64,000 bases of DNA from Phaeobacter sp. QD34_24 (GTDB lineage: Bacteria; Pseudomonadota; Alphaproteobacteria; Rhodobacterales; Rhodobacteraceae). The stretch is taken from positions 145,880 to 209,879 of the forward strand of contig NZ_JARCJD010000005.1 in assembly GCF_028890115.1 (NCBI RefSeq), read 5' to 3'. Positions within the stretch are counted from its first letter, which is position 1. Each line of letters opens with the position of its first letter. Shown here piece by piece: positions 1 through 64,000 of the stretch. The notes below the pieces were generated by a model. The model worked only from the letters and a program-made list of their open reading frames with translations, had not been told where the DNA came from and ran no database searches. The translations under genes were made by a program, and so were the position numbers.

Positions 1-388
1 CATCGGCGGCATGGCTGGGCAGCGCAAAAAGAGTCACCCCCCGGCGTACCGCTTCCTTGTCCTCGACCGCCTCCAGGCGGAATCGGACGGCGGCGGCAAT
101 CTTGTCGCGAAACCGAAGGCCCGTCAGATCCTCTGTCGCCAGCCGCTGCAGCATCACCTGATCCCCGCGCCGGTGATAGGCCAGCGCCAGATCCACGGCC
201 CCGCGTGGGCACAAGGCCCGCGCCAGGGTCGGATCAATACCGGTGTCTGCCACGGCTGCGGCAAATGTCGCCTCGGTCCAGCCATCAAAGGCCACATGCA
301 TGAGTGCCGCATCCAATAGCGCATCCATGTTCAGCGCCTCTGTGCCTTCCGTCCTGTCGGATGTCATGCCGGTTGCCTGCTCTGTCAT
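1..388 (-). CDS. COQ9-family protein (rpsU-divergently transcribed protein), 5' portion; the C-terminus lies beyond the window start
   Basis: Minus-strand ATG at 386-388 preceded by GGAGAAG. Translation MTEQATGMTSDRTEGTEALNMDALLDAALMHVAFDGWTEATFAAAVADTGIDPTLARALCPRGAVDLALAYHRRGDQ... has the conserved order of the COQ9/TIGR02396 family. It is divergent from rpsU, as in many alphaproteobacteria. The track ORF 11..319(+) is antisense to it. Confidence 0.6.
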   Translation of the reverse strand, partial: MTEQATGMTSDRTEGTEALNMDALLDAALMHVAFDGWTEATFAAAVADTGIDPTLARALCPRGAVDLALAYHRRGDQVMLQRLATEDLTGLRFRDKIAAAVRFRLEAVEDKEAVRRGVTLFALPSHAAD

Positions 389-544
389 GCTGCTTCTCCG
401 TAACGATTGAATGCAGGGGCTGCGCACCTCTGCCGGGCCAGAATGAGCCATCCAGCCCAGTACTAGACATGTTAGATCGGTTTTGCTATACGGCCACCTC
501 CTGCAAATCCTTGCAACTCAACTTAGAAAGGTGGTGAAAACCAC

Positions 545-751
545 ATGCAGGTTAGTGTTCGTGACAACAATGTCGATCAGGCGCTTCGTGCCCTGAAGAA
601 AAAGCTGCAGCGCGAAGGTGTGTTCCGCGAGATGAAGCTCAAGCAACATTTCGAGAAACCCTCCGAGAAGAAAGCGCGCGAGAAGGCTGAAGCGATTCGT
701 CGTGCCCGTAAACTGGCGCGTAAGAAAGCACAGCGCGAAGGTCTCCTCTAA
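545..751 (+). CDS. rpsU: 30S ribosomal protein S21
   Basis: 68 aa: [68 protein letters not shown], a canonical S21. Confidence 0.95.
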
Positions 752-786
752 GATCTTCCTCCGGTTTTTTCTGGATGCTTTTGACG

Positions 787-820
787 ACCCCCGCGGCCCT
801 GCCCGGGGGTTTGTCGTTTC
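787..820 (+). terminator. Candidate rho-independent terminator after rpsU
   Basis: Stem ACCCCCG/CGGGGGT (787-793 / 804-810) followed by TTTGTCGTTT. Stem boundaries are approximate. Confidence 0.35.
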
Positions 821-1218
821 TAGAGCCTACAATTTACGACTCCATAACGATATTCACTAGGCAATCACTAAACTTATGCGTGTATCGTGCGCGGCAAGTT
901 GCTATAGTCGGCTCAAGGGCCACTGAAACCTCGGATCGTCTTGGCTCATGGTCCTTTTGCCGAAGCTGGAACAATCGGCATATCCCCGGAGGTGGTACCG
1001 CCCTCCCCCAAACTGGCGTCGGCCTTGCTTCCTGCACCCAAGGCCCGTGACCCCTCCGGGGAAATCAACACAGATGGCCTTGGCGCCGAATGGTATCGGA
1101 GCCTATGGGTCTTCAGGTATTGCCCCTGCAGATTCTCCTCTGCATCTCTGCCCCGCTTGCACCGCACAGATGAGACCCAAACCGTCATCAAATGTCATAG
1201 TCTGCGATCACCCGGCCC

Positions 1219-2385
1219 CTAGTTCACCAGCCCCCATTTCACCGGCACCTCCAGCGGCCCGCGGAACGCCCAGCCGCCAAAACGGGCCGGACCCTCCAAC
1301 GACAGGTCTGGCATTCGCTCAAACAACATCGGCAGCGCCGCTTCGGCGATCAAGGCCCGAGAGATCCAGGCCCCCGCGCAGAAATGCGGGCCTGCGCCAA
1401 ATGAAATAGCTGCGCTGATATCCTGATGCAGATCATAGCGATCCGGCCGGGCAAATACCCGCTCGTCCCGATTGCCAGAGCCGAACATTAGGAAGACGCG
1501 GTCCTCTGGCTGCAGCGCCACACCGTTGAGCACATAGGGCTGTGCCACCCGGCGCGGCGACATGCCGATAGGTGACATCCAGCGCGCGTATTCCTCGAAG
1601 GCCCGCATCCATGTGGCCCGTCCGGACCTCACATCCTGCAGTTGCTCGGGATGTTGCAGCAAGGCCCAGACCGTTCCGGCGATCGCATCGCGCGGCTCGT
1701 TCTGCCCGCCAGAGATCGCCAGCTTGATATTGGCCCTGATCTGGCTTTCCGGCAGCCCCGCCTTCTGCTGCTCCCGCAGAAGGGAAAACGCACCGGCACC
1801 GGATCCCGCCTCCCACATGGTGCTGATATGGTCGTCGATCAGGCGGGTACTGTCGTGGCAGCGCGCCTCCACCGCCGCATCGCCCGCGTAATTTGCACAG
1901 CCATCGATCATGCCCTGGCTGACCGCGTCCATCTCGTCGGCGCGCATCCGGGTCAGCCCGGTCACTGCCTTCAGCGCCTCGGCCGAAACCGGCATGGCAA
2001 AGTCGCGCACCAGATCGCAGCGCCCCCGTGGCGCCAGATCCTGCAGCACCTGCGTGGTTGCCGCGCGAAACTGCGCCAGCCAGTGCTGTTTCACCGTCTT
2101 GGGCGACACCGCCGGAAAGATCGCCTTGCGCTCGGCCATATGGTCCGCGCCGTCTTTGCGCATCATGTTCTGCCCCATCAACCGGGTCATCAGCCCCTCC
2201 GGCTGATCCGAAGAGAAGACATCAGTGCGCTTTTCCTCCCGGAAGATGTCATCACGCCGGGAGATCAACACCGCGTCAAGCTGCGGCACATAGGCCACGG
2301 GCGCCTCTACCCGCAGACGGGCCAGGTCGGGATATGGGTCCTCCCAAAACGCCTGTAGATCGATTTCATAGACCGGTCGTGCCAT
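1219..2385 (-). CDS. Cytochrome P450
   Basis: 388 aa. Heme-thiolate signature FGAGPHFCAGAWISR near the C-terminus. EXXR-like context. Divergent from a MarR gene. Confidence 0.85.
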   Translation of the reverse strand: MARPVYEIDLQAFWEDPYPDLARLRVEAPVAYVPQLDAVLISRRDDIFREEKRTDVFSSDQPEGLMTRLMGQNMMRKDGADHMAERKAIFPAVSPKTVKQHWLAQFRAATTQVLQDLAPRGRCDLVRDFAMPVSAEALKAVTGLTRMRADEMDAVSQGMIDGCANYAGDAAVEARCHDSTRLIDDHISTMWEAGSGAGAFSLLREQQKAGLPESQIRANIKLAISGGQNEPRDAIAGTVWALLQHPEQLQDVRSGRATWMRAFEEYARWMSPIGMSPRRVAQPYVLNGVALQPEDRVFLMFGSGNRDERVFARPDRYDLHQDISAAISFGAGPHFCAGAWISRALIAEAALPMLFERMPDLSLEGPARFGGWAFRGPLEVPVKWGLVN

Positions 2386-2469
2386 TGCTGCCCTCCCCCG
2401 CTGACCTCTCTGAAAGAAGACTGCGCGGCACCTGTTGTCTTGTCAACTCATCTGACATAGCCTGCGGGC

Positions 2470-2997
2470 ATGAGTGATCTGACCGACGAGATGTTCCTGT
2501 CGCTGCCCGACGGCAGCAAGGATAGCCCCGCAGCCCCGACGCTGGACTATGATCGCAGCCCGGTCGTTACCGTGACATTCGCGGGCAACCGGCTGACCCG
2601 CAATGCCACCCGCGCCTACCAGCAGGAATTCGGCATCGGGGTGATGGATTGGCGCATGCTGGTGATGCTGACCCGCGATCCCGGCTGCTCGGTCGGCCAT
2701 GCCGCGCGCGTGACGGGCATCGACAAGGCCGCCGTCAGCCGGGCGCTTCACCGCATGTCACAGGCTGGGCTGGCACGAGCCGAGGTTCTGGGCGGCGATG
2801 AACGCCGCAAGTCCTGGTTTCTGACAGAGGCTGGTCATGCGCTCCATGCCCGCATATTGCCGCGCGCGCTGGAACGGCAACGCGACCTGCTCAAAGGGTT
2901 TTCCACCGAGGATCTCAAAGCCTTCACCGGCTACCTGCAGCGGTTCCTTGAGAACATGGCGGACGAAGACACCCCTCCCCCGGATGAAAATAGCTGA
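2470..2997 (+). CDS. MarR-family transcriptional regulator
   Basis: 175 aa. The winged-helix region (WRMLVMLTRDPGCSVGHAARVTGIDKAAVSRALHRMSQAGLA) is typical of MarR. Divergent to the P450 gene. Confidence 0.8.
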   Translation: MSDLTDEMFLSLPDGSKDSPAAPTLDYDRSPVVTVTFAGNRLTRNATRAYQQEFGIGVMDWRMLVMLTRDPGCSVGHAARVTGIDKAAVSRALHRMSQAGLARAEVLGGDERRKSWFLTEAGHALHARILPRALERQRDLLKGFSTEDLKAFTGYLQRFLENMADEDTPPPDENS

Positions 2998-3007
2998 CAT
3001 CGGCGAA

Positions 3008-3098
3008 ACGCGCCCGCCGCGCGCCCGCGCGGCGCCGGGCCCAACGGAGGCGACACAGCCCATGGGCTGTGCCAGATCGGGCGGGAGCCGCCCCCTGC
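3008..3098 (+). repeat. REP-like structured intergenic repeat, copy R1
   Basis: GC hairpin ending GCGCGGCGCC, then GGGCCCAACGGAGG, then variable palindrome CACAGCCCATGGGCTGTG, then CAGATCGGGCGGGAGCCGCC. Lies between the convergent MarR and PPK2 genes. See finding 1. Confidence 0.6.
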
Positions 3099-3112
3099 CG
3101 CGTCCCAGCCGT

Positions 3113-4030
3113 TCAGTAGATCTTTGGCACGTATAGCTCGTCCGGCAGGAACCGGCGCTCATAGTCGGGATTATACTCCCGATCCGGCAGGGTCACCTTC
3201 TCCTGGGGCACATCCTCATAGGGGACCTTGGTCAAGAGGTGCTCGATACAGTTGAGCCGCTCGCGCTTCTTGTCGTTGCCCTCGACGATATACCAGGGCG
3301 CCTCGGGGATATTGGTGCGTTCCAGCATATCCTCCTTGGCCTTGGTGTACTGTTCCCAGCGGATGCGGCTTTCCAGGTCCATGGGCGACAGTTTCCACTG
3401 TTTCATCGGATCGTGGATGCGCATCATGAATCGCAGCTGCTGCTCTTCGTCGGTGATCGAGAACCAGTATTTCAGCAGGATGATCCCCGACCGCACCAGC
3501 ATACGCTCGAATTCCGGAACGTCCTGGAAGAATTGTTCGACCTGATCGTCGCTGGCAAAGCCCATGACCCGCTCCACCCCGGCGCGGTTGTACCAGGAGC
3601 GGTCAAACAGCACGATTTCACCGGCCGCGGGCAGGTGCGGCACGTAACGCTGGAAATACCACTGGCTTTGTTCACGCCGCGACGGAGCCGGCAGCGCCAC
3701 GACGCGGGCCACCCGCGGGTTCAGGCGCTGAGTGATCCGCTTGATCACGCCCCCCTTGCCGGCACTGTCACGCCCCTCGAACAGGATGCAGACCTTGGCG
3801 CCGCTGTGCTGCACCCAGTCCTGCAGCTTGATCAGCTCTGCCTGCAGGCGCAGCAGGTTGCGGAAATAGACTTTGCGGTCCAGCATCTCGGGGTGTTGCG
3901 ACCGGTAGATCTTGCGCAGCTCCATCGACAGCATGGGCTCGGCAAATTCGATCTCGAAATCCTCGTCCAGCGTGTCCTGAAGCTCGGCATCCAGCCAATC
4001 GAATGAATCAGGGGTGGTATCGCTGGTCAC
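3113..4030 (-). CDS. ppk2: Polyphosphate kinase 2 (polyphosphate:nucleotide phosphotransferase)
   Basis: 305 aa. Walker-A-like GRDSAGKGG plus the PPK2 family blocks (FDRSWYNR..., lid region). Confidence 0.9.
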   Translation of the reverse strand: MTSDTTPDSFDWLDAELQDTLDEDFEIEFAEPMLSMELRKIYRSQHPEMLDRKVYFRNLLRLQAELIKLQDWVQHSGAKVCILFEGRDSAGKGGVIKRITQRLNPRVARVVALPAPSRREQSQWYFQRYVPHLPAAGEIVLFDRSWYNRAGVERVMGFASDDQVEQFFQDVPEFERMLVRSGIILLKYWFSITDEEQQLRFMMRIHDPMKQWKLSPMDLESRIRWEQYTKAKEDMLERTNIPEAPWYIVEGNDKKRERLNCIEHLLTKVPYEDVPQEKVTLPDREYNPDYERRFLPDELYVPKIY

Positions 4031-4249
4031 GGTGGAGCTCCTTCACTCAAAATATCTCTGTTCTGGCCGCTTTAGAGCAGGGATGTGATTGTTTGATGTC
4101 AGATCTGCATCTGTTGCCGGACCGCAGGGATTTTGCCGCCACGCGGTCACGGTCCTCTCTACAAGCGGCAAATCGCCTGACCAGAAGGGAATCGAAAATC
4201 AGGACCGCCTGCAAGGGCAAAACAGCCCTTCGGCGGCCATATGCCTGTC

Positions 4250-5839
4250 TCAGCCGCGCGCCGCTGCCAAAATCATGTCTGATGCCTTTTCCGCGATCAT
4301 GATCGTCGGCGCATTGGTGTTGCCGCTGGTGATCGTCGGCATGACGCTGGCATCCACGACACGCAGGCCAGCGATGCCACGTAGACGCAGCTCGGGATCC
4401 AGAGGCGCGCTCTCCTCCGCCCCCATATGCACCGTGCAGGTGGGGTGGAAGATCGTCGTGCCGATATCCCCCGCCGCACGCACCAGATCCTGTTCATCGT
4501 CGGACACAAGGCCCGGCTTCATCTCTTCCGGCGCGTATCCCTGCATCGGCGCCTGCGCCATGATCGCCCGTGCCTGACGGATCGCGGCTACGGCCACCTG
4601 CCGGTCTCCTTCGGTCGACAGGTAGTTCGGCTGAATGCTCGGCGCCGCCAATGGGTCGGCAGAGGTGATCTCCACCCGCCCCCGACTTTCGGGACGCAGG
4701 TTGCAGACGCTGGCCGTCAGCCCCGGAAAATCATGCAGGGGCTGACCAAAGGCCTCCAGCGTCAGGGGCTGCACGTGGTATTCCAGATCCGGGGTCTCCA
4801 GATCGGGCCGCGAGCGGGAAAAGGCGCCCAGCTGGCTTGGCGCCATGGACATCGGGCCAGACCGTTTCAGCGCATATTCAAGGCCGATCTTCGCCTTGCC
4901 GACCAGGGAATTGGCCAGCGTGTTGAGAGTATGGGCCCCGCTCAGGCGCCAGGCACAGCGCAGTTGCAGGTGATCCTGCAGATTGGCGCCGACCTGCGGC
5001 ATATCCCGCAGCACCTCGATCCCGTGCGCCTGCAACAGCGCGCCGGGACCCAGGCCCGACAGTTGCAGGATCTGCGGGCTGTTGACAGCGCCTGCCGACA
5101 GGATGACCTCACCGCGGGCACGGGCAGTGCGGATCTCTTCCCCTTTTTGATACTCGACCCCGACGGCGCGCCCCTCCTCGATCAGGATGCGGCGGGTATG
5201 CGCCTGAGTTTCGACCTTCAGCCCCTGCCCGGTCGCCGTGCGCAGGAAGGCCTTGGCCGTATTCATCCGCCAGCCAGAGCGTTGATTGACCCGGAAATAG
5301 CCGACGCCCTCGTTATTGCCAGTGTTGAAATCCGTGACCTTGGGCAGCCCCCAGGCAGAGGCCGCCTCCATCCAGTCATCCAGCACGTCCCAGTGCAGAC
5401 GCTGGTTCTCGACGCGCCATTCGCCACCTGCCCCGTGCAGATCAGAGGGGCCTTCGACATAGTCCTCGGACTTCTTGAAATAGGGCAGAACATCGTCCCA
5501 GCCCCAGCCTGCAAGGCCGCGCTGCCGCCAACCGTCATAATCGGCGGCTTGCCCACGCAGGTACAGCATTCCGTTGATCGAGGAACAGCCGCCCAGCACC
5601 TTGCCCCGCGGATAGATCAAGGCGCGCCCATTCAGGCCCGGATCGGCCTCGGTGCGATACATCCAGTCGGTGCGCGGGTTGTTGATGCAGTAGAGATAGC
5701 CCATCGGGATATGGACCCAATGGTAATTGTCACGTCCCCCGGCCTCCAACAGCAGTACGCGCTGCCCGCCCTCGCTGAGCCGCTTGGCCAGGACACAGCC
5801 CGCACTCCCGGCGCCCACGATGATGTAATCAAATTCCAT
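4250..5839 (-). CDS. GMC-family FAD oxidoreductase (choline-dehydrogenase-like)
   Basis: N-terminal MEFDYIIVGAGSAGCVLAKRLSE (ADP-binding beta-alpha-beta fold), the GMC signature blocks and a C-terminal HxxGTxxMG-like region. The track ORF starts 7 codons earlier at a TTG; the ATG at MEFDY is preferred. Confidence 0.85.
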   Translation of the reverse strand: MEFDYIIVGAGSAGCVLAKRLSEGGQRVLLLEAGGRDNYHWVHIPMGYLYCINNPRTDWMYRTEADPGLNGRALIYPRGKVLGGCSSINGMLYLRGQAADYDGWRQRGLAGWGWDDVLPYFKKSEDYVEGPSDLHGAGGEWRVENQRLHWDVLDDWMEAASAWGLPKVTDFNTGNNEGVGYFRVNQRSGWRMNTAKAFLRTATGQGLKVETQAHTRRILIEEGRAVGVEYQKGEEIRTARARGEVILSAGAVNSPQILQLSGLGPGALLQAHGIEVLRDMPQVGANLQDHLQLRCAWRLSGAHTLNTLANSLVGKAKIGLEYALKRSGPMSMAPSQLGAFSRSRPDLETPDLEYHVQPLTLEAFGQPLHDFPGLTASVCNLRPESRGRVEITSADPLAAPSIQPNYLSTEGDRQVAVAAIRQARAIMAQAPMQGYAPEEMKPGLVSDDEQDLVRAAGDIGTTIFHPTCTVHMGAEESAPLDPELRLRGIAGLRVVDASVMPTITSGNTNAPTIMIAEKASDMILAAARG

Positions 5840-5987
5840 GGTCCAGCCCCCGTCGTTCAATATCCCTTCTCTTGAAGCAGATACGACTCGGAATTGTAAG
5901 ACAAATAAAAGTCTGCCGCACCCGACCAGATCACCAAGCCCTCCCGCGCCCGCAGATGCGCCGACTGCGTCGCCACCTCTTGGCGGC

Positions 5988-6076
5988 CTTGGGCGTGGCA
6001 GCGCGCAGCGCGCGCTGCCACGCCCAACGGGAGGTGGTCTTTACAAAAAAAAAGGCCGCCGACGGGCGGGAGTACC
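5988..6076 (+). repeat. REP-like structured intergenic repeat, copy R2
   Basis: Perfect 15-bp hairpin GGCGTGGCAGCGCGC-agc-GCGCGCTGCCACGCC, then CAACGGGAGG, then an A9 tract, then GGCCGCCGACGGGCGGGAGTACC. Lies between the GMC start and the lrp stop. Confidence 0.55.
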
Positions 6077-6099
6077 ACCGGGCAAGCGCGAACAGCGAT

Positions 6100-6558
6100 T
6101 CAGACAGGCAGAGCCGTGGTCTTGAACACCGTGCGCAGGGCAAAGCTGGATTGCATCTGGGCAACGCCGGGCAATCGCGTCAGATGCTGGCGATGAATGC
6201 GCGCGAAGTCATCGGTGTTCTCTGCCACCACCTTCAGAATGTAATCCGCCGTTCCCGCCATCAGGTGACATTCCAGAACATCCGGGATCCGCGCGACGGC
6301 CTTTTCAAAAGCGTCCAGCAGTTCATCCGCCTGCCCCTGCAGGGTGATCTCCACAAAGACCGTGGTCGGCACGCTCAGCTTGCGCGCATCCAGCAGGGCG
6401 ACATAATCCTTGATGTAGCCCTCTGCCTCCAGCCTCTGCACCCGGCGATGGCAGGCGGAGGCCGACAGGTTTACCCTCTCGCTGAGGTCCGCGTTCGAGA
6501 TCCGGCCCTGCCGTTGCAAGACCTGCAGAATACGACGATCCGTCGAATCAAGTGACAT
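6100..6558 (-). CDS. lrp: Lrp/AsnC-family transcriptional regulator (alanine dehydrogenase regulator type)
   Basis: 152 aa from MSLDSTDRRILQVLQRQGRISNADLSERVNLSASACHRRVQRLEAEGYI: an HTH_AsnC domain plus a RAM domain. Divergent to ald. The track ORF extends 29 codons upstream; it was trimmed to the ATG at 6558. Confidence 0.85.
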   Translation of the reverse strand: MSLDSTDRRILQVLQRQGRISNADLSERVNLSASACHRRVQRLEAEGYIKDYVALLDARKLSVPTTVFVEITLQGQADELLDAFEKAVARIPDVLECHLMAGTADYILKVVAENTDDFARIHRQHLTRLPGVAQMQSSFALRTVFKTTALPV

Positions 6559-6692
6559 ATTTGCGAAGCCCTTTGCGTTTGCTGTGCTATTAGTCGAATA
6601 TTCTTCGAACTGCATCTTTTTATTCTGCCCAATAAAGAAGCACATTGTCCCGGTATCGACATAGGCTCTTTCTGCATCAGGGAGGAAACAGC

Positions 6693-7811
6693 ATGAAAAT
6701 CGGATGCCCGACTGAAATCAAACCCCAGGAATTTCGCGTCGGCATGACACCCGATGCCGCCCATGAAGCCATTGCCCACGGTCACGAGGTGCTGATCCAG
6801 ACCGGCGCCGGTGCGGGCGCGGGCTTTAGCGACGCCGATTACGCCGCCGCCGGAGCCCAGCTGGTCGATACGGCCGAAGAGATTTTCGCCACCGCCGAGA
6901 TGATCGTGAAGGTCAAGGAACCCCAGGCGGGTGAGCGCAAGATGCTGCGCGAGGGCCAGCTTCTGTTCACCTACCTGCACCTTGCTCCCGACCCGGAGCA
7001 GACCCGCGATCTTCTGGCTTCGGGCTGCACCGCAATCGCCTATGAAACCGTCACCGACAGCCGCGGCGGCCTGCCGCTCCTGGCCCCCATGTCCGAGGTT
7101 GCGGGCCGTCTTGCGCCGCAGGTCGGCGCCTGGACCCTGCAAAAGGCCAACGGCGGGCGCGGCGTTCTGATGGGCGGCGTTCCCGGTGTTGCTCCCGCCA
7201 AGGTCGTCGTGATCGGTGGCGGCGTGGTTGGCACCCATGCAGCCCGCATTGCGGCAGGCATGGGCGGCGACGTCACGGTTCTGGACCGCTCCCTGCATCG
7301 CCTGAAATACCTGGATGACGTTTTCGGCAGCACCTTCCGCACCCAGTATTCGACAGCCGCCGCCACCGCAGAACTGGTGCGCGAGGCCGATCTGGTGGTC
7401 GGCGCGGTTCTGGTGCCGGGTGCTGCGGCACCCAAGCTGATCTCGCGGGCGCAGCTGAACGAAATGAAACCCGGCGCGGCGCTGGTTGATGTGGCGATCG
7501 ACCAGGGGGGATGTTTTGAAACCTCCAAAGCCACCACCCATGCCGATCCGATCTACGAGGTCGATGGCGTCATGCATTACTGCGTCGCCAATATGCCCGG
7601 CGCCGTCGCCCGCACTTCGACCCAGGCCCTAGGCAATGCCACGCTCCCCTTCCTGCTGGCGCTTGCCGACAAGGGCTGGAAACAGGCCTGCCAGGATGAC
7701 CCGCATCTTCTGGATGGGTTGAACGTCCACGCGGGCCAGTTGACCTACTATGCCGTCGGCAAGGCGCTGGGGATCGATGTCGTCTCTCCCGCTCTGGCGC
7801 TGAGGTCCTGA
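6693..7811 (+). CDS. ald: Alanine dehydrogenase
   Basis: [45 protein letters not shown]... with the NAD-binding motif [19 protein letters not shown] at 6681-6686. Start trimmed from the track ORF. Confidence 0.9.
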
Positions 7812-7842
7812 TCTCCGCGACCCCGCCAACCCGCCATGATTT

Positions 7843-7880
7843 GCGCCGCCTCCCTCCCCTTGGGGCGGCGCTTTTCATTT
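7843..7880 (+). terminator. Rho-independent terminator of ald
   Basis: GCGCCGCC-(tccctCCCCttGGGG)-GGCGGCGC followed by TTTTCATTT. Confidence 0.6.
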
Positions 7881-8055
7881 CGGGTCCAGGCCCCAATCCG
7901 CCACATGCCCATTCGGCGTTGCGTCAGGGAGTACAGAATTCCCCCTGACTTTTATGAAAATCAAATACAAGACGCGACATCTCGGAGTAGAATACAACTC
8001 CAGACCTCAATGAAATATCTTCATGGGGCAACGCGCGAAACAAGGGGCATTCGAC

Positions 8056-8493
8056 ATGCTGAAAGAATTCAAGGACTTCATTGCCAAGGGCAATGTCATG
8101 GACATGGCCGTCGGGATCATCGTTGGCGCCGCCTTCACCGCCATCGTCAAGAGCATGGTCGGGGATCTGATCAACCCGATCATCGGCCTGTTCCTGGGCG
8201 GTGTCGATTTTACCAACAGCTATCTTGTCCTTTCGGGCGAGGTGCCAACCGGTGCCAGCCTTGAGGCCGCCCGGGAGGCTGGCGCAGCCGTCTTTGCCCA
8301 TGGCGCCTTCATCATGGCCGTCATCAACTTCCTGATCATCGCTTTCGTCGTCTTCATGCTGGTGCGCTTTGTGAACAAGGCGAAAGAGGCTGCAATCCGG
8401 GCAGAGGAAGCCGCGCCTGCGGAAGAGGCCCCCGCCGGTCCGAGCGAGCTGGATGTTCTTCTGGAAATCCGCGACGCACTGAAGAAACAGTAA
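8056..8493 (+). CDS. mscL: Large-conductance mechanosensitive channel
   Basis: [46 protein letters not shown]... is canonical MscL. The ATG at 8056 is preferred over the upstream track start. Confidence 0.9.
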
Positions 8494-8621
8494 CCGCAGG
8501 TCCGGGATCGGCTTCCGGTACCGGACAACATTTTTGCCCATGGGCCGTCAGCCTCCTGCTGGCCGCCCATGGCATAGGCACGGCTCCCTTGGCCCTGCCC
8601 TACACAGAAAGACAATGTGAC

Positions 8622-9428
8622 ATGGAAGACTTGATCGAACAGGCGGGTGCCTATTGGCCATTGGTGATCAGCTCGGCAAAGGCGCTGGTTGTTCTGGTGC
8701 TTGGCTGGATCGCCACCGGCATGATCAGCACCGCTGTGCGAAGCCGCATCAACAAGACGCCTCAGATCGATCCCACCTTGGGGAATTTCGTGGCCAGCAT
8801 CGTCCGTTGGGCGCTGCTCGCGGTGGTTCTGGTCGCCGTTCTGGGGATCTTCGGCATCGAGGCGACCAGCCTTGTCGCCATGCTGGGTGCGGCGACCCTC
8901 GCCATCGGCCTGGCGCTGCAGGGCACGCTCAGCGATCTGGCGGCAGGCTTCATGCTGATCCTGTTTCGCCCCTACAAGCTTGGCCAGTTTGTCGATATCG
9001 GCGGCACCTCGGGCACGGTGAAGGATCTGAACCTCTTCGTGACCGAACTGGCGACGGCGGACAACGTGCAGATCATCATCCCGAACGGCAAAGCCTGGGG
9101 GTCGATCATCACCAACTATTCGGCGCATGACACCCGCCGCGTGGATCTGGTGTTTGGGATCGACTACAGCGACAGTGCGGACAAGGCCAAGGGGATCATC
9201 CTGCAACAGGCGGCAGCCGATGCACGCGTGATGACAGATCCCGAACCCTGGGTGCGGGTCACCAATCTTGGCGACAGTTCGGTGGACCTGACAGCACGGA
9301 TCTGGTGCAAAGCCTCGGACTATTGGGAGCTGAAATTCGCCATGACTCAAGCGGTAAAGGAAGCCTTTGACGCCGAAGGCATCTCCATCCCCTATCCCCA
9401 CAGCGTCGAGATCAAGAAGGACGAGTAG
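8622..9428 (+). CDS. MscS-family small-conductance mechanosensitive channel
   Basis: Three TM helices, then the MscS beta-domain (VDIGGTSGTVKDLNLFVTELATADNVQIIIPNGKAWGSIITNYSAHDTRRVDLVFGIDYSD). The start could be 8589 (track) or 8622 (MEDLIEQ). Confidence 0.85.
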   Translation: MEDLIEQAGAYWPLVISSAKALVVLVLGWIATGMISTAVRSRINKTPQIDPTLGNFVASIVRWALLAVVLVAVLGIFGIEATSLVAMLGAATLAIGLALQGTLSDLAAGFMLILFRPYKLGQFVDIGGTSGTVKDLNLFVTELATADNVQIIIPNGKAWGSIITNYSAHDTRRVDLVFGIDYSDSADKAKGIILQQAAADARVMTDPEPWVRVTNLGDSSVDLTARIWCKASDYWELKFAMTQAVKEAFDAEGISIPYPHSVEIKKDE

Positions 9429-9429
9429 C

Positions 9430-9505
9430 GCTCCCGCCCGTCTTCGGGGCTGATACCCCTCATCCCGTTGGGCCCAGCGCCCCGCCATTGGCGGGGCGCT
9501 GTCGC
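9430..9505 (-). repeat. REP-like repeat, inverted copy R3'
   Basis: On the + strand it reads GCTCCCGCCCGTCTTCGGGGC...CCCGTTGGGCC + CAGCGCCCCGCCattgGCGGGGCGCTG. This is the reverse complement of the family blocks CGGGCGGGAGC / GGCCCAACGGG plus a 12-bp hairpin. It starts immediately after the mscS stop. Confidence 0.55.
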
Positions 9506-9554
9506 ATTCCACTGCATCCTTGTGGACATGGCAACCGTTCAGAAATGGCGCAAC

Positions 9555-9625
9555 CGCGCCGAGCGCCCGCGCGGCGCCCGGCCCAAGGCTGTAATCTGTC
9601 GCCAAAGGCGCAGGTTCAGGGGCGG
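9555..9625 (+). repeat. REP-like repeat, copy R3
   Basis: GCGCGGCGCCCGGCCCAAGG ... GGTTCAGGGGCGGGAGCACTCC. Forms an inverted pair with R3'. Confidence 0.5.
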
Positions 9626-10155
9626 GAGCACTCCGTGACCCGGCTCATCACAAGCGTCTGCTTTCCCTGATAGATGGCAGCCTGTTCCCGCACCCTGTAA
9701 CCCAATTTCAAGGCCACCTTTTGCGACACGGCATGCGCCGGATCAAACAGGCAGACAGTTTCAGCCCAATCCTTGGCTGCATCGGCCCAGTCATGCATTG
9801 CGGTCACCGCCTCGCCCGCGATGCCGCGGCCATGGGCATGAGTCGCAAGGACCCAGCCCGCCTCGGGGATCACCGCAAGCGGCGGGTCTATTTCACGTTT
9901 GAAATCGGAAAACCCAACTTCGCCGAGAAAATCGCCGGTCGAACGCTCTGTTACCGCCCAATACCCATAGCCCATGGCCTGCCAATGACCCATGTTGCGC
10001 AGAAGACGCGACCAGGAGGCCTCGGGCGTGGACGGCACGCCACTGATGTGCCTGACCACCACCGGATCTGCCCAGAGCGCGGCAACATCGGGGAAATCCT
10101 CCACCCGGTGCGGGCGCAGGATCAGCCGCTCGGTCTCGAGGATCACATCGCTCAC
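9616..10155 (-). CDS. GNAT-family N-acetyltransferase (RimJ/RimL-like)
   Basis: 179 aa: MSDVILETERLILRPHRVEDFPDVAALWADPVVVRHI..., a GNAT fold. Its start overlaps the stop of the upstream YtoQ gene (ATGA), so the two are co-transcribed. Confidence 0.75.
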   Translation of the reverse strand: MSDVILETERLILRPHRVEDFPDVAALWADPVVVRHISGVPSTPEASWSRLLRNMGHWQAMGYGYWAVTERSTGDFLGEVGFSDFKREIDPPLAVIPEAGWVLATHAHGRGIAGEAVTAMHDWADAAKDWAETVCLFDPAHAVSQKVALKLGYRVREQAAIYQGKQTLVMSRVTECSRP

Positions 10156-10601
10156 GCGGGCAGCTTGCCCGTCAGCACATAGGTCAGGATTTCAACCACC
10201 TGGCGCGGCTCCTCGGCCACGGCAAGGGCTGCGGCATGAACCTCTTTCAGGGCGTGTTGATGCTCCGGCAGGCTCAGCACCACGATGGATTTCCCCAAGG
10301 CCGCCGCATAGCCAGCATCAAAGGCTGCATTCCACTGGCGGTATTTCTCGCCAAAGCGCACGACCACCAGATCGGCATCCTCGATCCCCTTGCGGGTGCG
10401 GATCGCATTGACCATGGCCCCCTTGTGATCGTGCCAGTATTTGTTCTCTTCCGCCCCCAGGATCGCCACGCCGCAGTCGTCGCTGGCCGCGTGATCGGTG
10501 ACCGGGCTGTCGAAGGCCACATCCAGATCCGCCGCTCCGGCCACAATCTGTTCGCGCCAATCGGTGTGGATTTCCCCTGAGAGATAGACCTTGAGTGTCA
10601 T
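10152..10601 (-). CDS. YtoQ-family protein (nucleoside 2-deoxyribosyltransferase-like fold)
   Basis: MTLKVYLSGEIHTDWREQIVAGAADLDVAFDSPVTDHAASDDCGVAILGAEENKYWHDHKGA... Start trimmed to the ATG at 10601. Confidence 0.55.
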   Translation of the reverse strand: MTLKVYLSGEIHTDWREQIVAGAADLDVAFDSPVTDHAASDDCGVAILGAEENKYWHDHKGAMVNAIRTRKGIEDADLVVVRFGEKYRQWNAAFDAGYAAALGKSIVVLSLPEHQHALKEVHAAALAVAEEPRQVVEILTYVLTGKLPA

Positions 10602-10681
10602 TGCGTCCTCCGTTCGCTGGTTTCCCTTGCTTAGACCGGATCGCGGCCATGGGCCAGAGCAGCCACCTGCCCCGGTTCGAA

Positions 10682-11317
10682 TCACCTGCGACGGGCCACC
10701 AGAAACCGGCTCGGAGGATCGGCGGGGTAGTTGCCCGTCTCGATAATCTCAAAACCCGCTGCCTCGACCCGCGCCTGCCACTCCGCAATCGACAGGAAGC
10801 GCACCACCTTTGGCGCCTTTCCAATCAGCTGCATCACCGGGATCATGCCCCGCATCATCAGGCGCTGGAAGCCGCTCTTGCTGTCCTTCAGGCAGGGCGT
10901 CTTGGAGATGAACAGCCCGCCGGGGCGGATGCTGTCATGAATGCGGGCAAGTGCCCCATCCAGACCGCCGACCAGATGAAACAGGTTGAAGGCCATGACA
11001 ACGTCATACGGTCCCGCGGGCGCCCCGGCGATATCACAGACGCTAACGCGCAGGTTGCTGGCGCCCGCCTGCTCTTTCTTCTGCCGCGCGATGGCGATCA
11101 TCGAAGGCGCCAGATCCGTGGCCGTGTAGCAGGACACCGCATCGCGCAGATGCAGCGCCGTCGTGCCGGTACCGCAGCCCAGTTCAAGAACCCTCTGATC
11201 AGGTCGCAGATAGCTGCGCACCCGTTCCAGGGTGTAGTCATAGGCCGCCTGGTCCCCGACCGGCCTGCGTGCGTATCTGTCCGCGATCCCGTCCCAGAAC
11301 TGTGCTGATGACTGCAT
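10682..11317 (-). CDS. Class I SAM-dependent methyltransferase
   Basis: SAM-binding motif VLELGCGTGTTALHL, then acidic loop TDLAPSMI. AAGGAG RBS. Divergent from the LysR gene. Start trimmed to the ATG at 11317. Confidence 0.8.
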   Translation of the reverse strand: MQSSAQFWDGIADRYARRPVGDQAAYDYTLERVRSYLRPDQRVLELGCGTGTTALHLRDAVSCYTATDLAPSMIAIARQKKEQAGASNLRVSVCDIAGAPAGPYDVVMAFNLFHLVGGLDGALARIHDSIRPGGLFISKTPCLKDSKSGFQRLMMRGMIPVMQLIGKAPKVVRFLSIAEWQARVEAAGFEIIETGNYPADPPSRFLVARRR

Positions 11318-11403
11318 GATACCTGTCTCCTTTGCCGATAAGATAGGAGCGCCGCTTGCATACGGGAATTGCCCAATTACGTAGGCAATATATACATAAA
11401 TGC

Positions 11404-12294
11404 ATGACACGCTCACCCGACAGCTTTGACTGGAACCATATCCGTGCCTTTCTGGCCACCGCAGAAGAGGGCTCGCTCTCGGCCGCGGCCCGCCGTTTGC
11501 GTCTCACGCAGCCGACACTCAGCCGTCAGGTTGCCGCATTGGAGCAGGACCTGGGACTGATGCTGTTTGAACGTATCGGGAAGTCCCTGCAGCTGACCCA
11601 AGCCGGGGTCGAGTTGCTGGAACATACCCGCCCCATGGGGTTTGCAGCTGACAGGATTGCCCTGGCGGCCATCGGCCAGTCGCAATCCATCACGGGCACG
11701 GTGCGGATCACCGCCAGCGATCTCTATTCTGCCCATGTCATGCCGCAGGTGCTGCGCCGTCTCTCAGAAATGGCGCCGGAGCTGACGGTGGAGATCATCG
11801 CCGCCAACGACATTCGCGATCTGATGCGGCGTGAGGCGGATATCGCCATTCGCCATGTCCGCCCCCAGCAACCCGAGCTGATCACCCGACTGCTGCGGGA
11901 AGACACCGCGCATTTCTATGCCGCTCCGCGCTATCTCGATCATGCGGGTGAACCGGCGCACCTCAATGATCTGGGCAACCACGATTTTGTCAGCTTCGGC
12001 AGCGCCCGGGACATGATCGATCATCTCGCCCCGCTGGGGATCACGCTGACCGAGCGCAACTTCCGCTACGGATCGCAAAGCGGCCTGGTGGCCTGGGAGT
12101 TGGTGAAACAGGGGTTCGGGATTGCGCCGATGGCCGACCGGGTCGGGGGAAAGACGCCCGAGGTCACGCGTCTCTTCCCTGAGATGGCACCGATCCGATT
12201 TCCGGTCTGGCTCACCACCCACCGAGAGCTGCACAGCAGCCGCAAGATCCGGCTGGTCTTCGATCTCCTGGCAGAGGTGTTTTCCGCAAAATGA
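11404..12294 (+). CDS. LysR-family transcriptional regulator
   Basis: N-terminal HTH (WNHIRAFLATAEEGSLSAAARRLRLTQPTLSRQVAALEQDLGLMLFER) plus a LysR substrate-binding domain. Confidence 0.85.
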   Translation: MTRSPDSFDWNHIRAFLATAEEGSLSAAARRLRLTQPTLSRQVAALEQDLGLMLFERIGKSLQLTQAGVELLEHTRPMGFAADRIALAAIGQSQSITGTVRITASDLYSAHVMPQVLRRLSEMAPELTVEIIAANDIRDLMRREADIAIRHVRPQQPELITRLLREDTAHFYAAPRYLDHAGEPAHLNDLGNHDFVSFGSARDMIDHLAPLGITLTERNFRYGSQSGLVAWELVKQGFGIAPMADRVGGKTPEVTRLFPEMAPIRFPVWLTTHRELHSSRKIRLVFDLLAEVFSAK

Positions 12295-12347
12295 AACCGC
12301 GCCCCGAAGGGGACGCGGTTGAATTGCATCATAGGGTAGCTTTGGCC

Positions 12348-14744
12348 TCAGCCGCGCAGGCTGCCGCCAGTGGCCTTGGTCACCTTGGCAATGATCTTCT
12401 CGCTCACCGCCTCGATGTCCTTTTCCTTCAGCGTCTTGTCCACGGGCTGCAGGCGCACTGTGATGGCCAGGGATTTCTTGCCCTCGCCCAGGCTGCCACC
12501 GATGAATTCGTCAAAGACGCGCACATCCTCGATCAGGGCCTTGTCGGCACCGGCTGCGGCATTGACCAGGGTCAGCGCCTCGACGCCCTCATCCACCACA
12601 AAGGCAAAGTCACGCTCGACCGCCTGCAGGTCGCTGATCGCCAATGCGGCGCGGGTGGCCCCCGCATTGCGCGGCAGCGGCACCTCGTCGGGCCAGATGG
12701 TGAAGCCCACCGCCGGACCCTTGACGCCCATTTCGCTCAGCACCTTGGGATGCAGCTCGCCAAAGACGCCCAGCACCTTTTTCGGCCCCAGGCAGATCTT
12801 GCCGTGGCGGCCCGGATGCCACCACCCCTGCGCGCCGCGCAGGATCTGAACCTTGGCCGGGGCAGCGATGGCGGCCAGAACCGCCTCGATATCGGCCTTG
12901 GCATCGAATGTGTCCACGGGACGCGAGGCGCCATGCACATCCTTGGCACCGGTGCGTCCGACCAAGAGACCAGAGATCAGGTTGTGCTGCTCCCCCGGCT
13001 CCCCGCCATGAAAGGCCGGGCCGACTTCGAACAGAGCCAGGTCCATATAGCCGCGCGCCTGGTTGCGGGCGGCGGCCTGCAACAATCCCGGCAGCAGGGC
13101 GGGACGCATATGGGACATCTCGGAGGAGATCGGATTGGCCAGCATGGTTGCATCGTCACCGCCACCGAACAGCGTGGCCGAGGCCTTGTCGATGAAGGTG
13201 TAGCTGACGATTTCATTGTAGCCGAGGCTGGCCGCGGTGCGCCGGGCCATCTGTTGGCGGCGCTGCTGCGGGGTCATAACCGGTTTCGGAATGCCCGGCG
13301 TCAGACGCTTGAGCGGCTTGCCTTCCAGTTTCGTCAGCGAGGCGATACGGGCGACCTCTTCCACCAGATCGGCCTCGCCCTGAACATCGGGGCGCCAGCT
13401 GGGCACATGGGCCATGTTGCCCTCAAGCCGGAAGCCAAGGCGGGTCAGGGTCTGGCGCTGATCGCTTTCGGGGATATCCATGCCGACCAGCGACTGCACT
13501 CGGCTTGCGTCCAGCTTGTAGGCGCGCGAATGATCCGGCACGTCGCCTGCGATCACCACTTCAGACGGCTCACCGCCACAGAGGTCGAGGATCATCTGGG
13601 TGGCGCGATGCAGCCCTTCCAGGGTGAATTCCGGATCCACGCCGCGTTCGAACCGATAGCGCGCATCCGAGTTGATCTTGAGCGCGCGGCCGGTGGTCGC
13701 GATCTGCACGTGATCCCAGAAGGCGCTTTCGAGGAAGACATCGACGGTCTCCTCGGTGCAGCCGGTTTCCTCGCCGCCCATGATGCCGGCGATGCTTTCG
13801 GGGCCATTGGCGTCCGAAATCACCATCTGGCCCGCGCCAAGGGTGTATTCCTTCTCATCCAGCGCCAGCAGGGTCTCGCCGCCCTTGGCGCGATGAACCC
13901 GCAGATCGCCCGTCACCTTGGCTGCGTCAAAGACGTGCAGCGGGCGGTTCTGGTCGAAGGTGAAGAAGTTGGTGATATCCACCAGCGCCGAAATCGGGCG
14001 CAAGCCGATGGCGGTCAGCCGATCCTGCAGCCACTGCGGGCTGGGGCCATTCTTGACGCCCTTGATCAGGCGGCCGGTGAACAGCGGGCAGCCGTCCAGC
14101 GTGTCTTCGTCGATGGTGACCTTGATCGGGCTTTCGAAATCGCCGGGGATCGCCTCGTATTCGCGGGTTTTCAGCGTGCCCAGACCACGGGCCGCCAGAT
14201 CGCGGGCAATGCCGTAGACGCCCAGCGCATCGGGGCGGTTCGGGGTGATGGCAATCTCGATCATCGGATCGACCTTGGAGGGGTCGTTTTCCGCCAGCCA
14301 GTCGATCAGCCGGTCGCCCACCTCGCCCGAAGGCAGTTCCACGATGCCGTCGTGATCCTCGCCCAGCTCCAGCTCGCGCCAGGAGGCCATCATGCCGTGG
14401 CTTTCGACGCCGCGGATCTTGCCCACCGACAGGGTGATATCAAGGCCGGGCACATAGTCGCCGGGTTTGCACAGAACCACGGTGATGCCTTCGCGCGCAT
14501 TGGGGGCGCCGCAGACGATCTGCTTTTCGCCCTCGTTGGTCATCACGCGGCAGACACGCAGGCGGTCGGCATCGGGGTGCTGCTCGGCGCCCACGACCTT
14601 GGCCAGGGTAAAGCCTTTCAGCGCATCGGCCGGGTTCACGATCTCTTCGACCTCGAGGCCGAGATCGGTGAGGGTTTCGGCGATCTCCGCGACAGAGGCA
14701 TCGATGTCGAGGTGGTCTTTCAGCCAGGAGAGGGTGAATTTCAT
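12348..14744 (-). CDS. pheT: Phenylalanine--tRNA ligase beta subunit
   Basis: 798 aa: MKFTLSWLKDHLDIDASVAEIAETLTDLGLEVEEI... with tRNA-binding, B3/B4, B5 and FDX-ACB domain order. Confidence 0.95.
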   Translation of the reverse strand: MKFTLSWLKDHLDIDASVAEIAETLTDLGLEVEEIVNPADALKGFTLAKVVGAEQHPDADRLRVCRVMTNEGEKQIVCGAPNAREGITVVLCKPGDYVPGLDITLSVGKIRGVESHGMMASWRELELGEDHDGIVELPSGEVGDRLIDWLAENDPSKVDPMIEIAITPNRPDALGVYGIARDLAARGLGTLKTREYEAIPGDFESPIKVTIDEDTLDGCPLFTGRLIKGVKNGPSPQWLQDRLTAIGLRPISALVDITNFFTFDQNRPLHVFDAAKVTGDLRVHRAKGGETLLALDEKEYTLGAGQMVISDANGPESIAGIMGGEETGCTEETVDVFLESAFWDHVQIATTGRALKINSDARYRFERGVDPEFTLEGLHRATQMILDLCGGEPSEVVIAGDVPDHSRAYKLDASRVQSLVGMDIPESDQRQTLTRLGFRLEGNMAHVPSWRPDVQGEADLVEEVARIASLTKLEGKPLKRLTPGIPKPVMTPQQRRQQMARRTAASLGYNEIVSYTFIDKASATLFGGGDDATMLANPISSEMSHMRPALLPGLLQAAARNQARGYMDLALFEVGPAFHGGEPGEQHNLISGLLVGRTGAKDVHGASRPVDTFDAKADIEAVLAAIAAPAKVQILRGAQGWWHPGRHGKICLGPKKVLGVFGELHPKVLSEMGVKGPAVGFTIWPDEVPLPRNAGATRAALAISDLQAVERDFAFVVDEGVEALTLVNAAAGADKALIEDVRVFDEFIGGSLGEGKKSLAITVRLQPVDKTLKEKDIEAVSEKIIAKVTKATGGSLRG

Positions 14745-14894
14745 GTCTCAGCGCCCTTTTGGCAGATGAATGCGGTTCGAACAGGCAATGGCAAAGATTG
14801 CCCGGTGTTTCAAGGGCCGGAACGCGTTCCAATAAACAGTGCCTGCCTACAGGAGAAGTATTACAACGGTTGTGGTCTGCCGGACAAAAGGCAC

Positions 14895-14975
14895 GAGGCC
14901 GCCCGGGTGGGCGCAACGCGCCCGCCATGGGGGCGGGCGGGCGCGTGCCGAGCCGCAAGCGGCCCGGTCGAACTA
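14895..14975 (+). repeat. Degenerate REP-like repeat, copy R4
   Basis: GGGCGCAACGCGCCCGCC-atgg-GGGCGGGCGGGCGCG hairpin region, loosely related to the family. Lies between the pheT start and the orphan gene stop. Confidence 0.3.
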
Positions 14976-15395
14976 TTCGAACCGAAGGAACCTCAAATCA
15001 ACGTCATGTGTTTCGAGACCAAGCTCGTTCCGAAGCTCATTACGTAGTGCAATCAGCACCGGCTTAATATCGGCATGACCAGCATTCGCCACAAAGCCAC
15101 CAATGCTCTCATGCGCCGCCCGGCAAACATCTTCTGAACCAAACAGCTGAATATCTGCCAATGCCCCTTCCATGTTTTCGCGTAGTTGCTTCGCTTGCTC
15201 GTCGTCTGACGGTTTTCGTTCAACACACGCCTCCAATCGACGATAGGCATCAATCAAGAAATCCACATTGCGTGCACGCTTCTCGGAAATCAGTTCTTTG
15301 CGGATTGAAGTTTTGAAAACAATCAAAGATCCAATAATGGCAAAAAGCGGGGGAACAAAGAGGTTAAGCAGCGTAATGAGTGTATCAGAATCCAT
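14973..15395 (-). CDS. Orphan hypothetical membrane-anchored protein with atypical low GC, inserted between pheS and pheT
   Basis: 140 aa from MDSDTLITLLNLFVPPLFAIIGSLIVFKTSIRKE...: one N-terminal TM helix plus a helical soluble domain. GGGGAAGGTG RBS. Visibly AT-richer (~47% GC) than the flanking pheS/pheT (>62%). No recognised family. Confidence 0.5.
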   Translation of the reverse strand: MDSDTLITLLNLFVPPLFAIIGSLIVFKTSIRKELISEKRARNVDFLIDAYRRLEACVERKPSDDEQAKQLRENMEGALADIQLFGSEDVCRAAHESIGGFVANAGHADIKPVLIALRNELRNELGLETHDVDLRFLRFE

Positions 15396-15469
15396 AGCAC
15401 CTTCCCCAAAAAGCAAAAAGGGCACTCTTAGCGAGCACCCCCTTATCAATTCCGCGTGTTATGTGTGTG

Positions 15470-16543
15470 TCAACGGCTGAGGCCGCCATGCAGGGCCGGC
15501 ACGTCAAGGCAGCTGAAGCCATAGTGGCGCAGCCAGCGCAGGTCGCTGTCAAAGAAGGCGCGCAGATCGGGGATGCCGTATTTCAGCATCGCCAGACGGT
15601 CGATCCCGATGCCGAAGGCAAAGCCCTGGTATACGTCGGGGTCGATCCCGCCGGCGGCGATCACCTTGGGATGCACCATGCCGGAGCCGAGGATCTCCAT
15701 CCAGTCGTCACCCTCGCCGATCTTCAGCTGGCCATTGTCCCAGGAACAGCGGATATCCACCTCGGCCGAAGGTTCGGTGAAGGGGAAGTGCGAGGCGCGG
15801 AAGCGCAGCTCCACGTCGTCCACCTCGAAGAAAGATTTGACGAATTCCTCCAGCACCCACTTGAGGTTCGCCATCGAGATGTCTTTGTCCAGCGCCAGGC
15901 CTTCGACCTGGTGGAACATCGGCGTATGGGTCTGGTCGTAGTCGGCACGGTAGACACCGCCGGGGCAGATCACCCGCAGGGGCGCGCCCATCTTTTCCAT
16001 CGACTGGATCTGCACAGGAGAGGTGTGGGTGCGCAGCACATGCGGCGGGCGATCATCGCCTTCCGCGCGGTGCATATAAAACGTGTCCATCTCGGCGCGG
16101 GCCGGGTGGTGGCCGGGGATATTCAGCGCGTCGAAGTTGTACCAGTCGGTCTCGATGCGCGATCCTTCGGCGACCGAAAAGCCGAGTTCGGCAAAGATCG
16201 CGGTCAGCTCTTCGCTGGCCTGGCTGATCGGATGCAGGCTGCCCTGGCGCTGGGGCCGGGTCGGCAGGGTCACATCCAGCCACTCGGTGCGCAGGCGCTC
16301 ATCCAGCGCGGCATCGGCGAGTGCCGCCTTCTTCGCGACAAGGGCCGAGTTGATCTCATCCTTCAGCGCATTGAGCGCCGGCCCCACGGTCTGGCGTTCC
16401 TCGGGCGTCATCTTGCCCAATTCGCGCATCTTCAGGGCCACCTCGCCCTTCTTGCCGACGGCGGCGAGGCGGATCGCCTCCAGCGCGTCCTCGTCCTGGG
16501 CATCGGCAATCTGCCCCAGATATTTTGCCTTAAGATCGTCCAT
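15470..16543 (-). CDS. pheS: Phenylalanine--tRNA ligase alpha subunit
   Basis: 357 aa; class II aaRS motifs ([17 protein letters not shown]..., GSGMVHP). Confidence 0.95.
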
Positions 16544-16742
16544 GACGGTCCCCTGAATTTTGCTTGCCTTCTGCTACCACACGCGCCGCCAAACGCAAGG
16601 GCGGCTGAGCCCCCTGCCCCATAGCAGGGCTGCATCCGTTGCGACAAAACCTGCCGTCCCGCCCCTCGATAGCTTGCAAGCGTGAGCCAGACGCCCCATC
16701 TTGGCGCCAAGATCCCAGATCATTTTTTCAGAGATTGATAGT

Positions 16743-17789
16743 ATGAGTAATCCCGTCACCCGCAAGCTGACCACGATCCTGGCCGCCGACGCCGAGCGCT
16801 ACAGCGCAGCGATGGAGGCCGATGAGGTAGCAACCTATGCCGCGCTCAAGGCGGCGCGAGCGGTATTCTTCAAACTGATCGACCGTCACGGTGGACGGGT
16901 TGCCAATACAGCGGGCGACGGGCTGATCGCCGATTTCCCTTCGGTTGTCGAAGCCACCCATTGCGCCATCGAGGTGCAGCAGGAACTGGCCGCCGAGCAT
17001 AGCCTGCTCAGGTTCCGCATCGGCATCCACCTAGGCGATGTGATCTGCGACGGGGATGACCTGCTGGGCGATGGCGTCAACCTGGCGTCGCGGCTGCAGA
17101 CCATGGCCGAACCCGGCGGCATCCTGATCTCGCGCCAGGTCTACGACCAGGTTCACAACAAGCTGACCATCGGGTTCGAGTACTTAGGCGAAAAATCCGC
17201 CAAGAACCTCCCCGAAGAGGTCTCGGTCTATCGGATCACCACGGCAGCTGCCACTGCGGACCGGTTTGAGAAGGTGAAACCCCAGGTCAGACCGGCCCAA
17301 GCCAACAAACCAGACCGCCCGGCACGACCCGAGAAGGTCGCGCATGTCTGGGATGGCGACCGGACAGACCAAGGGGCCCAGCCTGCCCCGACAGCCCCAT
17401 CTGAAGGGCGCTCTGCCGCGCAGTCGGCCCTGCAGGCCGCAAAAGAGGCTTTTGGCGGGCTGAAGACACCGACCCAGCGCCTATACCTCTTTGGCGTTGG
17501 CGGCGCCGTGCTGCTGAACCTGGTCACCGGAGGCCGTTTCTGGCCCGCCTGGCCGGTCCTCGCCCTTGCCCTGGTTTACGGGCAGATCAACGGCAACGGG
17601 GCATTGGGGTTCAAACCCTTCCTGTCCATTCCCGTTCGGATCTGGATCCTGGCTTTGTTCCTGATCTGCATCAACTTGATGACCACAGCCTTCCCCTGGG
17701 CGATCTTCCCTGTTGCGGCACTGGTGTTGGGCGGTCGGGTCATGGGCGGGCGAGGTGAGCCTGGTGCAGAACCCGAAGAACAGGCCTGA
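16743..17789 (+). CDS. Class III adenylate/guanylate cyclase domain protein with C-terminal transmembrane segment
   Basis: N-terminal CYC domain (ILAADAERYSAAMEADEVATYAALKAARAVFFKLIDRHGGRVANTAGDGLIADF...RIGIHLGDVI...GDGVNLASRLQ). A proline/alanine-rich linker follows. Two to three hydrophobic helices at the C-terminus. Start trimmed to MSNPVTRKL. Confidence 0.75.
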   Translation: MSNPVTRKLTTILAADAERYSAAMEADEVATYAALKAARAVFFKLIDRHGGRVANTAGDGLIADFPSVVEATHCAIEVQQELAAEHSLLRFRIGIHLGDVICDGDDLLGDGVNLASRLQTMAEPGGILISRQVYDQVHNKLTIGFEYLGEKSAKNLPEEVSVYRITTAAATADRFEKVKPQVRPAQANKPDRPARPEKVAHVWDGDRTDQGAQPAPTAPSEGRSAAQSALQAAKEAFGGLKTPTQRLYLFGVGGAVLLNLVTGGRFWPAWPVLALALVYGQINGNGALGFKPFLSIPVRIWILALFLICINLMTTAFPWAIFPVAALVLGGRVMGGRGEPGAEPEEQA

Positions 17790-17813
17790 TCCCCGGACAT
17801 CACCAGAAACGAA

Positions 17814-17860
17814 AGAACCCGCCGGATCACTCCGACGGGTTCGGCTGTCTTTCGACAGAA
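17814..17860. terminator. Bidirectional terminator region between the cyclase gene and rplT
   Basis: GAACCCG-(ccggatcactccga)-CGGGTTC then CTGTC-tttc-GACAG followed by a T-rich tract. The genes are convergent. Confidence 0.45.
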
Positions 17861-17890
17861 TGTCTTTGACGCCTGACTTAGGCGGCCAGC

Positions 17891-18256
17891 TTAGGCAGCC
17901 AGAGCGGACTGGGCCTGCTTAACGATCGCACCGAAGGCTTCGGGCTCGTGCACGGCGAGATCCGCCAGGACCTTACGGTCGACTTCGATACCGGCCAGGT
18001 TAAGGCCGTTGATGAAGCGCGAGTATGTCAGCGATTCGTCGTGGCTGCGGACAGCGGCGTTGATGCGCTGGATCCACAGGGCGCGGAAGTTACGCTTGCG
18101 CGCCTTACGGTCGCGGGTTGCGTACTGGTTGGCCTTGTCGACGGCCTGACGGGCAACCTTGAAGGTATTCTTGCGGCGGCCGTAGTAACCTTTGGCTGCC
18201 TTGATGACCTTCTTGTGACGGGCGTGAGTTGTGGTACCACCTTTAACGCGGGACAT
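17891..18256 (-). CDS. rplT: 50S ribosomal protein L20
   Basis: 121 aa: [42 protein letters not shown]... Confidence 0.95.
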
Positions 18257-18271
18257 GTGTCAAATCTCCTC

Positions 18272-18472
18272 TTAGCGGTCGTAGGGCATGAAGCCCTTGA
18301 CGATCTTGGCGTCGGGGGCGGACAGGGTCGTGGTGCCGCGGGCATCACGGATGAATTTCTTGTGACGTTTGATCATGCCGTGGCGCTTGCCGGCCTGACC
18401 TGCCATCACCTTACCGGTGGCGGTCACCTTGAAGCGCTTTTTGGCGCTCGATTTCGTCTTCATTTTGGGCAT
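18272..18472 (-). CDS. rpmI: 50S ribosomal protein L35
   Basis: 66 aa: [66 protein letters not shown]. The track ORF 18272..18802 is an upstream-extended artifact. Confidence 0.9.
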
Positions 18473-18587
18473 TTCCGTCTCCTTCAATGCAGGTTCGGTA
18501 GATACGCGACTCGGCATGCCACTCCGGCCGGCCGCGTGAACAGGGTCGCCGTTTACGAAAACAGGGTGACAAGGGCAAGCGGTTTCT

Positions 18588-18809
18588 TCAGGAAAAGCGC
18601 CCCAGAACGTTGAAAAACACCTCGGGCAGTTCCTCCAGCCGGTATCCGCCCGGCCGCATCCGCGCCGCATAGAGGATGAAACCGGCGCTGATGACCAGCA
18701 ACAAAGCCCCAAGGCGCGGCCATCTTCCATCGCTATAGGCCGAAACGAGCGAGAGAACTGCAAGACACCCCAGGAAAAACCCCAGAACGATCGCCAGATC
18801 ACTGTCCAT
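18588..18809 (-). CDS. Small hypothetical membrane protein (two predicted TM helices)
   Basis: 73 aa: [55 protein letters not shown]... Strong purine-rich RBS (GGGAAGGGGGA) 34 nt after the pyk stop. Lies between pyk and rpmI. Confidence 0.4.
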
Positions 18810-18843
18810 GTGTCCCCCTTCCCGCCATGGGTCGGGGAACAGC

Positions 18844-20289
18844 CTATTCCGGGTCGGTGCTGTAAATCAAACGCTCATCACAAGGCGCCACGCGCAGGAT
18901 ATTGGTGGTGCCGGGCACGTTGAAGGGCACACCGGCGGTGACCACGATCTGATCGGTCTCTGTTGCAAAACCGCCCGCACGGGCCGCACGGGCCGCATTG
19001 ACGACCGCGCCCTTGAAGCGTTCCTGGCCGCCGGTCACCACGCAGTGGCAGCCCCAGCTAAGCGCCAGGCGCCGCGCGGTTCCCTCCAACGGGGTGAGCG
19101 CGATGATCGGCACGCCGGGGCGTTCGCGCGCGGTCAACAGCGCGGTGGTGCCGCTTTGGGTGAAACAGCAGATCGCCTTGATATCGGTCTTCTCGGCAAT
19201 CTCACGCGCGGCCGAAACGATGGCATCGGCAATGGTGCTGCCCTTGGAAGACCGCGACGAGGCGATGATCTGCGCGTAGGTCGGGTCCATCTCCACCTCG
19301 GTGGCGACATTATCCATGGTGCGCACCGCCTCTACCGGATAGTGGCCGGCAGCGGATTCCGCGCTCAGCATGATGGCATCTGTCCCCTCGTAGATCGCGG
19401 TGGCCACGTCCGAGACCTCGGCGCGCGTCGGCATCGGGCTTTCGATCATGCTTTCCAGCATCTGCGTGGCGACGATCACCGGCTTGGCGGCTGCACGGCA
19501 TTTGCGCACCAGCCGCTTCTGGATCGGCGGCACCGCTGAAACGGGCAGCTCCACCCCCAGATCACCCCGCGCCACCATGATCCCATCCGAGGCATCCAGG
19601 ATATCCTCGAATTGCTCCACGGCAGAGGGTTTTTCGATCTTCGACAGAACCGCAGCACGGCCATCGACCAGCCCCTTGGCTTCGAACACGTCCCTGGCCC
19701 GCTGCACAAAGGAGAGAGCAATCCAGTCCACCCCCAGGGTGCAGGCGAATTCCAGATCCTCGCGATCCTTTTCCGACAGCGCCGCCAGCGGCAGGACCAC
19801 ATCTGGCACGTTCACCCCCTTGCGATTGGAGATGGTCCCTCCGGTCACGACGACGCAATCGGCAAAATCGCTGCCGCAGCGTTCCACCCGCAGGCGGATC
19901 TTGCCGTCATTGACCAACAGATGCGCGCCGGGTTCCAACGCCTGGAAAATCTCCGGGTGCGGCAGGCAGACCCGCGCCGCATCGCCATCGGTGGGGTCCA
20001 GATCCAGGCGGAAGGCGGCCCCTTCTGCCAGATCCTCGGCGCCATTTGCAAAGACGCCAACCCGCAGTTTCGGTCCCTGCAGGTCGGCCAGAATGCCGAT
20101 GGAGCTGTCCAGGTCCTTCTCGACCTGACGGATGATCTGGTGCTTCTCCGCGATCTCTGCATGGGTGCCGTGGGACATGTTCAGCCGGAACACATCGGCG
20201 CCGGCCTCATGCAGGGCGCGGATCATGTCATAGGTTTCGGAGGCGGGTCCCAGGGTGGCAACAATCTTCACGCTGCGTGAACGTTTCAT
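18844..20289 (-). CDS. pyk: Pyruvate kinase
   Basis: [57 protein letters not shown]... Start trimmed from the track ORF to the ATG at 20289. Confidence 0.9.
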
Positions 20290-20421
20290 GGGCTGTGTCC
20301 TTCCGACATCTGGTCTGTGACAGGCGGGTGTTACCGCAAACACTGTTGAGGGTGCTTATGACCCAATTCCTATTTTGCCGCAACTGCCCTAAAGGTATCG
20401 TCAACAAAAGATGACGGACTT

Positions 20422-21159
20422 ATGACATACACTCCCTTCTTCGTGCATGGGGCCGATCGCCCGGCCCGCTGGCTGATCACCTGCGATCATGCGACCAATC
20501 ACATCCCCCCCTTCGTGAACGGCGGCGACCTTGGTCTGCCGCATGAGGATATGGAGCGTCACATCGCCTACGACGTGGGCGCCTATGCTGTCGCGCGCCA
20601 CCTGGGCGAGATGCTGAATGCGCCGGTGGTGGCCTCCAATTTCTCGCGCCTGGTGATCGATCCCAACCGCGGCGAGGATGACCCGACCCTGTTGATGAAG
20701 CTATACGATGGCACCATCATCCCGGCCAACCGCCATGCCGATGCGGCCGAACGCGAGGCACGGCTTGACGCCTGCCACCGCCCCTATCACAGGCAGGTGG
20801 CCGGGCTGGCGGCGCGGCCGGGCACCGTGATCCTATCCATGCACTCCTTCACCCGGCAGCTGCGCGGGCGTCCGCCGCGCCCCTGGGAGATCGGCATTCT
20901 CTATCCTGAAGGAGAACGGTTCTCTCCGGCGCTGATCGAGACACTTCAGGCCGAGGGTGACCTTTGTGTCGGGATCAACGAACCCTACACCGGCTACCTG
21001 CCCGGCGATGCGATCGACACCCATGGCACTGCCCATGGCCGCCCCAACACGCTGATCGAGCTGCGCAACGACCTGATTGCCGATGCCGCCGGGCAGCGGC
21101 AGTGGGCAGAGCGGCTGGCGCAGGTGCTACCTCGAGCCCTGGCTGCCTCCGGGCTCTAG
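20422..21159 (+). CDS. N-formylglutamate amidohydrolase-family protein
   Basis: 245 aa. The FGase-family layout (LITCDHATNHIP ... SMHSFTRQL ... EIGILYPEGE) matches predicted N-formylglutamate deformylases of alphaproteobacteria. Confidence 0.6.
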   Translation: MTYTPFFVHGADRPARWLITCDHATNHIPPFVNGGDLGLPHEDMERHIAYDVGAYAVARHLGEMLNAPVVASNFSRLVIDPNRGEDDPTLLMKLYDGTIIPANRHADAAEREARLDACHRPYHRQVAGLAARPGTVILSMHSFTRQLRGRPPRPWEIGILYPEGERFSPALIETLQAEGDLCVGINEPYTGYLPGDAIDTHGTAHGRPNTLIELRNDLIADAAGQRQWAERLAQVLPRALAASGL

Positions 21160-21223
21160 CCTGCGCTTGCCTCCGGGCGGCCGCACCCACATAGTATCGA
21201 CAGCAAGACACCGGGAGACCCCT

Positions 21224-21538
21224 ATGGACCAGCAGACAGAGATCGAACTTCAGGCCGCCGCATTCCGCCGCCTGCAGAAACACCTGATGGAAGATCGCAC
21301 CGATGTGCAGAACATCGACCTGATGAACATGGCCGGGTTCTGCCGCAACTGTCTCAGCCGCTGGTACCAGGAAGCCGCCAATGAACGCGGCATCGAGATG
21401 GGCAAGACCGAAGCGCGCGAGATCTTCTACGGCATGACCATGGATGAGTGGAAATCCAACTACCAGACCGAGGCCAGCCCGGAAAAGCAGGCCGAGTTCG
21501 AAGTCGCCTTCAAGGAAAACGTCACCGACAAGGCCTGA
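21224..21538 (+). CDS. DUF1244-family small protein
   Basis: 104 aa from MDQQTEIELQAAAFRRLQKHLMEDRTDVQNIDLMNMAGFCRNCLSRWY...; GGGAGA RBS. The track ORF has a 49-codon upstream extension. Confidence 0.5.
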   Translation: MDQQTEIELQAAAFRRLQKHLMEDRTDVQNIDLMNMAGFCRNCLSRWYQEAANERGIEMGKTEAREIFYGMTMDEWKSNYQTEASPEKQAEFEVAFKENVTDKA

Positions 21539-21678
21539 GCGCTATCCCCAAGCCTTCTCTGCACCGCTGGCGACCGATGCGCACAGCGGCGCACAGGATC
21601 TGTTCGCTGCTGGGGATACCTCCGGCGGCGGGCAGTTATTAACATCTGAACCAACAACATGTGGTCAAGGAGGTTCGG

Positions 21679-22476
21679 ATGCGTTCACGGATGCCCAGCT
21701 ATTTCATTTCCCACGGCGGCGGTCCCTGGCCGTGGATTCCCAATATGAGCGCCGCGCTCGCGCCGCTGGCAGAGGCGCTTGCCCGGATGCCCTATGAGAT
21801 CGGTGAGCGGCCAAAGGCCGTCCTGATGATCTCGGGCCATTGGGAGGCGGAGAGCTTTACCGTCATGACATCGCCCCGCCCGCCGATGGTCTATGACTAT
21901 TACAACTTCCCGCCGGAAACCTACGAGATCCAATATCCCGCTCCGGGCGCGCCAGAGCTGGCACAGCGCACCGCGGATCTGATCGCAGCGGCGGGGTTGC
22001 CGGTCTCGATGGACGCTGAACAAGGATACGATCACGGCACCTTCGTTCCGATGGCGGTGATGTACCCAGATGCGGATGTGCCGCTGTTCCAGGTCTCCAT
22101 GCGCCACGGGTACAGCCCGGCTGAGCATTTCGCCCTTGGCCGCGCCCTTGCGCCCTTACGCGAGGAAGGGGTGCTGATCGTGGGCTCCGGCCTCAGCTAT
22201 CACAACCTGCGCGAATTCGGTCCACGCGCGAAAACCCCGTCAGAGGCCTTTGACACCTGGCTGACAGAGGTGATGGCCCTGCCAAGCGCAGAACGGACAG
22301 AAGCGCTGCTCAACTGGGAGAGCGCGCCTTACGCCCGCGCCTGCCACGCGCAGGAAGATCACCTGGTGCCGCTCTTTGCCGCACTCGGCGCCGCCGAAGA
22401 AGAACCGGCAACACGGGTCTATCACCAGACGGACATCTTTGGCGGCGTCACGGCGTCAAGTTTCCGGTTCGGCTGA
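21679..22476 (+). CDS. Extradiol ring-cleavage dioxygenase class III subunit B family (LigB/YgiD, DODA-like)
   Basis: MPSYFISHGGGPWPW..., catalytic His residues (GHWEAES, DHGTFVPM) and a C-terminal HxE region (CHAQEDHLVP). AAGGAGG RBS. Alternative TTG start at 21661. Confidence 0.75.
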   Translation: MRSRMPSYFISHGGGPWPWIPNMSAALAPLAEALARMPYEIGERPKAVLMISGHWEAESFTVMTSPRPPMVYDYYNFPPETYEIQYPAPGAPELAQRTADLIAAAGLPVSMDAEQGYDHGTFVPMAVMYPDADVPLFQVSMRHGYSPAEHFALGRALAPLREEGVLIVGSGLSYHNLREFGPRAKTPSEAFDTWLTEVMALPSAERTEALLNWESAPYARACHAQEDHLVPLFAALGAAEEEPATRVYHQTDIFGGVTASSFRFG

Positions 22477-22554
22477 CGCAGCCCTTGATGGAAGGCCGAG
22501 ATCCCCAACAGCCATGGCCCTGGCAAAGGCTTCACCTCTTCCAGAGCCGGCCGC

Positions 22555-23556
22555 CTACGGTTCCGCGTCCCGGAACACCTGCACAAGCGCATCACCGCGC
22601 CGGGCGGGACCGGGAACGCGCTTGGCAAGGATCAGGCCTGAATAGGGCGTTGTGACCTCCTTGGGGGGCGCCCAAGGCGTATCGGGGCGATGGATGTAAC
22701 CGATCGCTTCTCCCTCCTGGACCGTGTCTCCGATGTCGCGCAGGGGCACATAGATCCCCGCCTCATAGGCATAAACCGACCCCTGCGCATGCAAGGCGCG
22801 GGTGCCCCGCTGCACATCAGGCTCATACCCCGGCAACACCCCAAGACCATGCAGAATCCGCCGCAGCCCGCGTTCCGTCACCTTCAGGATCTCAGGATCC
22901 AGCGCGCCGCCGCCGCCAAGCTCCGCCATGACCGAAACAACCCCCTTGCGGTTGGCCCCGCCCATCGCCGTGCGCGCGGTGGAGTTCGGCCCGCCACCGC
23001 CGGTGAAGACCCAGGCGTAGGGCAGGTCGAAGGCCGCCTCTAGCCGCTTTAGCAGCGCGGCCTCTTCCTGGGTCCAGCCCTGTCCCCGCAGCAGCGTCGG
23101 CGGGTAATAAAGCGATGATCCGCCGGAATGCAGGTCCACCATCACATCGCAGAGCGGCAGCAACTCCTCTTCGATGTAGTGGGCAATCACCTGACTGGGC
23201 GTGCCACTGGGGTCGCCCGGAAACAACCGGTTGAGGTTACCGTCATCGATTGGGGAAGTGCGCAGGCCCGCCTCTGCCGCCGGTGCATTGGCCATGGGCA
23301 GGAAGATCACCCGGCCACGAATCTCCTCCGCCGCCAGGCTGCGCGCCAGGTTCGAGATGGCGATCTGACCCTCATATTCGTCGCCATGGACACCGCCCAT
23401 CAATAGAACGGTTGGCCCCTCCCCGTTACAAAGGCACACCACGGGAACCGGGATCCAGCCATAGGCACTGCGATGCACCGAATGAGGCACCCGTAAAAAG
23501 CCCTGCTGCCGCCCCTCGGCCCCGAAATCCACCTCCGATGTGACGGGGGAGACCAT
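22555..23556 (-). CDS. Succinylglutamate desuccinylase/aspartoacylase-family zinc deacylase
   Basis: 333 aa; zinc-binding block LLMGGVHGDEYEGQ and the AstE/AspA family C-terminal domain. May act as the N-acyl-L-glutamate deacylase of the adjacent cluster. Confidence 0.7.
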   Translation of the reverse strand: MVSPVTSEVDFGAEGRQQGFLRVPHSVHRSAYGWIPVPVVCLCNGEGPTVLLMGGVHGDEYEGQIAISNLARSLAAEEIRGRVIFLPMANAPAAEAGLRTSPIDDGNLNRLFPGDPSGTPSQVIAHYIEEELLPLCDVMVDLHSGGSSLYYPPTLLRGQGWTQEEAALLKRLEAAFDLPYAWVFTGGGGPNSTARTAMGGANRKGVVSVMAELGGGGALDPEILKVTERGLRRILHGLGVLPGYEPDVQRGTRALHAQGSVYAYEAGIYVPLRDIGDTVQEGEAIGYIHRPDTPWAPPKEVTTPYSGLILAKRVPGPARRGDALVQVFRDAEP

Positions 23557-23561
23557 GCCTA

Positions 23562-24422
23562 TCAGATTGCGGCCTTCACGGATTCTTCCAGGTAGATCTC
23601 GCGCAGGCGTTTTGCGATCGGGCCGGGCGTGCCATCGCCCAAGGCAACGCCGTCGATCTCGACAACCGGCATCACAAAAGCAGAGGCAGAAGTGGTGAAG
23701 GCTTCGTCCGCCTCTTTCGCCTCGTCGATGGTGAACAGACGCTCTTCGATCTTCAGCTGTGCCTCTGCCGCCATGCGCAGAACCGCCTTGCGGGTGATGC
23801 CGTGCAGGATGTCATTGGACAGCGGGCGGGTCACGATCACGCCATCCTTGACGAAATAGGCGTTGTTCGAGGTGCCCTCGGTCACATAGCCGTCTTCCAC
23901 CATCCAGGCGTCATCGGCACCGGCCTTCTTGGCCATCATCTTGCCCATCGACGGGTACAGCAGCTGTACCGTCTTGATGTCGCGGCGGCCCCAGCGAATG
24001 TCCTCGATCGAGATGATCTTGGCGCCCTTCTTGGCGGCGGGGCTGTCGGCCAGACCGGGTTTGTTCTGGGTGAACAGCACGATGGTCGGCTTGGTATCCG
24101 CGCTCGGGAAGACGAAATCACGGTCGCCATCGGAACCACGGGTCACCTGCAGGTACACAAGCCCTTCGTCGATACCGTTCAGTTCCACCAGCTTGCGGTG
24201 GATTTCCAGGAGTTCTTCCTTGCTGCAGGGCTCAGCCATGTCGAGTTCGTCCAGCGAGCGTTTCAGACGCACGGCATGGCCTTCGAAATCGATGAGCTTG
24301 CCGCCCAGGACCGAGGTCACCTCATAGACCGCGTCCGCCATAAGGAACCCGCGATCAAAGATAGAAACGGTGGCTTCGGTTTCCGGCAGATAGCTGCCAT
24401 TCACATAAACGGTGCGGGTCAT
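23562..24422 (-). CDS. dat: D-amino-acid aminotransferase (class IV aminotransferase)
   Basis: 286 aa; PLP fold type IV (FDRGFLMADAVYEVTSV..., LVYLQVTRG, ITRKAVL). Confidence 0.8.
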   Translation of the reverse strand: MTRTVYVNGSYLPETEATVSIFDRGFLMADAVYEVTSVLGGKLIDFEGHAVRLKRSLDELDMAEPCSKEELLEIHRKLVELNGIDEGLVYLQVTRGSDGDRDFVFPSADTKPTIVLFTQNKPGLADSPAAKKGAKIISIEDIRWGRRDIKTVQLLYPSMGKMMAKKAGADDAWMVEDGYVTEGTSNNAYFVKDGVIVTRPLSNDILHGITRKAVLRMAAEAQLKIEERLFTIDEAKEADEAFTTSASAFVMPVVEIDGVALGDGTPGPIAKRLREIYLEESVKAAI

Positions 24423-24530
24423 AGTGTGTCTCCTGCTCTGGACGCGACGATATGGGTTGACGGATCAAGACCGCGTCGCGATCACTGTCGCAACTGGCCT
24501 AGCGAGAATTTTCAAAAAGGGGAAGCCACA

Positions 24531-24977
24531 ATGCCCGCAACGCAATCCGCAATGATCATGTTGGTTGCGGGGATCGGAATTCCCGTGCTGGCTGCCTTGA
24601 ATGCCGCCCTGGGTCAGCGCATGGGCTCGCCCGTGGCGGCAGGTGTGATTTTATTCCTCGTGGCCCTCCTCACGACGGGCATCGTGTTCCTGATGGCGGG
24701 CGGCTCCCTGAAAGCAGCGGTCGGCGCCCCACCCCATCTGTTCCTTGCGGGCTGCCTCGTGGCCTTTTACGTGCTGACCATCACCTGGGTCGCCCCAACC
24801 TTTGGCGTTGGCAATGCGGTCTTCTTCGTGCTGATCGGCCAGTTGATCTCGGCTGCCATCATCGACCATTTCGGCCTGTTCGGTGCCGCGCAGCACCCGC
24901 TGACATTGGCCCGCGCCGCTGGCATCGCCGTGATGGGCGCGGGTGTCTTCCTGACCCAGATCGCAGGCCGCGCCTGA
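24531..24977 (+). CDS. DMT-superfamily small transporter (YdcZ/DUF606-like)
   Basis: 148 aa; four TM helices (MPATQSAMIMLVAGIGIPVLAALNAALGQRMGSPVAAGVILFL...). This is only the C-terminal part of the track ORF 23802..24977; the rest of that ORF is antisense to dat. Confidence 0.6.
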   Translation: MPATQSAMIMLVAGIGIPVLAALNAALGQRMGSPVAAGVILFLVALLTTGIVFLMAGGSLKAAVGAPPHLFLAGCLVAFYVLTITWVAPTFGVGNAVFFVLIGQLISAAIIDHFGLFGAAQHPLTLARAAGIAVMGAGVFLTQIAGRA

Positions 24978-24996
24978 GCGCTGCCCCAACCAGGCC

Positions 24997-25962
24997 TCAG
25001 CCCCAAAGCGCCGCGCTTGGCGGATGCACACCGGCAGCGTCATATTCCATTGTTACCTCGCGATCTTCGGACAGAAGCAGCGGCCCATCCAGATCGGTGA
25101 CCATCGCCCCCTGCGCCAAGAGCGCCGCAGGCGCCATCGCCAGCGACGAGCCCATCATGCAGCCGACCATCACCTTGTAGCCTTCGGCCAGCGCCGCCTC
25201 GCGCAATTTCAGCGCCTCGGTCAACCCGCCGGTTTTGTCCAGCTTGATGTTGACCACATCGTATTTGCCCTTGAGTTTCGGCAGGCTGGCACGGTCATGG
25301 CAGCTTTCATCGGCACAGACGGGCACCGGGCGTTCCATGCCGATCAGCGCGTCGTCCTCACCGGCAGGCAGGGGCTGCTCCACCAGCGACACGCCCAGGC
25401 GCACCAGGTGCGGCGCAAGCTCTGCGTAAACCTCGGCGCTCCAGCCCTCGTTGGCGTCGATGATGATCTTGGCATCCGGGGCGCCTGCGCGCACGGCCTC
25501 AAGGCGGGGCATGTCATCGGCGGTGCCCAGCTTGATCTTCAACAGCGGGCGATGAGCGTTCTCAGCAGCCTGCTCCCGCATCACCTCGGGCGTGTCCAGC
25601 GACAGGGTATAGGCGGTGATCTCCGGTCCCGGCTCCGGCAGGCCCGCCAGTTCCCAGACCCGTTTGCCCGCCTGTTTCGCCTCCAGATCCCACATCGCGC
25701 AATCCACCGCATTGCGAGCCGCCCCTGCGGGCAGCAGGGATTGCAGCTCTTGCCGGGTGAAATGCGCAGGCAGGCCGGTGATCTGGGCGGTCACGCTCTC
25801 GTTCGTTTCATCATAGCGCGCATAGGGCACGCATTCGCCCCATCCGGTCACCCCGTCCTGTTCAATCCGAACGGTCAGCACCTTTGCCTCGGTCCGCGAG
25901 CCGCGGGAGATGGTAAAGGCCCGTGCCAGTTTGAATTGATCCGGCGTCACGGTGACTTTCAT
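24997..25962 (-). CDS. dgcA: Enolase-superfamily dipeptide epimerase / N-acyl amino acid racemase (DgcA-like N-acetyl-D-glutamate racemase)
   Basis: 321 aa. MR/MLE family with a catalytic K-x-K (LLKIKLG), Asp ligands (IIDANEGW; VEQPL) and a C-terminal KLDKTGG. Adjacent to the DUF1611 gene, as in the described D-glutamate pathway. Confidence 0.7.
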   Translation of the reverse strand: MKVTVTPDQFKLARAFTISRGSRTEAKVLTVRIEQDGVTGWGECVPYARYDETNESVTAQITGLPAHFTRQELQSLLPAGAARNAVDCAMWDLEAKQAGKRVWELAGLPEPGPEITAYTLSLDTPEVMREQAAENAHRPLLKIKLGTADDMPRLEAVRAGAPDAKIIIDANEGWSAEVYAELAPHLVRLGVSLVEQPLPAGEDDALIGMERPVPVCADESCHDRASLPKLKGKYDVVNIKLDKTGGLTEALKLREAALAEGYKVMVGCMMGSSLAMAPAALLAQGAMVTDLDGPLLLSEDREVTMEYDAAGVHPPSAALWG

Positions 25963-26009
25963 GGGTGATCCTTTCGAGGAATGGATTGGGACTTTGGTTG
26001 AATGGACGT

Positions 26010-26036
26010 AAAAAGGGCGCCTGTTGCCAGACGCCC
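26010..26036 (-). terminator. Candidate terminator downstream of dgcN (minus strand)
   Basis: GGGCG-(cctgttgccaga)-CGCCC preceded on the + strand by an A5 tract, which is a T-run on the minus strand. Confidence 0.45.
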
Positions 26037-26046
26037 CCCTTAGAAA

Positions 26047-27048
26047 TCAGATTGCGGCGAGCGCGTCCACCAGGCGGCCCGCGCCGTGACGGTAGGGGTC
26101 CACGGCAGGCAGACCCATGCGGTCTTCCACTTCTTTCAGATAGGCCACGGCCTCTTCTTCGCCCAGGTGCTGGGTGTTCACCGAAATGCCGACAACCTGG
26201 CACTCCGGGTTGGCCTTGCGCGCCAGCGGCAGCGCGGTGTCACGCAGCTCTTCCAGGGTCGGCAGGCTGTAGCCCGGCAGGCCGCGCATGTGTTCGCGGG
26301 TGGGTTCGTGGCACAGGATCAGCGCATCGGGCTGACCGCCATGCACCAGCGCCATGGTGACACCGGAATAGGAGATGTGGAACAGCGATCCCTGGCCCTC
26401 GATCAGGTCCCAGTGATCTGCGTCGTTGTCCGGGGTCAGGTACTCGATGGAGCCCGCCATGAAATCGGCAATCACCGCATCCAGCGGCACGCCATGGCCG
26501 GTGATCAGGATGCCGGTCTGGCCGGTGGCGCGGAAGGTGGATTTCATGCCGCGCTTCTGCATCTCGGCATCCATCGCCAGCGCGGTGTACATCTTACCGA
26601 CCGAACAATCGGTACCAACGGCCAGGCAACGCTTGCCGGTCCGCTTGACGCCATTGGCGATCGGGTATCCGACGGTGGGCACCCGGACGTCATGCAGGGT
26701 GCCGCCATGGGTCTGGGCCGCAGCAACCAGATCGCCTTCGTCGCGCAACAGGTTGTGCAGGCCAGAGGCAATGTCATAGCCCATCTCAAGCGCCTTGATC
26801 AGCACTTCCTTCCACGCGGGAGAGATGATGCCGCCCCGGTTGGCAACCCCGATCACCAGGGTTTTGGCGCCGGCCGCCTTGGCCTCTTCCAGGGTCATCT
26901 CGGTCAGGCCCAGATCCGCACCGCAGCCCGGCAGGGAGATCTGGCCGACCGCATGATCCGGGCGCCAGTCGCGGATGCCGATGGCAACCTTGGCCGCAAG
27001 CATGTCAGGCGCATCGCCCAGGAACAGCAGATAGGGTGTCTCGATCAT
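26047..27048 (-). CDS. dgcN: DUF1611-family protein (DgcN-like D-glutamate N-acetyltransferase)
   Basis: 333 aa from MIETPYLLFLGDAPDMLAAKVAIGIRDWRPDHAVGQISL...; CoA-binding-like N-domain plus the DUF1611 C-domain. GGAGG RBS. The 69-codon N-terminal extension in the track ORF was trimmed. Confidence 0.7.
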   Translation of the reverse strand: MIETPYLLFLGDAPDMLAAKVAIGIRDWRPDHAVGQISLPGCGADLGLTEMTLEEAKAAGAKTLVIGVANRGGIISPAWKEVLIKALEMGYDIASGLHNLLRDEGDLVAAAQTHGGTLHDVRVPTVGYPIANGVKRTGKRCLAVGTDCSVGKMYTALAMDAEMQKRGMKSTFRATGQTGILITGHGVPLDAVIADFMAGSIEYLTPDNDADHWDLIEGQGSLFHISYSGVTMALVHGGQPDALILCHEPTREHMRGLPGYSLPTLEELRDTALPLARKANPECQVVGISVNTQHLGEEEAVAYLKEVEDRMGLPAVDPYRHGAGRLVDALAAI

Positions 27049-27353
27049 CTCGGGGCCTCCGTGGTTCAGTGATTCATCGCGAATGTTAAGTGCGCCACCC
27101 CGCGAAACGGTCCCGATTTTGCATTTGCACAGCCCCCCTATTCGAAGATTCTTCGACCATATCGATATCTGATCGAAGATTTCCCCGCAGAAGCCCTGTC
27201 GCTTGCGGGGATCTACGTCCAAACAGAAGAAACCCATGCAATCGCAGCAACTCAATGCTGCAATTGCAAACTACGCCTTGCAAGCAGAGACGCAATTTCA
27301 TACCACAATGGCAGTCAAATTCGTAATTTCCTTACCCAGCAAGGAGAGCCACC

Positions 27354-28313
27354 ATGAGCTTTCGCATCCAGCCCGCCGCCCCGGCACGCCCCAACCGCTG
27401 CCAGCTGTTCGGCCCCGGCTCCAACACCAAACTCTTTGCCAAGATGGCCGCCTCGGCTGCGGATGTGATCAACCTTGACCTGGAAGATTCGGTTGCGCCC
27501 ACCGACAAGGACGTGGCCCGCGCCAATGTGATCGAGGCGCTGAACACCGTGGACTGGGGCAAGAAATACATGTCGGTCCGCATCAACGGTCTGGACACGC
27601 CCTATTGGTACCGCGACGTGGTGGACCTGCTGGAGCAGGCAGGCGACCGGCTGGACCAGATCATGATCCCCAAGGTCGGCTGCGCGGCGGATGTCTACGC
27701 CGTGGATGCGCTGGTCACCGCGATTGAACGCGCCAAGGGCCGCACGAAACCGATTTCCTTCGAGGTGATCATCGAATCGGCAGCCGGCATCGCCCATGTG
27801 GAAGAGATCGCAGCCTCCTCTCCCCGTCTGCAGGCGATGAGCCTGGGGGCTGCCGACTTTGCCGCCTCCATGGGCATGCAGACCACCGGCATCGGCGGCA
27901 CGCAGGAAAACTACTACATGCTGCGCGAAGGTGAAAAGCACTGGTCCGACCCCTGGCACTGGGCCCAGGCCGCCATCGTCGCCGCCTGCCGCACCCATGG
28001 CGTTCTGCCGGTGGACGGCCCCTTCGGCGACTTCTCCGATGACGAAGGCTATATCGCGCAGGCAAAACGCTCGGCCACGCTGGGCATGGTTGGCAAATGG
28101 GCCATCCACCCCAAGCAGATCGCCCTGGCCAACAAGGTATTCACCCCTTCGGAAGAAGCTGTTGCCGAGGCCCGCGAGATCCTCGCCGCGATGGAGCAAG
28201 CCAAGGCCAATGGCGAAGGCGCCACGGTTTACAAGGGGCGCCTGGTGGATATCGCCTCAATCAAACAGGCCGAGGTGATCGTCGCCCAGGCCGAGCTGAT
28301 CGCCGCAAGCTGA
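27354..28313 (+). CDS. mcl1: L-malyl-CoA/beta-methylmalyl-CoA lyase (HpcH/HpaI-CitE family)
   Basis: 319 aa: MSFRIQPAAPARPNRCQLFGPGSNTKLFAKMAASAADVINLDLEDSVAP...; near-identical block structure to Rhodobacter Mcl1 of the ethylmalonyl-CoA pathway. AAGGAGAG RBS. Confidence 0.85.
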   Translation: MSFRIQPAAPARPNRCQLFGPGSNTKLFAKMAASAADVINLDLEDSVAPTDKDVARANVIEALNTVDWGKKYMSVRINGLDTPYWYRDVVDLLEQAGDRLDQIMIPKVGCAADVYAVDALVTAIERAKGRTKPISFEVIIESAAGIAHVEEIAASSPRLQAMSLGAADFAASMGMQTTGIGGTQENYYMLREGEKHWSDPWHWAQAAIVAACRTHGVLPVDGPFGDFSDDEGYIAQAKRSATLGMVGKWAIHPKQIALANKVFTPSEEAVAEAREILAAMEQAKANGEGATVYKGRLVDIASIKQAEVIVAQAELIAAS

Positions 28314-28350
28314 CCCTATCGACCGAGGCCGAATTACGATTAAACTGGAA

Positions 28351-28375
28351 GGGGCGCCGATCAGGTGCCCCTTTT
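28351..28375 (+). terminator. Candidate terminator after mcl1
   Basis: GGGGCGCC-gatcag-GGTGCCCC (one G.U pair) followed by TTTT. Confidence 0.5.
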
Positions 28376-28393
28376 GCCGTCCGGAGGTGTCCC

Positions 28394-28999
28394 TTGGCCG
28401 ATCTCACCCTGTTTCACACCGCCAAGGCGCATGTGGAGACCTTCGACCGCCTCGCCCCGGATGCGGATCTAACCCATGTGGTGCGCCCCGACTGGCTGGA
28501 ACGCGCCCAGGGCGGCATAGATGCAGCGCTGCGCCAAGACATCACCCAGGCCATTCAGGCCGTTCAGGGTCCGGTTTTGTGCAGTTGCACCACCATCGGT
28601 GATGTGGCTGAAAAGGCAGGCGCCACCCGCATTGACTGGCCAATGATGCAAAAGGCCGCCGAAATCGGCGGGCCGGTGATGCTGGCCTATTGTCTCGATA
28701 GCACCCGCGCGCCCTCCACCGCTCTGTTGGAACGTGCCTTTCGGGAGCGGGGCAAGAGCGCAGAGATACGCGCCCTGCCGCTGACCGGCCTGTGGCATCA
28801 CTTCACGGATGGCAACAACGATGCGTTTCACAGGCAGATCGCCACTTGGGTGAACACCTCCCTCACCCTGGTCGCAGACACCTCCTGCGTGGTGCTGGCG
28901 CAGGCCTCGATGGCGGGGGCCGCCCCATTGATCGACAGCACCGTACCGGTGCTGACCTCGCCCGACACCGCGGTCCGCGCGCTATTGAAGGACGCCTAG
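28394..28999 (+). CDS. Asp/Glu/hydantoin racemase-superfamily-like protein (tentative)
   Basis: ~201 aa from a TTG start (GGAGG RBS 6 nt upstream): MADLTLFHTAKAHVETFDRLAPDADLTHVVRPDWLER... with VLCSCTTIG and VVLAQASMAG blocks reminiscent of the two half-site motifs of this superfamily. Family assignment is uncertain. Confidence 0.4.
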   Translation: MADLTLFHTAKAHVETFDRLAPDADLTHVVRPDWLERAQGGIDAALRQDITQAIQAVQGPVLCSCTTIGDVAEKAGATRIDWPMMQKAAEIGGPVMLAYCLDSTRAPSTALLERAFRERGKSAEIRALPLTGLWHHFTDGNNDAFHRQIATWVNTSLTLVADTSCVVLAQASMAGAAPLIDSTVPVLTSPDTAVRALLKDA

Positions 29000-29448
29000 G
29001 CGCGCATGTCCTTGGGCGAGCCCATTACGACATAGGTGGTGATCGCCGTCACATAGGGGGAGGTGCCCAGAATATCCGTGTGAAACCGCTTGTAGCTGGG
29101 CAGATCGGCGCATTCGACGCGCAGAAGATACTCGATGGTACCGGTGATATTGTGGCACTCCACCACCTCGGGCGCGGCCTGCATGGCGCGTTCGAAGGCC
29201 TCCTGCGCCTCCTTGGTGTGCTCGCCGAGGCCCACGCCGATATAAGTGACAAACCCCACCCCCATCGCCTCGCGGTCCAGAACAGCCTTGTAGCCGGTGA
29301 TGACGCCTGTTCGCTCCAGCTCCTGCACCCGGCGCAGACAGGCCGAAGGCGACAGGCCCACACGTTCGGCCAATTCAAGATTGCTGATCCGCCCATCGCG
29401 GGACAGCTCTTGCAATATCTGCTGATTTATTCGGTCCGTTTTCGCCAT
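28996..29448 (-). CDS. Lrp/AsnC-family transcriptional regulator
   Basis: 150 aa from MAKTDRINQQILQELSRDGRISNLELAERVGLSPSACLRRVQELERTGVITGY... Divergent from the LysE transporter gene. Confidence 0.85.
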   Translation of the reverse strand: MAKTDRINQQILQELSRDGRISNLELAERVGLSPSACLRRVQELERTGVITGYKAVLDREAMGVGFVTYIGVGLGEHTKEAQEAFERAMQAAPEVVECHNITGTIEYLLRVECADLPSYKRFHTDILGTSPYVTAITTYVVMGSPKDMRA

Positions 29449-29512
29449 TGATTGCAAAAATAGAAGGCAGACGCACAAGAACGCAATTTCATTTTGCGTT
29501 TCGCGCGTCAAA

Positions 29513-30118
29513 TTGACGGTCATGACCTATGATCTGATCCTCGCGCTTGCGCTTTTTGCCTTCGTCTCCTCGATCACGCCGGGGCCCAACAACCTGATGC
29601 TGATGGCCTCGGGTGCGAATTTCGGGTTCCGCCGCACCATCCCGCATATGCTGGGGGTGGCGCTGGGATTTGTCTTCATGGTGATTCTGGTGGGCGCCGG
29701 GCTGATCCAGATCTTCGACGCCTTCCCGATCAGCTATACCGTTCTCAAGGTGGTCTCGGTTCTCTACCTGCTGTACCTGGCGTGGAAGATCGCCAATGCG
29801 GGACCGGCAGAGACCGGCGACACCAAAGGGCGCCCGATGACATTCGTGCAGGCCGCCGCCTTTCAATGGGTCAATCCAAAGGCCTGGGCGATGGCGCTGA
29901 CCTCGATCAGTGCCTATGCGCCGGATCAGACCATCTGGGCGATCCTCCTGGTGGCCGCGCTTTTTGGCGCGATCAACCTGCCCTCGGTCAGCTCCTGGAC
30001 CGTGCTGGGGCAACAGATGGCCCGTATTCTGACCAATCCGCGCCGCCTGACCCTGTTCAACTGGGTGATGGCCGGCTTGCTGGTTGCCTCGCTCTACCCG
30101 GTGATCTGGCCGACCTGA
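29513..30118 (+). CDS. LysE/RhtB-family amino-acid exporter
   Basis: 201 aa; signature N-terminus ...FVSSITPGPNNLMLMASG... and six TM helices. Confidence 0.8.
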   Translation: MTVMTYDLILALALFAFVSSITPGPNNLMLMASGANFGFRRTIPHMLGVALGFVFMVILVGAGLIQIFDAFPISYTVLKVVSVLYLLYLAWKIANAGPAETGDTKGRPMTFVQAAAFQWVNPKAWAMALTSISAYAPDQTIWAILLVAALFGAINLPSVSSWTVLGQQMARILTNPRRLTLFNWVMAGLLVASLYPVIWPT

Positions 30119-30230
30119 GGCTATGTGCGCCCCGTAATCCGCAGCCCAAATTGCAGGCCTGCCGCATCTGCCGAGTTGCATCTGCGCCCACACAAGGCCA
30201 TATACGGCGAAACCGCGTGAGCGAGGCGAC

Positions 30231-31193
30231 ATGACCCAATATCTGGAATTCGAAAAACCGCTGGCCGAAATCGAGGGCAAGGCAGAAGAGCTGCGCGCTC
30301 TGGCCCGCACCAACGAAGAGATGGATGTGGCCGACGAGGCCGCGGCCCTGGATGCCAAGGCCGCCCAGTTGTTGAAGGACCTCTACAAGGACCTGACGCC
30401 CTGGCGGAAATGCCAGGTGGCCCGTCACCCCGAGCGCCCTCATTGCAAGGATTACATCGAGGCGCTGTTCACCGAATACACCCCCCTGGCGGGCGACCGG
30501 AACTTCGCCGATGACCTCGCCGTGATGGGCGGTCTTGCACGTTTCAACGATCAGCCGGTGATGGTGATCGGCCATGAGAAGGGCGCCGACACCAAGTCGC
30601 GCATCGCCCATAACTTTGGCATGGCCCGCCCCGAAGGCTACCGCAAGGCGGTGCGCCTGATGGAGATGGCGGGCCGTTTTGGTCTGCCGGTCATTACCCT
30701 GGTCGATACCACTGGCGCCTACCCCGGCAAGGGGGCCGAGGAACGCGGCCAGTCCGAGGCGATCGCCCGCTCCACCGAGATGAGCCTAAAGATCGGCGTG
30801 CCTGTCGTATCCGTCATCATCGGTGAAGGCGGATCGGGTGGTGCCGTTGCCTTTGCCACGGCGAACCGCGTCGCCATGCTGGAACATGCGGTCTACTCGG
30901 TGATCAGCCCCGAAGGCTGCGCCTCGATCCTGTGGAAGGACGCCGAGAAGATGCGCGAAGCCGCCGAGGCGCTGCGCCTGACCGCGCAGAACCTTCTGGA
31001 ACTGGCCGTCATCGACCGCATCATTGCCGAACCGATGGGTGGCGCCCATCGCGATGCCAAATCCACCATCGATTCTGTCGGCGCCGCGATCACCGCGATG
31101 CTGGACGAGTTGAAAGGCAAGGACGGTGCCGCGCTGATCAAGGACCGCCGCCAGAAGTTCCTTGATATCGGCTCTAAAGGGCTGGCGGCTTGA
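30231..31193 (+). CDS. accA: Acetyl-CoA carboxylase carboxyltransferase subunit alpha
   Basis: 320 aa: [25 protein letters not shown]... with the carboxyltransferase domain ([27 protein letters not shown]). Confidence 0.95.
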
Positions 31194-31220
31194 TCACGTC
31201 ACAACAGTCCTGAAACCAGA

Positions 31221-31258
31221 AACACTCCCGCCCAGGTTCAGGCGGGAGTGTTTTCGTT
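31221..31258. terminator. Bidirectional rho-independent terminator between accA and the SPFH gene
   Basis: AACACTCCCGCC-(caggttca)-GGCGGGAGTGTT flanked by an A-run on one side and TTTTCGTTT on the other. Confidence 0.65.
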
Positions 31259-31277
31259 TAGGGTGTTTCACAGCCCG

Positions 31278-32723
31278 CTATTTCTGCGGGTCCTGCGAGA
31301 TGTTGCGGTCGTAGTCCAGGCGCTCGGCGGCCTGCAGGGTCAGGATCTGGAACAGGCGCGACGCCTCGTCATCCGATCCGACGGGGGCACCCCCCTCTGC
31401 GGCGCCACCACCCCCGAAGACATAGGTCGGCACATTGCGGCGGGCAAAGGCTTCGGCCCACAGGCGCTGGATCTCCACCTCGGCGTCGAGTTTCTGCGCC
31501 AGGGCATTGTCCGCCTCCAGGATCTGTTGCTTGGCATAGGCTTCCGCCTCGGCGGCGACTCTTACGGCCTCGGCATCGATGCGGGCCTTCTCCAGCAGGA
31601 TTTCGGACTGTTCGCGCGCGATCCGCGCGGCTTCGCGTTCGCGTTCCGCCGCGGTGATGGCCAGTTGTTTTTCGGTCTCAGCGTCGGTGGTGCGTTCGAT
31701 CTGGATCACCTTGGCGGCGGCCTGACGTTCCGCCACTTCCCGTTCACCCCGCGCCACTGCCAGGAGCTTTTGTTCTTCTTCCTGAATGCGCTGTTCGCGG
31801 GCGATGGCCCGATCCGCCGCCGCCTGCTGGCGCAGTGCCATCCGGTCCTTGAACTTCTGGTTGGGGTTCACATCCGTGACCCGTGCCGAGGTCACCGAGA
31901 TACCGAACTTCGTAAAGCTCTGTTCCTTGCGGCGCGGCTGGCCCGTCTCATCCAGCAGCTTTTGCACCACAAAGATCGTCTTGGAGTCATCTCCATATTG
32001 CTCCTGGTTTTCCCCCAAGGCGGCATTGGCGCTACCGCGGCGGTCGGCCTCGGCCGAAACCCGCTGTTCGATCCGGCGCACCAGGTAGATGCCGTTTTCC
32101 ATCTGTCGCTGGAATTCATTGTTGAATTCGGTCTTGCCGCCCTGGAAGTAGTCTTCCGCCGACATCAGGGCGGCCGTCGCCCCGAGGGTTTCCTCAAATG
32201 CGGGAACCAGTTCGGTGCGCAGAAGGTTTTCCGGGGTGCGGTACTGGCGGGCCAGGCGCAGGAAGGCCTCCTGATCGCTTGGCAGCTCAAAACGCGCGGT
32301 GGCCGAGACGAAGGCATCCACCTGGTCGAGGAAGACAAGCGACTTCGGAGACAGGTTCGCGCTCATCTGGCTGCTGTCGGTTTCCGCCGTGACCTCGCCC
32401 CGCCCCGTGGCCGATGCCTGCACCGACATGGCGTTCTTCCAGGCATTGTAACGCCCGAACAGATAGAGGTTATAGCCGGTGTCCGAGACCATCTTCTCTT
32501 CGCCGAGGATGGTGCGCACGTGGTATTTGAAGCCGGGTTCGGCATAGAAGAACATACCCTGGAAGGTGGAGAGGACAAAAAGGAGAATACCGCCCACCTT
32601 GACCGCCCAACCGGCCATGTTGACGGCACCGTCCAGATTGGGGTTGTCGGGGAAATCAAGGCTGCGGCGAATGACAAACCCTGCGGCAATGATGAAAAGA
32701 CCGAGTATTGGCATAAAGAGCAT
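31278..32723 (-). CDS. SPFH/band-7 (flotillin-like) domain membrane protein with long coiled-coil
   Basis: 481 aa from MLFMPILGLFIIAAGFVIRR: two N-terminal TM helices, an SPFH domain, then a ~150-aa E/R/A-rich coiled coil (REQRIQEEEQKLLAVARGEREVAERQAAAK...). Confidence 0.75.
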   Translation of the reverse strand: MLFMPILGLFIIAAGFVIRRSLDFPDNPNLDGAVNMAGWAVKVGGILLFVLSTFQGMFFYAEPGFKYHVRTILGEEKMVSDTGYNLYLFGRYNAWKNAMSVQASATGRGEVTAETDSSQMSANLSPKSLVFLDQVDAFVSATARFELPSDQEAFLRLARQYRTPENLLRTELVPAFEETLGATAALMSAEDYFQGGKTEFNNEFQRQMENGIYLVRRIEQRVSAEADRRGSANAALGENQEQYGDDSKTIFVVQKLLDETGQPRRKEQSFTKFGISVTSARVTDVNPNQKFKDRMALRQQAAADRAIAREQRIQEEEQKLLAVARGEREVAERQAAAKVIQIERTTDAETEKQLAITAAEREREAARIAREQSEILLEKARIDAEAVRVAAEAEAYAKQQILEADNALAQKLDAEVEIQRLWAEAFARRNVPTYVFGGGGAAEGGAPVGSDDEASRLFQILTLQAAERLDYDRNISQDPQK

Positions 32724-32912
32724 TCGAAAAATCCATCCAAGATAAAGGCAAACTGTCGAGCACGGCCCCGCGTGGTGCCGCGATGTCGTCAAGCATACGG
32801 CGCAGACGCCCTATCTGCCCATGGGAATTTCCGGCGGCCTTTGTCCACTGGTGCCAGGGATGCGCCCGGATTTGGCCGGATGTGATCTGATTTGGCGGGA
32901 TCTAGCCGGGAC

Positions 32913-33566
32913 CTAGCCTGCCAGCAGACGCAATCCTTGCGTCACATCGGATCGAACCGCCAGCCGCAACCCCGGCTCATCCCCCGCCTTCAGCGCGGCG
33001 ATGATCAGCTTGTGATTGTGCGGCGGCTCGGTGCGGCGCAGACGGCCATAGAGCGCGCGCATGGTGGGACCCAGTTGCAGCCAGACGGTTTCCGCCATCG
33101 CCAGCATGGCCGGGGCCTGCGCGCGCAGGTAAAGCGTGCGATGGAATTCCAGATTGGCCCGGATATAGCCCACCGCATCCCGTTTGGAGACCATCTCGGC
33201 CACGGTGACATTGATCGCCTGCAACCGGTCGATCAGCGCCATATGGGCGCGCGGCAACGCCCGGCTGGAGAGTTCCACCTCCAACAGCGATCTGAGGGCA
33301 GCCAGTTCCTCGATCCGCTCGTTGCTCAGCTCCGGCGTCGACACCCGGCCGGAGGAGGACAGGAACAGCGCGCCTTCGGCCACCAGGCGACGCACCGCTT
33401 CGCGCGCGGGCGTCATCGAGACATCGAATTCGCGACCGATCCCGCGCAGGGTTAAAGCTTCCCCCGGTGCGATCTCCCCATGCATGATACGGGTGCGCAA
33501 CGTCCGGTAGACCCGGTCATGGGCCGAAGACAGCCCTTCAGAGGTTGAACGTGAGGGTAAAGACAT
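32913..33566 (-). CDS. GntR-family (FadR/FCD subfamily) transcriptional regulator
   Basis: 217 aa; N-terminal winged HTH (VYRTLRTRIMHGEIAPGEALTLRGIGREFDVSMTPAREAVRRLVAEG) and a C-terminal FCD domain. Confidence 0.8.
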   Translation of the reverse strand: MSLPSRSTSEGLSSAHDRVYRTLRTRIMHGEIAPGEALTLRGIGREFDVSMTPAREAVRRLVAEGALFLSSSGRVSTPELSNERIEELAALRSLLEVELSSRALPRAHMALIDRLQAINVTVAEMVSKRDAVGYIRANLEFHRTLYLRAQAPAMLAMAETVWLQLGPTMRALYGRLRRTEPPHNHKLIIAALKAGDEPGLRLAVRSDVTQGLRLLAG

Positions 33567-33640
33567 AGCCTGTTGTGATCACAAATGGATCAGAGGTCAA
33601 TCCCGGAACCGCAAGGGGCTTTCAGCCCCCCGCGCCAGTC

Positions 33641-34327
33641 TCAAGACCCGAACCGGTAGCGGTGCAGCGCACTGCCATTCTCCCGCAGCCAGGCGCGCGG
33701 TGCCGCGTAGTCTCCGTAAAGATCCTCCACCAGCGACCAGAAGGCGGCAGAGTGGTTCATTTCCTGCAGATGCGCCACCTCATGGGCCGCAACATAGCGC
33801 AGCACCTCCGCCGGGGCGAGGATCAGGCGCCATGAATACATCAAGGCCCCGGCAGAAGAGCACGAGCCCCAGCGCGACCGCGTGTCGCGCAGCACGATCC
33901 GCGAAAACCCGCGCCCCAGCCGCGCGGCATATTCGTCCGAAGCCCCGGCCAGACGGTCCCGCGCCAGTTCCCGCAAGTATCGCTCCAACGGCTTTGCAGG
34001 ACGCGCCCCGGGCACGGCAATCTCGCCCCCGGTGATGCGCACGCCGCGCCCCTGCCCCGGCACAACCTGCAATTCTTGCCCCGCAACGGGCAGCAGGGTT
34101 CCGAATGTCACATCCACATTATCGGGACGCCGCGCCAGATGGCCCCGGATCCAGCCTTCCTTCTCGACCGCAAACTCCAGCGCCTCGCGTTCCGGCAGGG
34201 TCCTGGGCAGGGTGATCGTGACACGCCCGTCCAAGGATGAGACCCTGAGACTGATCCGCCGCGCACGGGCAGAGCGGCGTAGAATCAGCGGCACCGGCGG
34301 GTCTCCTGGCAGGTGATGGGCGCTCAT
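33641..34327 (-). CDS. YgjP-like (DUF45) metal-dependent hydrolase
   Basis: 229 aa; RRISLRV... and the HExxH-like block YVAAHEVAHLQEMNHSAAFWSLVE. Confidence 0.7.
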   Translation of the reverse strand: MSAHHLPGDPPVPLILRRSARARRISLRVSSLDGRVTITLPRTLPEREALEFAVEKEGWIRGHLARRPDNVDVTFGTLLPVAGQELQVVPGQGRGVRITGGEIAVPGARPAKPLERYLRELARDRLAGASDEYAARLGRGFSRIVLRDTRSRWGSCSSAGALMYSWRLILAPAEVLRYVAAHEVAHLQEMNHSAAFWSLVEDLYGDYAAPRAWLRENGSALHRYRFGS

Positions 34328-34423
34328 CGGCTCTCCTTTGCGGCAAAGGCTTTGACAGTGCATCCCTCATATGGCAAGGCACCTGAATCGTCTACGACTC
34401 ACCAGTAAATCAAGGGGATCCAC

Positions 34424-34747
34424 ATGCCCAAGGAAGAATGGGGTGTAAAGCGCGTTTGCCCGACCACCGGAAAACGCTTTTATGACCTGAACAAGGACCC
34501 GATCGTCAGCCCCTACACGGGCGAGGTCGTCGCGCTCGACACCGGCAAGAGCCGCATGATCGAAGCCGACTCGGAAGATGCGGCAACGCTGAAAGCCAAG
34601 GAAAACATCGAAGGCGATGACGTGGTTCTGGAGGATGACGAGGACGTCGATCTGGATCTGGGCGATGATGTTCTGGACGATGACGATGATGACAACGTCT
34701 CGCTGGACGACATCGCGGATGTAGCCTCCGAAGACGACGAGTCCTGA
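34424..34747 (+). CDS. FYDLN_acid family protein (TIGR02300), zinc-ribbon plus acidic tail
   Basis: 107 aa: MPKEEWGVKRVCPTTGKRFYDLNKDPIVSPYTGEVV...DDDDDDNVSLDDIADVASEDDES. Confidence 0.75.
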   Translation: MPKEEWGVKRVCPTTGKRFYDLNKDPIVSPYTGEVVALDTGKSRMIEADSEDAATLKAKENIEGDDVVLEDDEDVDLDLGDDVLDDDDDDNVSLDDIADVASEDDES

Positions 34748-34947
34748 TCCGATCCGGCGGTATGGAGGGCAGAACCACCTGCCCTCCCGGCACCGCGTCC
34801 AAAGGCATTTTGAGGCCCTGCTTCAAGCCAGAGGACAGCGACCGAAAAAATCTCTGAACGATGATGCATTTTGCGCTTGCAGCCTGCGCCATCGTCCCTT
34901 AAACGACCTCTCACACCGATAAGGCAGCCGCCAAATCGGATGGAAAT

Positions 34948-35023
34948 GGGGCCTTAGCTCAGCTGGGAGAGCGCCTGCATGGCATGCAGGAGGTCAGCGG
35001 TTCGATCCCGCTAGGCTCCACCA
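34948..35023 (+). tRNA. tRNA-Ala (anticodon GGC)
   Basis: GGGGCCTTAGCTCAGCTGGGAGAGCGCCTGCATGGCATGCAGGAGGTCAGCGGTTCGATCCCGCTAGGCTCCACCA. Cloverleaf with 7-bp acceptor stem, anticodon loop AT-GGC-AT, T-loop GGTTCGATCC and an encoded CCA. Confidence 0.9.
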
Positions 35024-35130
35024 TTTCTCCAAATTTCACCAGCACATATCCCGCCTCTGGGCCGGGTCATTGATGTGCGCTTTCTCGGTCGACGCGTGAT
35101 TGGCACGGCCGCTCAGGCACGCGCCCTGCG

Positions 35131-35478
35131 TCAGCCCTCGCTTTTCTGCCAGGGCGGCGAAATGGGGGCGCCGTTGACGCGCACCTCACCCTGTTCATTG
35201 TCCAGCACCACGGGGTTGTCGAAGATCTCCAGCGTCGGACGCACGCCGAACCGGCCCTCCATCCAGTCCGCCCAGCCATCATGGAACCAGGCCTCTGCAT
35301 CGGCGCGGGTGGCGAATTCGTAGATACCACCGCCGCCTGCCGCGCAGTTGAGGAAGTACTTGCGGCGCAGCCCCTTGACCTCATGAAAGATCTTCGTGGC
35401 CTCGACGGATTGCCCTGTGACCAGGTCGGTGTCCCGTTTCGGTCCCTCCAAAGGGATTCTGACGATAGCGATTATCAT
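35131..35478 (-). CDS. YdhR-family putative monooxygenase (dimeric alpha+beta barrel)
   Basis: 115 aa; the GGGIYEFATRADAEAWF block matches the YdhR family pattern. Confidence 0.5.
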   Translation of the reverse strand: MIIAIVRIPLEGPKRDTDLVTGQSVEATKIFHEVKGLRRKYFLNCAAGGGGIYEFATRADAEAWFHDGWADWMEGRFGVRPTLEIFDNPVVLDNEQGEVRVNGAPISPPWQKSEG

Positions 35479-35544
35479 GGCGATGGCCCTCCCCTGCCCG
35501 CGGCAAGTCTAAGGCCATCGCCCCGTGCGATACAATCGCACCTG

Positions 35545-36873
35545 TCAGCCTTGCGGCAAGGATGCCGTGATTGCCAGCTCAAGCTTGTCGACCACTTCGG
35601 TGATTTGCTCGTCACTGATGATGAAGGGCGGCGCCAGGAGGATGTGATCGCCCATGCGGCCATCACGGGTGCCGGACATCGGATAGCAGATAAGACCCGC
35701 CTCAAACGCGGCCTTCTTGATCTTTGCCGCCAGCCCCAGCGCGGGGTCAAACGGCGTTTTGCCGACACGGTCCTGAACCAGTTCGATCCCGCGGAACAGC
35801 CCGCGACCGCGAATATCCCCCACTTGGGCATGCTGGCCGAAGCGATCCTCCAGCGCCGCCTGCAGACGCGCGCCCTTCGTGGCGCAGCGGGAAATCAGAT
35901 CGCGCTCCAGCATCTGGCGCACCACCGCCAGACCGGCGGCCGTGGCCACCGGATGGCCGATATAGGTGTGCCCGTGCTGGAAGAAGCCGCTGCCGCCCTC
36001 GATTGCCTCGTACATCTGCCGGGAACAGAGCATCGCGCCGATCGGCTGATAGCCGGCGCCAAGCCCCTTGGCGATGCAGAGGATATCGGGGGAAACCCCG
36101 TCTGCCTCGCAGGCGAACAGATGCCCGGTTCGGCCCATGCCGCACATGACCTCATCCAGGATTAACAGCACGCCGTATTGGTCACAGATCTCGCGGATGC
36201 GCTTGAAATAGCCTTCAACCGCAGGCACCGCTCCCGAGGTCGCACCCACCACCGGCTCCGCCATGAAGGCCATGACCGTTTCCGGCCCCAGGCGCAGGAT
36301 CTCGGCCTCCAACTCGTTCGCGACACGCTGACCGTAATCGAAACTGCTCTCGCCCTCGGCCCGGTCCACATATTCATAGCAGGGCGCGATATGGGAGACC
36401 CCGATCAGAAGCGGGTCGAACTGCTGGCGCCGCCAGGCATTGCCGCCCGCCGCAAGGGCACCCAGGGTGTTGCCGTGATAGCTTTGCCGCCGCGCGATCA
36501 GATGGCGGCGCTCCGGCTCGCCCTTTTCAAGGAAATACTGTCGCGCCAGCTTGATCGCAGATTCGGTCGCTTCCGAACCGCCGGAAACAAAATAGACCCG
36601 GTCCAGATCCCCCGGCGCATTGGCGATCAACAGATCCGCCAGCGCCTCGGCCGGTTCAGAGGTCATGAAGCCGGTATGGGCAAAGGCCAGCTTGCCGACC
36701 TGCTCCTGCACCGCCGCGATCACGGCGGCGTCGGAATGCCCAAGGCACGACACCGCAGCCCCGCCCGAACCATCGAAGTAGCGCTTGCCGGTGGAATCGA
36801 TCAGGTAACAGCCCTCGCCGCCCACGGCGGTTGGCAGCTTCGCCTTGGTGTGACGGGGAAATACATGCGACAT
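35545..36873 (-). CDS. Class III (omega) aminotransferase family protein
   Basis: 442 aa; PLP-lysine region LLILDEVMCGMGRTGHLFACEADGVSPDILCIAKGLGAGY. Confidence 0.85.
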   Translation of the reverse strand: MSHVFPRHTKAKLPTAVGGEGCYLIDSTGKRYFDGSGGAAVSCLGHSDAAVIAAVQEQVGKLAFAHTGFMTSEPAEALADLLIANAPGDLDRVYFVSGGSEATESAIKLARQYFLEKGEPERRHLIARRQSYHGNTLGALAAGGNAWRRQQFDPLLIGVSHIAPCYEYVDRAEGESSFDYGQRVANELEAEILRLGPETVMAFMAEPVVGATSGAVPAVEGYFKRIREICDQYGVLLILDEVMCGMGRTGHLFACEADGVSPDILCIAKGLGAGYQPIGAMLCSRQMYEAIEGGSGFFQHGHTYIGHPVATAAGLAVVRQMLERDLISRCATKGARLQAALEDRFGQHAQVGDIRGRGLFRGIELVQDRVGKTPFDPALGLAAKIKKAAFEAGLICYPMSGTRDGRMGDHILLAPPFIISDEQITEVVDKLELAITASLPQG

Positions 36874-36875
36874 GT

Positions 36876-37634
36876 TCAGCCCTCCTTCAGGCAGTGACCC
36901 GCGGTTTGCGCGGCGTTGACAAGGGCCGCGACCGAGGCTGCATTGTCCTGCAGCAGCGCACCGTCCGGCGTTTCCAGGTTATTCTCAAATCCTATGCGCG
37001 CATCCCCTCCGGCAGCAATCGCCGCGAGTAGGCAGGCGCGTTCATTGCGGCCAAAGGCGCAGGCGGTCCAGGCGAGGTCCAGGTCGGCAGTTGCACTCAG
37101 GAAGCCCGCAAGGTGATCCGGTTCCGCCAGGACGGGCGGCGCGTATTGCCCCAGGACAAAGATCGCCTCCCTCATGCCCGACGGCACGGTCCCGTCCTTG
37201 TACCACGCCCGCAACTGCTGGATGCAGGACGGCCCATATAGAATATGCTGCACCCGGGTGCCCGCCTCGGCGCTGATCGCATAGGCCCGCGCCGCAACAC
37301 CCGGATCCCGCGCCATTTCCCGCACCGAGACCGAGGCCCACGGAGGGCGCAGCTCTTCCAGGCAGTGCAGCTGATCCTGCGGGCCATATACACCCGCGCT
37401 TTCCGTGGTGATCTGCACCGCCATGCCGGGCACGGCCTGCGCAAGCACCGCCAGCGCCTCGCGATAGCGCCCCGCATCCAGCGAGTGCCGCCCGGCGTCG
37501 TCGCGCACATGAAGATGCAAGGCCCCGGCCCCAGCCGCATGGCAGCGGGCGGCGGTCTCAACCACCTCCTCCACCGTGATCGGCAAGGCGGCATGATGCT
37601 GTTTGTCCCGCCGCGCCCCGTTTGGCGCCACCAT
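36876..37634 (-). CDS. BKACE-family (DUF849, 3-keto-5-aminohexanoate-cleavage-enzyme-like) protein
   Basis: ~252 aa from MVAPNGARRDKQHHAALPITVEEVVETAARCHAAGAGALHLHVRDDAGRHSLD..., a TIM-barrel beta-keto acid cleavage enzyme signature. Its stop abuts the aminotransferase start, so they form an operon. Confidence 0.65.
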   Translation of the reverse strand: MVAPNGARRDKQHHAALPITVEEVVETAARCHAAGAGALHLHVRDDAGRHSLDAGRYREALAVLAQAVPGMAVQITTESAGVYGPQDQLHCLEELRPPWASVSVREMARDPGVAARAYAISAEAGTRVQHILYGPSCIQQLRAWYKDGTVPSGMREAIFVLGQYAPPVLAEPDHLAGFLSATADLDLAWTACAFGRNERACLLAAIAAGGDARIGFENNLETPDGALLQDNAASVAALVNAAQTAGHCLKEG

Positions 37635-37950
37635 CACCCTGAAATCCGCCACAAGAAGGCCTCCGTGCAATTGCCTGGCCCCGTCTTGACCGAAATAAAG
37701 AGCGCTCTCAATCACACCAATAAAGATCAAATGATCTTCCTATTCGGTGAGCCTGCTGATACCCGCCTCTGCAGGAGGACCCGTGCTATAAAGGCCACCA
37801 AACGCCGGTTTTCCTGGCAGTCTCCAAGCGGGCATTCATCACAAAAGCAAGAGTCCCCAGCCCGCACCGCCAGCTGCAAAACAAAGGTTCTATGAACAAT
37901 TGCAAGGGGTTAGTCTGTTTACCCCGAAATCTGCTCAACACACGGCTGCT

Positions 37951-37984
37951 CTGGCCACACGGCCCGCCTTCATCTGGACCTATC
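37951..37984 (+). promoter_or_regulatory. Candidate TauR (MocR-type) operator upstream of tpa: direct repeat CTGGCCACAC-n14-CTGGACCTAT
   Basis: Two CTGGnC-containing decamers about 24 nt apart, ~110 nt upstream of the tpa start. Resembles the better pair upstream of xsc. Confidence 0.3.
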
Positions 37985-38090
37985 AGAAATGATCAAATTG
38001 GCGTTTCGTCAGATCTGAGAGAGTCCCACTGCGCCAGGGCAGCCCGGACCGCAACCCGAACAAGAACATAAACCATGGGAAGGACATGTC

Positions 38091-39488
38091 ATGGACGGCA
38101 CGTTCAACGAAAACGATCTCAGCCGCGTCGTGGACGCCGACAAGGCCCACGTCTGGCACCACCTGATCCAGCACAAGCCCTTTGAAACCACCGATCCGCG
38201 CATCATCGTCGAAGGCAAGGGCATGCGGGTCTGGGACCAGAACGGCAAGGAATGGCTGGATGCCGTCTCTGGCGGCGTCTGGACGGTGAACGTCGGTTAT
38301 GGCCGCGAGGAGATCTGCAAGGCGGTCTATGACCAGTTGATGAAGCTCTGCTATTTCGCGCAGTCCGCGGGTTCGATCCCCGGCTCGCTTTTCGCAGAGA
38401 AACTGATCGACAAGATGCCCGGCATGAGCCGCGTCTACTACACCAACTCCGGCTCCGAGGCGAACGAGAAGGCCTTCAAGATGGTGCGCCAGATCGCGCA
38501 CAAGAAATACGGCGGCAAGAAGAACAAGATCCTTTATCGCGACCGCGACTATCACGGTGGCACCTTGGCGGCCATGTCCGCAGGCGGCCAGGAAGAGCGC
38601 AACGCGCAATACGGCCCCTTCGCCCCCGGTTTCGTGAAGGTCCCGCACTGCATGGAGTACCGCAAGCACGAACTGGGGCTTGAGCATCTGTCGGGCGAAG
38701 AGTTCGGCATCGCCGCCGCCAACCTGATCGAAGAGGTGATCCTGCGCGAAGGCCCCGAAACCGTCGGCGCGCTCTGCCTGGAACCCGTCACCGCCGGTGG
38801 CGGCGTGATCGAGGCGCCCGAAGGCTACTGGCCGCGCGTTCAGGAAATCTGCAAGAAATACGATATCCTCTTGCACATCGACGAGGTCGTCTGCGGCATC
38901 GGGCGTACCGGCACCTGGTTCGGCTACCAGCACTACGGCATCCAGCCCGACTTCGTGACCATGGCCAAGGGTGTCGCCTCGGGCTATGCGGCGATTGCCT
39001 GCATGGTGACGACCGAGGAAGTCTTTGATCTGTTCAAGGACGATGCCAGCGATCCCATGAACTACTTCCGCGACATCTCCACCTTTGGCGGCTGCACCGC
39101 CGGTCCTGCGGCGGCACTGGTCAACATGCAGATCATCGAGGACGAGGGCCTGCTTGAGAACTGTACGGCCATGGGCGAGCGGATGCTGGCCAACCTCAAG
39201 GCGCTGCAGGAAAAGCACCCCGTGATCGGCGATGTGCGCGGCAAGGGTCTGTTCCTTGGCGCCGAACTGGTCAGCGACCGCGAAACCAAGGAACCTGTGG
39301 ACGAGAAGCAGGCCCAGGCGGTGGTCGCCGAAGTGGGGGCCCAGGGCGTCATCATCGGCGTCACCAACCGCTCGATTCCAGGCAAGAACAACACCCTGTG
39401 CTTCAGCCCCGCGCTGATCGCCACGGCGGCGGATATCGATGCCATCACCGATGCGGTGGACGTGGCCCTGACCAAGGTCTTTGGCTGA
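38091..39488 (+). CDS. tpa: Class III aminotransferase, taurine--pyruvate aminotransferase type
   Basis: 465 aa; PLP site LLHIDEVVCGIGRTGTWFGYQHYGIQPDFVTMAKGVASGY. It heads a cluster with tauR, xsc, pta and soeABC, as in Roseobacter taurine islands. Confidence 0.7.
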   Translation: MDGTFNENDLSRVVDADKAHVWHHLIQHKPFETTDPRIIVEGKGMRVWDQNGKEWLDAVSGGVWTVNVGYGREEICKAVYDQLMKLCYFAQSAGSIPGSLFAEKLIDKMPGMSRVYYTNSGSEANEKAFKMVRQIAHKKYGGKKNKILYRDRDYHGGTLAAMSAGGQEERNAQYGPFAPGFVKVPHCMEYRKHELGLEHLSGEEFGIAAANLIEEVILREGPETVGALCLEPVTAGGGVIEAPEGYWPRVQEICKKYDILLHIDEVVCGIGRTGTWFGYQHYGIQPDFVTMAKGVASGYAAIACMVTTEEVFDLFKDDASDPMNYFRDISTFGGCTAGPAAALVNMQIIEDEGLLENCTAMGERMLANLKALQEKHPVIGDVRGKGLFLGAELVSDRETKEPVDEKQAQAVVAEVGAQGVIIGVTNRSIPGKNNTLCFSPALIATAADIDAITDAVDVALTKVFG

Positions 39489-39569
39489 CCCCGCCAAAGC
39501 GGACGGACAAGATCAGCGAAAGGCGGCCCTTCTAAACGGGCCGCCTTTCGTCCTGTCCGGCACCGCGAC

Positions 39570-40181
39570 ATGAAAAGGAACAAAGACATGTCCCCCCTCC
39601 CCTGGATGACGCCCACCGAATTGCGATCCGCGCAGGTGGCACTGGTCCCCCTGTCCCAGGATCACGCCGCCGATCTGGCAGAGGCTACCGCAGACGGGGC
39701 GCTGCATCGGCTCTGGTACACCTCCGTCCCCACTCCGGAAGCCGTTCCCGCCGAGATCGACCGCCGCCTGGCGCTGCTCGAGGCCGGCTCCATGGTGCCC
39801 TTTGCCATCCTCGATCCCGAAGGGCGCGCCGTGGGCATGACCACCTATATGAACATCGACCATGGCAACCGGCGGGTCGAGATCGGCTCCACCTGGTACC
39901 GCAAATCCGTACAGCGCAGCGGGCTCAACACCGCCTGCAAGCTTTTGATGCTGCGCCACGCCTTTGAGGATCGCGATGCCATCGCCGTGGAATTCCGCAC
40001 CCACCGCCTGAACCGGCAAAGCCGCGCAGCCATCGAACGGCTCGGCGCGCAACTCGACGGCATCCTGCGTGCCCATATGATCCTGCCGAACGGCACCCAG
40101 CGCGACACCGCCGTCTATTCCATTACCGCTGCCGACTGGCCCGCGATCAGGGCCAACCTGGAGTTCATGACAAGCCGCTGA
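39570..40181 (+). CDS. GNAT-family N-acetyltransferase
   Basis: 203 aa; GNAT motif region (VGMTTYMNIDHGNRRVEIGSTWYRKSVQRSGLNTACKLLMLRHAFE). Confidence 0.7.
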   Translation: MKRNKDMSPLPWMTPTELRSAQVALVPLSQDHAADLAEATADGALHRLWYTSVPTPEAVPAEIDRRLALLEAGSMVPFAILDPEGRAVGMTTYMNIDHGNRRVEIGSTWYRKSVQRSGLNTACKLLMLRHAFEDRDAIAVEFRTHRLNRQSRAAIERLGAQLDGILRAHMILPNGTQRDTAVYSITAADWPAIRANLEFMTSR

Positions 40182-40235
40182 CACTTTCCCTGTGGGTCAA
40201 GGAGGCCGCAAGGCCCCGCCGTCAGGCGGCGTGTC

Positions 40236-40405
40236 CTTGACGCACGCATTAAAACAGACTCGCACAGGGCCCTTGAGGGGCAAAGCTGCCCCTTAAGGGC
40301 CATCTCGGCAAAAGGAAACGCCGCGCGTCAGCGCGGCGCCAGGCCCAACGGGAGAGGGGTAATCTGCAGATTGCCCCGATCCGGGCGGGAGCACCCCGCC
40401 CACGG
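40236..40405 (+). repeat. REP-like repeat, extended copy R5
   Basis: CCTTGACGC...TTGAGGGGCAAAGCTGCCCCTTAA (hairpin) ... CGCCGCGCgtcaGCGCGGCGCCAGGCCCAACGGGAG + palindrome GGGGTAATCTGCAGATTGCCCC + GATCCGGGCGGGAGCACCCCGCCC. Lies between the convergent GNAT and arsP genes. Confidence 0.6.
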
Positions 40406-40411
40406 GATAGC

Positions 40412-41443
40412 TCACAGCATCTGAAACAGGATGCCAGACAGGATCGCGCCACTCACGCCCAATATCAGATAGGTGGCAAAGACCTGCGGCTTGACCAGCG
40501 ACCAGACCGCCGCCATCGCCGGGATCGAACTCACCGCCCCTGCAATCATGAAGGCCATGGCCGCACCGGCACTCATCCCCTGCTCCACCAACCCCGCCAA
40601 CAGGGGCGGCGCCACATAGGAGTTGAGATAGGCAGGCATCCCCACCAGGGCTGCCACGGCAATCGGGCCGACCCCCTCGCCGCCGACGAGACCGGCGATC
40701 ATATCCGCAGGCACGTAAGACACCAAGAGCGCCTCCAGCACATAGGCCAGCGCCAGCCATTTCAACAGGAACAGACCGTTTGACACAAACTCTCTGCGGA
40801 ATGTCTCACGGCGGGCAGCTTCCCCCCAAAAGGCCCAGACCGGCTTGGCATCCAATTTCGGAGCGCCGCAGCCGCAGCAGCTGGATTTCTGCACCTGCTT
40901 CAGCGGATTTGCGAATACCCCATAGCCCATCAGCGCCTTGATCGCAAAACCGCCGAACAGGCCCAGCCCCACGGCAGCTACCGCCTTGCCAATGGCAAAG
41001 GGCCAGCCCAGCGCCCCGGCGGTGATCAACAGGGTCGGCGGATCGATCAGCGGCGAGGACAGCCAGAAGGCCATCACCGCCGACAGGGGGGCGCCCAGCG
41101 CCAGGAGACCGGCAATGAAGGGGATCACCTCGCAGGAACAGAAGGGCGCCAATCCCCCGAACATCGCCGCCAGGACAATCATCCGCACCTCGCGCCCCTC
41201 AAAGGCGCGCGCCACCATGGTCTCGGCGCCGGTTGCTTTTAGATAGGACAAAAGCAGCACGGCAAAGAGGATATAGCGCCCCGTGTGTGCAAGGGCCTTC
41301 AGCGCAAATGTGACCACGGTCTGAAAATTCCCCGGATCCAGCAGGGCCACCGCAACAAGCAGCAGCGCGCTCAGCGTCCAGGGCGTCTTCAGCCAGCGCA
41401 TCGCCTGTTGCGAGGCACTCGGGTTTTGAGTGAGATCAGCCAT
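40412..41443 (-). CDS. arsP: ArsP-type permease (PF03773/DUF318, putative organoarsenical efflux)
   Basis: 343 aa; 8-10 TM helices with the ArsP-type FCSC motif (GGLAPFCSCEVIPF) and a second Cys cluster (SSCCGCGAP). Its start overlaps the arsR stop by 8 nt. Confidence 0.7.
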   Translation of the reverse strand: MADLTQNPSASQQAMRWLKTPWTLSALLLVAVALLDPGNFQTVVTFALKALAHTGRYILFAVLLLSYLKATGAETMVARAFEGREVRMIVLAAMFGGLAPFCSCEVIPFIAGLLALGAPLSAVMAFWLSSPLIDPPTLLITAGALGWPFAIGKAVAAVGLGLFGGFAIKALMGYGVFANPLKQVQKSSCCGCGAPKLDAKPVWAFWGEAARRETFRREFVSNGLFLLKWLALAYVLEALLVSYVPADMIAGLVGGEGVGPIAVAALVGMPAYLNSYVAPPLLAGLVEQGMSAGAAMAFMIAGAVSSIPAMAAVWSLVKPQVFATYLILGVSGAILSGILFQML

Positions 41444-41747
41444 CGTTCGCGGCCTCCCGTTGTTGATCCGAACAGCATTCGCTGAGGATGAAATCTGCCA
41501 GCTGTCTGAGGCGGGTGAAATCGGCCCGGTTCAGTGTCGCACGACCCATCTTTTCCTGAATCACGACCCCCGCCCCTGCCAGAAACTTCAGATGATGCGC
41601 CAGGGTCGAGGGCGGCAAACCGGTCCGCTCCTGCACCTCCTGCACCATCAGGCCCGACTGGCCTGCCCGAATAAGACAGCGCAGAACCTTGAGCCGCGCC
41701 TCGGATCCCATGGCCGCAAAACCGCTGGCCGCTTCTTCCCATTCCAT
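41436..41747 (-). CDS. arsR: ArsR/SmtB-family metalloregulator
   Basis: 103 aa; HTH (ARLKVLRCLIRAGQSGLMVQEVQERTGLPPSTLAHHLKFL) and a C-terminal CC pair (ECCSD). Confidence 0.8.
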   Translation of the reverse strand: MEWEEAASGFAAMGSEARLKVLRCLIRAGQSGLMVQEVQERTGLPPSTLAHHLKFLAGAGVVIQEKMGRATLNRADFTRLRQLADFILSECCSDQQREAANDG

Positions 41748-41871
41748 CTTGGCACCTCAATTAAACTACAAATCTAGTTATATAGATTCGAAGTAGGAGG
41801 CAAGGTGGAAATCGCATGGGCGTCGGTAAGTCCAGATTGCACTCCACCTAAGGCCAGCCTACTGTCGCGGC

Positions 41872-43329
41872 ATGGCCATTTCCGTCGATACCTTCTTCCT
41901 CAATCCAGATGCCCAAGGCACCCTGCAGGCGCAGATCCAGGAGATGATCGCCGAAGGTGTTCTGTCGGGGCGTTTCCGGATCGGAGAGAAACTGCCCTCG
42001 TCGCGCAAACTTGCCAGCCACCTGGGGATCAGCCGCATAACGGTGACGCTGGCCTATACGGAACTGCTGGCCAATGACTACCTGACCTCGCGCGGACGGT
42101 CCGGGTATTATGTCTCGGAAAGCGCTCCCATCCCCCCCAGCTACACGCCACCACAAAGCTCGAATGATGCGGTGGATTGGTCCAAGGCGATCGCGCAGAG
42201 CTTTACCGGCGGCGACACCCCGCACAAACCGCAGGATTGGCGCAGCTACCGCTACCCCTTCATCTACGGACAGGCCGATCCGGCCCTGTTTGATCATGCC
42301 AACTGGCGGCTCTGCGCCTTGCGCGCCCTGGGCCAGAAGGATTTCTCCGCGCTTACCAATGACTATTTCGATCAGGACGACCCCTTGCTGATCGAATATA
42401 TCGCCCGCCACACCCTACCCCGCCGCGGTGTCATCGCCAGGCCGGAGCAGATCCTGATCACCCTCGGCGCCCAGAACGCGCTTTGGCTTACGATCCAGCT
42501 GCTGCTCAACCGGGGGCGCAAGGCCGCGATCGAGGATCCGACCTATTACACGCTGCGCGACCAGCTTGCCCATATGCGCTGCCAGATGGACTGCATCCCG
42601 GTGGACGGTGACGGCCTGCCGCCTGACGAGATCGCAGAGGACACCGACGTGATCTTCTGCACCCCCAGCCACCAAAGCCCCACCACGGCAACCATGCCCA
42701 TGGCCCGGCGCAAGGCACTGTTGCAAAAGGCCCATGACATTGACGCCGTGATTGTCGAGGACGACTACGAATTCGAGATGTCCTTTCTCGGCGCCCCTTC
42801 GCCCGCGCTGAAATCCCTCGATACGGAGGGGCGGGTTGTCTATATCGGCAGCTTCTCCAAATCGCTGTTTCCCGGGCTGCGGCTGGGCTATCTGGTCGGC
42901 TCGGAGGCCTTCATTCGCCAGGCCCGCGCCCTGCGCGCCAGCGTCCTGCGCCACCCGCCCGGGCATATCCAGCGCACCGTCGCCTATTTTCTGTCACTGG
43001 GACATTACGACTCACAAATCCGCCGGATGGCGAAAGAGTTGCACAACCGGCGCCTGGTGATCGAGGAGGCCGTCGCCACCCACGGGCTGGAGATCTCGGG
43101 AGTCGGGGTCTATGGCGGCTCTTCCCTGTGGATGCGCGCACCCGACGGGGTCGATACCGTGACCGCTGCAAAGCACCTGAAGGAAAAGAGCGTCATCATA
43201 GAGCCGGGCGCCCCCTTCTTCTCGGCTGATCACCGTCGCAACAATTATTACCGCCTCGGCTATTCGTCCATTCCCGCAAACCGCATCGAACCCGGCCTGG
43301 CCTTGCTGGGCGAGGCCCTGCGGGCATAG
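41872..43329 (+). CDS. tauR: MocR-subfamily GntR regulator with aminotransferase-like domain (TauR-type)
   Basis: 485 aa; N-terminal winged HTH (LPSSRKLASHLGISRITVTLAYTELLANDYLTSRGRSGYYV) and a fold-type-I PLP domain. Sits immediately upstream of xsc. Confidence 0.8.
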   Translation: MAISVDTFFLNPDAQGTLQAQIQEMIAEGVLSGRFRIGEKLPSSRKLASHLGISRITVTLAYTELLANDYLTSRGRSGYYVSESAPIPPSYTPPQSSNDAVDWSKAIAQSFTGGDTPHKPQDWRSYRYPFIYGQADPALFDHANWRLCALRALGQKDFSALTNDYFDQDDPLLIEYIARHTLPRRGVIARPEQILITLGAQNALWLTIQLLLNRGRKAAIEDPTYYTLRDQLAHMRCQMDCIPVDGDGLPPDEIAEDTDVIFCTPSHQSPTTATMPMARRKALLQKAHDIDAVIVEDDYEFEMSFLGAPSPALKSLDTEGRVVYIGSFSKSLFPGLRLGYLVGSEAFIRQARALRASVLRHPPGHIQRTVAYFLSLGHYDSQIRRMAKELHNRRLVIEEAVATHGLEISGVGVYGGSSLWMRAPDGVDTVTAAKHLKEKSVIIEPGAPFFSADHRRNNYYRLGYSSIPANRIEPGLALLGEALRA

Positions 43330-43380
43330 CACCGCCCTTATTCGGCAGCCCTCCCGCGCCTTTGCCCCGCATTCAAGATG

Positions 43381-43470
43381 CGCGGCAAAGCCTTGGGCGT
43401 GGCGCCGCGCAGGGCGCGGCGCCACGCCCAACGGGAGCAATGCATCTTGGATGCAGAGGCGACGGGCGGG
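43381..43470 (+). repeat. REP-like repeat, copy R6
   Basis: GGCGTGGCGCCGCGC-agg-GCGCGGCGCCACGCC (15-bp stem) + CAACGGGAGC + palindrome AATGCATCTTGGATGCAG + AGGCGACGGGCGGGAGCGCACC. Starts just after the tauR stop. Confidence 0.6.
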
Positions 43471-43514
43471 AGCGCACCGACACCGGTTTCACGCGTTTTC
43501 GGCACCCGGAAATT

Positions 43515-43546
43515 CTGGCCCTACTCGCATAATAAACTGGCCCTAA
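43515..43546 (+). promoter_or_regulatory. Candidate TauR operator upstream of xsc: direct repeat CTGGCCCTAC-n12-CTGGCCCTAA (22-nt register)
   Basis: Two near-identical decamers exactly two helical turns apart, ~80 nt upstream of the xsc start in an AT-richer promoter-like stretch. Confidence 0.45.
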
Positions 43547-43627
43547 CCCACCCTCGCGCGACAGCCTAAACCGGAGATAATGTCCGGCGTCTGTCGGCTC
43601 TGTCTGCGTTGCATCAGGAGCACCCAC

Positions 43628-45406
43628 ATGAAAATGACCACCGAGGAAGCCTTTGTTAAGACCCTGCAAATGCACGGGATTGAACATGCTTTCGGGATTA
43701 TCGGATCCGCCATGATGCCGATTTCGGATCTCTTCCCCAAGGCAGGCATTACCTTCTGGGACTGTGCGCATGAAGGCAGCGCCGGCATGATGGCCGATGG
43801 CTACACCCGCGCCACCGGCAAGATGTCGATGATGATCGCCCAGAACGGCCCCGGCATCACCAACTTCGTCACCGCCGTAAAGACCGCCTATTGGAACCAC
43901 ACGCCGCTGCTGCTGGTCACCCCCCAGGCCGCGAACAAGACCATCGGCCAGGGCGGCTTCCAGGAAGTCGAACAGATGAAACTGTTCGAGGACATGGTCG
44001 CCTACCAGGAAGAGGTCCGCGATCCCTCCCGCGTGGCCGAAGTGCTGAACAGGGTGATCATGCAGGCCAAACGTGCCTCGGCCCCGGCACAGCTGAACAT
44101 TCCGCGCGATATGTGGACGCAGGTGATCGACATCGAACTGCCCGCCATCGTCGAATTTGAACGCCCCGCCGGTGGCGAAAGCGCTCTGGCCCAGGCCGCG
44201 GACCTACTGTCCAACGCCAAGGCCCCGGTGATCCTGAATGGTGCTGGCGTGGTGCTGTCCAAGGGCGGTATCGCTGCCTCGGGCGCATTGGCCGAACGCC
44301 TGGATGCGCCGGTTTGCGTCGGCTACCAGCACAATGACGCCTTCCCCGGCTCGCACCCCTTGTTTGCAGGCCCGCTGGGCTACAACGGCTCCAAGGCGGC
44401 GATGGATCTGATCAAGGAGGCTGATGTCGTTCTGTGCCTTGGCACCCGGCTCAACCCCTTCTCGACCCTGCCGGGCTACGGGATGGAATACTGGCCGACC
44501 GAGGCCAAGATCATCCAGGTCGACATCAATCCCGACCGTATCGGCCTAACCAAACCCGTCACCGTGGGCATTGTCGGCGATGCGGCCAAGGTCGCAACCG
44601 CCATCCTGAACCAGCTGAGCGACAGCGCCGGAGATGAAGGTCGCGATGCGCGCAAGGCCAAGATCGCCGAGACCAAGTCCCGCTGGGCGCAGCAGCTCAG
44701 CTCGATGGACCACGAGGATGACGATCCCGGCACCACCTGGAACCAGCGCGCCCGCGCCGACAAGCCGGACTGGATGAGCCCCCGCATGGCCTGGCGCGCG
44801 ATCCAGTCGGCGCTGCCACGCGAGGCGATCATCTCCTCCGACATCGGCAACAACTGCGCCATCGGCAACGCCTACCCGTCCTTCGACGAAGGCCGCAAAT
44901 ACCTGGCGCCCGGCCTGTTCGGCCCCTGCGGCTATGGCCTGCCTGCCGTGGTCGGCGCCAAGATCGGCTGCCCGGACGTGCCGGTCGTCGGCTTCTCAGG
45001 TGACGGCGCCTTCGGCATCGCAGTGAACGAGCTGACGGCGATTGGCCGCGATGAATGGCCTGCCGTCACCCAGGTGGTCTTCCGCAACTACCAATGGGGT
45101 GCGGAAAAGCGCAACTCGACCCTGTGGTTCGATGACAATTTCGTCGGCACCGAGCTGGATCAGCAGGTTTCTTACGCCGGGATCGCCAGCGCCTGCGGGT
45201 TGAAGGGCGTCGTCGCCCGCACCATGGACGAGCTGACCGCCGCCCTTACCCAGGCGGTCGAGGATCAGAAGAACGGCATCACCACCCTGATCGAGGCAAT
45301 GATCAACCAGGAGCTGGGCGAACCCTTCCGCCGCGACGCGATGAAAAAGCCGGTTGAAGTCGCGGGCATCTCCGCCGACGACATGCGCCCGCAGCAGGTC
45401 GGCTGA
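43628..45406 (+). CDS. xsc: Sulfoacetaldehyde acetyltransferase (ThDP-dependent)
   Basis: ~592 aa from MKMTTEEAFVKTLQMHGIEHAFGIIGSAMMPISDLF...; ThDP-binding motif GDGAFGIAVNEL...N. AGGAG RBS 7 nt upstream. Start trimmed from the track ORF. Confidence 0.85.
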   Translation: MKMTTEEAFVKTLQMHGIEHAFGIIGSAMMPISDLFPKAGITFWDCAHEGSAGMMADGYTRATGKMSMMIAQNGPGITNFVTAVKTAYWNHTPLLLVTPQAANKTIGQGGFQEVEQMKLFEDMVAYQEEVRDPSRVAEVLNRVIMQAKRASAPAQLNIPRDMWTQVIDIELPAIVEFERPAGGESALAQAADLLSNAKAPVILNGAGVVLSKGGIAASGALAERLDAPVCVGYQHNDAFPGSHPLFAGPLGYNGSKAAMDLIKEADVVLCLGTRLNPFSTLPGYGMEYWPTEAKIIQVDINPDRIGLTKPVTVGIVGDAAKVATAILNQLSDSAGDEGRDARKAKIAETKSRWAQQLSSMDHEDDDPGTTWNQRARADKPDWMSPRMAWRAIQSALPREAIISSDIGNNCAIGNAYPSFDEGRKYLAPGLFGPCGYGLPAVVGAKIGCPDVPVVGFSGDGAFGIAVNELTAIGRDEWPAVTQVVFRNYQWGAEKRNSTLWFDDNFVGTELDQQVSYAGIASACGLKGVVARTMDELTAALTQAVEDQKNGITTLIEAMINQELGEPFRRDAMKKPVEVAGISADDMRPQQVG

Positions 45407-45411
45407 ACGCA

Positions 45412-46167
45412 ATGATGCTCCCTCTCGATCTGCCATTTGATCTGAATGCAGGTCAGGGGGGCTTTCTGGCCGCCGCATTATTCGTGGCGGCCTTCATTCG
45501 CGGCTATTCGGGATTTGGATTTTCCGCGATCTTCATCATCCTGGCCGCCCTTGTGACCAATCCGCTGCCGCTGATCCCGGTGGTTTTCGCCTGCGAGATC
45601 GCCATGACCGCCTTTCAGGCGCGCGGCATCCGCCCCCATGTGGACTGGCGCCGCACGCTGATGCTGCTGGGTGGGGCAGCCATTGCCACGGTGCCTGCCG
45701 TGACCGTCATGGCGCGCCTCGGAGAGGAACAGGCACGGCTCGTGATTTCCGCGCTGGTGCTGCTGCTGAGCCTGATCCTGCTCAGCGGCTGGCAGCTGCG
45801 CCGCCCGATTGGCGGGCTCGGCAATCTCGGCGTCGGCGTGATCTCCGGCATGGCCAATAGCGCGGGCGTCGGAGGCTTGCCGACCGCTGCCTTCCTGACC
45901 GCACAGCCCATCCCGCCCGCCGTGTTCCGCGCCACCATGATCGTGTTCCTGACCGGAATCGACATGATGGCCCTGCCAGTGATGGCGGCCAACGGGCTGA
46001 CGGGTACCGATACGCTGATCGGCGTCGTCCTTGCCTTCCCCATCCTTGGCGCCGGGATCTGGGTCGGCAGCCGCCGTTTTGCAACTGCCGATCAGGCCAG
46101 CTTCCGCCGTGGAGTTGTCATCCTGCTGACCGCACTCGCCGCGCTCAATATCGCGCGGGTGCTGTGA
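45412..46167 (+). CDS. tauE: TauE/SafE-family (DUF81) sulfite exporter
   Basis: 251 aa; eight TM helices with the family motif FIRGYSGFGFSAIFI. Lies 5 nt after the xsc stop. Confidence 0.75.
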   Translation: MMLPLDLPFDLNAGQGGFLAAALFVAAFIRGYSGFGFSAIFIILAALVTNPLPLIPVVFACEIAMTAFQARGIRPHVDWRRTLMLLGGAAIATVPAVTVMARLGEEQARLVISALVLLLSLILLSGWQLRRPIGGLGNLGVGVISGMANSAGVGGLPTAAFLTAQPIPPAVFRATMIVFLTGIDMMALPVMAANGLTGTDTLIGVVLAFPILGAGIWVGSRRFATADQASFRRGVVILLTALAALNIARVL

Positions 46168-46201
46168 TGAAACCCCGAATGCGTGCCGGTCGAACCGATC
46201 C

Positions 46202-47053
46202 TCAGGCCTGCGCTGCGGTCAGCACCGTGGCGGCGACGATGTCCTCGACACTGGCGCCGCGGCTGAGATCGCAGACCGGTCGCGCAAAGCCCTGCAGGAA
46301 CGGACCCAGCGCCTGGGCTCCCGCCAACTCCTGGCAGAGCTTGTATCCGATATTGCCCGCATCAAGGTTCGGGAACACCAGCACATTGGCCTCCAGCGGT
46401 TCGATCCCCTTCTTGGCGGCAATCGTAGCGTTGAGGGCCGCATCCGCCTGCACCGGCCCGGCAAAGCCCGCACGCTCGGCCGCCTCGCGCACCCGCGCAA
46501 CGCTGTCTCCGTCGCCCGAGGTTCCGGTGGAAAAGGACAGCATCGCCACCCGCGCCGCGCCCAAGAGCGCCTTTGCCGAAGCGGCAGAGGCACGTGCGAT
46601 ATCGGCAAGCTGGTCCGCATCGGGCGCCACGTTCACCGCGCAGTCGGCAAAGACCAGCTCGCGCCCATCCGGGAAGAGCATCAGGAAGAAGGACGAGGGC
46701 ACAGACACCCCTTCGGCCAAGCCGATCCCGATGCTGGCGGCCTCGATCACCCGGCGAGTGGGCACATCAGCGCCCGCCACCATGGCATCTGCCTCTCCCA
46801 CGGCGACCATCGCGGCAGCGCGGTACAAGGGCTTGGAAATCATACGTTTTGCGATTCCCTCTTTCAGACCGCGCGCGGCGACCAGGGCCTCCACATGGGC
46901 CTCGGACGGTTCTGCCAGCGGCAAGGCTTCGCACAGGCCATCGCGGCGCAGCTGCGCAACCGCCGCTGCAACGCGGGCATCCTCCATTTCGGGAAAGACC
47001 ACCCGCGCCTGCCGCGCCTTGGCGGCCTCAACCGCATTTTCCAATACCGACAT
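46202..47053 (-). CDS. pta: Phosphate acetyltransferase (short, PTA_PTB-only form)
   Basis: 283 aa from MSVLENAVEAAKARQARVVFPEMEDARVAAAVAQLRRDGL... to ...DIVAATVLTAAQA. GGGAG RBS. The track ORF 46202..48058 is a fused artifact whose upstream 2/3 is antisense to the citrate synthase gene. Confidence 0.8.
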   Translation of the reverse strand: MSVLENAVEAAKARQARVVFPEMEDARVAAAVAQLRRDGLCEALPLAEPSEAHVEALVAARGLKEGIAKRMISKPLYRAAAMVAVGEADAMVAGADVPTRRVIEAASIGIGLAEGVSVPSSFFLMLFPDGRELVFADCAVNVAPDADQLADIARASAASAKALLGAARVAMLSFSTGTSGDGDSVARVREAAERAGFAGPVQADAALNATIAAKKGIEPLEANVLVFPNLDAGNIGYKLCQELAGAQALGPFLQGFARPVCDLSRGASVEDIVAATVLTAAQA

Positions 47054-47086
47054 ATCATTCTCCCTTGCCATAGGAAGGAGCCAGCT

Positions 47087-48220
47087 ATGAGCGAAAACGT
47101 CAAGATCAACCGGGGCCTCAAAGGCGTCTATTTCGAGCGCTCGGGCGTTTCCGACATCGATGGCGCCAAGGGCGAGCTGAGCTATCGCGGCTATTCGATC
47201 CACGATCTGGCCACCCATTCCACCTTTGAGGAGGTCTGCTACCTGCTGATCCACGGCGAGCTGCCGACTGCGCAAGAGCTGGCCTATTTCGATGCGCAAC
47301 TGAAGGCGGCGCGGGTCCTGCCGCAGGAGGTCCACGCCATCATCCGCGCCTGCAAGGACGGCCATCCGATGGATGTTCTGCGCACCGCCGTTTCCGCCCT
47401 GGCCGCGCTGGACCCCGCCAGCCAGGCGGTGGGTGAAGAGGCCTTTGTCGCCAATGGCATCCGCCTTACCAGCCAGGTGCCGATGATCATCGCCGCCCAT
47501 GAGGCGATCCGCAACGGGCGCGATCTGGTTGCGCCGGATATGTCCCTGGGCCATGCCGCCAACTGGCTGTGGATGCTGAAGGGCGAAAAACCCAGCGCGG
47601 ATGCGGCGCGTCTGGCGGATGTGGATTTCATCCTGCATGCCGAGCACGGCTCGAACGCCTCCAGTTTTGCGGCCCGCGTCACCATCGGCACCGAGGCCAA
47701 TCTTCATGGCGCCATCGTCACGGCGCTGTCGACCCTGGCCGGTCCCGCCCATGGTGGTGCGGCAGAGGACGTGATGAAGATGGTCCACGAGATCGGCACC
47801 CCGGACAAGGCCGCCACCTATGTGAAGGCCAAGCGCGCGGCCAAGGAGGCCGTTACCGGATTTGGTCACCGGGTCTACCGCAAGGAGGATCCCCGCGCCC
47901 GCCACATGCGCGAGGGCGTGCGCAAGCTGGGCGAGGAAATGGGCGCCCCCGAGTGGTACGAGATCCTGCAGGCGGTGGTCGAGGCGATGTCTCCCTACGC
48001 GCGCCACGGGCTGAACGTGAACGTCGATTTTTATTCCGGCGTGATCTACCAGCTGCACGGCATCCCGATGGACCTTTATGTGCCGATCTTTGCCATCGGT
48101 CGCATGCCGGGCTGGGTGATCCAGTGCATCGAACAGCAGCGCGGCAATATCCTGATCCGCCCGCTGACGCTTTACAACGGACCGGAACCGCGCAGCTACA
48201 CGCCCCTTTCACAGCGATAA
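47087..48220 (+). CDS. Citrate synthase-family protein (type II CS / 2-methylcitrate synthase-like paralog)
   Basis: 377 aa from MSENVKINRGLKGVYFERSGVSDIDGAKGELSYRGYSIHDLA...; active-site blocks HAEHGSNASSF and GFGHRVYRKEDPRA...D. AGGAAGGAG RBS. Divergent from pta. Confidence 0.8.
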   Translation: MSENVKINRGLKGVYFERSGVSDIDGAKGELSYRGYSIHDLATHSTFEEVCYLLIHGELPTAQELAYFDAQLKAARVLPQEVHAIIRACKDGHPMDVLRTAVSALAALDPASQAVGEEAFVANGIRLTSQVPMIIAAHEAIRNGRDLVAPDMSLGHAANWLWMLKGEKPSADAARLADVDFILHAEHGSNASSFAARVTIGTEANLHGAIVTALSTLAGPAHGGAAEDVMKMVHEIGTPDKAATYVKAKRAAKEAVTGFGHRVYRKEDPRARHMREGVRKLGEEMGAPEWYEILQAVVEAMSPYARHGLNVNVDFYSGVIYQLHGIPMDLYVPIFAIGRMPGWVIQCIEQQRGNILIRPLTLYNGPEPRSYTPLSQR

Positions 48221-48335
48221 AGGCAGCCTCTCGGATCGGGAAATCGTCCCAAACTCTCGCCTCCAGGGCGGAAATTGTCTCGCAGAGACGCAAAAACCAC
48301 CCTAGCCTGACCACAGATTTGGATCTCGCAACAGA

Positions 48336-49382
48336 ATGACCCAGACGCGCATGAATACCGTCGCACAGCCCTCAGGCAACCGGATTGCACTGCTGAAATC
48401 ACGCGCTCAGGAGCTGTTTCCCGGCGTCGCCATCTCGGTGATCGTCGCGATGACGGCGCAGTTCCTCGCCGAGCAATACGCAACCCCGGCCATGCTCCTG
48501 GCGCTGTTGCTGGGCATCGCGGTCAGTTTTCTGGGCGAAGAGGGCAAGACCGTGCCGGGGGTCGCCTTTTCGGCGCGCGCCCTTCTGCGGTTGGGGGTGG
48601 CGCTGCTGGGGGTACGGGTGTCCATGACCATCATGATGGGACTGGGGGTGGAGCTGATCCTGCTGACCATCGCCGGTGTCGTTGCCACCATCGGATTTGG
48701 CATGCTGGTGGCGCGGTTCTTTGGCCATCAGTGGCGCTTTGCCCTGCTGACCGCCGGGTCGGTGGCCATCTGCGGCGCCTCGGCGGCAATGGCGATCAGT
48801 GCCATCCTGCCCCGCGATGACCGCTCCGAGGAACGGCTGGTCTTCACCGTCATGGGGGTCACCGTGCTGTCGACCTTTGCCATGATCGCCTATCCGATCC
48901 TGGCGAATTATCTTGCGTTCAACCATCTTGCGGCGGGCGTCTTCATCGGCGGCACCATCCATGATGTGGCGCAGGTGGTTGGCGCCGGTTTCTCGATCTC
49001 GGAACAGACCGGCGACACCGCCACGCTGGTGAAACTGATCCGTGTCTCGATGCTGGCGCCAGTGGTTCTGGTCGCATCGCTGGTGATCCGCGCCCGCGTC
49101 TCGGTACAGAGCGAAGGACAGCAGCCGCCGCTGCTTCCGGGCTTTGTCGTCGCCTTCATTATCCTGGCCGTGCTCAGCTCGTTTGAGCTGATCCCGGTGC
49201 AGCTATCGGCGGTTCTGAGCGATACATCGCGCTGGCTGTTGCTGATCGCAATTGCCGCCGTGGGCATGAAAAGCAATCTGAAACAGGTGCTGTCGGTTGG
49301 AGGAGCCGCCATCGCCTTGATCATCGTTGAGACCCTGTTCATCGCAGGGTTCGTTCTGACAGGTATCAAGCTACTGACCTGA
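48336..49382 (+). CDS. tauZ: YeiH/UPF0324-family putative sulfate exporter (TauZ-type)
   Basis: 348 aa; ~10 TM helices, family motif region (LTAGSVAICGASAAMAI...GGTIHDVAQVVGAG). Confidence 0.7.
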   Translation: MTQTRMNTVAQPSGNRIALLKSRAQELFPGVAISVIVAMTAQFLAEQYATPAMLLALLLGIAVSFLGEEGKTVPGVAFSARALLRLGVALLGVRVSMTIMMGLGVELILLTIAGVVATIGFGMLVARFFGHQWRFALLTAGSVAICGASAAMAISAILPRDDRSEERLVFTVMGVTVLSTFAMIAYPILANYLAFNHLAAGVFIGGTIHDVAQVVGAGFSISEQTGDTATLVKLIRVSMLAPVVLVASLVIRARVSVQSEGQQPPLLPGFVVAFIILAVLSSFELIPVQLSAVLSDTSRWLLLIAIAAVGMKSNLKQVLSVGGAAIALIIVETLFIAGFVLTGIKLLT

Positions 49383-49406
49383 CGGAGCAAAGCACAGGGA
49401 GGCCAG

Positions 49407-52241
49407 ATGACAGTCCAGCAACCCCGGGTGAACACCTCACCCGACGTCTCGGAAGAGGTGCGTCAGACCACCTGCTATATGTGTGCCTGCCGCTGCGGCA
49501 TCAATGTGCACATGAAGACCGGCAGCGACGGCAGGAAACAGGTCGCCTATATCGAAGGCAACCGCGATCACCCTGTGAACAAGGGCGTTCTCTGCGCCAA
49601 GGGCAGCGCCGGCATCATGCAGCACAATGCGCCCTCGCGGCTGCGCGCGCCACTGCGCCGGGTCGGTCCGCGCGGGTCGGGGCAGTTTCAGGAAATCACC
49701 TGGGACGAGGCGCTGGATCTGGCGGTGTCCTGGCTGGAACCCTTGCGCAAAACTGCACCGGAAAAGCTGGCTTTCTTCACCGGACGGGATCAGTCGCAAA
49801 GCTTCACCAGTTTCTGGGCGCAGAACTTCGGCACGCCCAACTATGCGGCGCATGGGGGCTTTTGCTCGGTCAATATGGCAACGGCCGGGATCTACACCAT
49901 GGGCGGCGCCTTCTGGGAATTCGGCCAACCCGACTGGGACCATACCAAGCTGTTCCTGCTCTTTGGCGTCGCGGAGGATCACGACAGCAACCCGATCAAG
50001 ATGGGCATTGGACGGATCAAGGCACGCGGCGCGCGGGTGATTGGCGTCAACCCGATCCGCACTGGCTATAACGCGGTGGCCGATGACTGGGTCGGCATCA
50101 CGCCGGGCACCGACGGGCTATTCATCCTGTCGCTGGTGCATGTGCTGCTGAAAGCCGGGAAAATCGATCTCGACTACCTCAGCCGCTACACCAACGCCCC
50201 GGTTCTGGTGAACGCCAGCGAGGGGCCGGAACAGGGCCTGTTCCTGCGCGATGAGGCAGGCAAGGAGCTGGTGATCGACCGCAAGACCGGCAAGCCCGCG
50301 CCCTTTGACCAGCCCGGCGTGCGCCCCGATCTGCATGCCACCTACCGCCATGCGGGCGTCACGCACCGGCCTGTGTTCCACCTCATGGCGGAACGCTACC
50401 TGTCAGATGACTACGCGCCCGAAACGGTGGCCGATCACTGCGGCATTCCGGCAAGCCGCATTCGCGCCATCGCCGCCGAGATCGCCCGCGTCGCCTTTGA
50501 CGAGGCCTTCGAGATCCAGCAGGAATGGACCGATTTTCGTGGCGAGACGCATCAGACCATGGTGGGGCGGCCCGTGTCATTCCATTCGATGCGCGGGGTG
50601 TCCGCCCATGCCAACGGCTTCCAGACCTGCCGGGCGCTGCATGTGCTGCAGATCCTTCTCGGCACGGTGGAGGTTCCGGGCGGCTTTCGCTTCAAACCGC
50701 CCTACCCCAAGCCCGCGACCGCGCATCCCAAACCCCACTGTGGCGTGAAACCCGACTGCGCGCTGGATGGCCCGCATCTGGGGTTCGTGCACGGCCCCGA
50801 TGATCTGGCCCTCAAGGAAGACGGCAGCCCGGCGCGTATCGACAAGGCCTTTACCTGGGAAAACCCGATGAGCGCCCATGGGTTGATGCATATGGTGATC
50901 TCCAACGCCCATGCAGGGGACCCTTACAAGATCGACACGCTATTCATGTATATGGCGAATATGTCGTGGAACTCCTCGATGAACACCCGCGGCGTGATCG
51001 AGATGCTGACCGATACCGATGCGGACGGCGAATATGTCATCCCGCGCATCATCTATTCGGACGCCTATAGTTCCGAAATGGTCGCCTATGCCGACCTGAT
51101 CCTGCCAGACACCACCTATCTGGAGCGGCACGACTGCATTTCCCTGCTCGACCGCCCGATCTGCGAAGCGGATGCCGCCGCCGATGCGATCCGCTGGCCG
51201 GTGGTGGAGCCGGACCGGGACGTGCGCGGTTTCCAGACCGCTCTGGTGCAACTGGCAAACCGGCTAAAACTGCCTGGCTTCACCGCCGAGGACGGCAGCG
51301 CCAAGTATCAGGATTACGCCGATTATATCGTCAATCACGAACGCAAGCCCGGCATCGGCCCGCTTTCGGGATGGCGCGGGGATGGCAGCGAGTCCGGGCG
51401 CGGGGCAGCAAACCCCGCGCAACTGGACCGCTACATTGAAAACGGCGGTTTCCACGTCAGCCACATCCCCGATGCGGCGCTCTACTACAAACCCTGGAAC
51501 AGGGCCTATCAGGACTGGGCGGTGGGCATGGGCCTATATGACAAGCCCGAACCCTACCTGTTCCAGCTTTATGTCGAGCCGCTCCGCCGCTTTCAACTGG
51601 CAGCCGAAGGATACGGGGAGCGCCAGCCGCCCGACCATCTGCGCGCGCGGATCACGGCCACCATGGATCCGCTGCCGATCTGGTATGAGAGTGATCAGCA
51701 GGGCAACGCGGGTTTCACTGTCAACGCTCTGACCCAGCGCCCCATGGCGATGTATCACTCCTGGGGCAGCCAGAACGCCTGGCTGCGGCAGCTGCATGGG
51801 CGCAATCCCTTGTATGTGCCGACAAAACTGATGCGCGAAAACGGCTTGTCTGATGGCGATTGGGCGCGGGTCTCTTCTCCGCACGGGGAGATCACCGTGC
51901 CAGTGATGGAGATGGCCGCGCTCAATGAAAACACGGTCTGGACCTGGAATGCCATCGGCAAGCGCAAGGGGGCCTGGGCGCTGGACGAAAACGCGCCCGA
52001 GGCCACCAAGGGCTTCCTGCTCAACCACCTGATCCACGAGCTGCTGCCCCCCAAGGGCGACGGGTTAAGATGGGCGAACTCGGATCCGATCACCGGCCAG
52101 GCCGCCTGGTTCGACCTCAAGGTGAAGATCGAAAAGGCCGCGCCGCCGGACGGCATGAGCGAAAGCCAGCCTGCCTTCGCGCCGATCACCTCGCCGGTGG
52201 GAACGGGGCCAAAGGATCTGAAATGGAAGGTGGGCAAATGA
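49407..52241 (+). CDS. soeA: Sulfite dehydrogenase (quinone) molybdopterin subunit SoeA (Mo-bisPGD oxidoreductase)
   Basis: 944 aa; N-terminal 4Fe-4S Cys motif (CYMCACRCGINVHMK...C), molybdopterin oxidoreductase domains, no Tat signal (cytoplasmic). Followed by an Fe-S and an NrfD-like subunit with ATGA/TGATG overlaps. Confidence 0.8.
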   Translation: MTVQQPRVNTSPDVSEEVRQTTCYMCACRCGINVHMKTGSDGRKQVAYIEGNRDHPVNKGVLCAKGSAGIMQHNAPSRLRAPLRRVGPRGSGQFQEITWDEALDLAVSWLEPLRKTAPEKLAFFTGRDQSQSFTSFWAQNFGTPNYAAHGGFCSVNMATAGIYTMGGAFWEFGQPDWDHTKLFLLFGVAEDHDSNPIKMGIGRIKARGARVIGVNPIRTGYNAVADDWVGITPGTDGLFILSLVHVLLKAGKIDLDYLSRYTNAPVLVNASEGPEQGLFLRDEAGKELVIDRKTGKPAPFDQPGVRPDLHATYRHAGVTHRPVFHLMAERYLSDDYAPETVADHCGIPASRIRAIAAEIARVAFDEAFEIQQEWTDFRGETHQTMVGRPVSFHSMRGVSAHANGFQTCRALHVLQILLGTVEVPGGFRFKPPYPKPATAHPKPHCGVKPDCALDGPHLGFVHGPDDLALKEDGSPARIDKAFTWENPMSAHGLMHMVISNAHAGDPYKIDTLFMYMANMSWNSSMNTRGVIEMLTDTDADGEYVIPRIIYSDAYSSEMVAYADLILPDTTYLERHDCISLLDRPICEADAAADAIRWPVVEPDRDVRGFQTALVQLANRLKLPGFTAEDGSAKYQDYADYIVNHERKPGIGPLSGWRGDGSESGRGAANPAQLDRYIENGGFHVSHIPDAALYYKPWNRAYQDWAVGMGLYDKPEPYLFQLYVEPLRRFQLAAEGYGERQPPDHLRARITATMDPLPIWYESDQQGNAGFTVNALTQRPMAMYHSWGSQNAWLRQLHGRNPLYVPTKLMRENGLSDGDWARVSSPHGEITVPVMEMAALNENTVWTWNAIGKRKGAWALDENAPEATKGFLLNHLIHELLPPKGDGLRWANSDPITGQAAWFDLKVKIEKAAPPDGMSESQPAFAPITSPVGTGPKDLKWKVGK

Positions 52242-53020
52242 CCGAATTACCTGCACAGACAGACCGCAAGATGGGTCTGGTCATCGATCTGGATACCTGC
52301 GTCGGCTGCCATGCCTGCGTGATTTCCTGCAAGGGTTGGAACACCGAAAACTACGGCGCGCCGCTGTCGGATCAGGATCCCTATGGCGCCGATCCCTCCG
52401 GCACCTTCCTCAACCGGGTGCATTCCTATGAGGTGCAACCACAGGCCACAGGCGCCCAGCCCGCCCCCGCTGCCCAGCTGGTGCATTTCCCCAAATCCTG
52501 CCTGCACTGCGAGGATGCCCCCTGCGTCACCGTCTGCCCCACCGGCGCCAGCTACAAGCGGGTCGAGGATGGCATCGTTCTGGTCAATGAAAGCGACTGT
52601 ATCGGCTGCGGGCTTTGTGCCTGGTCCTGCCCTTATGGCGCGCGCGAGCTGGACCTGGCCGAAGGCGTGATGAAGAAATGCACCCTCTGCGTGGACCGGA
52701 TCTATAACGACAACCTGCCCGAAGTGGACCGCATCCCCGCTTGCGTGCGCACCTGTCCCGCAGGGGCGCGGCATTTCGGCGATCTCGGAGATCCGGACAG
52801 TGATGTCTCGCAACTGGTCGCAGCGCGCGGCGGCATGGACCTGATGCCCGAGATGGGCACCAAACCCGTCAACAAATACCTGCCACCCCGCCCCAAGGAC
52901 CGGATCGAGGATCAGATCGACGTGCTGGCTCCGCTACTGGCGCCTGTCGCGGAAGAACCTACCGGCTTCCTTGGCTGGCTGGACAAGGCGCTTGATAAAC
53001 TGCCCGGAGGAAATTCCTGA
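52238..53020 (+). CDS. soeB: Sulfite dehydrogenase iron-sulfur subunit SoeB (4x[4Fe-4S] ferredoxin-like)
   Basis: ~260 aa from MTELPAQTDRKMGLVIDLDTCVGCHACVISCK...; four Cys clusters (CxxCxxCxxxC). The start overlaps the soeA stop (ATGA). An alternative start lies 5 codons upstream. Confidence 0.8.
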   Translation: MTELPAQTDRKMGLVIDLDTCVGCHACVISCKGWNTENYGAPLSDQDPYGADPSGTFLNRVHSYEVQPQATGAQPAPAAQLVHFPKSCLHCEDAPCVTVCPTGASYKRVEDGIVLVNESDCIGCGLCAWSCPYGARELDLAEGVMKKCTLCVDRIYNDNLPEVDRIPACVRTCPAGARHFGDLGDPDSDVSQLVAARGGMDLMPEMGTKPVNKYLPPRPKDRIEDQIDVLAPLLAPVAEEPTGFLGWLDKALDKLPGGNS

Positions 53021-53907
53021 TGCATCCGGCCCCTTCCGTCATCATTTTCACCACCCTGTCAGGGCTTGGCTTTGGACTGCTCGCCTTCCTCGGGCTTGGC
53101 ATGCCTTCGGTCACCGGCTGGGTCGCCTTCGTCTTTTACGCCATCGCCTATGCGCTGGCCGTGGGCGGACTGCTGGCCTCGACCTTTCATCTGGGTCACC
53201 CCGAACGCGCCTGGAAGGCCTTCAGCCAGTGGCGTACAAGTTGGCTCAGCCGCGAGGGATGCGCTGCCGTCGCCGCGCTGGTTATCATGGCAATCTACGC
53301 TGCCGGTGCCGTTTTCCTTGAGACCGACTGGCGTTTCTTAGGTGCCCTTGGCGCGGTACTCAGCATCGGCACGGTCTTCACCACGGCGATGATCTACACC
53401 CAGCTGAAGACGATCCCACGCTGGCATAGCCCGCTGACACCCATGGTGTTTCTCAGTTTCGCAATCGCGGGCGGAGCCCTGTTGGCCGGACGCGAAAGCC
53501 TTGCGCCCTGGCTCTTGGCCTTGGCCGGGGCGATTCAGCTCATCTATTGGGCCAAGACGGGTAAGCCGCTGGCGCAATCCGGCACAGACATCGGCACAGC
53601 CACGGGACTGGGGGATCGCGGCGCCGTGCGTGCATTCGAGCCGCCGCACACGGGCAGCAACTACCTGCTGCGCGAATTCACCTATGTGCTGGGCCGCAAA
53701 CACGCGCTGAAACTGCGGGTGATCGGCTTTGCCCTCGCCTTTGCCCTGCCGATTGCGCTGATGGTCATCCCCTTCTCGGGGCTGATGCTGAAGCACCTGA
53801 TGGCGGGCCTTGCGGTGCTGCTGCATATCGCCGGGGTCGCCTGCCTGCGCTGGCTGTTCTTTGCCGAGGCCGAACATGTGGTCGGCCTCTACTACGGTAA
53901 GCGCTGA
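53020..53907 (+). CDS. soeC: Sulfite dehydrogenase membrane anchor SoeC (NrfD/DmsC-like)
   Basis: 295 aa; eight TM helices. The start overlaps the soeB stop. Confidence 0.75.
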   Translation: MHPAPSVIIFTTLSGLGFGLLAFLGLGMPSVTGWVAFVFYAIAYALAVGGLLASTFHLGHPERAWKAFSQWRTSWLSREGCAAVAALVIMAIYAAGAVFLETDWRFLGALGAVLSIGTVFTTAMIYTQLKTIPRWHSPLTPMVFLSFAIAGGALLAGRESLAPWLLALAGAIQLIYWAKTGKPLAQSGTDIGTATGLGDRGAVRAFEPPHTGSNYLLREFTYVLGRKHALKLRVIGFALAFALPIALMVIPFSGLMLKHLMAGLAVLLHIAGVACLRWLFFAEAEHVVGLYYGKR

Positions 53908-53925
53908 ACCTGACTTGAACACAAA

Positions 53926-53958
53926 GAAAAAGGCGGCCCACCCGGAGCCGCCTTTTTT
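53926..53958. terminator. Bidirectional terminator between soeC and dapA
   Basis: AAAAA-GGCGGC-(ccacccggag)-GCCGCC-TTTTTT. Confidence 0.65.
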
Positions 53959-53978
53959 GACAACTGTTCAGATGTGCC

Positions 53979-54851
53979 TTACAGCAAGCCTGCGTGTTTC
54001 ATGGCCGCGTCGATCGCCGCCTTGGTGCTGTCTTCCAGCGTGGTCAGCGGGCAGCGGACCTCTTCGCTGCACAGGCCCAGTTTCGACAGGCCGTATTTCG
54101 CGCCCACCAGACCCGGCTCGATAAAGATCGCCTCGTGCAGGGGCATCAGGCGGTCCTGATACTCCAGCGCGGTCTTGTAATCGCCCGCCAGGGTCGCCGC
54201 CTGGAATTCGGCGCAGAGCTTCGGTGCCACGTTCGCGGTGACCGAGATGCAGCCGACGCCGCCATGGGCGTTGAAGCCCAGCGCGGTGGCGTCCTCACCC
54301 GACAGCTGGATGAAATCCGCACCGCAGGAGGCGCGCTGCTGGCTCACACGCTCCAGCTTGCCGGTGGCGTCCTTGACGCCCACGATCCGCGGCAGCTTGG
54401 CCAGCTCACCCATGGTCGCCGGGCTCATGTCGACCACCGAACGGCCCGGGATGTTGTAGATCACGATCGGGATATCGGCGCAGTCGTGCAGCGCGGTGAA
54501 ATGCGCCGCCATGCCGCGCTGGGTCGGCTTGTTGTAATAGGGCGTCACCACCAGGGCCGCATCGGCGCCGATGCGTGCGGCGAATTCGACAAAGCGAATC
54601 GCCTCGACCGTGTTGTTGGAGCCAGCGCCTGCGATGACCGGCACCCGGCCCGCGGCGGCCTTCACCACCTCGGCGATCACGGTTTCGTGCTCTTCGTGGC
54701 TCAGCGTCGGGCTTTCGCCGGTGGTGCCCACGGGGACCAGACCGGTCGAGCCTTGCTCTATCTGCCATTCTACCAGGTGTTTGAGCGTATCCAGATCCAA
54801 CTCGCCGTTGCGAAACGGAGTGACGAGGGCTGGCATAGAGCCTTTGAACAT
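53979..54851 (-). CDS. dapA: 4-hydroxy-tetrahydrodipicolinate synthase
   Basis: 290 aa from [51 protein letters not shown]...; Schiff-base Lys region (GVKDATG). The track start is a GTG two codons upstream. Confidence 0.9.
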
Positions 54852-54982
54852 GGGCACGCTCCCTTAGTTGCGAGTGATCGGCAGGCAAAGCCCCGCCGGA
54901 ATGGTGGACATGACCGGGATTTGAGTTGATACCGGCCCGTCACGGCTTATCGTCAAAGCCTCTATCCCCTGTTCACAAGAAA

Positions 54983-56950
54983 ATGCAAGAGATGACACGC
55001 ATTCTGACCTTCATTCTACTGGTCCTCCCGCTTCTTGGCGCCGATCCCGCCCGCGCGGACCGCCTGTCAGAGGCGCTGGACCTGGTGCGGGACAAGGACT
55101 GGAACGCGGCAGGGGAACGGGCCGGGCCGGAAACCACGGTTGCCCGCGATATCGTCGAATGGCATCGCTTGCGCGCGGGCGAAGGGACATCGCGGGATGT
55201 GATGTCCTTCCTGGCGCGGCGCCCGGACTGGCCCGGCCTGCCCTACCTGCGACAGCAGCAGGAGGAAAACCTGGCCAAGGCGCCGCATCCCGTCACGATT
55301 TCCTTCTACTCGAACCACAGCCCCAAGACCGCCGAAGGCGCGCTGAGCCTGGGCCGCGCATTGATCCGGGCCGGGCGGCGCAGCGAGGCTGAGGCCGAGA
55401 TCATCCGCGCCTGGCAAACCATGCCGATGACCGAAGAGCTGCAGTCTGCCTTTCTTGCGGATTTTGGCTCCCAGCTCAGACCGCATCACGTGGCCCGCCT
55501 GGATCGGCTGTTGTGGGATCACCACTTGGTCAGCGCCCGGCGCATGCTCGACCTGGTGCCGGATGGCCCCCGCAAACTGGCCGAGGCGCGCATCGCCCTG
55601 CAGGAACGCACCGCGGGCGTTGATGCCAAGATCGCCGCAGTGCCCGGCGATCTGAAAGATGATGCGGGCCTTGCCTATGACCGTTTCGACTGGCGCGATC
55701 AGAAGGGGCGACGCGAGGGCGCCATCGAGATGCTGATGGAGCGCAGCACCAGCGCCGACAGGCTTGGCCGCCCCGAAGACTGGCTGCGCCGCCGCCGCGA
55801 TCTTGCCCGTCAGGACATGCGTGATGGCAATAACGAACGGGCCTACCAACTGGCCGCGCATCATTTCTCGACCCCGGACGCGGGCTATGGCTATTCCGAT
55901 TGCGAATGGCTGGCCGGCTATATCGCCCTGCGCAAGCTCAATGATCCAGCGCTCGCTGCGCAGCATTTCGAACGCTTCCTTTCCTCCGTCGAGACGCCCA
56001 TTTCCATCGGGCGCGGCGGCTACTGGCTGGGCCGCGCCTATGCAGCGCTTGGCCAGGTGGAACAGGCCCATGCCGCCTATGCCAAGGGTGCCGCCTATCA
56101 GACCTCCTTCTACGGGATCCTCGCCGCCGAGGCACTGGGACGTCCATTCGATCCAGAGCTGGCAACCCCGCCTGCCCTGCCGGGCTGGCGCAGCGCGCGT
56201 TTTCTGAACTCTTCGGTGACCGAGGCCGGGCTGCAGCTCTTGCGTGCCGGGGAGCTGTCCCTGGGAGAGCGTTTCCTGACCCATCTGACTGAAAGCCTGC
56301 CCCCCCAAGAGGCCTTGCAGCTGGGCCAGATGGCCGTCGAGATGGGTCAACCCCACCTCGCCGTGATGATCGGCAAACGGGCCGCGCAAGACGGGGTCGA
56401 GCTGAAAGGCGCATACTACCCGCTGCATCCGGTCGCCGAGCAGAAACTGCCCATGGCACCTGAGATGACCCTCGCCATCGCCCGGCGCGAAAGCGAATTC
56501 GACGCGGGCGTGATCAGCCATGCGGGCGCGCGCGGGCTGATGCAGGTGATGCCCGCCACCGCAAAACTGGTGGCCGGGGAGCTGGGCATTTTGGACGATC
56601 ACAAGACCGCCCGCCTGACCGCCGAATGGGATTACAACGCCACCCTTGGCGCGCAGTATCTCGCGCGCCTGGCCGAGGAATTCGGCGGCAACGTGGTGAT
56701 GATGGCGGCCGGCTACAATGCCGGCCCAAGGCGCCCCCTCGCCTGGATGGAGCGCTACGGCGATCCCCGCGACGGCACCCCCGACATCATCGACTGGATC
56801 GAGCACATCCCCTTCAACGAGACCCGCAACTACGTGATGCGCGTGACCGAAAGCCTGCCGGTCTACCGCGCGCGGCTGGGCAAGGCGCCCCTGCCGATCC
56901 CGTTCTCGCGCGAGCTGAAAGGCTCAACCCTTGCGGCGTTCACGCCATAG
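54983..56950 (+). CDS. Soluble lytic murein transglycosylase (Slt70-like)
   Basis: ~655 aa from MQEMTRILTFILLVLPLLGADPARA (signal peptide); superhelical TPR-like N-domain and a C-terminal SLT domain (AIARRESEFDAGVISHAGARGLMQVMPATA...YNAGPRR). Confidence 0.85.
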   Translation: MQEMTRILTFILLVLPLLGADPARADRLSEALDLVRDKDWNAAGERAGPETTVARDIVEWHRLRAGEGTSRDVMSFLARRPDWPGLPYLRQQQEENLAKAPHPVTISFYSNHSPKTAEGALSLGRALIRAGRRSEAEAEIIRAWQTMPMTEELQSAFLADFGSQLRPHHVARLDRLLWDHHLVSARRMLDLVPDGPRKLAEARIALQERTAGVDAKIAAVPGDLKDDAGLAYDRFDWRDQKGRREGAIEMLMERSTSADRLGRPEDWLRRRRDLARQDMRDGNNERAYQLAAHHFSTPDAGYGYSDCEWLAGYIALRKLNDPALAAQHFERFLSSVETPISIGRGGYWLGRAYAALGQVEQAHAAYAKGAAYQTSFYGILAAEALGRPFDPELATPPALPGWRSARFLNSSVTEAGLQLLRAGELSLGERFLTHLTESLPPQEALQLGQMAVEMGQPHLAVMIGKRAAQDGVELKGAYYPLHPVAEQKLPMAPEMTLAIARRESEFDAGVISHAGARGLMQVMPATAKLVAGELGILDDHKTARLTAEWDYNATLGAQYLARLAEEFGGNVVMMAAGYNAGPRRPLAWMERYGDPRDGTPDIIDWIEHIPFNETRNYVMRVTESLPVYRARLGKAPLPIPFSRELKGSTLAAFTP

Positions 56951-57811
56951 GGTGAAGAGCCCCGCCGCCACAACGATACCGGCGCCGAGCGCCACGTTGA
57001 AGCGGATCGTCTCGGCAAAGACCACAAGCCCCAGCATAGCCGCCCAGGGCAACTGCAGATAGGCAAAGGGCTGCACCGCGCTGGCCTCGGCAGCCTCGTA
57101 GCAGCGGATCAGAAGGTAGTGCCCAAGTGCCCCGGTCAGGCACAACAGCCCCATCCAGCCCCAATCCGGCGCGCTCATCGCCTCCCAGTTCCAGAGGCCG
57201 ATCGGCGTCATGAAGACAACGCCGACAACGCCCACGTAAAAGAAACTGGTCGCCGAATTGTCCTTTCGCGCCGCATAGCGCGTCAGCAGCCCGTATAGGG
57301 CAAACATCAAGGCCGCCAGAAGCGGCACAAGGGCCGCGGGTTGGAAGACGCCAACGCCGGGTTCCAGGATGATCAGCACCCCCAGGAAACCGACCAGAAT
57401 CGCACTCCAGCGCCAGATCCCGACCTTCTCGCCCAGGATGGGTCCCGACAGCGCCGCGATCAACAAGGGGTAGGAGACGAACACAGCATGGCTTTCCACC
57501 AGCCCCAAAAGGGTAAAGGCCAGCACCATGACGCAGATTTCGGCCGCGCAGATGAAACCGCGAAAGATCTGCAGCCAGATCTGCCGGGTGCGGGCGACCT
57601 TTTTCAGCCCGCCGGGCTGGCGCAACGCGATGGACACCACGAAGAGCGACAGGAACCAGTAGCGGATCATCACCACCATATAGACGTTGTATTCCCCCGC
57701 CAGATGGCGCGAGATCCCGTCCTGCAGAGCAAAGACGATGGTGGCGCCGATCATCAGCAGCACGCCAAGGCGCGTGTTATCTCCTGCCGCGTGGGTCTCT
57801 GTGCTGCTCAT
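56924..57811 (-). CDS. DMT-superfamily (EamA-type) transporter
   Basis: 295 aa from MSSTETHAAGDNTRLGVLLMIGATIVFALQDGISRHLAGEYN...; 10 TM helices, two EamA repeats. The 78-codon N-terminal extension in the track ORF was trimmed. Its 3' end overlaps the slt 3' end (convergent). Confidence 0.75.
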   Translation of the reverse strand: MSSTETHAAGDNTRLGVLLMIGATIVFALQDGISRHLAGEYNVYMVVMIRYWFLSLFVVSIALRQPGGLKKVARTRQIWLQIFRGFICAAEICVMVLAFTLLGLVESHAVFVSYPLLIAALSGPILGEKVGIWRWSAILVGFLGVLIILEPGVGVFQPAALVPLLAALMFALYGLLTRYAARKDNSATSFFYVGVVGVVFMTPIGLWNWEAMSAPDWGWMGLLCLTGALGHYLLIRCYEAAEASAVQPFAYLQLPWAAMLGLVVFAETIRFNVALGAGIVVAAGLFTLWRERRKG

Positions 57812-58506
57812 GCCAGTTCTGCCTTTGTCATATGTCTCTTGCGCCCATAGCCCGGGATGCGGGTAACGGTGAAACCCGCCGCCTCCAGCCCCCGACGCAC
57901 GAAGCCCGCCGCCGTATAGGTTGCTGCCGTGCCGCCGGGCGCCGTGTGCCGGGCCACTTCCGCCATCAGATCCTCGCCCCACAACTCGGGGTTCTTGGCC
58001 GGGGAAAACCCGTCCAGAAACCAGGCATCGGCCTGCCCTGTCCACTCCGGCAGCGACAGGCGCGCGTCGCCCCTGACCATCTGAAACTGCAGGGTGTCAA
58101 AGGTGCAGCTGCCCTCCCCGCTCCATTTTGCCAGAAATCGTTCGGCCCAGGGGGTGACGGCGGGAAAGGCCGTTTGCGCCTTTGCCATATCGGCGGGCAC
58201 CATTGGGAAGGCCTCGAAGCTGGTGAACCGTAGCGCGCCGCTCTGCCCGCTTTCCTCCCACAGTTTCCAGGCAGCAAGCAGGTTCAGCCCGGTGCCAAAA
58301 CCCAGCTCCGCAATGTGAAAACCGGGGGCAAAGCGCGTCGGCAGATCGTTCCCGGCCAGAAACACATGCTCTGTCTCCGCCAGCCCGTCCTGGATCGAGA
58401 AATAGGGATCGTCGAACTGGTCTGACACCGGAACGCTGCCGTCGCGCCAGCTGAGGCTGGCCTGCTGATCACGGGCTTGCCGATCACGGGCCTGCTGGTC
58501 TGCCAT
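57808..58506 (-). CDS. tRNA (mnm5s2U34) methyltransferase, stand-alone MnmC N-terminal-domain homolog (DUF752)
   Basis: 232 aa from MADQQARDRQARDQQASLSWRDGSVPVSDQFDDPYFSIQDGLAETEHVFLAGNDL...HIAELGFGTGLNLL...DAWFLDGFSPAKNPELW...; blockwise identity to the E. coli MnmC N-domain. The 199-codon upstream extension of the track ORF was trimmed. Confidence 0.7.
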   Translation of the reverse strand: MADQQARDRQARDQQASLSWRDGSVPVSDQFDDPYFSIQDGLAETEHVFLAGNDLPTRFAPGFHIAELGFGTGLNLLAAWKLWEESGQSGALRFTSFEAFPMVPADMAKAQTAFPAVTPWAERFLAKWSGEGSCTFDTLQFQMVRGDARLSLPEWTGQADAWFLDGFSPAKNPELWGEDLMAEVARHTAPGGTAATYTAAGFVRRGLEAAGFTVTRIPGYGRKRHMTKAELA

Positions 58507-58564
58507 GCTGTTTTCCCCTAAGTGATATGGCGAAGTGGCGCGACACTGGCGAAAGGGCGGGCGA

Positions 58565-59629
58565 ATGGCAATGGCAGATATCACGGCTGATATCACTGTG
58601 CGCGGGGCAGGCATCTTCGGCCTCTCCATCGCCTGGGCCTGCGCCCGGCGCGGCGCAAAGGTGCAGGTGATCGATCCCTTCGGCCCGGGCGCCGGCTCCA
58701 GCGGCGGCCTTGTGGGCGCGCTGGCGCCACATGTGCCGGAGAACTGGAACCCCAAGAAGCAGTTCCAATTCGAAAGCCTGTTGAGGGCCGAAGGCTTCTG
58801 GGCCGAGGTGGAACAGGCAGGCGGCGTTTCACCCGGATATGGGCGCACAGGACGGCTGCAACCGATCAATGACGCCCGCACGCTGGAGCTGGCCCGCCAG
58901 CGCGAAGCCACGGCAGCAGAGCTCTGGCGGACAGAAGCAGGACCACAGGCCGAATGGAAGGTCCGCCCGGCCGAGGCATTCGGAGACTGGGCACCGCCCA
59001 GCGCCACCGGCCTCGTGATCCACGATACGCTCAGCGCCCGCATGCACCCGCGCCGCGCCTGCGCTGCCCTCGTGGCGGCCCTGAAGGCGCAAGGTGTTCC
59101 CATCCTTTCAGACGGGGACGATCAAGGACAGGTTGTCCACGCCAGCGGATACGCGGGGCTACAAGACCTGAACCGACTGCTCGGCAAACCCATCGGTAGC
59201 GGCGTCAAGGGACAGGCCGCCCTGCTGCGTCACGACGCCGGAGAAGTGCCCCAGCTCTATGCCGACAGCCTGCACATCATCCCGCATGCGGACGGTACCG
59301 TAGCCATCGGCTCCACCAGCGAGCGGGAGTTTGATGACGCGGGAAGCACAGACGAACAGCTGGACGATATCCTCACCCGCGCCCGCGCTGCTCTCCCTCT
59401 ACTGCAGCAGGCCCAGGTGATCGAGCGCTGGGCCGGGGTCCGCCCCCGCGCCAAGTCCCGCGCGCCCATGCTGGGCGCCTGGCCGGATCGCCCCGGTCAC
59501 TTCATCGCCAACGGCGGCTTCAAGATCGGCTTTGGCATGGCCCCCAAGGTGGCCGAGGTCATGACCGACCTGCTTCTGGAGCAGACCGACAGCATTCCCC
59601 ATGGGTTCCGCATCGAAGACAACCTCTGA
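58565..59629 (+). CDS. FAD-dependent oxidoreductase (DAO family; MnmC C-terminal oxidase-domain-like)
   Basis: ~354 aa from MAMADITADITVRGAGIFGLSIAWACARRGAKVQVIDP (GxGxxG FAD fold). Divergent from the DUF752 methyltransferase gene. Confidence 0.65.
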   Translation: MAMADITADITVRGAGIFGLSIAWACARRGAKVQVIDPFGPGAGSSGGLVGALAPHVPENWNPKKQFQFESLLRAEGFWAEVEQAGGVSPGYGRTGRLQPINDARTLELARQREATAAELWRTEAGPQAEWKVRPAEAFGDWAPPSATGLVIHDTLSARMHPRRACAALVAALKAQGVPILSDGDDQGQVVHASGYAGLQDLNRLLGKPIGSGVKGQAALLRHDAGEVPQLYADSLHIIPHADGTVAIGSTSEREFDDAGSTDEQLDDILTRARAALPLLQQAQVIERWAGVRPRAKSRAPMLGAWPDRPGHFIANGGFKIGFGMAPKVAEVMTDLLLEQTDSIPHGFRIEDNL

Positions 59630-59682
59630 GGCGCGCGTTTCTGCTGTGCTCCGGGTCAAGGGAGGCGCAGCCTGCGCGCATC

Positions 59683-59850
59683 GCGCGCCTTGCCCTTGAC
59701 GCGAAGCGCAACCCCCACAATCGGGATCGCGCTTTTGAGGGGCAGACCTGCCCCTCAAAACGCTTCTCAGCCCCTTTTGCGCCGCGCAGCGGCGCCGGGC
59801 CCAACTGGCAGCGTCATATTCGCAGAATATGGCCCGGCAGGCGGGAGCCC
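59683..59850 (+). repeat. REP-like repeat, extended copy R7
   Basis: CCTTGACGC...TTGAGGGGCAGACCTGCCCCTCAAA (hairpin) ... CGCCGCgcaGCGGCGCCGGGCCCAACTGGCAG + palindrome CATATTCGCAGAATATG + GCCCGGCAGGCGGGAGCCC. Lies between convergent genes. Confidence 0.6.
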
Positions 59851-59855
59851 TTCCG

Positions 59856-60677
59856 TCAGGCCCCTTCAGCCGTGGCACTCATGCATTGCCGCCCATCGGG
59901 GCCGCGCACCCATAGATCATTCCCGTTGCGGCAGAAGGTAGCTGTTTCAAAATGCATCAAGGGGGAAGAGGCCCGGAAGGAAAACCGCTTCAAGGGGCCG
60001 ATCACCTCTTCCGCCAAAAGCATCAGTTTCTGCGCCAGCAGGGGGCCATGCACCACCAGCCCCTCATAGCCCTCCACATCGCGCGCATAATCGAGATCAT
60101 AGTGGATCCGGTGCCCGTTGAAGGTCAGCGCCGAGTAGCGAAACAGCAGGGTCGAGGAAAACATCTCCTCCCGTGCATCAGTCTCATCCTGACGCGCCTC
60201 AGGCGCAATCGGCTGTTGCGCCGCCGGATCAGGATCCTCCCGATAGACCAGATCCTGCCATTCCGTCAGACACAGCCGCCCCTCCTGCCAAACCTCGTGC
60301 CGCAGGGTCACAAAGGCCAGCGGTCCGCTGCGCCCCTCTTTGTGTTCCGCGCGCTCCAACACCGAGTGTTTCTCGGCCCGGATCCCGGCGCACAAAGGCG
60401 CATCGAACTGCAAACGACCACCCGCCCACATGCGGCGCGGCAAGCCCAGGTCGGGGATCAACCCGCCAGCCGCACCCACGCGCGGATGGCCATCCCGCCC
60501 CAGACATTCAGGCGGCTGGGGCGCCCAGAAGTAGAGCTGATGGAAAAACGGCGGCAAGGGGCTGCCTGCGCTGATCGTCGCCTGCCGCCCCAGCGCCACC
60601 TCAAAGGCAGCGGCGCGGGCGGGATCCATTACGTCGCTCTGACGCTCTTCGGTCGGGGTATCTGGCTGCTCTGTCAT
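59856..60677 (-). CDS. MaoC-like/hotdog-fold dehydratase family protein (double-hotdog, HTD2/mesaconyl-CoA-hydratase-like)
   Basis: 273 aa; N-terminal MaoC_dehydrat_N-like half and a C-terminal hotdog half (GYEGLVVHGPLLAQKLML). Confidence 0.55.
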   Translation of the reverse strand: MTEQPDTPTEERQSDVMDPARAAAFEVALGRQATISAGSPLPPFFHQLYFWAPQPPECLGRDGHPRVGAAGGLIPDLGLPRRMWAGGRLQFDAPLCAGIRAEKHSVLERAEHKEGRSGPLAFVTLRHEVWQEGRLCLTEWQDLVYREDPDPAAQQPIAPEARQDETDAREEMFSSTLLFRYSALTFNGHRIHYDLDYARDVEGYEGLVVHGPLLAQKLMLLAEEVIGPLKRFSFRASSPLMHFETATFCRNGNDLWVRGPDGRQCMSATAEGA

Positions 60678-60748
60678 GGCGCGACTTTACTCCGCCCCGC
60701 CAAAAGGACAAGCGGCGGGAGACCTCCGCCCCGCCCGGCACCATCGGA

Positions 60749-61291
60749 TCAACGGCCGATTTCTGCGCGCAGCTTTTGCATCAGCGTCTCAAGGGTGTTG
60801 CGATAGAGATCGCTTTTCAACTGCCCCTGGTCGTCAAACTCATTGGACGAATTCGCCAGGTGCAGCTCAGGCCCCGAAATGAGGCGCGGCTGGAACGGCA
60901 CCATGAAGCCGCGCAGCACCATCTGCGCCCGCTCGCCGCCTGCGCGCCCCGCCGCTGCCGACATCACCGCCACGGGTTTATCTGCCCAGGGGGCGCCATC
61001 GGTCCGGCTCACCCAGTCCAGCGCGTTCTTCAAGGCCCCCGACGGTCCCTTGTTGTATTCCGGCGTGGAAATCGCCACCGCATCGGCTGCGGCAATCTGA
61101 TCCGCCAGCGCCTGCACCGCAGCAGGCACGCCGACCCGCTCCTCGTCATCGCCATTGTAAAGCGGCAGGTTCAGATCACCTTCGACATGGGTGGAGGGGC
61201 CAAAAAAGCGCGCGGCCTCCTTCAGCAGCAGGCGATTGCTCGCCCCCGCACGCAGAGATCCCGACAGAGTGAGAAGCACCGGATTGCTCAT
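60749..61291 (-). CDS. NAD(P)H-dependent FMN reductase
   Basis: 180 aa from MSNPVLLTLSGSLRAGASNRLLLKEAARFF...; flavodoxin-like fold with LSGSLR and PEYNKGPSGALKNALDW blocks. Confidence 0.75.
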   Translation of the reverse strand: MSNPVLLTLSGSLRAGASNRLLLKEAARFFGPSTHVEGDLNLPLYNGDDEERVGVPAAVQALADQIAAADAVAISTPEYNKGPSGALKNALDWVSRTDGAPWADKPVAVMSAAAGRAGGERAQMVLRGFMVPFQPRLISGPELHLANSSNEFDDQGQLKSDLYRNTLETLMQKLRAEIGR

Positions 61292-61420
61292 ATCAATGTC
61301 CTTTGAGTTCAAAGCCGCAATGGCGCAGACCTTAGATCGGCCCGTTTCAAAGGCAAAGACCTGTCGCTGCGGAGCCTATGTGCATCAGTTCACAGCCGCG
61401 TGCCCAAAAGAGCGCGCCCG

Positions 61421-62080
61421 CTACTGCGGGATGATCACGATCTCCACCCGCCGGTTCTGCGCCTTGCCCTCTTCGGTGAGGTTGCTGGCAACCGGCTCCG
61501 CCTCTCCGCGACCGATGGTGCGGATCCGATTGTAGGGCACGCCGCCCGCCTGGATCTGATCGGCCACCACAGATGCGCGACGCTCGGACAGGCCCTGATT
61601 GTAGGCCGCATCGCCATCGCTGTCGGTATGGCCGATCACCTGCACTGTGCTATTGGGATAGCGCACCAGACTGTCCGCGACCTTCAGCAGGTCCGCGCGG
61701 ATCGACGGCGTAAGATCCGAGCTGTCGGTGGCAAAGGTCAGATCATCCGGCAACAGCAGGATCAGCCGGTCTCCGGTATTGACGATGGCAATGCGATCAT
61801 TAGCGATCGACTGTCGCAGCTCGGCTTCCTGCTTGTCCAGTTGGCTGCCGATCAAACCGCCCGCAAGGGCACCAGCGGCGGCGCCACCGATCACGGCTGC
61901 GGTCTTATTGCTTGCTCCCGAAAGGGCACCGATGCCGGCCCCCAGAATACCGCCTGCGATCAAACCCTGGCGCTCCTTGCTGGGGCTGCCATCCCTGTTC
62001 AGCATGGCCGGGTCGGTACAGGCGCCAAGGCCAAGAACCAGACTCACCGCCGCCACGGTCGAGATTTTCAAAATCGTCAT
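61421..62080 (-). CDS. OmpA-family outer-membrane lipoprotein with glycine-zipper region
   Basis: 219 aa from MTILKISTVAAVSLVLGLGAC (lipobox LGAC); a G-rich zipper (GGILGAGIGALSG...AAAGALAGGLIG) and a C-terminal OmpA_C peptidoglycan-binding domain (VIGHTDSDGDAAYNQGLSERRA...RRVEIVI). Confidence 0.7.
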   Translation of the reverse strand: MTILKISTVAAVSLVLGLGACTDPAMLNRDGSPSKERQGLIAGGILGAGIGALSGASNKTAAVIGGAAAGALAGGLIGSQLDKQEAELRQSIANDRIAIVNTGDRLILLLPDDLTFATDSSDLTPSIRADLLKVADSLVRYPNSTVQVIGHTDSDGDAAYNQGLSERRASVVADQIQAGGVPYNRIRTIGRGEAEPVASNLTEEGKAQNRRVEIVIIPQ

Positions 62081-62213
62081 TTCCTTCAGCCTTTTGCCTG
62101 CTCCGCGTGGCGTGCAGCCTGGCCCGAGCCAGCTGCAGTCATGCCTGTTTTGCGGGCAGTATTGCGGCTGTCCCATCCCCGTTCAAGACCCGTTCACGAA
62201 AAGACCGAGGCCC

Positions 62214-63089
62214 TTAGGCGGATTGCCGCCCCTCCACGCTGGCCGCGATCTTGCTGTCGTCCTGTGCCGACTCGAAGGCCAGCATGGCCCGTTTGACCCC
62301 CGTGCCCCAATGATATCCGCCCAGGGCGCCGGATTTGCGCAGGGCGCGGTGACAGGGAATGAGCCAGCTGACCGGGTTCTTGCCCACCGCCGTCCCCACC
62401 GCCCGCACCGCACGGGGGGAGCCTATGGCGCGCGCCAGCTCGGAATAGGTGGTGACATGGCCCGAGGGGATGCGCAGCAGCGCCTCCCAGACCTTGATCT
62501 GAAGCGGCGCCCCGATCATATGCAGCGCCGCCTCCCCGCGTTGGGAAAAGATGGCCTCTGCCAGCGGACGCAGCCCCATGGGATCCTCGACGAACGTCGC
62601 ACTGGGCCAGCGGGCGCGCATGTCGGCCATGGTTGGTTCAGCCCCGACCTCTGCCGCGAAGGCCAGCCCGCAGATGCCTTTTTCGGTGCCCATGACCAGA
62701 GCCAGGCCAAAGGGGCTGTCAAACCAGCCCCAGCGGATCTGCAGCCCCGCGCCTTTGCGGGCATATTCGCCGGGGCTCATCGCCTCCCAGCGCAGGAAGA
62801 GATCATGCAGGCGTCCCGATCCCGACAGCCCCACCGCATGGGCGGTCTCTAGCGTGGAAAACCGCTCCTGCAGCAGCGTCTTTGCGTGACCCAGCCGCAG
62901 ATATTGCTGATAGCGCTTGGGAGAGACGCCCACCCAGGCCGAAAACACCCGCTGAAAATGGGCCGGACTCATCTGCATACGCGCGGCCAGCATCTCAAGG
63001 CTCAGATCTTCCCCGCCCGCGTCGATCACCTCGATCGCACGCCGGATGACGCCGTAGTGATAGCTGTCTTCTTGCGCCTGACCGGTCAT
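62214..63089 (-). CDS. ada: Bifunctional AraC-type regulator / methylated-DNA--protein-cysteine methyltransferase (Ada)
   Basis: 291 aa from MTGQAQEDSYHYGVIRRAIEV...; an AraC HTH (LSLEMLAARMQMSPAHFQRVF) plus an MGMT domain with active site IPCHRA. Confidence 0.8.
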   Translation of the reverse strand: MTGQAQEDSYHYGVIRRAIEVIDAGGEDLSLEMLAARMQMSPAHFQRVFSAWVGVSPKRYQQYLRLGHAKTLLQERFSTLETAHAVGLSGSGRLHDLFLRWEAMSPGEYARKGAGLQIRWGWFDSPFGLALVMGTEKGICGLAFAAEVGAEPTMADMRARWPSATFVEDPMGLRPLAEAIFSQRGEAALHMIGAPLQIKVWEALLRIPSGHVTTYSELARAIGSPRAVRAVGTAVGKNPVSWLIPCHRALRKSGALGGYHWGTGVKRAMLAFESAQDDSKIAASVEGRQSA

Positions 63090-63270
63090 TGCCTGCTCTC
63101 CTGCGTTTTGCACTCCGGAGAGAGTAACCAAGAGCTGCGCGCCAAACGACCCGGATTTTGCGCTTTGCTGCCGATGCCCCTGTTCCAGAGGCAACAGGTC
63201 GCAAGCCCTGCGAAACCAAGGAGACGTTTTTCGTTTGCGTGGTCGGACACGGATCGGCAAAAGGGGCGGC

Positions 63271-63915
63271 ATGGCAAAGCAACTCGATTACCACACCCTG
63301 CGAGAGATCTTTTCGCGGTTTCAGGCAGCCGAGCCGGAACCCAAGGGCGAACTGGACCATGTGAATGTCTACACATTGGTGGTGGCCGTCGCCCTGTCGG
63401 CACAGGCCACGGACGCAGGCGTCAACAAGGCCACGCGCGAACTGTTCAAGATCGCGGACACCCCGCAAAAGATGCTGGACCTCGGCGAAGAGGGGCTGAT
63501 CGAACATATCAAGACGATCGGCCTGTTCCGCAACAAGGCCAAGAACGTCATCAAGATGGCCCGCATTCTGGTCGATGATTACGGCGGCGAAGTGCCAAAC
63601 TCCCGCGCCGCGCTGCAATCGCTGCCGGGGGTGGGTCGCAAGACCGCCAATGTGGTTCTGAACATGTGGTGGCACTACCCGGCGCAGGCGGTGGATACCC
63701 ATATCTTCCGGGTCGGCAACCGTTCCGGCATCTGCCCCGGCAAGGATGTGGACGCGGTCGAGCGCGCCATCGAAGACAATATCCCGGTCGATTTCCAGCA
63801 GCACGCCCATCACTGGATGATCCTGCACGGCCGTTATCACTGCAAGGCACGCAAGCCGATGTGCGGCACCTGCCTCATCCGCGACCTGTGCCAATACGAG
63901 GACAAGAACTTATGA
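63271..63915 (+). CDS. nth: Endonuclease III
   Basis: 214 aa: MAKQLDYHTLREIFSRF...; HhH-GPD motif (LPGVGRKTANVVL) and a C-terminal 4Fe-4S Cys cluster (CKARKPMCGTCLIRDLC). Confidence 0.9.
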   Translation: MAKQLDYHTLREIFSRFQAAEPEPKGELDHVNVYTLVVAVALSAQATDAGVNKATRELFKIADTPQKMLDLGEEGLIEHIKTIGLFRNKAKNVIKMARILVDDYGGEVPNSRAALQSLPGVGRKTANVVLNMWWHYPAQAVDTHIFRVGNRSGICPGKDVDAVERAIEDNIPVDFQQHAHHWMILHGRYHCKARKPMCGTCLIRDLCQYEDKNL

Positions 63916-64000
63916 AAACCTACCAGATTGTCGGCATCGGCAACGCCGTCGTCGATGTGATCAGCCAATGCGACGACAGCTTTCTTGACCATATGGGGAT
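63912..64000 (+). CDS. PfkB-family carbohydrate/adenosine kinase, 5' fragment; continues beyond the window
   Basis: MKTYQIVGIGNAVVDVISQCDDSFLDHMG, the typical PfkB N-terminus. Its start overlaps the nth stop (ATGA). Confidence 0.5.
   Translation, partial: MKTYQIVGIGNAVVDVISQCDDSFLDHMG

What the first reader, a model, noticed from the sequence alone, without database searches (positions are those of the whole stretch)
14973..15395. Lower-GC orphan membrane-protein gene inserted between pheS and pheT
pheS (15470-16543) and pheT (12348-14744) are separated by ~725 nt. That space holds a 140-aa ORF on the same strand (MDSDTLITLLNLFVPPLFAIIGSLIVFKTSIRKE...) with a good RBS, one N-terminal TM helix and an uncharacterised helical domain. 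The segment 14975-15450 is visibly AT-richer (~47% GC by eye) than the >62% GC neighbours. A degenerate repeat copy (14895-14975) lies at its downstream boundary. The composition suggests a horizontally acquired gene lodged inside an essential, highly expressed aaRS operon. That is a location where selfish, immunity or abortive-infection-type small genes can hitch constitutive expression. No family is recognised.
Basis: partly seen in the sequence, partly recalled or inferred. Interest (0 to 1): 0.65.

Follow-up and report, generated by a model that had tools for sequence, protein, structure and literature searches.

The report
Foreign membrane-protein gene between pheS and pheT
A small, AT-rich gene for a membrane-anchored helical protein of unknown function was acquired horizontally between the two phenylalanyl-tRNA synthetase genes, at a junction that in related marine Roseobacter-group bacteria holds a different small foreign gene in almost every genus.

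Summary
A 140-aa ORF (14973-15395, minus strand) lies in the 725-nt pheS-pheT spacer. Its GC is 0.474 and GC3 0.450, against 0.636 and 0.779 for the window's genes. It is the lowest-GC stretch in the 64 kb.

It is a real gene but not an orphan. It belongs to an unnamed family of about 1,600 clusters (50% identity). Members share an N-terminal TM helix, a cytoplasmic four-helix bundle and the motifs FLIDAYRRLE, ADIQLFG and LRxxLRxEL. No Pfam, NCBIfam, PHROG, PADLOC or PDB match was found. Elsewhere, members are solitary, usually AT-richer than their flanks and have no fixed partner. Some are transposon or phage cargo.

None of 80 related genomes carries this gene. However, their pheS-pheT gap ranges from -4 to over 3,200 nt. 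In 47 of the 80 it holds low-GC small ORFs, and the ORFs directly after pheS fall into about 20 or more unrelated families. Many overlap the pheS stop and the pheT start by 4 nt. The gene is one occupant of a clade-wide hypervariable slot.

A conflict or defence role is a guess. A terminator-like hairpin between pheS and the ORF weakens the idea that it borrows strong constitutive expression.

The parts
15470..16543 (-). pheS, the phenylalanyl-tRNA synthetase alpha subunit and upstream boundary of the slot
   Evidence: One search gives the ORF. One search shows 80-95% protein identity to PheS of 80 Roseobacter-group genomes. GC3 is 0.838.
15406..15444 (-). Terminator-like hairpin (12-pair stem, 5-nt loop) with a U-rich tail, between the pheS stop and the ORF's ribosome-binding site
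   Evidence: Consensus scan. RNA fold: the hairpin is in both the MFE and centroid structures. For the 96-nt context dG is -25.6 kcal/mol and z is only -1.65, so the support is weak. Different hairpin/T-run elements follow pheS in L011 and L017.
15400..15407 (-). Shine-Dalgarno-like GGGGAAGG, ending 4 nt before the ATG
   Evidence: Read directly from the sequence.
14973..15395 (-). 140-aa gene (stop codon included) for a TM-anchored four-helix-bundle protein of an unnamed family
   Evidence: One search gives the ORF. One search finds 35 proteins at E<=0.01: one identical entry and 34 distant homologs. One search shows all 14 invariant family residues are present. One search finds 1,633 clusters. 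One search gives the AF2 model, pLDDT 92.3.
15315..15380 (-). Codons for the single transmembrane helix (residues 6-27)
   Evidence: KD(19) is 2.27. The N-terminal flank has net charge -2. Residues 28-42 carry six K/R, which predicts N-out, C-in.
14976..15460 (.). Low-GC tract, taken as the inserted or replaced segment (the ORF plus its 74-nt leader)
   Evidence: Homology to relatives stops at the pheS stop and resumes only after the ORF stop.
14890..14967 (.). GC-rich REP-like palindromic element directly downstream of the ORF stop
   Evidence: It is 95% identical over 67 nt to the element downstream of a different cassette in Pseudophaeobacter profundi (L009), and is also present in L011, L017 and L039.
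14745..14820 (-). Conserved pheT leader containing AATCTTTGCCATTGCCT. It may be a pheT promoter or translation-initiation region; that role is inferred.
   Evidence: the block is conserved in the window, L009, L011 and L017 and in many other close genera.
12348..14744 (-). pheT, the phenylalanyl-tRNA synthetase beta subunit and downstream boundary of the slot

Best explanation
Shown. The ORF is an intact protein-coding gene. Its product has one N-terminal transmembrane helix (residues 6-27). That helix continues into a long helix which packs with three more helices as a four-helix bundle.

Shown. The protein belongs to a large, unnamed and uncharacterised family. Its members are scattered, single-copy and usually AT-richer than their surroundings. 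They have no constant neighbour and sometimes ride on transposons or phages.

Shown. The gene and its 74-nt leader are compositionally foreign. They lie between conserved flanks (the pheS stop on one side, a REP element plus the pheT leader on the other). In related genera these same flanks enclose entirely different small low-GC genes. The gene is therefore one horizontally acquired occupant of a clade-wide hypervariable slot at the pheS|pheT junction.

Inferred. The charge distribution places the helix bundle in the cytoplasm.

Inferred. The ancestral state was pheS and pheT overlapping by ATGA. Cassettes entered exactly at that junction. They are exchanged between lineages by recombination anchored in the very conserved flanking synthetase genes. 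pheT-start remnants left behind after some cassettes point to this.

Inferred. In this genome the gene is transcribed from the pheS promoter by read-through of a weak terminator-like hairpin, and pheT keeps its own conserved leader.

Guess (about 0.3 on its own). The protein acts at the inner face of the membrane in a conflict role, such as phage exclusion or abortive infection, rather than in phenylalanine charging.
For: A real gene in a family:
- 35 proteins at E<=0.01. One is the identical entry from Phaeobacter sp. QD34_3 and 34 are distant homologs at 32-43% identity.
- 14 invariant columns, all kept in the window copy.
- 1,633 clusters at E<=1e-3, 1,241 at 1e-10 and 267 at 1e-30.
- 837 clusters, all named 'hypothetical' except one JGI 'PilN' label, and none with a Pfam domain.

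Fold:
- pLDDT 92.3, with helices 3-58, 65-85, 88-103 and 111-124.

Foreign origin:
- GC3 is 0.450 against 0.779 +/- 0.036.
- no tblastn homolog in 80 relatives.
- homology breaks at the pheS stop and resumes at the REP element.

Family behaviour elsewhere:
- the family gene is AT-richer than its flanks in 52 of 59 loci.
- 112 Pfam families among 150 neighbours, none seen more than three times.
- varied contexts.
- Tn3 passenger on a plasmid.
- antisense insert within phage replication modules.

The slot:
- spacer -4 to 3,211 nt, median 1,094 nt.
- 51 low-GC ORFs in 47 of 80 loci, 41 on the pheS strand.
- the ORFs directly after pheS fall into about 20 or more unrelated low-GC families, with at least six types within Ruegeria alone.
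- YrhK, DUF2513 and a DarT-like ORF; the rest have no family.
- ATGA/GTGA coupling to pheS and pheT.
- pheT 5' duplicates directly after the cassette in L049, L055 and L073.

Same protein architecture in other slot occupants:
- the L072-type cassette gives helices 3-54, 59-79, 82-102 and 110-135.
Against: - The function is unsupported by any direct evidence. There is no hit in PADLOC, Pfam, NCBIfam, PHROGs or the PDB (sequence and fold).
- Only about 5 of 150 neighbouring proteins of family members match defence models.
- Only 1 of 51 slot ORFs is clearly a defence or toxin type (DarT).
- No recombination tract is visible in pheS or pheT against species-level relatives, so the mode of entry is inferred rather than shown.
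- The terminator call rests on a consensus scan whose count was no higher than in shuffled sequence (2 found against 1.8 expected), and on a fold with z of -1.65.
- Sequence homology between this family and the other TM-plus-helical slot proteins is not established. hhalign gives 61% and 30% probability, and the best HMM E-value is 0.035.
Confidence: 0.55

Rival explanations
1. A neutral or selfish passenger. The gene arrived by chance recombination into a permissive intergenic site. It gives the host no benefit and persists only because it is harmless.
For: - The exact protein is known from one genome only (a one-member cluster on one contig).
- Family clusters are tiny.
- There is no partner gene.
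- A hairpin upstream may keep expression low.
Against: - The window copy keeps all 14 invariant and the near-invariant family residues, with an intact reading frame and a good ribosome-binding site.
- The family's conservation across phyla implies purifying selection on a function.
- The slot is occupied in most relatives, mostly on the pheS strand (41 of 51) and often translationally coupled. That is not expected for random junk.
Confidence: 0.2
2. A membrane-associated accessory protein with a physiological role unrelated to conflict, for example an envelope-stress or membrane-organisation adaptor.
For: - Most neighbours of family members are ordinary housekeeping genes, not defence or mobile genes.
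- The fold is a generic four-helix bundle, like many adaptor or sensor modules.
- Other slot occupants include YrhK-type small membrane proteins.
Against: - The distribution is sporadic and strain-specific, with lower GC than the host in 52 of 59 loci.
- The gene is carried on a Tn3-family transposon and in phage contigs.
- Cassettes in the slot turn over rapidly. This pattern is more typical of conflict genes than of physiological ones.
Confidence: 0.2
3. A lineage-specific accessory or regulatory subunit of phenylalanyl-tRNA synthetase, or a vertically inherited operon member.
For: Only its position between pheS and pheT on the same strand.
Against: - It is absent from all 80 relatives.
- None of 89 other family loci has pheS or pheT nearby.
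- Its codon usage is foreign.
- It is predicted to be anchored in the membrane, while PheRS is cytosolic (established knowledge).
Confidence: 0.03
4. Not a gene, only a chance ORF in an AT-rich spacer.
For: None beyond its small size.
Against: The full-length profile match scores E = 4e-34. The motifs are invariant. The fold prediction is confident.
Confidence: 0.01

Closest known systems
Core-gene-flanked integration or defence hotspots, e.g. Pseudomonas aeruginosa core defence hotspot cDHS1, which is bounded by pheT (PMC10250203; bioRxiv 10.1101/2023.03.30.534895)
   Same: Conserved essential genes form the boundaries. The content between them varies greatly among relatives. The cargo is compositionally foreign. 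No recombinase lies inside the site.
   Different: - The P. aeruginosa hotspot lies beside the pheST region (the papers describe pheT, ihfA, a MerR regulator, tRNA-Pro and a histidine kinase around it). It is tens of kb long and full of recognisable defence systems.
- Here the site is inside the operon, exactly at the pheS|pheT junction.
- Here the cargo is mostly one small ORF of 60-220 aa, often overlapping both flanking genes by 4 nt.
- Only 1 of 51 cargo ORFs matches a known defence or toxin model.
Integron gene cassettes
   Same: Single promoterless small ORFs of very diverse and mostly unknown function. They are all in one orientation, at a fixed site, and expressed from an upstream promoter.
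   Different: - No attC-like element is shared among cassettes.
- In several loci the cassette's stop overlaps the pheT start, leaving no room for an attC.
- There is one cassette per site rather than an array.
- The element downstream of the window ORF is a genome-wide REP-like palindrome.
Small single-TM phage 'moron' or superinfection-exclusion proteins such as lactococcal Sie2009 (recalled from memory, a lead only)
   Same: About 140-170 aa, with one N-terminal TM helix, AT-rich relative to their surroundings, a stand-alone gene, and sometimes phage-borne.
   Different: There is no sequence or fold match to any phage protein. The window copy is not in a prophage. No exclusion activity has been tested.
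The other TM-plus-helical occupants of the same slot (L072/L044/L049 type; L009/L011/L017/L024 type)
   Same: - Same position, strand and low GC.
- Same predicted layout: a TM helix running into a long helix, two helices joined by a tight turn, a loop, and a fourth helix.
- A similar basic juxtamembrane stretch and an 'ERRxxYxxFI' segment that aligns with 'KRRxxxxxFLIDAY'.
   Different: - Sequence homology is not established (hhalign 61% and 30%; HMM E >= 0.035).
- The three members of the L072 type whose context was examined all lie directly after pheS.
- The window's family is cosmopolitan and was never found near pheST elsewhere.

Membership tests
Unnamed family defined here (alignment A1) | Length about 125-170 aa with a single N-terminal TM helix | tested here: met
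Unnamed family defined here (alignment A1) | Motifs FLIDAYRRLE, ADIQLFG and LRxxLRxEL (14 invariant columns) | tested here: met
   the window copy has L47 A50 Y51 R52 L54 D81 Q83 L84 G86 L117 R118 L121 R122 E124. The profile score is E = 4e-34.
Any curated family (Pfam, NCBIfam, PHROGs, PADLOC) | Score at or above the family threshold | tested here: not met
   The best Pfam hit has E = 0.017, far below the curated cut-off.
Integron gene cassette | An attC recombination site downstream of the ORF, shared in structure among cassettes | tested here: not met
   The downstream element is a REP-like palindrome also found at unrelated window sites. In L044, L063, L074, L075 and L180 the cassette's stop overlaps the pheT start, so there is no room for an attC.
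Integron gene cassette | An adjacent intI integrase and attI site | not tested
   The slot is bounded directly by pheS and pheT. The rest of the window was not screened for tyrosine recombinases.
Core-gene-flanked defence hotspot (cDHS1-like) | Conserved core genes at both boundaries, with variable content among relatives | tested here: met
Core-gene-flanked defence hotspot (cDHS1-like) | Cargo made of recognisable anti-phage systems | tested here: not met
   PADLOC hits among 51 slot ORFs: one DarT and one weak '1TM effector'. The window ORF has none.
Toxin-antitoxin or two-gene abortive-infection module | A conserved adjacent partner gene | tested here: not met
   No recurrent neighbour in about 60 family loci. 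There is no second ORF in the window spacer.
HEPN-type four-helix-bundle nucleases | A conserved Rx4-6H motif | tested here: not met
   No His is among the invariant or near-invariant columns.
Sie-type superinfection-exclusion proteins | A small protein with an N-terminal TM anchor | tested here: met
Sie-type superinfection-exclusion proteins | Prophage location and a block of phage DNA entry | not testable with these tools
   The window copy is not in a prophage. The activity needs experiments.
Other TM-plus-helical proteins of the pheS|pheT slot | The same secondary-structure topology | tested here: met
   The second model has only pLDDT 77, from a 3-sequence alignment.
Other TM-plus-helical proteins of the pheS|pheT slot | Detectable sequence homology | tested here: inconclusive
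   hhalign probability is 61% (E 8e-5) and 30%. The best HMM E-value is 0.035.

The most novel reading that the evidence does not exclude
The pheS|pheT junction of Roseobacter-group bacteria may be a dedicated, previously undescribed 'expression socket'. Single small genes from many unrelated low-GC families would be swapped in and out of it. They are mostly membrane proteins of the dark proteome, and include a lone DarT-like toxin domain. Many are translationally coupled to both subunits of an essential enzyme. The exchange would use recombination anchored in the conserved synthetase genes, possibly through the roughly 4-kb fragments moved by gene transfer agents (from memory, not tested). 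The occupants, the window's protein among them, would be fast-evolving conflict or exclusion factors.
Probability: 0.3. Interest if true: 0.8.

Novelty: new variant of a known kind. Interest (0 to 1): 0.55.

Why it matters
The gene on its own is one more uncharacterised accessory gene. Three things make it worth more attention.

1. It gives a name-worthy handle on a family that no database describes. The family has about 1,600 clusters, a confident fold model and sharp motifs.

2. It exposes a hypervariable site inside an essential two-gene operon. That site is conserved in position across a whole marine clade, and its occupants have almost no known function. It is a natural place to look for new small conflict or membrane proteins.

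3. Many cassettes overlap both pheS and pheT by 4 nt. This raises testable questions about how insertion between two subunits of an essential enzyme is tolerated, and how it affects subunit stoichiometry.

Tried and rejected
Protein family and fold searches, all uninformative:
- Pfam, PADLOC, PHROGs and NCBIfam on the ORF and on all 35 aligned family members gave nothing above noise.
- The afdb50 library was unavailable.
- Longer family members were checked for fused domains. Only one carries an S1 RNA-binding domain (P0177), which is too isolated to use.

Nucleic-acid features:
- Rfam on the region and on the whole window found no RNA element in the spacer.
- A search for terminal inverted or direct repeats around the insert found only short, chance-level matches plus the REP hairpin.
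- The sigma-70 promoter scan found none in 14600-16800.

Links to relatives and to other slot occupants:
- Remnants of pheS 3' or pheT 5' ends were sought inside the window spacer. None were found. They do occur in L049, L055 and L073.
- Sliding identity in pheS and pheT against nine close relatives showed no recombination tract.
- Homology between the window family and the other TM-plus-helical slot proteins was tested with an HMM and with hhalign. The results are suggestive but not significant.

Neighbourhood and collection searches:
- Neighbourhood enrichment around family members found no recurrent partner and only about 3% defence-model hits.
- Isolated phage genomes gave no hit. Plasmids gave one hit.

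Literature: no report of a pheS|pheT slot in roseobacters was found.

Full report
**1. The observation**

pheS is 15470-16543 (-) and pheT is 12348-14744 (-), separated by a 725-nt spacer. On the same strand lies an ORF at 14973-15395, 140 aa, starting MDSDTLIT.

- The run GGGGAAGG (15400-15407) ends 4 nt before the ATG.
- Alignment with homologs places the N-terminus at this ATG, not at the upstream TTG.

The composition is strongly deviant.

| Measure | ORF | 62 long ORFs of the window |
|---|---|---|
| GC | 0.474 | 0.636 +/- 0.022 |
| GC3 | 0.450 | 0.779 +/- 0.036 |
| CAI-like index | 0.423 | 0.670 +/- 0.077 (minimum 0.485) |

- pheS and pheT have GC3 of 0.838 and 0.822.
- The lowest-GC 420-nt window of the whole 64 kb lies within the ORF.
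- Residues 6-27 form a clear TM segment (KD19 = 2.27). The N-terminal flank is acidic, and six K/R lie in residues 28-42, which predicts N-out, C-in.
- The 'degenerate repeat' at about 14890-14967 is a GC-rich REP-like palindrome. Looser copies occur at 3002, 9544 and 40306.

**2. The protein**

No curated library recognises it: Pfam, PADLOC, PHROGs and NCBIfam all gave nothing. It is nevertheless not an orphan.

- A word-indexed search found 35 proteins at E<=0.01. One is the identical entry, 'hypothetical protein PXK00_05795, Phaeobacter sp. QD34_3', a one-member cluster. The other 34 are homologs at 32-43% identity and nearly the same length.
- Their alignment has 14 invariant columns grouped in three motifs: FLIDAYRRLE, ADIQLFG and LRxxLRxEL. 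The window copy keeps all of them.
- A profile search of 1.84 billion cluster representatives found 1,633 clusters at E<=1e-3 and 267 at E<=1e-30. Nearly all are 125-190 aa with a single domain.
- A second profile search found 837 clusters (90% identity), all but one labelled 'hypothetical', with no Pfam domain and only 1-6 members each.
- AlphaFold2 with this alignment gives a confident model (pLDDT 92.3, pTM 0.74). Helix 3-58 is the TM segment running on into the cytoplasm. Helices 65-85, 88-103 and 111-124 follow, giving a membrane-anchored four-helix bundle.
- Fold searches return only generic helix bundles.

**3. How family members sit in other genomes**

- In 59 loci with enough flank, the family gene is AT-richer than its surroundings in 52, by 0.063 on average.
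- The 150 nearest neighbour proteins fall into 112 Pfam families, none seen more than three times. About five match defence models.
- Individual contexts include the following:
  - a large serine recombinase (L001), and an excisionase-like HTH plus a transposase (L003);
  - a prophage-like stretch (L093);
  - duplicated DUF559 genes with an AAA_21/DUF4276 pair (L088);
  - a DUF4258 toxin-antitoxin islet next to smc (L186);
  - plain housekeeping genes (L182).
- On a Dongshaea marina plasmid the homolog lies directly downstream of the tnpA and tnpR genes of a Tn3-family transposon, the position of a passenger gene.
- Four IMG/VR contigs carry it antisense within phage replication modules.
- No isolated phage genome has it.

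The family is therefore a solitary, mobile, sparsely distributed accessory gene with no partner.

**4. The locus in relatives: the main new finding**

PheS was used to fetch the locus from 80 Roseobacter-group genomes, one per species, with PheS 80-95% identical to the window's.

- None has a homolog of the 140-aa protein.
- The distance from the pheS stop to the pheT start ranges from -4 nt (an ATGA overlap, in two Yoonia MAGs) to 3,211 nt, with a median of 1,094 nt. In 12 loci pheT is not reached within the flank.
- In 47 of the 80 genomes the region just after pheS holds one or more ORFs with GC at least 0.07 below that of pheS. There are 51 such ORFs, and 41 are on the pheS strand.
- The ORFs directly downstream of pheS cluster into about 20 or more unrelated low-GC families. 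Ruegeria alone has at least six types.
- Only a few are recognisable: YrhK (4), DUF2513 (3), a lone DarT-like domain (1) and an RTX-repeat ORF (1). The rest are dark.
- Seventeen of the 53 first ORFs start 4 nt inside pheS (ATGA/GTGA), and seven more start within 3 nt after the stop.
- In L044, L063, L074, L075 and L180 the cassette's stop also overlaps the pheT ATG, so the three genes are translationally chained.
- In L049, L055 and L073 a copy of the first 38-78 nt of pheT lies immediately after the cassette, ahead of further inserted genes and the real pheT. This is best read as a scar from a donor in which the cassette directly abutted pheT.
- The two homologs found for one slot family (L072 type) again lie directly after pheS.

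**5. The window's version of the slot**

- Against relatives, DNA homology stops at the pheS stop. It resumes about 5 nt after the ORF's stop, at the REP element, which is 95% identical over 67 nt to the element in Pseudophaeobacter profundi. There it follows a different, 209-aa low-GC ORF.
- Homology continues through a conserved pheT leader. The swapped unit is therefore the ORF plus its 74-nt leader.
- That leader contains a terminator-like hairpin with a U-run (15444-15416, tail to 15406), immediately before the ribosome-binding site. The statistical support is weak. Analogous hairpin/T-run elements of different sequence follow pheS in L011 and L017.
- No sigma-70-like promoter was found.
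- I infer expression by attenuated read-through from pheS, with pheT served by its own conserved leader.
- No recombination tract is visible in pheS or pheT at this phylogenetic distance.

**6. Relation to other slot occupants**

About a quarter of the genomes carry slot proteins with the same design: an N-terminal TM helix, a basic juxtamembrane stretch, then a helical domain of 100-150 aa.

- An AF2 model of the L072-type protein has helices 3-54, 59-79, 82-102 and 110-135. This is the same topology as the window protein, though the model has pLDDT 77 from a shallow alignment.
- Profile comparisons align the same segments but are not significant. hhalign gives 61% and 30% probability, and the best HMM E-value is 0.035.
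- The window protein is thus at least a structural analogue of the usual occupants. It is drawn from a cosmopolitan family that was never found near pheST elsewhere.

**7. Mechanism and function**

Shown:
- It is an intact gene from a conserved family.
- It encodes a TM-anchored helix bundle.
- It is compositionally foreign.
- It lies at a clade-wide variable junction.

Inferred:
- The bundle faces the cytoplasm.
- The gene entered by recombination anchored in the conserved synthetase genes.
- It is expressed by read-through.

Guessed:
- It has a conflict role at the membrane, such as phage exclusion or abortive infection.
- The guess rests on the sporadic, AT-rich, mobile-element-associated distribution, the rapid turnover of the slot, and the presence of a DarT-like toxin domain among occupants.
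- Direct defence signals are weak. A neutral passenger or a non-conflict membrane role remain serious rivals.

**8. Comparison with what is known**

- The nearest described phenomenon is the core-gene-flanked integration or defence hotspot. In P. aeruginosa such a hotspot is bounded by pheT (PMC10250203; bioRxiv 10.1101/2023.03.30.534895). It lies beside the operon rather than within it, and holds large recognisable systems.
- The slot resembles integrons in having one-way, promoterless, mostly unknown small cassettes. It lacks attC sites.
- Full-text searches found no report of a pheS|pheT slot in roseobacters.

**9. Verdict**

- The gene is a horizontally acquired member of an undescribed family, and a new variant of a known kind of phenomenon.
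- Most of the interest lies in the slot it reveals.

Noticed in passing
L008-L087 (pheS at about 4001-5074 of each locus): The pheS-pheT spacer varies from -4 to over 3,200 nt across 80 Roseobacter-group genomes. In 47 of them it holds low-GC small ORFs, and the ORFs directly after pheS fall into about 20 or more unrelated families.
   Followed up: yes
L049:5592-5628; L055:5674-5740; L073:5790-5898: Copies of the first 38-78 nt of pheT lie immediately after the low-GC cassette, well upstream of the real pheT. In L049 the copy overlaps the cassette's stop as ATGA. They look like recombination scars.
   Followed up: partly
L009:5205, L011:5332, L017:5325, L024:5071 (ORF starts): Four slot ORFs share a nearly identical N-terminal peptide (MASVEVMTACENVCRDFSWL) ahead of the TM helix, while the rest of each protein is far more divergent. 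This could be a conserved leader or a recombination breakpoint inside the ORF.
   Followed up: no
L043:5071-5592: A lone 173-aa DarT-like ADP-ribosyltransferase domain (Pfam E = 3e-17) overlaps the pheS stop in Sulfitobacter sp. F26204. No DarG-like antitoxin gene was noted next to it, but this was not checked specifically.
   Followed up: no
e.g. L056:2458-3258, L087:5221-6024, and ORFs of about 262-283 aa just upstream of pheT in many loci: An ORF of about 262-283 aa with normal GC lies just before pheT in many genomes. I took it to be one conserved gene and, from its sequence by eye, a secreted esterase resembling PHB depolymerase; neither point was tested (only L056 and L087 were shown to be homologous). 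The junction may therefore also hold an older resident gene.
   Followed up: no
L021: The record is titled 'Nocardioides marinus strain DP1N28-1' but carries a Roseobacter-type pheS (94% identical to the window's) and pheT (89%). The assembly is probably mislabelled or contaminated.
   Followed up: no
window 5986-6033 and 43390-43437; also 3002-3041, 9544-9583, 14910-14949, 40306-40345: Families of GC-rich palindromic REP-like intergenic repeats. One pair is 90% identical over 48 nt.
   Followed up: partly
window 441-1200: This is the second low-GC patch of the window. It contains rpsU (545-751, +), recognised by eye from its translation as ribosomal protein S21, followed by about 450 nt with no convincing ORF and no Rfam or tRNA hit.
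   Followed up: partly
L088:3559-3945 and 7566-7952: Two DUF559 (Vsr-like endonuclease) genes bracket a 3.6-kb segment that holds a family member. An AAA_21/DUF4276 pair lies next to it. This may be a small mobile or defence islet.
   Followed up: no
L187 (Dongshaea marina plasmid NZ_CP028898, 47004-47408): A family homolog lies directly downstream of the tnpA and tnpR genes of a Tn3-family transposon, in the position of a passenger gene.
   Followed up: partly
P0177 (321 aa): One family member is fused to a C-terminal S1 RNA-binding domain (Pfam E = 1.5e-22). This is a single case and could be a gene-calling artefact.
   Followed up: no

Follow-up and report, generated by a model that had tools for sequence, protein, structure and literature searches.

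A predicted membrane-tethered class III cyclase with a C-terminal anchor, encoded between rplT and pheS in Phaeobacter

Few signalling enzymes have been studied as thoroughly as the class III cyclases, whose bacterial membrane members are understood as an N-terminal receptor followed by a transducer and a catalytic domain. Between rplT and pheS of Phaeobacter sp. QD34_24 lies a gene whose product belongs to a family that inverts this order and has a flexible tether in place of the transducer. What does such a protein make, what is its membrane part for, and did its gene break up an operon of translation genes? Here we present a computational analysis of this locus within a window of 64,000 nucleotides, the whole stretch of DNA that was analysed (contig NZ_JARCJD010000005.1, positions 145,880 to 209,879).

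Gene and neighbours

The cyclase is encoded by a plus-strand open reading frame with two candidate starts, TTG at 16701 and ATG at 16743, and an end at 17789 (Table 1). The ATG is the true start, because all homologues open with MSxxVxRKLTT and the NCBI annotation uses the same codon; the TTG falls within the predicted cyclase promoter. The product is 100% identical to a 348-residue NCBI entry, 'adenylate/guanylate cyclase domain-containing protein' of Phaeobacter sp. QD34_3. The gene has a GC3 of 0.74 and a G+C content of approximately 0.62, similar to the adjoining genes. As a first-pass annotation of the sequence had described, pyk, rpmI, rplT, pheS and pheT all lie on the minus strand, and the layout of open reading frames makes the cyclase convergent with rplT and divergent from pheS. 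The window holds no second cyclase homology domain, and Pfam found no cNMP-binding domain among 20 other window genes flanking the cyclase. An Rfam search over the whole window returned one tRNA only, with no leader or riboswitch close to the cyclase.

Table 1. Features of the cyclase locus, in window coordinates
Feature	Position	Strand	Basis
pheT (gene near cyclase)	12348-14744	-	
pheS (divergent neighbour of cyclase)	15470..16543	-	ORF and Pfam families
pheS promoter-like element, CTTGCG-N17-TAGCAG	16571..16599	-	conserved in related spacers
Predicted RpoH (sigma-32)-type cyclase promoter, CTTGCAAGCGTGAGCCAGACGCCCCATCT	16673..16701	+	cross-genome conservation, RpoHI matrix
Cyclase CDS, 348 aa	16743..17789 (stop codon included)	+	ORF, NCBI identity, PF00211, GC3
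Catalytic cyclase homology domain, residues 1-166	16743..17240	+	structure model, Foldseek, residue conservation
Ala/Pro-rich, largely disordered linker, residues 167-242	17241..17468	+	structure model, homologue alignment
TM hairpin 1: TM1 243-262, turn GGRFWPAWP, TM2 269-287	17469..17603	+	structure model, hydropathy
TM hairpin 2: TM3 298-313, turn TTAFPWA, TM4 321-335	17634..17747	+	structure model; homologous to hairpin 1
rpmI-rplT intrinsic terminator: perfect 12-bp stem (17842-17815), then UUCUUUCGUUUCU	17805..17842	-	terminator scan, RNA folds
rplT (L20; convergent neighbour of cyclase)	17891..18256	-	ORF and PF00453
rpmI (gene near cyclase)	18272-18475	-	
pyk (gene near cyclase)	18844-20343	-	

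Catalytic domain

The cyclase domain begins at about residue 7, with no sensor or transducer segment ahead of it, and the predicted structure has a pLDDT above 90 across residues 1–166. The Pfam family PF00211 is matched at 35.3 bits (cut-off 21.9; E 1.1e-8) in an alignment that covers 124 residues of the protein against 141 profile positions, and the same family is matched by all 95 homologues (95/95). In Foldseek, the top match is 1ybu_B, the cyclase domain of Mycobacterium tuberculosis Rv1900c (TMt 0.91, r.m.s.d. 1.6 Å, 31% identity), and a probability of 1.00 was obtained to Rv1900c, Ma1120, CyaB and CyaC (TMt up to 0.91). The best NCBIfam match is the LipJ/Rv1900c cyclase domain. Sequence matches in the PDB comprise 3mr7 (E 1.7e-25), Ma1120 (E 5e-14) and Rv1900c, the first two being the closest solved sequences.

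Key residues were mapped by alignment to wild-type Ma1120 (K101/D157/A164) as against its KDA→EGY mutant, with N113 and R117 assigned by comparison with A164 and the conserved Arg of Ma1120. The metal-binding D16 and D59 are invariant (95/95 homologues), as are the purine-contacting D106, the transition-state N113 and R117, and R92. The motifs quoted in the first-pass annotation (ILAADAE, TAGDGLIADF and GDGVNLASRL) are present and carry catalytic residues. Its reading of the protein as a class III cyclase with intact metal-binding aspartates is thus borne out by PF00211, the fold and the invariance of D16 and D59. Two findings that would have spoken against that reading, the lack of a significant PF00211 match and degenerate catalytic residues, did not appear: the match is significant, and the sole departure is a Lys-to-Asn replacement. 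A pseudo-enzyme was rejected on account of the invariant catalytic residues, and the gene probably encodes a genuine enzyme with a predicted cAMP-making activity. The arm between the conserved Gly98 and Asp106 has seven residues (DVICDGD), with the β4–β5 turn at 104–105; a seven-residue dimerisation arm is the mark of class IIIc (PMC4626032), and this short arm places the window cyclase in that subclass.

The departure concerns the substrate-Lys position, which is Asn (N55) in 94 of 95 homologues, leaving the canonical Lys–Asp pair incomplete with D106 kept. Asn at this position means that the sequence does not settle nucleotide specificity, a point that counts against the explanation we prefer. 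This family-wide replacement could mean that the enzyme yields a product different from cAMP, either cGMP or, like the Pycsar cyclases, a pyrimidine cNMP, and PADLOC models of PycC do give weak matches (best E 1.3e-6). We hold such a product to be distinctly improbable, given that the adenine-contacting D106 is invariant and that the PycC score, 25.7 bits, is lower than that of the generic PF00211. The same Asn is found in Rv1900c, which is mainly an adenylyl cyclase; Sinha et al. are said to have described, in 2005, an Asn (Asn342) at its substrate-Lys position with the Asp retained. The setting of the window cyclase is a housekeeping one with no defence island, and an effector gene with a cNMP-binding domain adjoins the cyclase in 0 of 80 loci. 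Nor was a recurrent operon partner found in 54 loci that lack an adjacent pheS, mostly outside the roseobacter group. With no effector, with pheS and rplT as neighbours and with no recurrent partner in those other loci, the Pycsar reading was dropped.

Linker and membrane anchor

A Pro/Ala-rich linker followed by a C-terminal membrane anchor, both proposed in the first-pass annotation, are supported by the structure model and by comparison of the linker among homologues. The order of parts is indeed reversed relative to the usual membrane cyclases, with the catalytic domain first and the TM helices at 243–335. The C-terminal position of the anchor therefore stands, and the two to three helices of the annotation become four in the structure model. 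Within the linker, pLDDT falls below 50 for residues 188–222, and a short low-confidence helix lies at 224–237. Linker length ranges from 35 to 106 residues among the 95 homologues (median 56), and column identity in the same set is 80% in the catalytic domain, 49% in the TM region and 34% in the linker.

The four TM helices are two homologous 2TM-like hairpins, the product of duplicating one hairpin: hhalign aligns hairpin 1 with hairpin 2 at 96.3% probability (E 1.8e-9). The motif NLxTGGxFWxxWP, in hairpin 1, and the motif NLFSWSGxxWxxWP are strongly conserved; W270 and W319 are invariant, and W267 and P323 almost so. The turn of hairpin 1 is nearly devoid of Lys and Arg, and the charge pattern is positive-inside, which fits an N-in/C-in topology. 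Variants with a single hairpin exist. Pfam 2TM (PF13239) matches the window protein weakly at residues 302–330 (E 0.008; 16.7 bits against a cut-off of 24.8) and is matched by 24 of the 95 homologues at E ≤ 0.01 (best 1.6e-5); two database homologues carry precomputed PF13239 and PF00211 labels together. When the TM region alone was searched by phmmer against 1.84 billion representatives, its own cluster was the sole match. The window cyclase has no coiled coil, HAMP domain or cyclase-transducer element.

Given a linker that lacks structure, shows little conservation and differs three-fold in length, we infer that the membrane part most likely acts as a tether that also aids dimerisation: with their movement restricted to two dimensions, two catalytic domains could pair. 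Allosteric transmembrane sensing of the kind found in N-terminally anchored cyclases would be unlikely. By contrast, the tandem 2TM module might respond to lipid composition, to membrane tension or potential, or to a partner membrane protein, and thereby control dimerisation and activity as a sensor or regulator. The hairpins, with 49% column identity and invariant Trp and Pro motifs, exceed in conservation what a passive anchor would require and so hint at a specific interaction or at sensing; the aromatic and Pro motifs lie in the hairpin turns, the TM region is better conserved than the linker, the duplicated hairpin has been kept across many lineages, and Pfam 2TM modules occur in sensor histidine kinases too. 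However, a disordered and little-conserved linker is a poor route for conformational signals, the coupling elements named above are absent and single-hairpin variants exist. We therefore regard a sensory role as rather unlikely, and proceed with the tether.

Cyclase promoter

A sigma-70 promoter scan of 16400–18000 gave no match, and the promoter emerged only from cross-genome alignment. In 22 of 24 genomes, a conserved sigma-32 (RpoH)-type promoter motif precedes the cyclase by 26–49 nt. In the window it has the geometry TTGCAA-N17-CATCTT, with a predicted transcription start at approximately 16710 and hence a 33-nt leader. The TTG, CCA and TT are invariant across 23 genomes and the remainder of the spacer is unconserved; the invariant bases include the CC at −14/−13, ahead of A−12. 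The site has the layout of an RpoH promoter (TTG at −36 to −34, CCATnT at −14 to −9, with proper spacing) and shares with the RpoHI and RpoHII promoters of R. sphaeroides (Dufour et al. 2012, PMC3441632) their common arrangement of C−37, TTG at −36 to −34, CCAT at −14 to −11 and T−9. One subgroup (CCCACTTT) carries C at −11, a substitution that reduced the RpoHI-dependent activity of a test promoter (PMC3441632).

For scoring, we used a matrix trained on 101 R. sphaeroides RpoHI promoters (PMC3441632, Table S2), a different genus from the host. The cyclase promoter ranks first among 127,942 window positions and scores above the third quartile of the training set; in 22 of 24 related loci, the equivalent site is within the top 5 of approximately 26,000 positions. 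A near-equal score (16.2 bits) occurs within a coding region at 62493, and the matrix score from a single genome is therefore not decisive.

The same motif could instead be a housekeeping sigma-70 promoter, making the cyclase constitutive and independent of RpoH. TTGCAA-N17-CATCTT matches sigma-70 spacing and also resembles the alphaproteobacterial consensus CTTGAC-N17-CTATAT, which is itself close to RpoH motifs; this resemblance counts against the RpoH assignment. Moreover, the R. sphaeroides RpoHI/RpoHII regulon tables (PMC3441632) are without any cyclase; the window cyclase, from another genus, is a predicted member of the regulon. Against sigma-70 stand the CC at −14/−13, invariant in 23 genomes, and the RpoHI-matrix score, highest in the window and in the top 5 in 22 of 24 relatives. 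A CCCAT-type −10 is common among the RpoHI promoters of Table S2, and RpoHII promoters prefer C−14 T−13 (PMC3441632). Control by sigma-70 is thus a tenable but less favoured possibility. Under the RpoH assignment that we retain, this conserved promoter, approximately 40 nt upstream of the gene, would be induced by heat or by oxidative or envelope stress, and cAMP output would probably be set mainly by transcription.

The rplT–pheS gap

The first-pass annotation held that the cyclase splits a conserved rplT–pheS linkage. Physically the two genes are separated; no operon is broken, because in relatives that lack the cyclase the gap already holds both a terminator for rplT and a promoter-like element for pheS. 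The hairpin and T-run 3′ of rplT recur in 11 relatives, as well as in cyclase-less ones. In RNA folding, the hairpin gives z-scores of −3.35 and −2.77 on the two strands. The shared bidirectional terminator of the annotation holds to the extent that the hairpin is common to both strands, but a canonical terminator is present only on the rplT strand: on the cyclase strand, the hairpin has a C·A mismatch and no U-run immediately after it. There, the same hairpin could also hinder cyclase transcripts. The pheS element lies approximately 28 nt upstream of the ATG at 16543, with TGG as the last three spacer bases at the extended −10 position. It is kept in 21 of 21 related pheS–cyclase spacers, and reads CTTGCT-N17-TAGCAC in cyclase-less relatives.

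The content of the gap varies. Among ten places that encode an identical L20, eight are without the cyclase: in six, rplT and pheS are adjacent across a 161-bp gap, and in two, the gap holds an 88-residue orphan ORF. Other genomes carry unrelated cargo there. In this roseobacter lineage, the rplT/pheS junction is a terminator–promoter gap that tolerates cargo and is no operon junction, and the position of the cyclase alone is therefore unremarkable.

The arrangement is not confined to one genome: pheS and the cyclase form a divergent pair, with a spacer of 156–247 bp, in at least 24 roseobacter genomes of approximately eight genera. Judged from these sequences, the pair appears old and passed on vertically in many genera; some close relatives lack it. 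In strain MED193, pheS is 95% identical and the cyclase 51%. Had the gene arrived recently by horizontal transfer and disrupted an rpmI-rplT-pheS-pheT operon, this would account for the cyclase-less places among those with identical L20 and for the differing cargo of the slot. Such an event is nevertheless very improbable in the light of the wide occurrence of the pair, the native composition of the cyclase gene and the transcription signals in cyclase-less relatives, which leave no operon to disrupt. The cyclase thus occupies the space from the rplT terminator to the pheS promoter, a slot that in this roseobacter lineage is variable and accepts unrelated genes, and rplT and pheS retain their own transcription signals with or without it.

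The ANTAGD signature occurs in at least 567 species genomes. The cyclase belongs to a large, widespread, unstudied and generically annotated family, and is an architectural variant of a well-known enzyme class. A literature search found nothing specific on class III cyclases anchored at the C-terminus, on the 2TM domain, or on cAMP or adenylate cyclases of roseobacters and S. meliloti.

Discussion

Taken as a whole, the protein is probably, though by no means certainly, a homodimeric adenylyl cyclase of class III (subclass IIIc-like), tethered to the cytoplasmic membrane and producing cAMP on the inner face of that membrane. The N-terminal catalytic domains (approximately 166 residues) of two subunits would pair as a homodimer and convert ATP to cAMP, and the four C-terminal TM helices would hold the enzyme in the cytoplasmic membrane with both termini inside. 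Should the tether model prove correct, confinement to the membrane could by itself be what organises the cyclase; should it fail, a new type of membrane input module awaits description.

A more ambitious proposal, which we consider improbable, is that the protein is the founding example of a family of tail-anchored class III cyclases in which tandem 2TM hairpins act as sensors of membrane state and, in roseobacters, the heat and oxidative-stress sigma factor RpoH switches expression on. Were this combination of sensor and RpoH control true, cyclic-nucleotide signalling would be tied to envelope or proteotoxic stress, and the Asn-for-Lys replacement might also change the nucleotide produced. 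The predicted RpoH promoter offers a testable link between a stress sigma factor and cAMP, in a group, the marine roseobacters, whose cAMP signalling is almost unexplored.

Comparison with known systems

Rv1900c (LipJ) of M. tuberculosis (PDB 1ybt/1ybu) shares the compact class IIIc-type domain and its short dimerisation arm. It differs from the window cyclase in its N-terminal α/β-hydrolase domain and in being soluble, with no membrane anchor, and it has His at the transition-state Asn position (PMC4886424), where the window cyclase keeps Asn113. The same short-arm domain is found in Ma1120 of Mycobacterium avium and in 3mr7 of Silicibacter pomeroyi, in which the metal-binding Asp, substrate Asp and Arg residues align with those of the window cyclase. 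Where the window family has Asn, the canonical Lys is present in both (K101 in Ma1120, VKTTGDG in 3mr7); at the transition-state Asn position, Ma1120 differs from the window cyclase in having Ala, and neither has C-terminal TM helices.

The window hairpins resemble Pfam 2TM (PF13239) in being short TM pairs with a Trp/Pro-rich turn; in the window cyclase, the unit is tandem-duplicated, fused behind the cyclase and below the Pfam cut-off. Membrane-bound homodimeric class III cyclases with cytoplasmic catalytic domains include Rv1625c, which has a 6TM anchor, and CyaC of S. meliloti (PMC4821796, PMC10463352). Like these N-terminally anchored cyclases of the Rv1625c type, the window cyclase is predicted to be a membrane-bound class III enzyme with a domain that faces the cytoplasm. 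However, the Rv1625c type joins an N-terminal 6TM bundle to its catalytic domain through a structured transducer, whereas the window cyclase has a C-terminal anchor of two 2TM hairpins behind a disordered linker.

Genomic context of the cyclase

The ORF scan placed the cyclase gene on the plus strand, from 16701 (TTG) or 16743 (ATG) to 17789. Its neighbours pheT, pheS, rplT, rpmI and pyk all lie on the minus strand, in agreement with the first-pass annotation (see table). We assign the ATG as the true start because an equivalent methionine begins all homologues (MSxxVxRKLTT); the alternative TTG sits within the predicted promoter. An identical 348-residue database protein from Phaeobacter sp. 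QD34_3 is named 'adenylate/guanylate cyclase domain-containing protein'. The G+C content of the gene (~0.62) and its GC3 (third-codon-position G+C, 0.74) resemble those of the neighbouring genes.

Positions of features in the window (nucleotides) and in the cyclase protein (residues)
Feature	Position	Strand	Description
pheT	12348-14744	-	neighbour
Inverted repeat	14900-14970		G+C-rich, around GCGCCCGCCCGCCCCCATGGCGGGCGCG; seen by eye
140-aa ORF	14973-15395	-	ATG at 15395; hypothetical protein PXK00_05795
pheS	15470-16543	-	neighbour
pheS promoter-like element	16571-16599	-	also in all related spacers
Predicted RpoH-type cyclase promoter	16673-16701	+	16.3 bits, RpoHI-derived matrix
Terminator hairpin	17815-17842	- (rplT strand)	perfect 12-bp stem, then U-run
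rplT	17891-18256	-	neighbour
rpmI	18272-18475	-	neighbour
73-aa ORF	18588-18809	-	two hydrophobic segments
pyk	18844-20343	-	neighbour
tRNA-Ala (GGC)	34948-35023	+	only RNA gene found in window by Rfam and ARAGORN
D16, D59	cyclase protein		metal-binding
D106	cyclase protein		purine-contacting Asp
N113, R117	cyclase protein		transition-state stabilisation
Four TM helices	residues 243-262, 269-287, 298-313, 321-335		from structure model

Ten places with the same wider synteny (L084-L093, equivalent to window positions 16544-17890) encode exactly the L20 of the window. The cyclase is absent from eight of these: in six, rplT and pheS are 161 bp apart, and in two an 88-aa orphan ORF lies between them. 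The other two carry a 340-aa cyclase, 75% identical to that of the window. In the cyclase-less gaps, rplT is still followed by a terminator hairpin with a T-run, and pheS is still preceded by the promoter-like element (CTTGCT-N17-TAGCAC). With or without the cyclase, rplT and pheS are thus predicted to be separate transcription units in this lineage. The gene separates rplT from pheS, as had been proposed, and by this reading interrupts no operon; it sits in a terminator-promoter gap that tolerates cargo, and the position that had attracted attention is unremarkable.

A context scan of relatives carrying the ANTAGD motif, with one genome per species, returned at least 567 loci. Among the best 80, pheS is on the same 13-kb stretch in 26 (25 genomes, one counted twice), from Pseudophaeobacter, Tritonibacter, Epibacterium, Shimia, Roseobacter sp. 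MED193, Arenibacterium, Parasedimentitalea, Phaeobacter sp. 11ANDIMAR09 and MAGs. It is directly upstream of and divergent from the cyclase in 23 of these 26, with a gap of 156-247 bp in all 21 spacers measured. The distance from the cyclase to rplT in relatives ranges from 0.1 to 3 kb, with unrelated genes between. Because the pheS/cyclase pair is common to many genera, we favour an old insertion followed by losses. Distant homologues (Hoeflea, Hyphomonadaceae, Caulobacteraceae, Granulosicoccus) are sited elsewhere, with no recurrent neighbour among their loci.

The slot between cyclase and rplT in relatives (loci L002-L005, L017, L019, L020, L022 and L026) holds a recurrent Hint_2-domain protein, as well as NnrS, a ChaC-like protein, a Na:Ala symporter, a 546-aa orphan, a small RcsF/YbjQ-like lipoprotein and other orphans. 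The cyclase diverges much faster than its neighbours and out of step with them: its identity is 51% and 49% where pheS is 95% identical (MED193 and 11ANDIMAR09; L006, L021), and 69% where pheS is 90-91% identical (Epibacterium ulvae; L002, L017). Fast evolution of the linker and TM region, or allelic replacement at the same site, could account for this.

Two small ORFs lie near these genes. The 140-aa ORF shares its strand with the flanking pheS and pheT genes. It has the ribosome-binding site GGGGAAGG, a G+C content of ~0.48 (versus ~0.63 around it) and an N-terminal TM helix; the inverted repeat listed in the table comes immediately after it, before pheT. It had no match in Pfam, PHROG or PADLOC. 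Among 5.8 billion proteins it has only 35 homologues, at best 43% identical and from scattered taxa, and no related locus has it in the corresponding spacer. Its features suggest an orphan gene that entered the pheST unit by horizontal transfer. The 73-aa ORF between pyk and rpmI, which has no Pfam match, is called at the same place in all ten identical-L20 loci; its product is probably a small membrane protein that is conserved in this group.

The shared bidirectional terminator proposed for the gap between cyclase and rplT was borne out in part. The hairpin is a canonical terminator on the rplT strand only, and every relative examined has its equivalent after rplT. On the cyclase strand a C.A mismatch interrupts the stem, and GGCUGUCUUUCG and a second small hairpin come after it; here it may slow or stop transcripts.

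Catalytic domain

The protein matches PF00211 (35.3 bits versus a cut-off of 21.9, E 1.1e-8), as expected for the class III cyclase domain recognized at first pass. Its top NCBIfam match is the cyclase part of LipJ/Rv1900c, and among proteins of solved structure it is nearest in sequence to 3mr7 of Silicibacter pomeroyi (E 1.7e-25), Ma1120 and Rv1900c. In an AlphaFold2 model built on 95 homologues, residues 1-166 have pLDDT >90, and no structure matches the model better than the cyclase domain of Rv1900c (TMt 0.91, rmsd 1.6 A).

Catalytic positions were mapped from alignments to wild-type Ma1120 versus its K101E/D157G/A167Y mutant. D16, D59, R92, D106, N113 and R117 are invariant in all 95 homologues, and we therefore found no sign of the degeneration expected of a pseudo-enzyme. 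The canonical substrate Lys is replaced by Asn55 in 94 of 95; a nucleotide product other than the expected one, owing to this residue, is possible but improbable. Rv1900c, which also has Asn at this position, is reportedly an active adenylyl cyclase with guanylyl side activity. Rv1900c has His at the transition-state Asn position (PMC4886424), whereas the window cyclase keeps Asn. The arm between Gly98 and Asp106 is 7 residues long, as in class IIIc by Linder's criterion (PMC4626032). We regard the domain as one of the ordinary class IIIc type, with Rv1900c and Ma1120 as its closest counterparts. PADLOC PycC models match it weakly (best E 1.3e-6, 25.7 bits), which we attribute to generic class III similarity; given these weak matches and the absence of an effector gene adjoining the cyclase, a Pycsar-type role was rejected.

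Linker and membrane anchor

The predicted Pro/Ala-rich linker and C-terminal membrane part were both found, the latter with four TM helices in the model rather than two or three. The linker (residues 167-242; 17 Ala and 8 Pro in 76 residues) is disordered in the model (pLDDT <50 over 188-222) and varies from 35 to 106 residues across the family. Column identity in the family alignment is 80% in the catalytic domain, 49% in the TM region and 34% in the linker.

The helices pair into two hairpins whose turn motifs are related (NLxTGGxFWxxWP and NLFSWSGxxWxxWP). Profile-profile comparison shows the hairpins to be homologous to each other (96.3% probability, E 1.8e-9); shorter homologues of ~245-250 aa have a single hairpin. 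Pfam 2TM (PF13239) is a distant relative of the unit; against it the window protein scores a sub-threshold 16.7 bits, and 24 of the 95 homologues match at E<=0.01. Lys and Arg together average 0.22 and 0.03 residues in the two hairpin turns, against 1.3-1.8 in the segment preceding TM1, in the stretch joining the hairpins and in the tail. This pattern agrees with an N-in/C-in topology, in which the catalytic domain and the C-terminus would be cytoplasmic and the turns periplasmic.

A conserved, predicted RpoH-type promoter

A generic sigma-70 promoter scan found nothing for the cyclase. When the 130-nt stretches preceding the start codon in 23 genomes were aligned, TTG, CCA and TT proved invariant and at fixed spacing (CTTGCA-N16-CCCAYnT) in an otherwise unconserved spacer. 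These coincide with the positions given for Rhodobacter sphaeroides RpoHI/RpoHII promoters (C-37, TTG -36 to -34, C-13, A-12, T-11, T-9; PMC3441632). With a position weight matrix from 101 RpoHI-dependent R. sphaeroides promoters (Table S2 of PMC3441632; training median 12.8 bits, third quartile 14.4), the cyclase site ranks first of 127,942 window positions. Transcription is predicted to start near 16710. The equivalent site, which ends 26-49 nt before the start codon in related loci, is within the top five of ~26,000 positions in 22 of 24 of them and first in 13.

The second-best score in the window (16.2 bits, 62493, plus strand) falls within the coding sequence of an opposite-strand gene (62214-63272); it represents chance similarity or else a promoter of internal or antisense type. 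Single-genome matrix scores are thus weak evidence, and chance alone would give 0.78 occurrences of the simple consensus pattern in the window; it is conservation across genomes that carries the argument for a promoter. Alphaproteobacterial sigma-70 promoters resemble the RpoH-type motif, and we consider RpoH (sigma-32) dependence of cyclase transcription somewhat probable.

A proposed membrane-tethered cyclase

The catalytic domain is complete and lies at the extreme N-terminus, the linker is flexible and variable, the anchor is a duplicated 2TM unit whose charge bias is that of an N-in/C-in protein, and the gene has a conserved promoter of its own. A protein so built would be a homodimeric adenylyl cyclase tethered to the membrane's inner face. 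Rather than passing a conformational signal, the anchor probably serves to concentrate and pair catalytic domains, and stress-dependent transcription probably sets output to a large extent. The principal rival reading takes the Trp/Pro-rich hairpins, which are well conserved, as a real membrane sensor; we judge this unlikely, although less so than an altered nucleotide product.

The family is large and already labelled generically in databases, with PF13239 and PF00211 labels on two homologues; our literature search found no paper on such a C-terminally anchored architecture. The domain order is, as first noted, the reverse of that usual in membrane cyclases: Rv1625c has a 6TM N-terminal anchor (PMC4821796), whereas the window cyclase has its catalytic domain at the N-terminus, a tandem 2TM anchor at the C-terminus and no structured transducer between them.

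Follow-up and report, generated by a model that had tools for sequence, protein, structure and literature searches.

A dgcN-dgcA-dat locus with two single-gene insertions in Phaeobacter sp. QD34_24, compared with known D-glutamate catabolic clusters

Introduction

Peptidoglycan D-glutamate and other D-amino acids represent a substantial reservoir of organic nitrogen in the sea, of which roseobacters are major consumers. A D-glutamate catabolic pathway dependent on the enzymes DgcN and DgcA was reportedly described from Pseudoalteromonas sp. CF6-2 by Yu and colleagues in The ISME Journal in 2023 (17:537). In the cluster of that strain the genes for a DUF1611 acetyltransferase and an enolase-superfamily racemase lie adjacent and co-oriented, and upstream of them are genes for the LysR regulator DgcR, a transporter of the NhaC type, a carboxypeptidase of family M14 and an amidohydrolase; there is no D-amino-acid transaminase (Dat). 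The CF6-2 pathway is cited in passages of PMC12363236 and PMC10845958, and a passage of PMC11747546 cites separate EC numbers for DgcN (2.3.1.312) and DgcA (5.1.1.25). Since these EC numbers are accompanied by curated NCBIfam models, automatic annotation and a structure solved for a protein of a close relative, the DgcN/DgcA core is to be regarded as already known.

On the megaplasmid of Ruegeria sp. TM1040 (NC_008043.1) a divergently oriented gene for an Mcl-like lyase is followed by dgcN, dgcA, dat, a gene for a LigB-type dioxygenase and a DUF1244 gene, and RefSeq labels the central three products DgcN, DgcA and D-amino-acid transaminase. Two further systems are relevant to a deacylase gene found in the locus studied here. 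One is DoeB/EutE (PDB 6TWM/6TWL; TIGR02994), the N-alpha-acetyl-L-2,4-diaminobutyrate deacetylase of ectoine catabolism, which shares the AstE/AspA zinc-hydrolase fold family with the deacylase and aligns with it over the full length, the zinc and catalytic motif regions being conserved. The other is an operon of marine Rhodobacterales, present in Aquicoccus sp. G2-2 and in metagenome contigs, in which ArsR accompanies an AstE-like-PALP-MIP-PatB-ArsH series. The AstE/AspA enzymes that have been characterised act as hydrolases of L-amino acids carrying an N-acetyl or N-succinyl group.

Results

The stretch of Phaeobacter DNA analysed here, 64,000 nucleotides in all and called the window below, holds each of the five open reading frames that a first-pass annotation had placed in a D-glutamate catabolic locus, at the coordinates given there, and the domains found with Pfam and NCBIfam are the ones that it had named (Table 1). 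The gene order from the Mcl-like lyase to DUF1244 is that of TM1040 with two genes added: one for a YdcZ-type DMT protein separates dgcA from dat, and one for an AstE-like deacylase separates dat from the LigB-type gene. The adjacent, co-oriented dgcN and dgcA resemble those of CF6-2; the window differs from that cluster in having no LysR regulator gene beside dgcN, in carrying dat downstream and in the palindrome found upstream.

Table 1. Features of the locus, with positions counted from the first nucleotide of the window
Feature	Position	Strand	Match or location
AstE/AspA-family, DoeB-like deacylase gene	22555-23556	-	Pfam AstE_AspA_cat PF24827, E 1e-35
dat, class IV D-amino-acid transaminase	23562-24422	-	NCBIfam NF005209, 380.9 vs cut-off 320
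DMT_YdcZ-family small membrane protein gene	24531-24977	+	Pfam PF04657, E 1.9e-32
dgcA, N-acetyl-D-glutamate racemase (by homology)	24997-25962	-	MR_MLE; NCBIfam NF042940, 511.8 vs cut-off 400
dgcN, D-glutamate N-acetyltransferase (by homology)	26047-27048	-	DUF1611; NCBIfam NF041892, 550.9 vs cut-off 480
Palindrome TCGAAGA-N-TCTTCGA, putative operator	27142-27156		upstream of dgcN, about 94 bp from its start

An 84-nt gap separates dgcN from dgcA on the same strand. The DMT gene converges on dgcA across a gap of 19 nt and diverges from dat across one of 108 nt, and because the remaining four genes are encoded on the opposite strand the locus comprises three transcription units (dgcN-dgcA, the ydcZ-like gene, and dat with the astE-like gene) and not one operon. 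The dat stop and the start codon of the deacylase gene are only 5 nt apart on the same strand, so that these two genes are probably co-transcribed. Scanning the locus for promoters and terminators gave no usable signal.

The DUF1611 protein passes the NF041892 equivalog cut-off, and residues 5-330 of its 333-aa reading frame align with positions 1-326 of the 326 in the profile, which supports the ATG at 27048 as the right start. It is 46% identical to CF6-2 DgcN in a gap-free alignment of 330 aa (E 1e-114), 88% identical to DgcN of TM1040, and identical at 293 of 333 positions (88%) to PDB 7XRJ, a solved DgcN structure. The identification of this protein as DgcN, made in the first-pass annotation, is borne out by these matches, and it is predicted to acetylate D-glutamate. 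DgcA in turn is 48% identical to its CF6-2 counterpart over the full length, with the regions of the KxK, D/E/D and second-lysine motifs aligned, and the identification of the pair is strong. It passes its own equivalog model by more than 100 bits; the YcjG model gives 321.9 bits, under its cut-off of 343, and DgcA as a YcjG-type dipeptide epimerase was rejected on that score. Among solved structures E. coli YcjG (1jpd) matches with 283 bits, as against about 48 bits for NAAAR/OSBS structures. By these scores the enzyme falls in the L-Ala-D/L-Glu-epimerase branch within the enolase superfamily, and outside the classical N-acylamino-acid racemase subgroup.

The transaminase exceeds its NCBIfam cut-off and its best PDB matches are D-alanine and D-amino-acid aminotransferases (9pxs, 203 bits; 1daa, 170 bits), with branched-chain aminotransferases lower at about 135 bits, in agreement with its original class IV call. 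For the comparison of gene context, dgcN loci were searched for with an alignment of seven DgcN sequences, and the best 80, from 80 species, were taken as the closest Rhodobacterales loci. Gene presence in them was counted by tblastn; reading frames in these high-GC loci were called with an imperfect GC3-based filter, longest-frame calls having taken antisense frames. More distant contexts were drawn from PLSDB plasmids. Of the 80 loci 76 are informative for dgcA, and in 75 of these it is the gene immediately after dgcN; dat comes after dgcA, in the same orientation, in 74 of 75, with a gap of less than 120 bp in 55. A Vibrio tritonius plasmid carries the same trio next to alr and a gene for a Na+:alanine symporter. 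The conserved unit in Rhodobacterales is dgcN-dgcA-dat, and of the five-gene arrangement, the conservation of which was to be checked in relatives, only these three genes are kept among the 80 loci.

The two remaining genes are lineage-specific, clean single-gene insertions, one between dgcA and dat and the other downstream of dat. The DMT gene occurs in one of the 80 loci, that of Aliiroseovarius subalbicans (L028), at the same site and with 82% amino acid identity. The stretch 24435-24994 has no counterpart in TM1040 or in four further contigs (L006, L007, L166 and L167), where dat comes directly after dgcA. The protein matches PF04657 over its full length (112.9 bits; residues 8-141 against positions 4-140 of 140) and an NCBIfam search gave no match to it. 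Membership of the DMT family, as first annotated, is thus supported; the import role attached to it is not, because the Pfam description of YdcZ is that of a putative exporter. As a D-glutamate importer the protein was rejected on this description, its strand, which is wrong for an operon, and its rarity.

For the deacylase, the stretch 22478-23560 is absent from TM1040, where the LigB-type gene comes after dat. An AstE-like gene follows dat in one of the 70 informative loci among the 80 closest Rhodobacterales, and in four genomes altogether, the window, L007, L166 and L167; none was found in the dgc clusters of CF6-2, Vibrio, Pantoea and Klebsiella. Elsewhere the post-dat and dgcA/dat junctions hold isochorismatase-like, NUDIX-like, ILVD_EDD-like, GST-like and other genes, labels that derive from sequence reading alone, and no recurrent deacylase was seen at these junctions of other genomes.

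Its place in the succinylglutamate-desuccinylase/aspartoacylase family of zinc hydrolases, proposed at the outset, is confirmed by the Pfam match and by the aligned motif regions. HGDEYEGQ (57-64), DLHSGG (141-146) and ELGG (212-215) align with PDB 3cdx and are invariant across orthologues; we take these regions to contain the zinc ligands (H-x-x-E ... H) and the catalytic glutamate. The closest PDB match is 3cdx at 235 bits, with DoeB (6twm) at 196 bits, and the best NCBIfam match is the DoeB model TIGR02994 at 230.7 bits, below the cut-off of 402.7. The ectoine genes doeA/eutD, doeC and doeD were found neither in the locus nor adjoining the deacylase orthologues examined. A true DoeB was rejected on both counts, and judged from these matches the enzyme is a paralogue of DoeB.

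In contrast to DoeB/EutE, the orthologues of the deacylase (63-70% identity, family-invariant residues kept) pair with the PatB C-S lyase, usually in an AstE-PatB operon or in the ArsR/ArsH type of operon described above. Of 29 metagenomic loci that hold a high-identity orthologue, none has dgc genes. The window differs from the ArsR/ArsH operons in that the partner genes do not adjoin the deacylase gene; its nearest matches to ArsR and ArsH, at a distance of 18-38 kb, are weak, with 29-33% identity. In a neighbour-joining tree drawn without support values the four copies next to dat group in a single clade, and two of the four keep PatB. Among these four genomes the AstE-like protein is 68-80% identical and the flanking genes 84-94%, a difference that could reflect repeated acquisition at the site, which in turn would hint at selection. 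Where the orthologues hardly vary, the window protein shows conservative differences only and no non-conservative change. It probably came from an AstE-PatB cassette and most likely keeps that cassette's N-acyl-amino-acid substrate. As a counterpoint to a simple insertion, the chemistry of the family, hydrolysis of N-acyl-L-amino acids, would suit N-acetyl-L-glutamate.

Discussion

The locus is probably best explained as a roseobacter version of the known DgcN-DgcA pathway that includes Dat as a conserved partner and is interrupted by two unrelated single-gene insertions. In such a pathway Dat would transfer the amino group of D-alanine or other D-amino acids to 2-oxoglutarate, giving the keto acid and D-glutamate, and free D-glutamate could also enter directly. 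DgcN would then use acetyl-CoA to form N-acetyl-D-glutamate, which DgcA would racemise to N-acetyl-L-glutamate, and this product may be deacetylated or serve as an intermediate of the arginine pathway through enzymes encoded elsewhere. The YdcZ-type DMT and the DoeB-like deacylase would be accessory genes that entered the locus at a site prone to insertion. The steps of DgcN and DgcA rest on orthology to characterised enzymes, while we infer the coupling to Dat from near-universal gene linkage and from its known reaction, EC 2.6.1.21. Dat had been proposed as a parallel transamination route; since the gene is nearly always linked to dgcNA, it is better read as a feeder of D-glutamate into DgcN and DgcA. 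The near-constant linkage, seen in Rhodobacterales and shared by at least one Vibrio, argues that the main job of the pathway is the disposal of D-glutamate arising from the transamination of other D-amino acids.

It had been suggested that the AstE/AspA-family enzyme is an N-acetyl-L-glutamate deacetylase which, with the DMT as importer, makes the five genes a self-contained route from D-glutamate to L-glutamate. The enzyme is a DoeB-like zinc deacylase with its catalytic motif regions aligned, its gene begins 5 nt beyond dat, and the same site is filled in three further roseobacter contigs. Against this stand the lack of an AstE-like gene in 69 of the 70 informative Rhodobacterales loci, and in the CF6-2, Vibrio, Pantoea and Klebsiella clusters too, and the linkage of its orthologues to PatB, ArsR, MIP and ArsH and not to dgc genes. 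That the dat-adjacent copies are a single clade in which half retain PatB, and that the active site shows no trace of remodelling, also weigh against the proposal, and the DMT gene has the opposite orientation, encodes a member of a family described as exporters and is confined to one of 80 loci. The five-gene route is accordingly unlikely, and comparative genomics does not support a complete import-to-L-glutamate pathway in one locus, as both added genes are insertions and the deacylase has its usual home in PatB operons. For the product of 22555-23556, taken by itself, N-acetyl-L-glutamate deacylase activity is possible though doubtful. A version of the same idea with similarly low prospects is that in a small Phaeobacter-related clade the cassette-derived deacylase was recruited as N-acetyl-L-glutamate deacetylase, translationally coupled to dat; dgcN-dgcA and dat-astE-like would then together suffice to take D-amino acids to L-glutamate.

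The genes might alternatively serve peptidoglycan dipeptides, with DgcA as a YcjG-like L-Ala-D/L-Glu epimerase and the AstE-like enzyme as an MpaA-like murein-peptide amidase. The scores of DgcA against YcjG and 1jpd, the RefSeq name "L-Ala-D/L-Glu epimerase DgcA" for the CF6-2 protein, the peptide ABC transporters that adjoin enterobacterial dgcNA clusters, the M14 carboxypeptidase gene of CF6-2 and a weak MpaA match of the AstE-like protein (E 2.8e-4) are in keeping with it. However, DgcA misses the YcjG cut-off and far exceeds that of its own model, the DUF1611 protein paired with it clears the cut-off of the DgcN equivalog, the MpaA match amounts to 20 bits against a cut-off of 157, and DgcN and DgcA have the EC numbers of their own cited above. 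A dipeptide function is therefore very improbable. As for the deacylase, its family has its usual home in the PatB/ArsR/MIP/ArsH operon, and the label of N-acetylglutamate deacetylase should not be propagated for it in advance of an assay.

The palindrome upstream of dgcN is of Lrp-type appearance. With up to two mismatches 0.11 matches to it would be expected in the window, and a second copy is present at 6594-6608, between the genes for an Lrp/AsnC regulator and alanine dehydrogenase; none was found in the DMT-dat intergenic region. When up to three mismatches are allowed, 22 of 79 Rhodobacterales loci have it upstream of dgcN, as against 24 of 4505 control stretches. Its presence both upstream of dgcN and at the alanine dehydrogenase promoter points to a possible regulatory link, and if the deacylase had indeed been recruited, the resulting route might be switched on through this shared operator.

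The dgcN-dgcA-dat core

All five open reading frames that the first-pass annotation had read as one compact D-glutamate locus are present in the window (G+C about 62%) with the domains named for them, but they do not form a single operon. The DMT gene, on the opposite strand, converges on dgcA across a gap of 19 nt and diverges from dat across one of 108 nt, and the locus therefore consists of three transcription units. The dat stop codon is separated from the ATG of the AstE-like gene by 5 nt, so these two genes are probably co-transcribed.

Features of the dgc locus and of the associated regulatory elements in the window
Feature	Coordinates	Strand	Domains or remarks
Lrp/AsnC regulator gene	6100-6558	-	to one side of the second palindrome
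Palindrome, second copy	6594-6608		one mismatch
Alanine dehydrogenase gene (ald)	6693-7811	+	TIGR00518, 518.6 (cut-off 391.85)
AstE-like gene	22555-23556	-	AstE_AspA_cat
dat	23562-24422	-	Aminotran_4
DMT gene	24531-24977	+	DMT_YdcZ
dgcA	24997-25962	-	MR_MLE_N, MR_MLE_C
dgcN	26047-27048	-	DUF1611_N, DUF1611
Palindrome TCGAAGA-N-TCTTCGA (7-1-7)	27142-27156		about 94 bp upstream of dgcN
Lrp/AsnC gene, another	28996-29448

On sequence comparison the reading of DgcN, DgcA and Dat is correct but already known, and these genes are annotated automatically. The proteins in the window score above the cut-offs of the NCBI curated equivalogs for DgcN (NF041892, 550.9 against 480) and DgcA (NF042940, 511.8 against 400), and Dat above that of a D-amino-acid transaminase subfamily model (380.9 against 320). 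The model for the YcjG L-Ala-D/L-Glu epimerase gave DgcA 321.9, below its cut-off of 343, and that assignment was rejected. The model strain Pseudoalteromonas sp. CF6-2, in which the DgcN-DgcA pathway was characterised, was located by tblastn of PLSDB (NZ_CP091443.1), and its annotated proteins are 46% (DgcN, over 330 ungapped residues) and 48% (DgcA) identical to those of the window, so that the homology, which might have been weak, is substantial for both. DgcN is identical at 293 of 333 positions (88%) to PDB 7XRJ, whose source is a close relative of Ruegeria sp. TM1040 and not TM1040 itself, and the solved D-amino-acid aminotransferases are nearer to Dat than are the branched-chain aminotransferases. 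EC numbers 2.3.1.312 and 5.1.1.25 have already been assigned to the DgcN/DgcA enzymes (PMC11747546). RefSeq names the TM1040 genes DgcN, DgcA and D-amino-acid transaminase.

A DgcN alignment scan with one genome per GTDB species yielded the 80 closest Rhodobacterales loci (DgcN 75-97% identical), in which neighbours were scored by tblastn with the window proteins and gene calls were our own. Where enough sequence was available dgcA lies directly 3' of dgcN in 75 of 76 loci, and dat follows dgcA in the same orientation in 74 of 75, the sole exception being a truncated contig; the dgcA-dat gap is below 120 bp in 55 loci. A divergent HpcH/malyl-CoA-lyase-like gene lies 5' of the dgcN locus in 57 of the 80.

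Dat (EC 2.6.1.21) converts a D-amino acid and 2-oxoglutarate into the 2-oxo acid and D-glutamate. By orthology to the characterised enzymes, DgcN would acetylate D-glutamate and DgcA would convert the resulting N-acetyl-D-glutamate to N-acetyl-L-glutamate. The near-universal linkage of dat to dgcNA suggests that Dat feeds D-glutamate into this pathway, in which case the trio would yield keto acids and L-glutamate from D-alanine and other D-amino acids, spending one acetyl-CoA. N-acetyl-L-glutamate is the first intermediate of the arginine pathway, and a dedicated deacetylase in the locus would therefore be dispensable.

Insertions around dat

Comparative genomics does not support the complete five-gene route from D-glutamate import to L-glutamate that had been proposed for the locus. 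An AstE-like gene follows dat in one of the 70 Rhodobacterales loci with enough sequence (Phaeobacter sp. SH40, L007), and the DMT gene occurs in one of the 80 (Aliiroseovarius subalbicans, L028). Neither is found in the dgc locus of the closest relative, Phycobacter sedimenti (L006), in which DgcN is 97% identical. In TM1040 the dgcA-dat spacing is 10 nt and dat is followed by a LigB-type dioxygenase gene; in DNA alignment window segments 24435-24994 (DMT) and 22478-23560 (AstE-like) have no TM1040 counterpart and show clean boundaries. The dgcA/dat and post-dat junctions are insertion-prone. In the related genomes they hold genes that, read by eye from their sequences, look like those for isochorismatase-like, NUDIX-like, dihydroxy-acid dehydratase, GST-like and membrane proteins, with no recurrent deacylase. 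The AstE-like deacylase and the DMT protein are best seen as encoded by hitch-hiking insertions.

The DMT gene of A. subalbicans (L028 12044-12490), a distant species and the sole other carrier among the 80, has the same site and orientation, a similar spacing and 82% amino-acid identity. Either there were two insertions, or the gene was transferred by recombination through flanking genes.

Origin and context of the AstE-like gene

It was also suggested that the AstE-like protein is the N-acetyl-L-glutamate deacylase of the Dgc pathway. Its deacylase chemistry would suit that step, the gene probably shares a transcript with dat, and its identity, lower than that of neighbouring genes, could reflect repeated acquisition after dat. 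Against this stand its scarcity after dat in Rhodobacterales and the contexts of its orthologues, which are consistent with one another and lack dgc genes, and we regard the assignment as unlikely. Among 29 loci from a metagenome scan with AstE-like orthologues at least 59% identical, none has dgcN, dgcA or dat. PatB lies 3' of the AstE-like gene in 16 (three more show the operon start and then the contig end), and an ArsR gene is nearby in 18, divergently upstream in all except L113.

The same association is seen in single genomes. In Hoeflea (L004) an aminotransferase-fold gene comes next after the AstE-like gene. In Aquicoccus (L005) the AstE-like gene is the first of an operon that also has PALP, MIP channel, aminotransferase-fold and FMN-reductase genes, and an ArsR-type regulator gene lies divergently 5'. 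By NCBIfam models the aminotransferase-fold proteins are PatB-family C-S lyases (411 and 399 bits, cut-off 340) and the FMN reductase is ArsH (398 bits, cut-off 292). This operon recurs (L005 7558-12523; contigs L086, L089-L093, L096, L097, L103 and L114), with divergent ArsR, AstE-like (63-70% identical to the window protein), PALP, MIP channel, PatB and often ArsH. It is apparently uncharacterised. Its PALP enzyme resembles threo-3-hydroxyaspartate ammonia-lyase, and the presence of an arsenic-type regulator, a channel and ArsH suggests that the operon serves to metabolise or detoxify an N-acyl amino acid that contains a metalloid or sulfur.

The closest homologues of the window AstE-like protein are the dat-adjacent copies of three related loci, L166 (dgcA-dat-AstE-GNAT-GFA, 80% identical), L167 (dgcN-dgcA-dat-ORF-AstE-PatB, 71%) and L007 (dat-AstE-PatB, 68%). 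In a neighbour-joining tree without support values these and the window copy form one clade nested among PatB-paired sequences. In the simplest scenario an AstE-PatB cassette entered once after dat, and the window lineage subsequently lost PatB. In L166 (3461-4530) the AstE-like gene is followed by GNAT acetyltransferase and GFA-family genes, with no PatB; the pairing of an acetyltransferase gene with a deacylase gene suggests that some amino-acid derivative is acetylated and deacetylated in a cycle.

The protein itself is a full-length member of the AstE/AspA zinc-hydrolase family. Its HGDEYEGQ, DLHSGG and ELGG motifs, which we take to hold the zinc ligands and the catalytic Glu, lie in regions that align with counterpart stretches of 3cdx. 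Among characterised proteins the nearest to it is DoeB/EutE, from ectoine catabolism, and PDB 6twm matches with 196 bits; assignment as DoeB was rejected, as the score of 230.7 bits falls well short of the equivalog cut-off (402.7). An identical (100%) protein occurs in Phaeobacter sp. QD34_3, homologues number in the thousands, and a tier of 63-70% identity is common in Rhodobacterales and Rhizobiales. At positions near-invariant in orthologues the window protein carries seven substitutions (I5V, A200G, V219L, M240V, F269Y, S303T and V318A), and since all are conservative its sequence gives no hint of an altered substrate.

A putative operator upstream of dgcN

A palindrome like that upstream of dgcN is expected by chance, with at most two mismatches, 0.11 times per window. 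With at most three allowed, 22 of 79 related loci carry it upstream of dgcN, compared with 24 of 4505 control stretches that contain it. The window holds one other copy, between an Lrp/AsnC gene and the alanine dehydrogenase gene, and none lies in the DMT-dat intergenic region. The two copies may represent a shared operator, and a putative alanine-responsive Lrp-type regulator common to ald and dgcNA would fit the model in which Dat feeds the pathway.

At the HpcH-proximal end of the dgcN-HpcH intergenic region (27254-27353) there are conserved TTGC/GCAA repeats common to ten Rhodobacterales (TTGCG..GCAAG..TTTGCA.TTGCAGCA). The block includes a 13-bp inverted repeat from a terminator scan (27237-27268) and is probably part of the promoter of the malyl-CoA-lyase-like gene.

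Related clusters in other genomes

Outside Rhodobacterales, where contexts were drawn from plasmid records only, a Vibrio tritonius plasmid has dgcN-dgcA-dat adjoining alr and a Na+:alanine symporter gene. In CF6-2, genes for a TonB-dependent receptor, an amidohydrolase, an M14 carboxypeptidase and an NhaC-type transporter, and dgcR, precede dgcN-dgcA. On plasmids of Pantoea ananatis (L172) and Klebsiella pneumoniae (IncFIB, L173), with DgcN 52-53% identical, dgcN-dgcA is followed by a peptide or glutathione-type ABC transporter in place of Dat. No AstE/AspA-family gene is present in these four dgc clusters. In clinical K. pneumoniae plasmids dgcN-dgcA adjoin pco copper-resistance genes.

An uncultured Roseovarius (L017 5211-7269) has a second, divergent DUF1611 and MR/MLE pair within a few kb of its canonical dgcN-dgcA and on the opposite strand. 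The pair is 36% and 34% identical to DgcN and DgcA of the window, and could be a paralogous one that acylates and racemises a different substrate.
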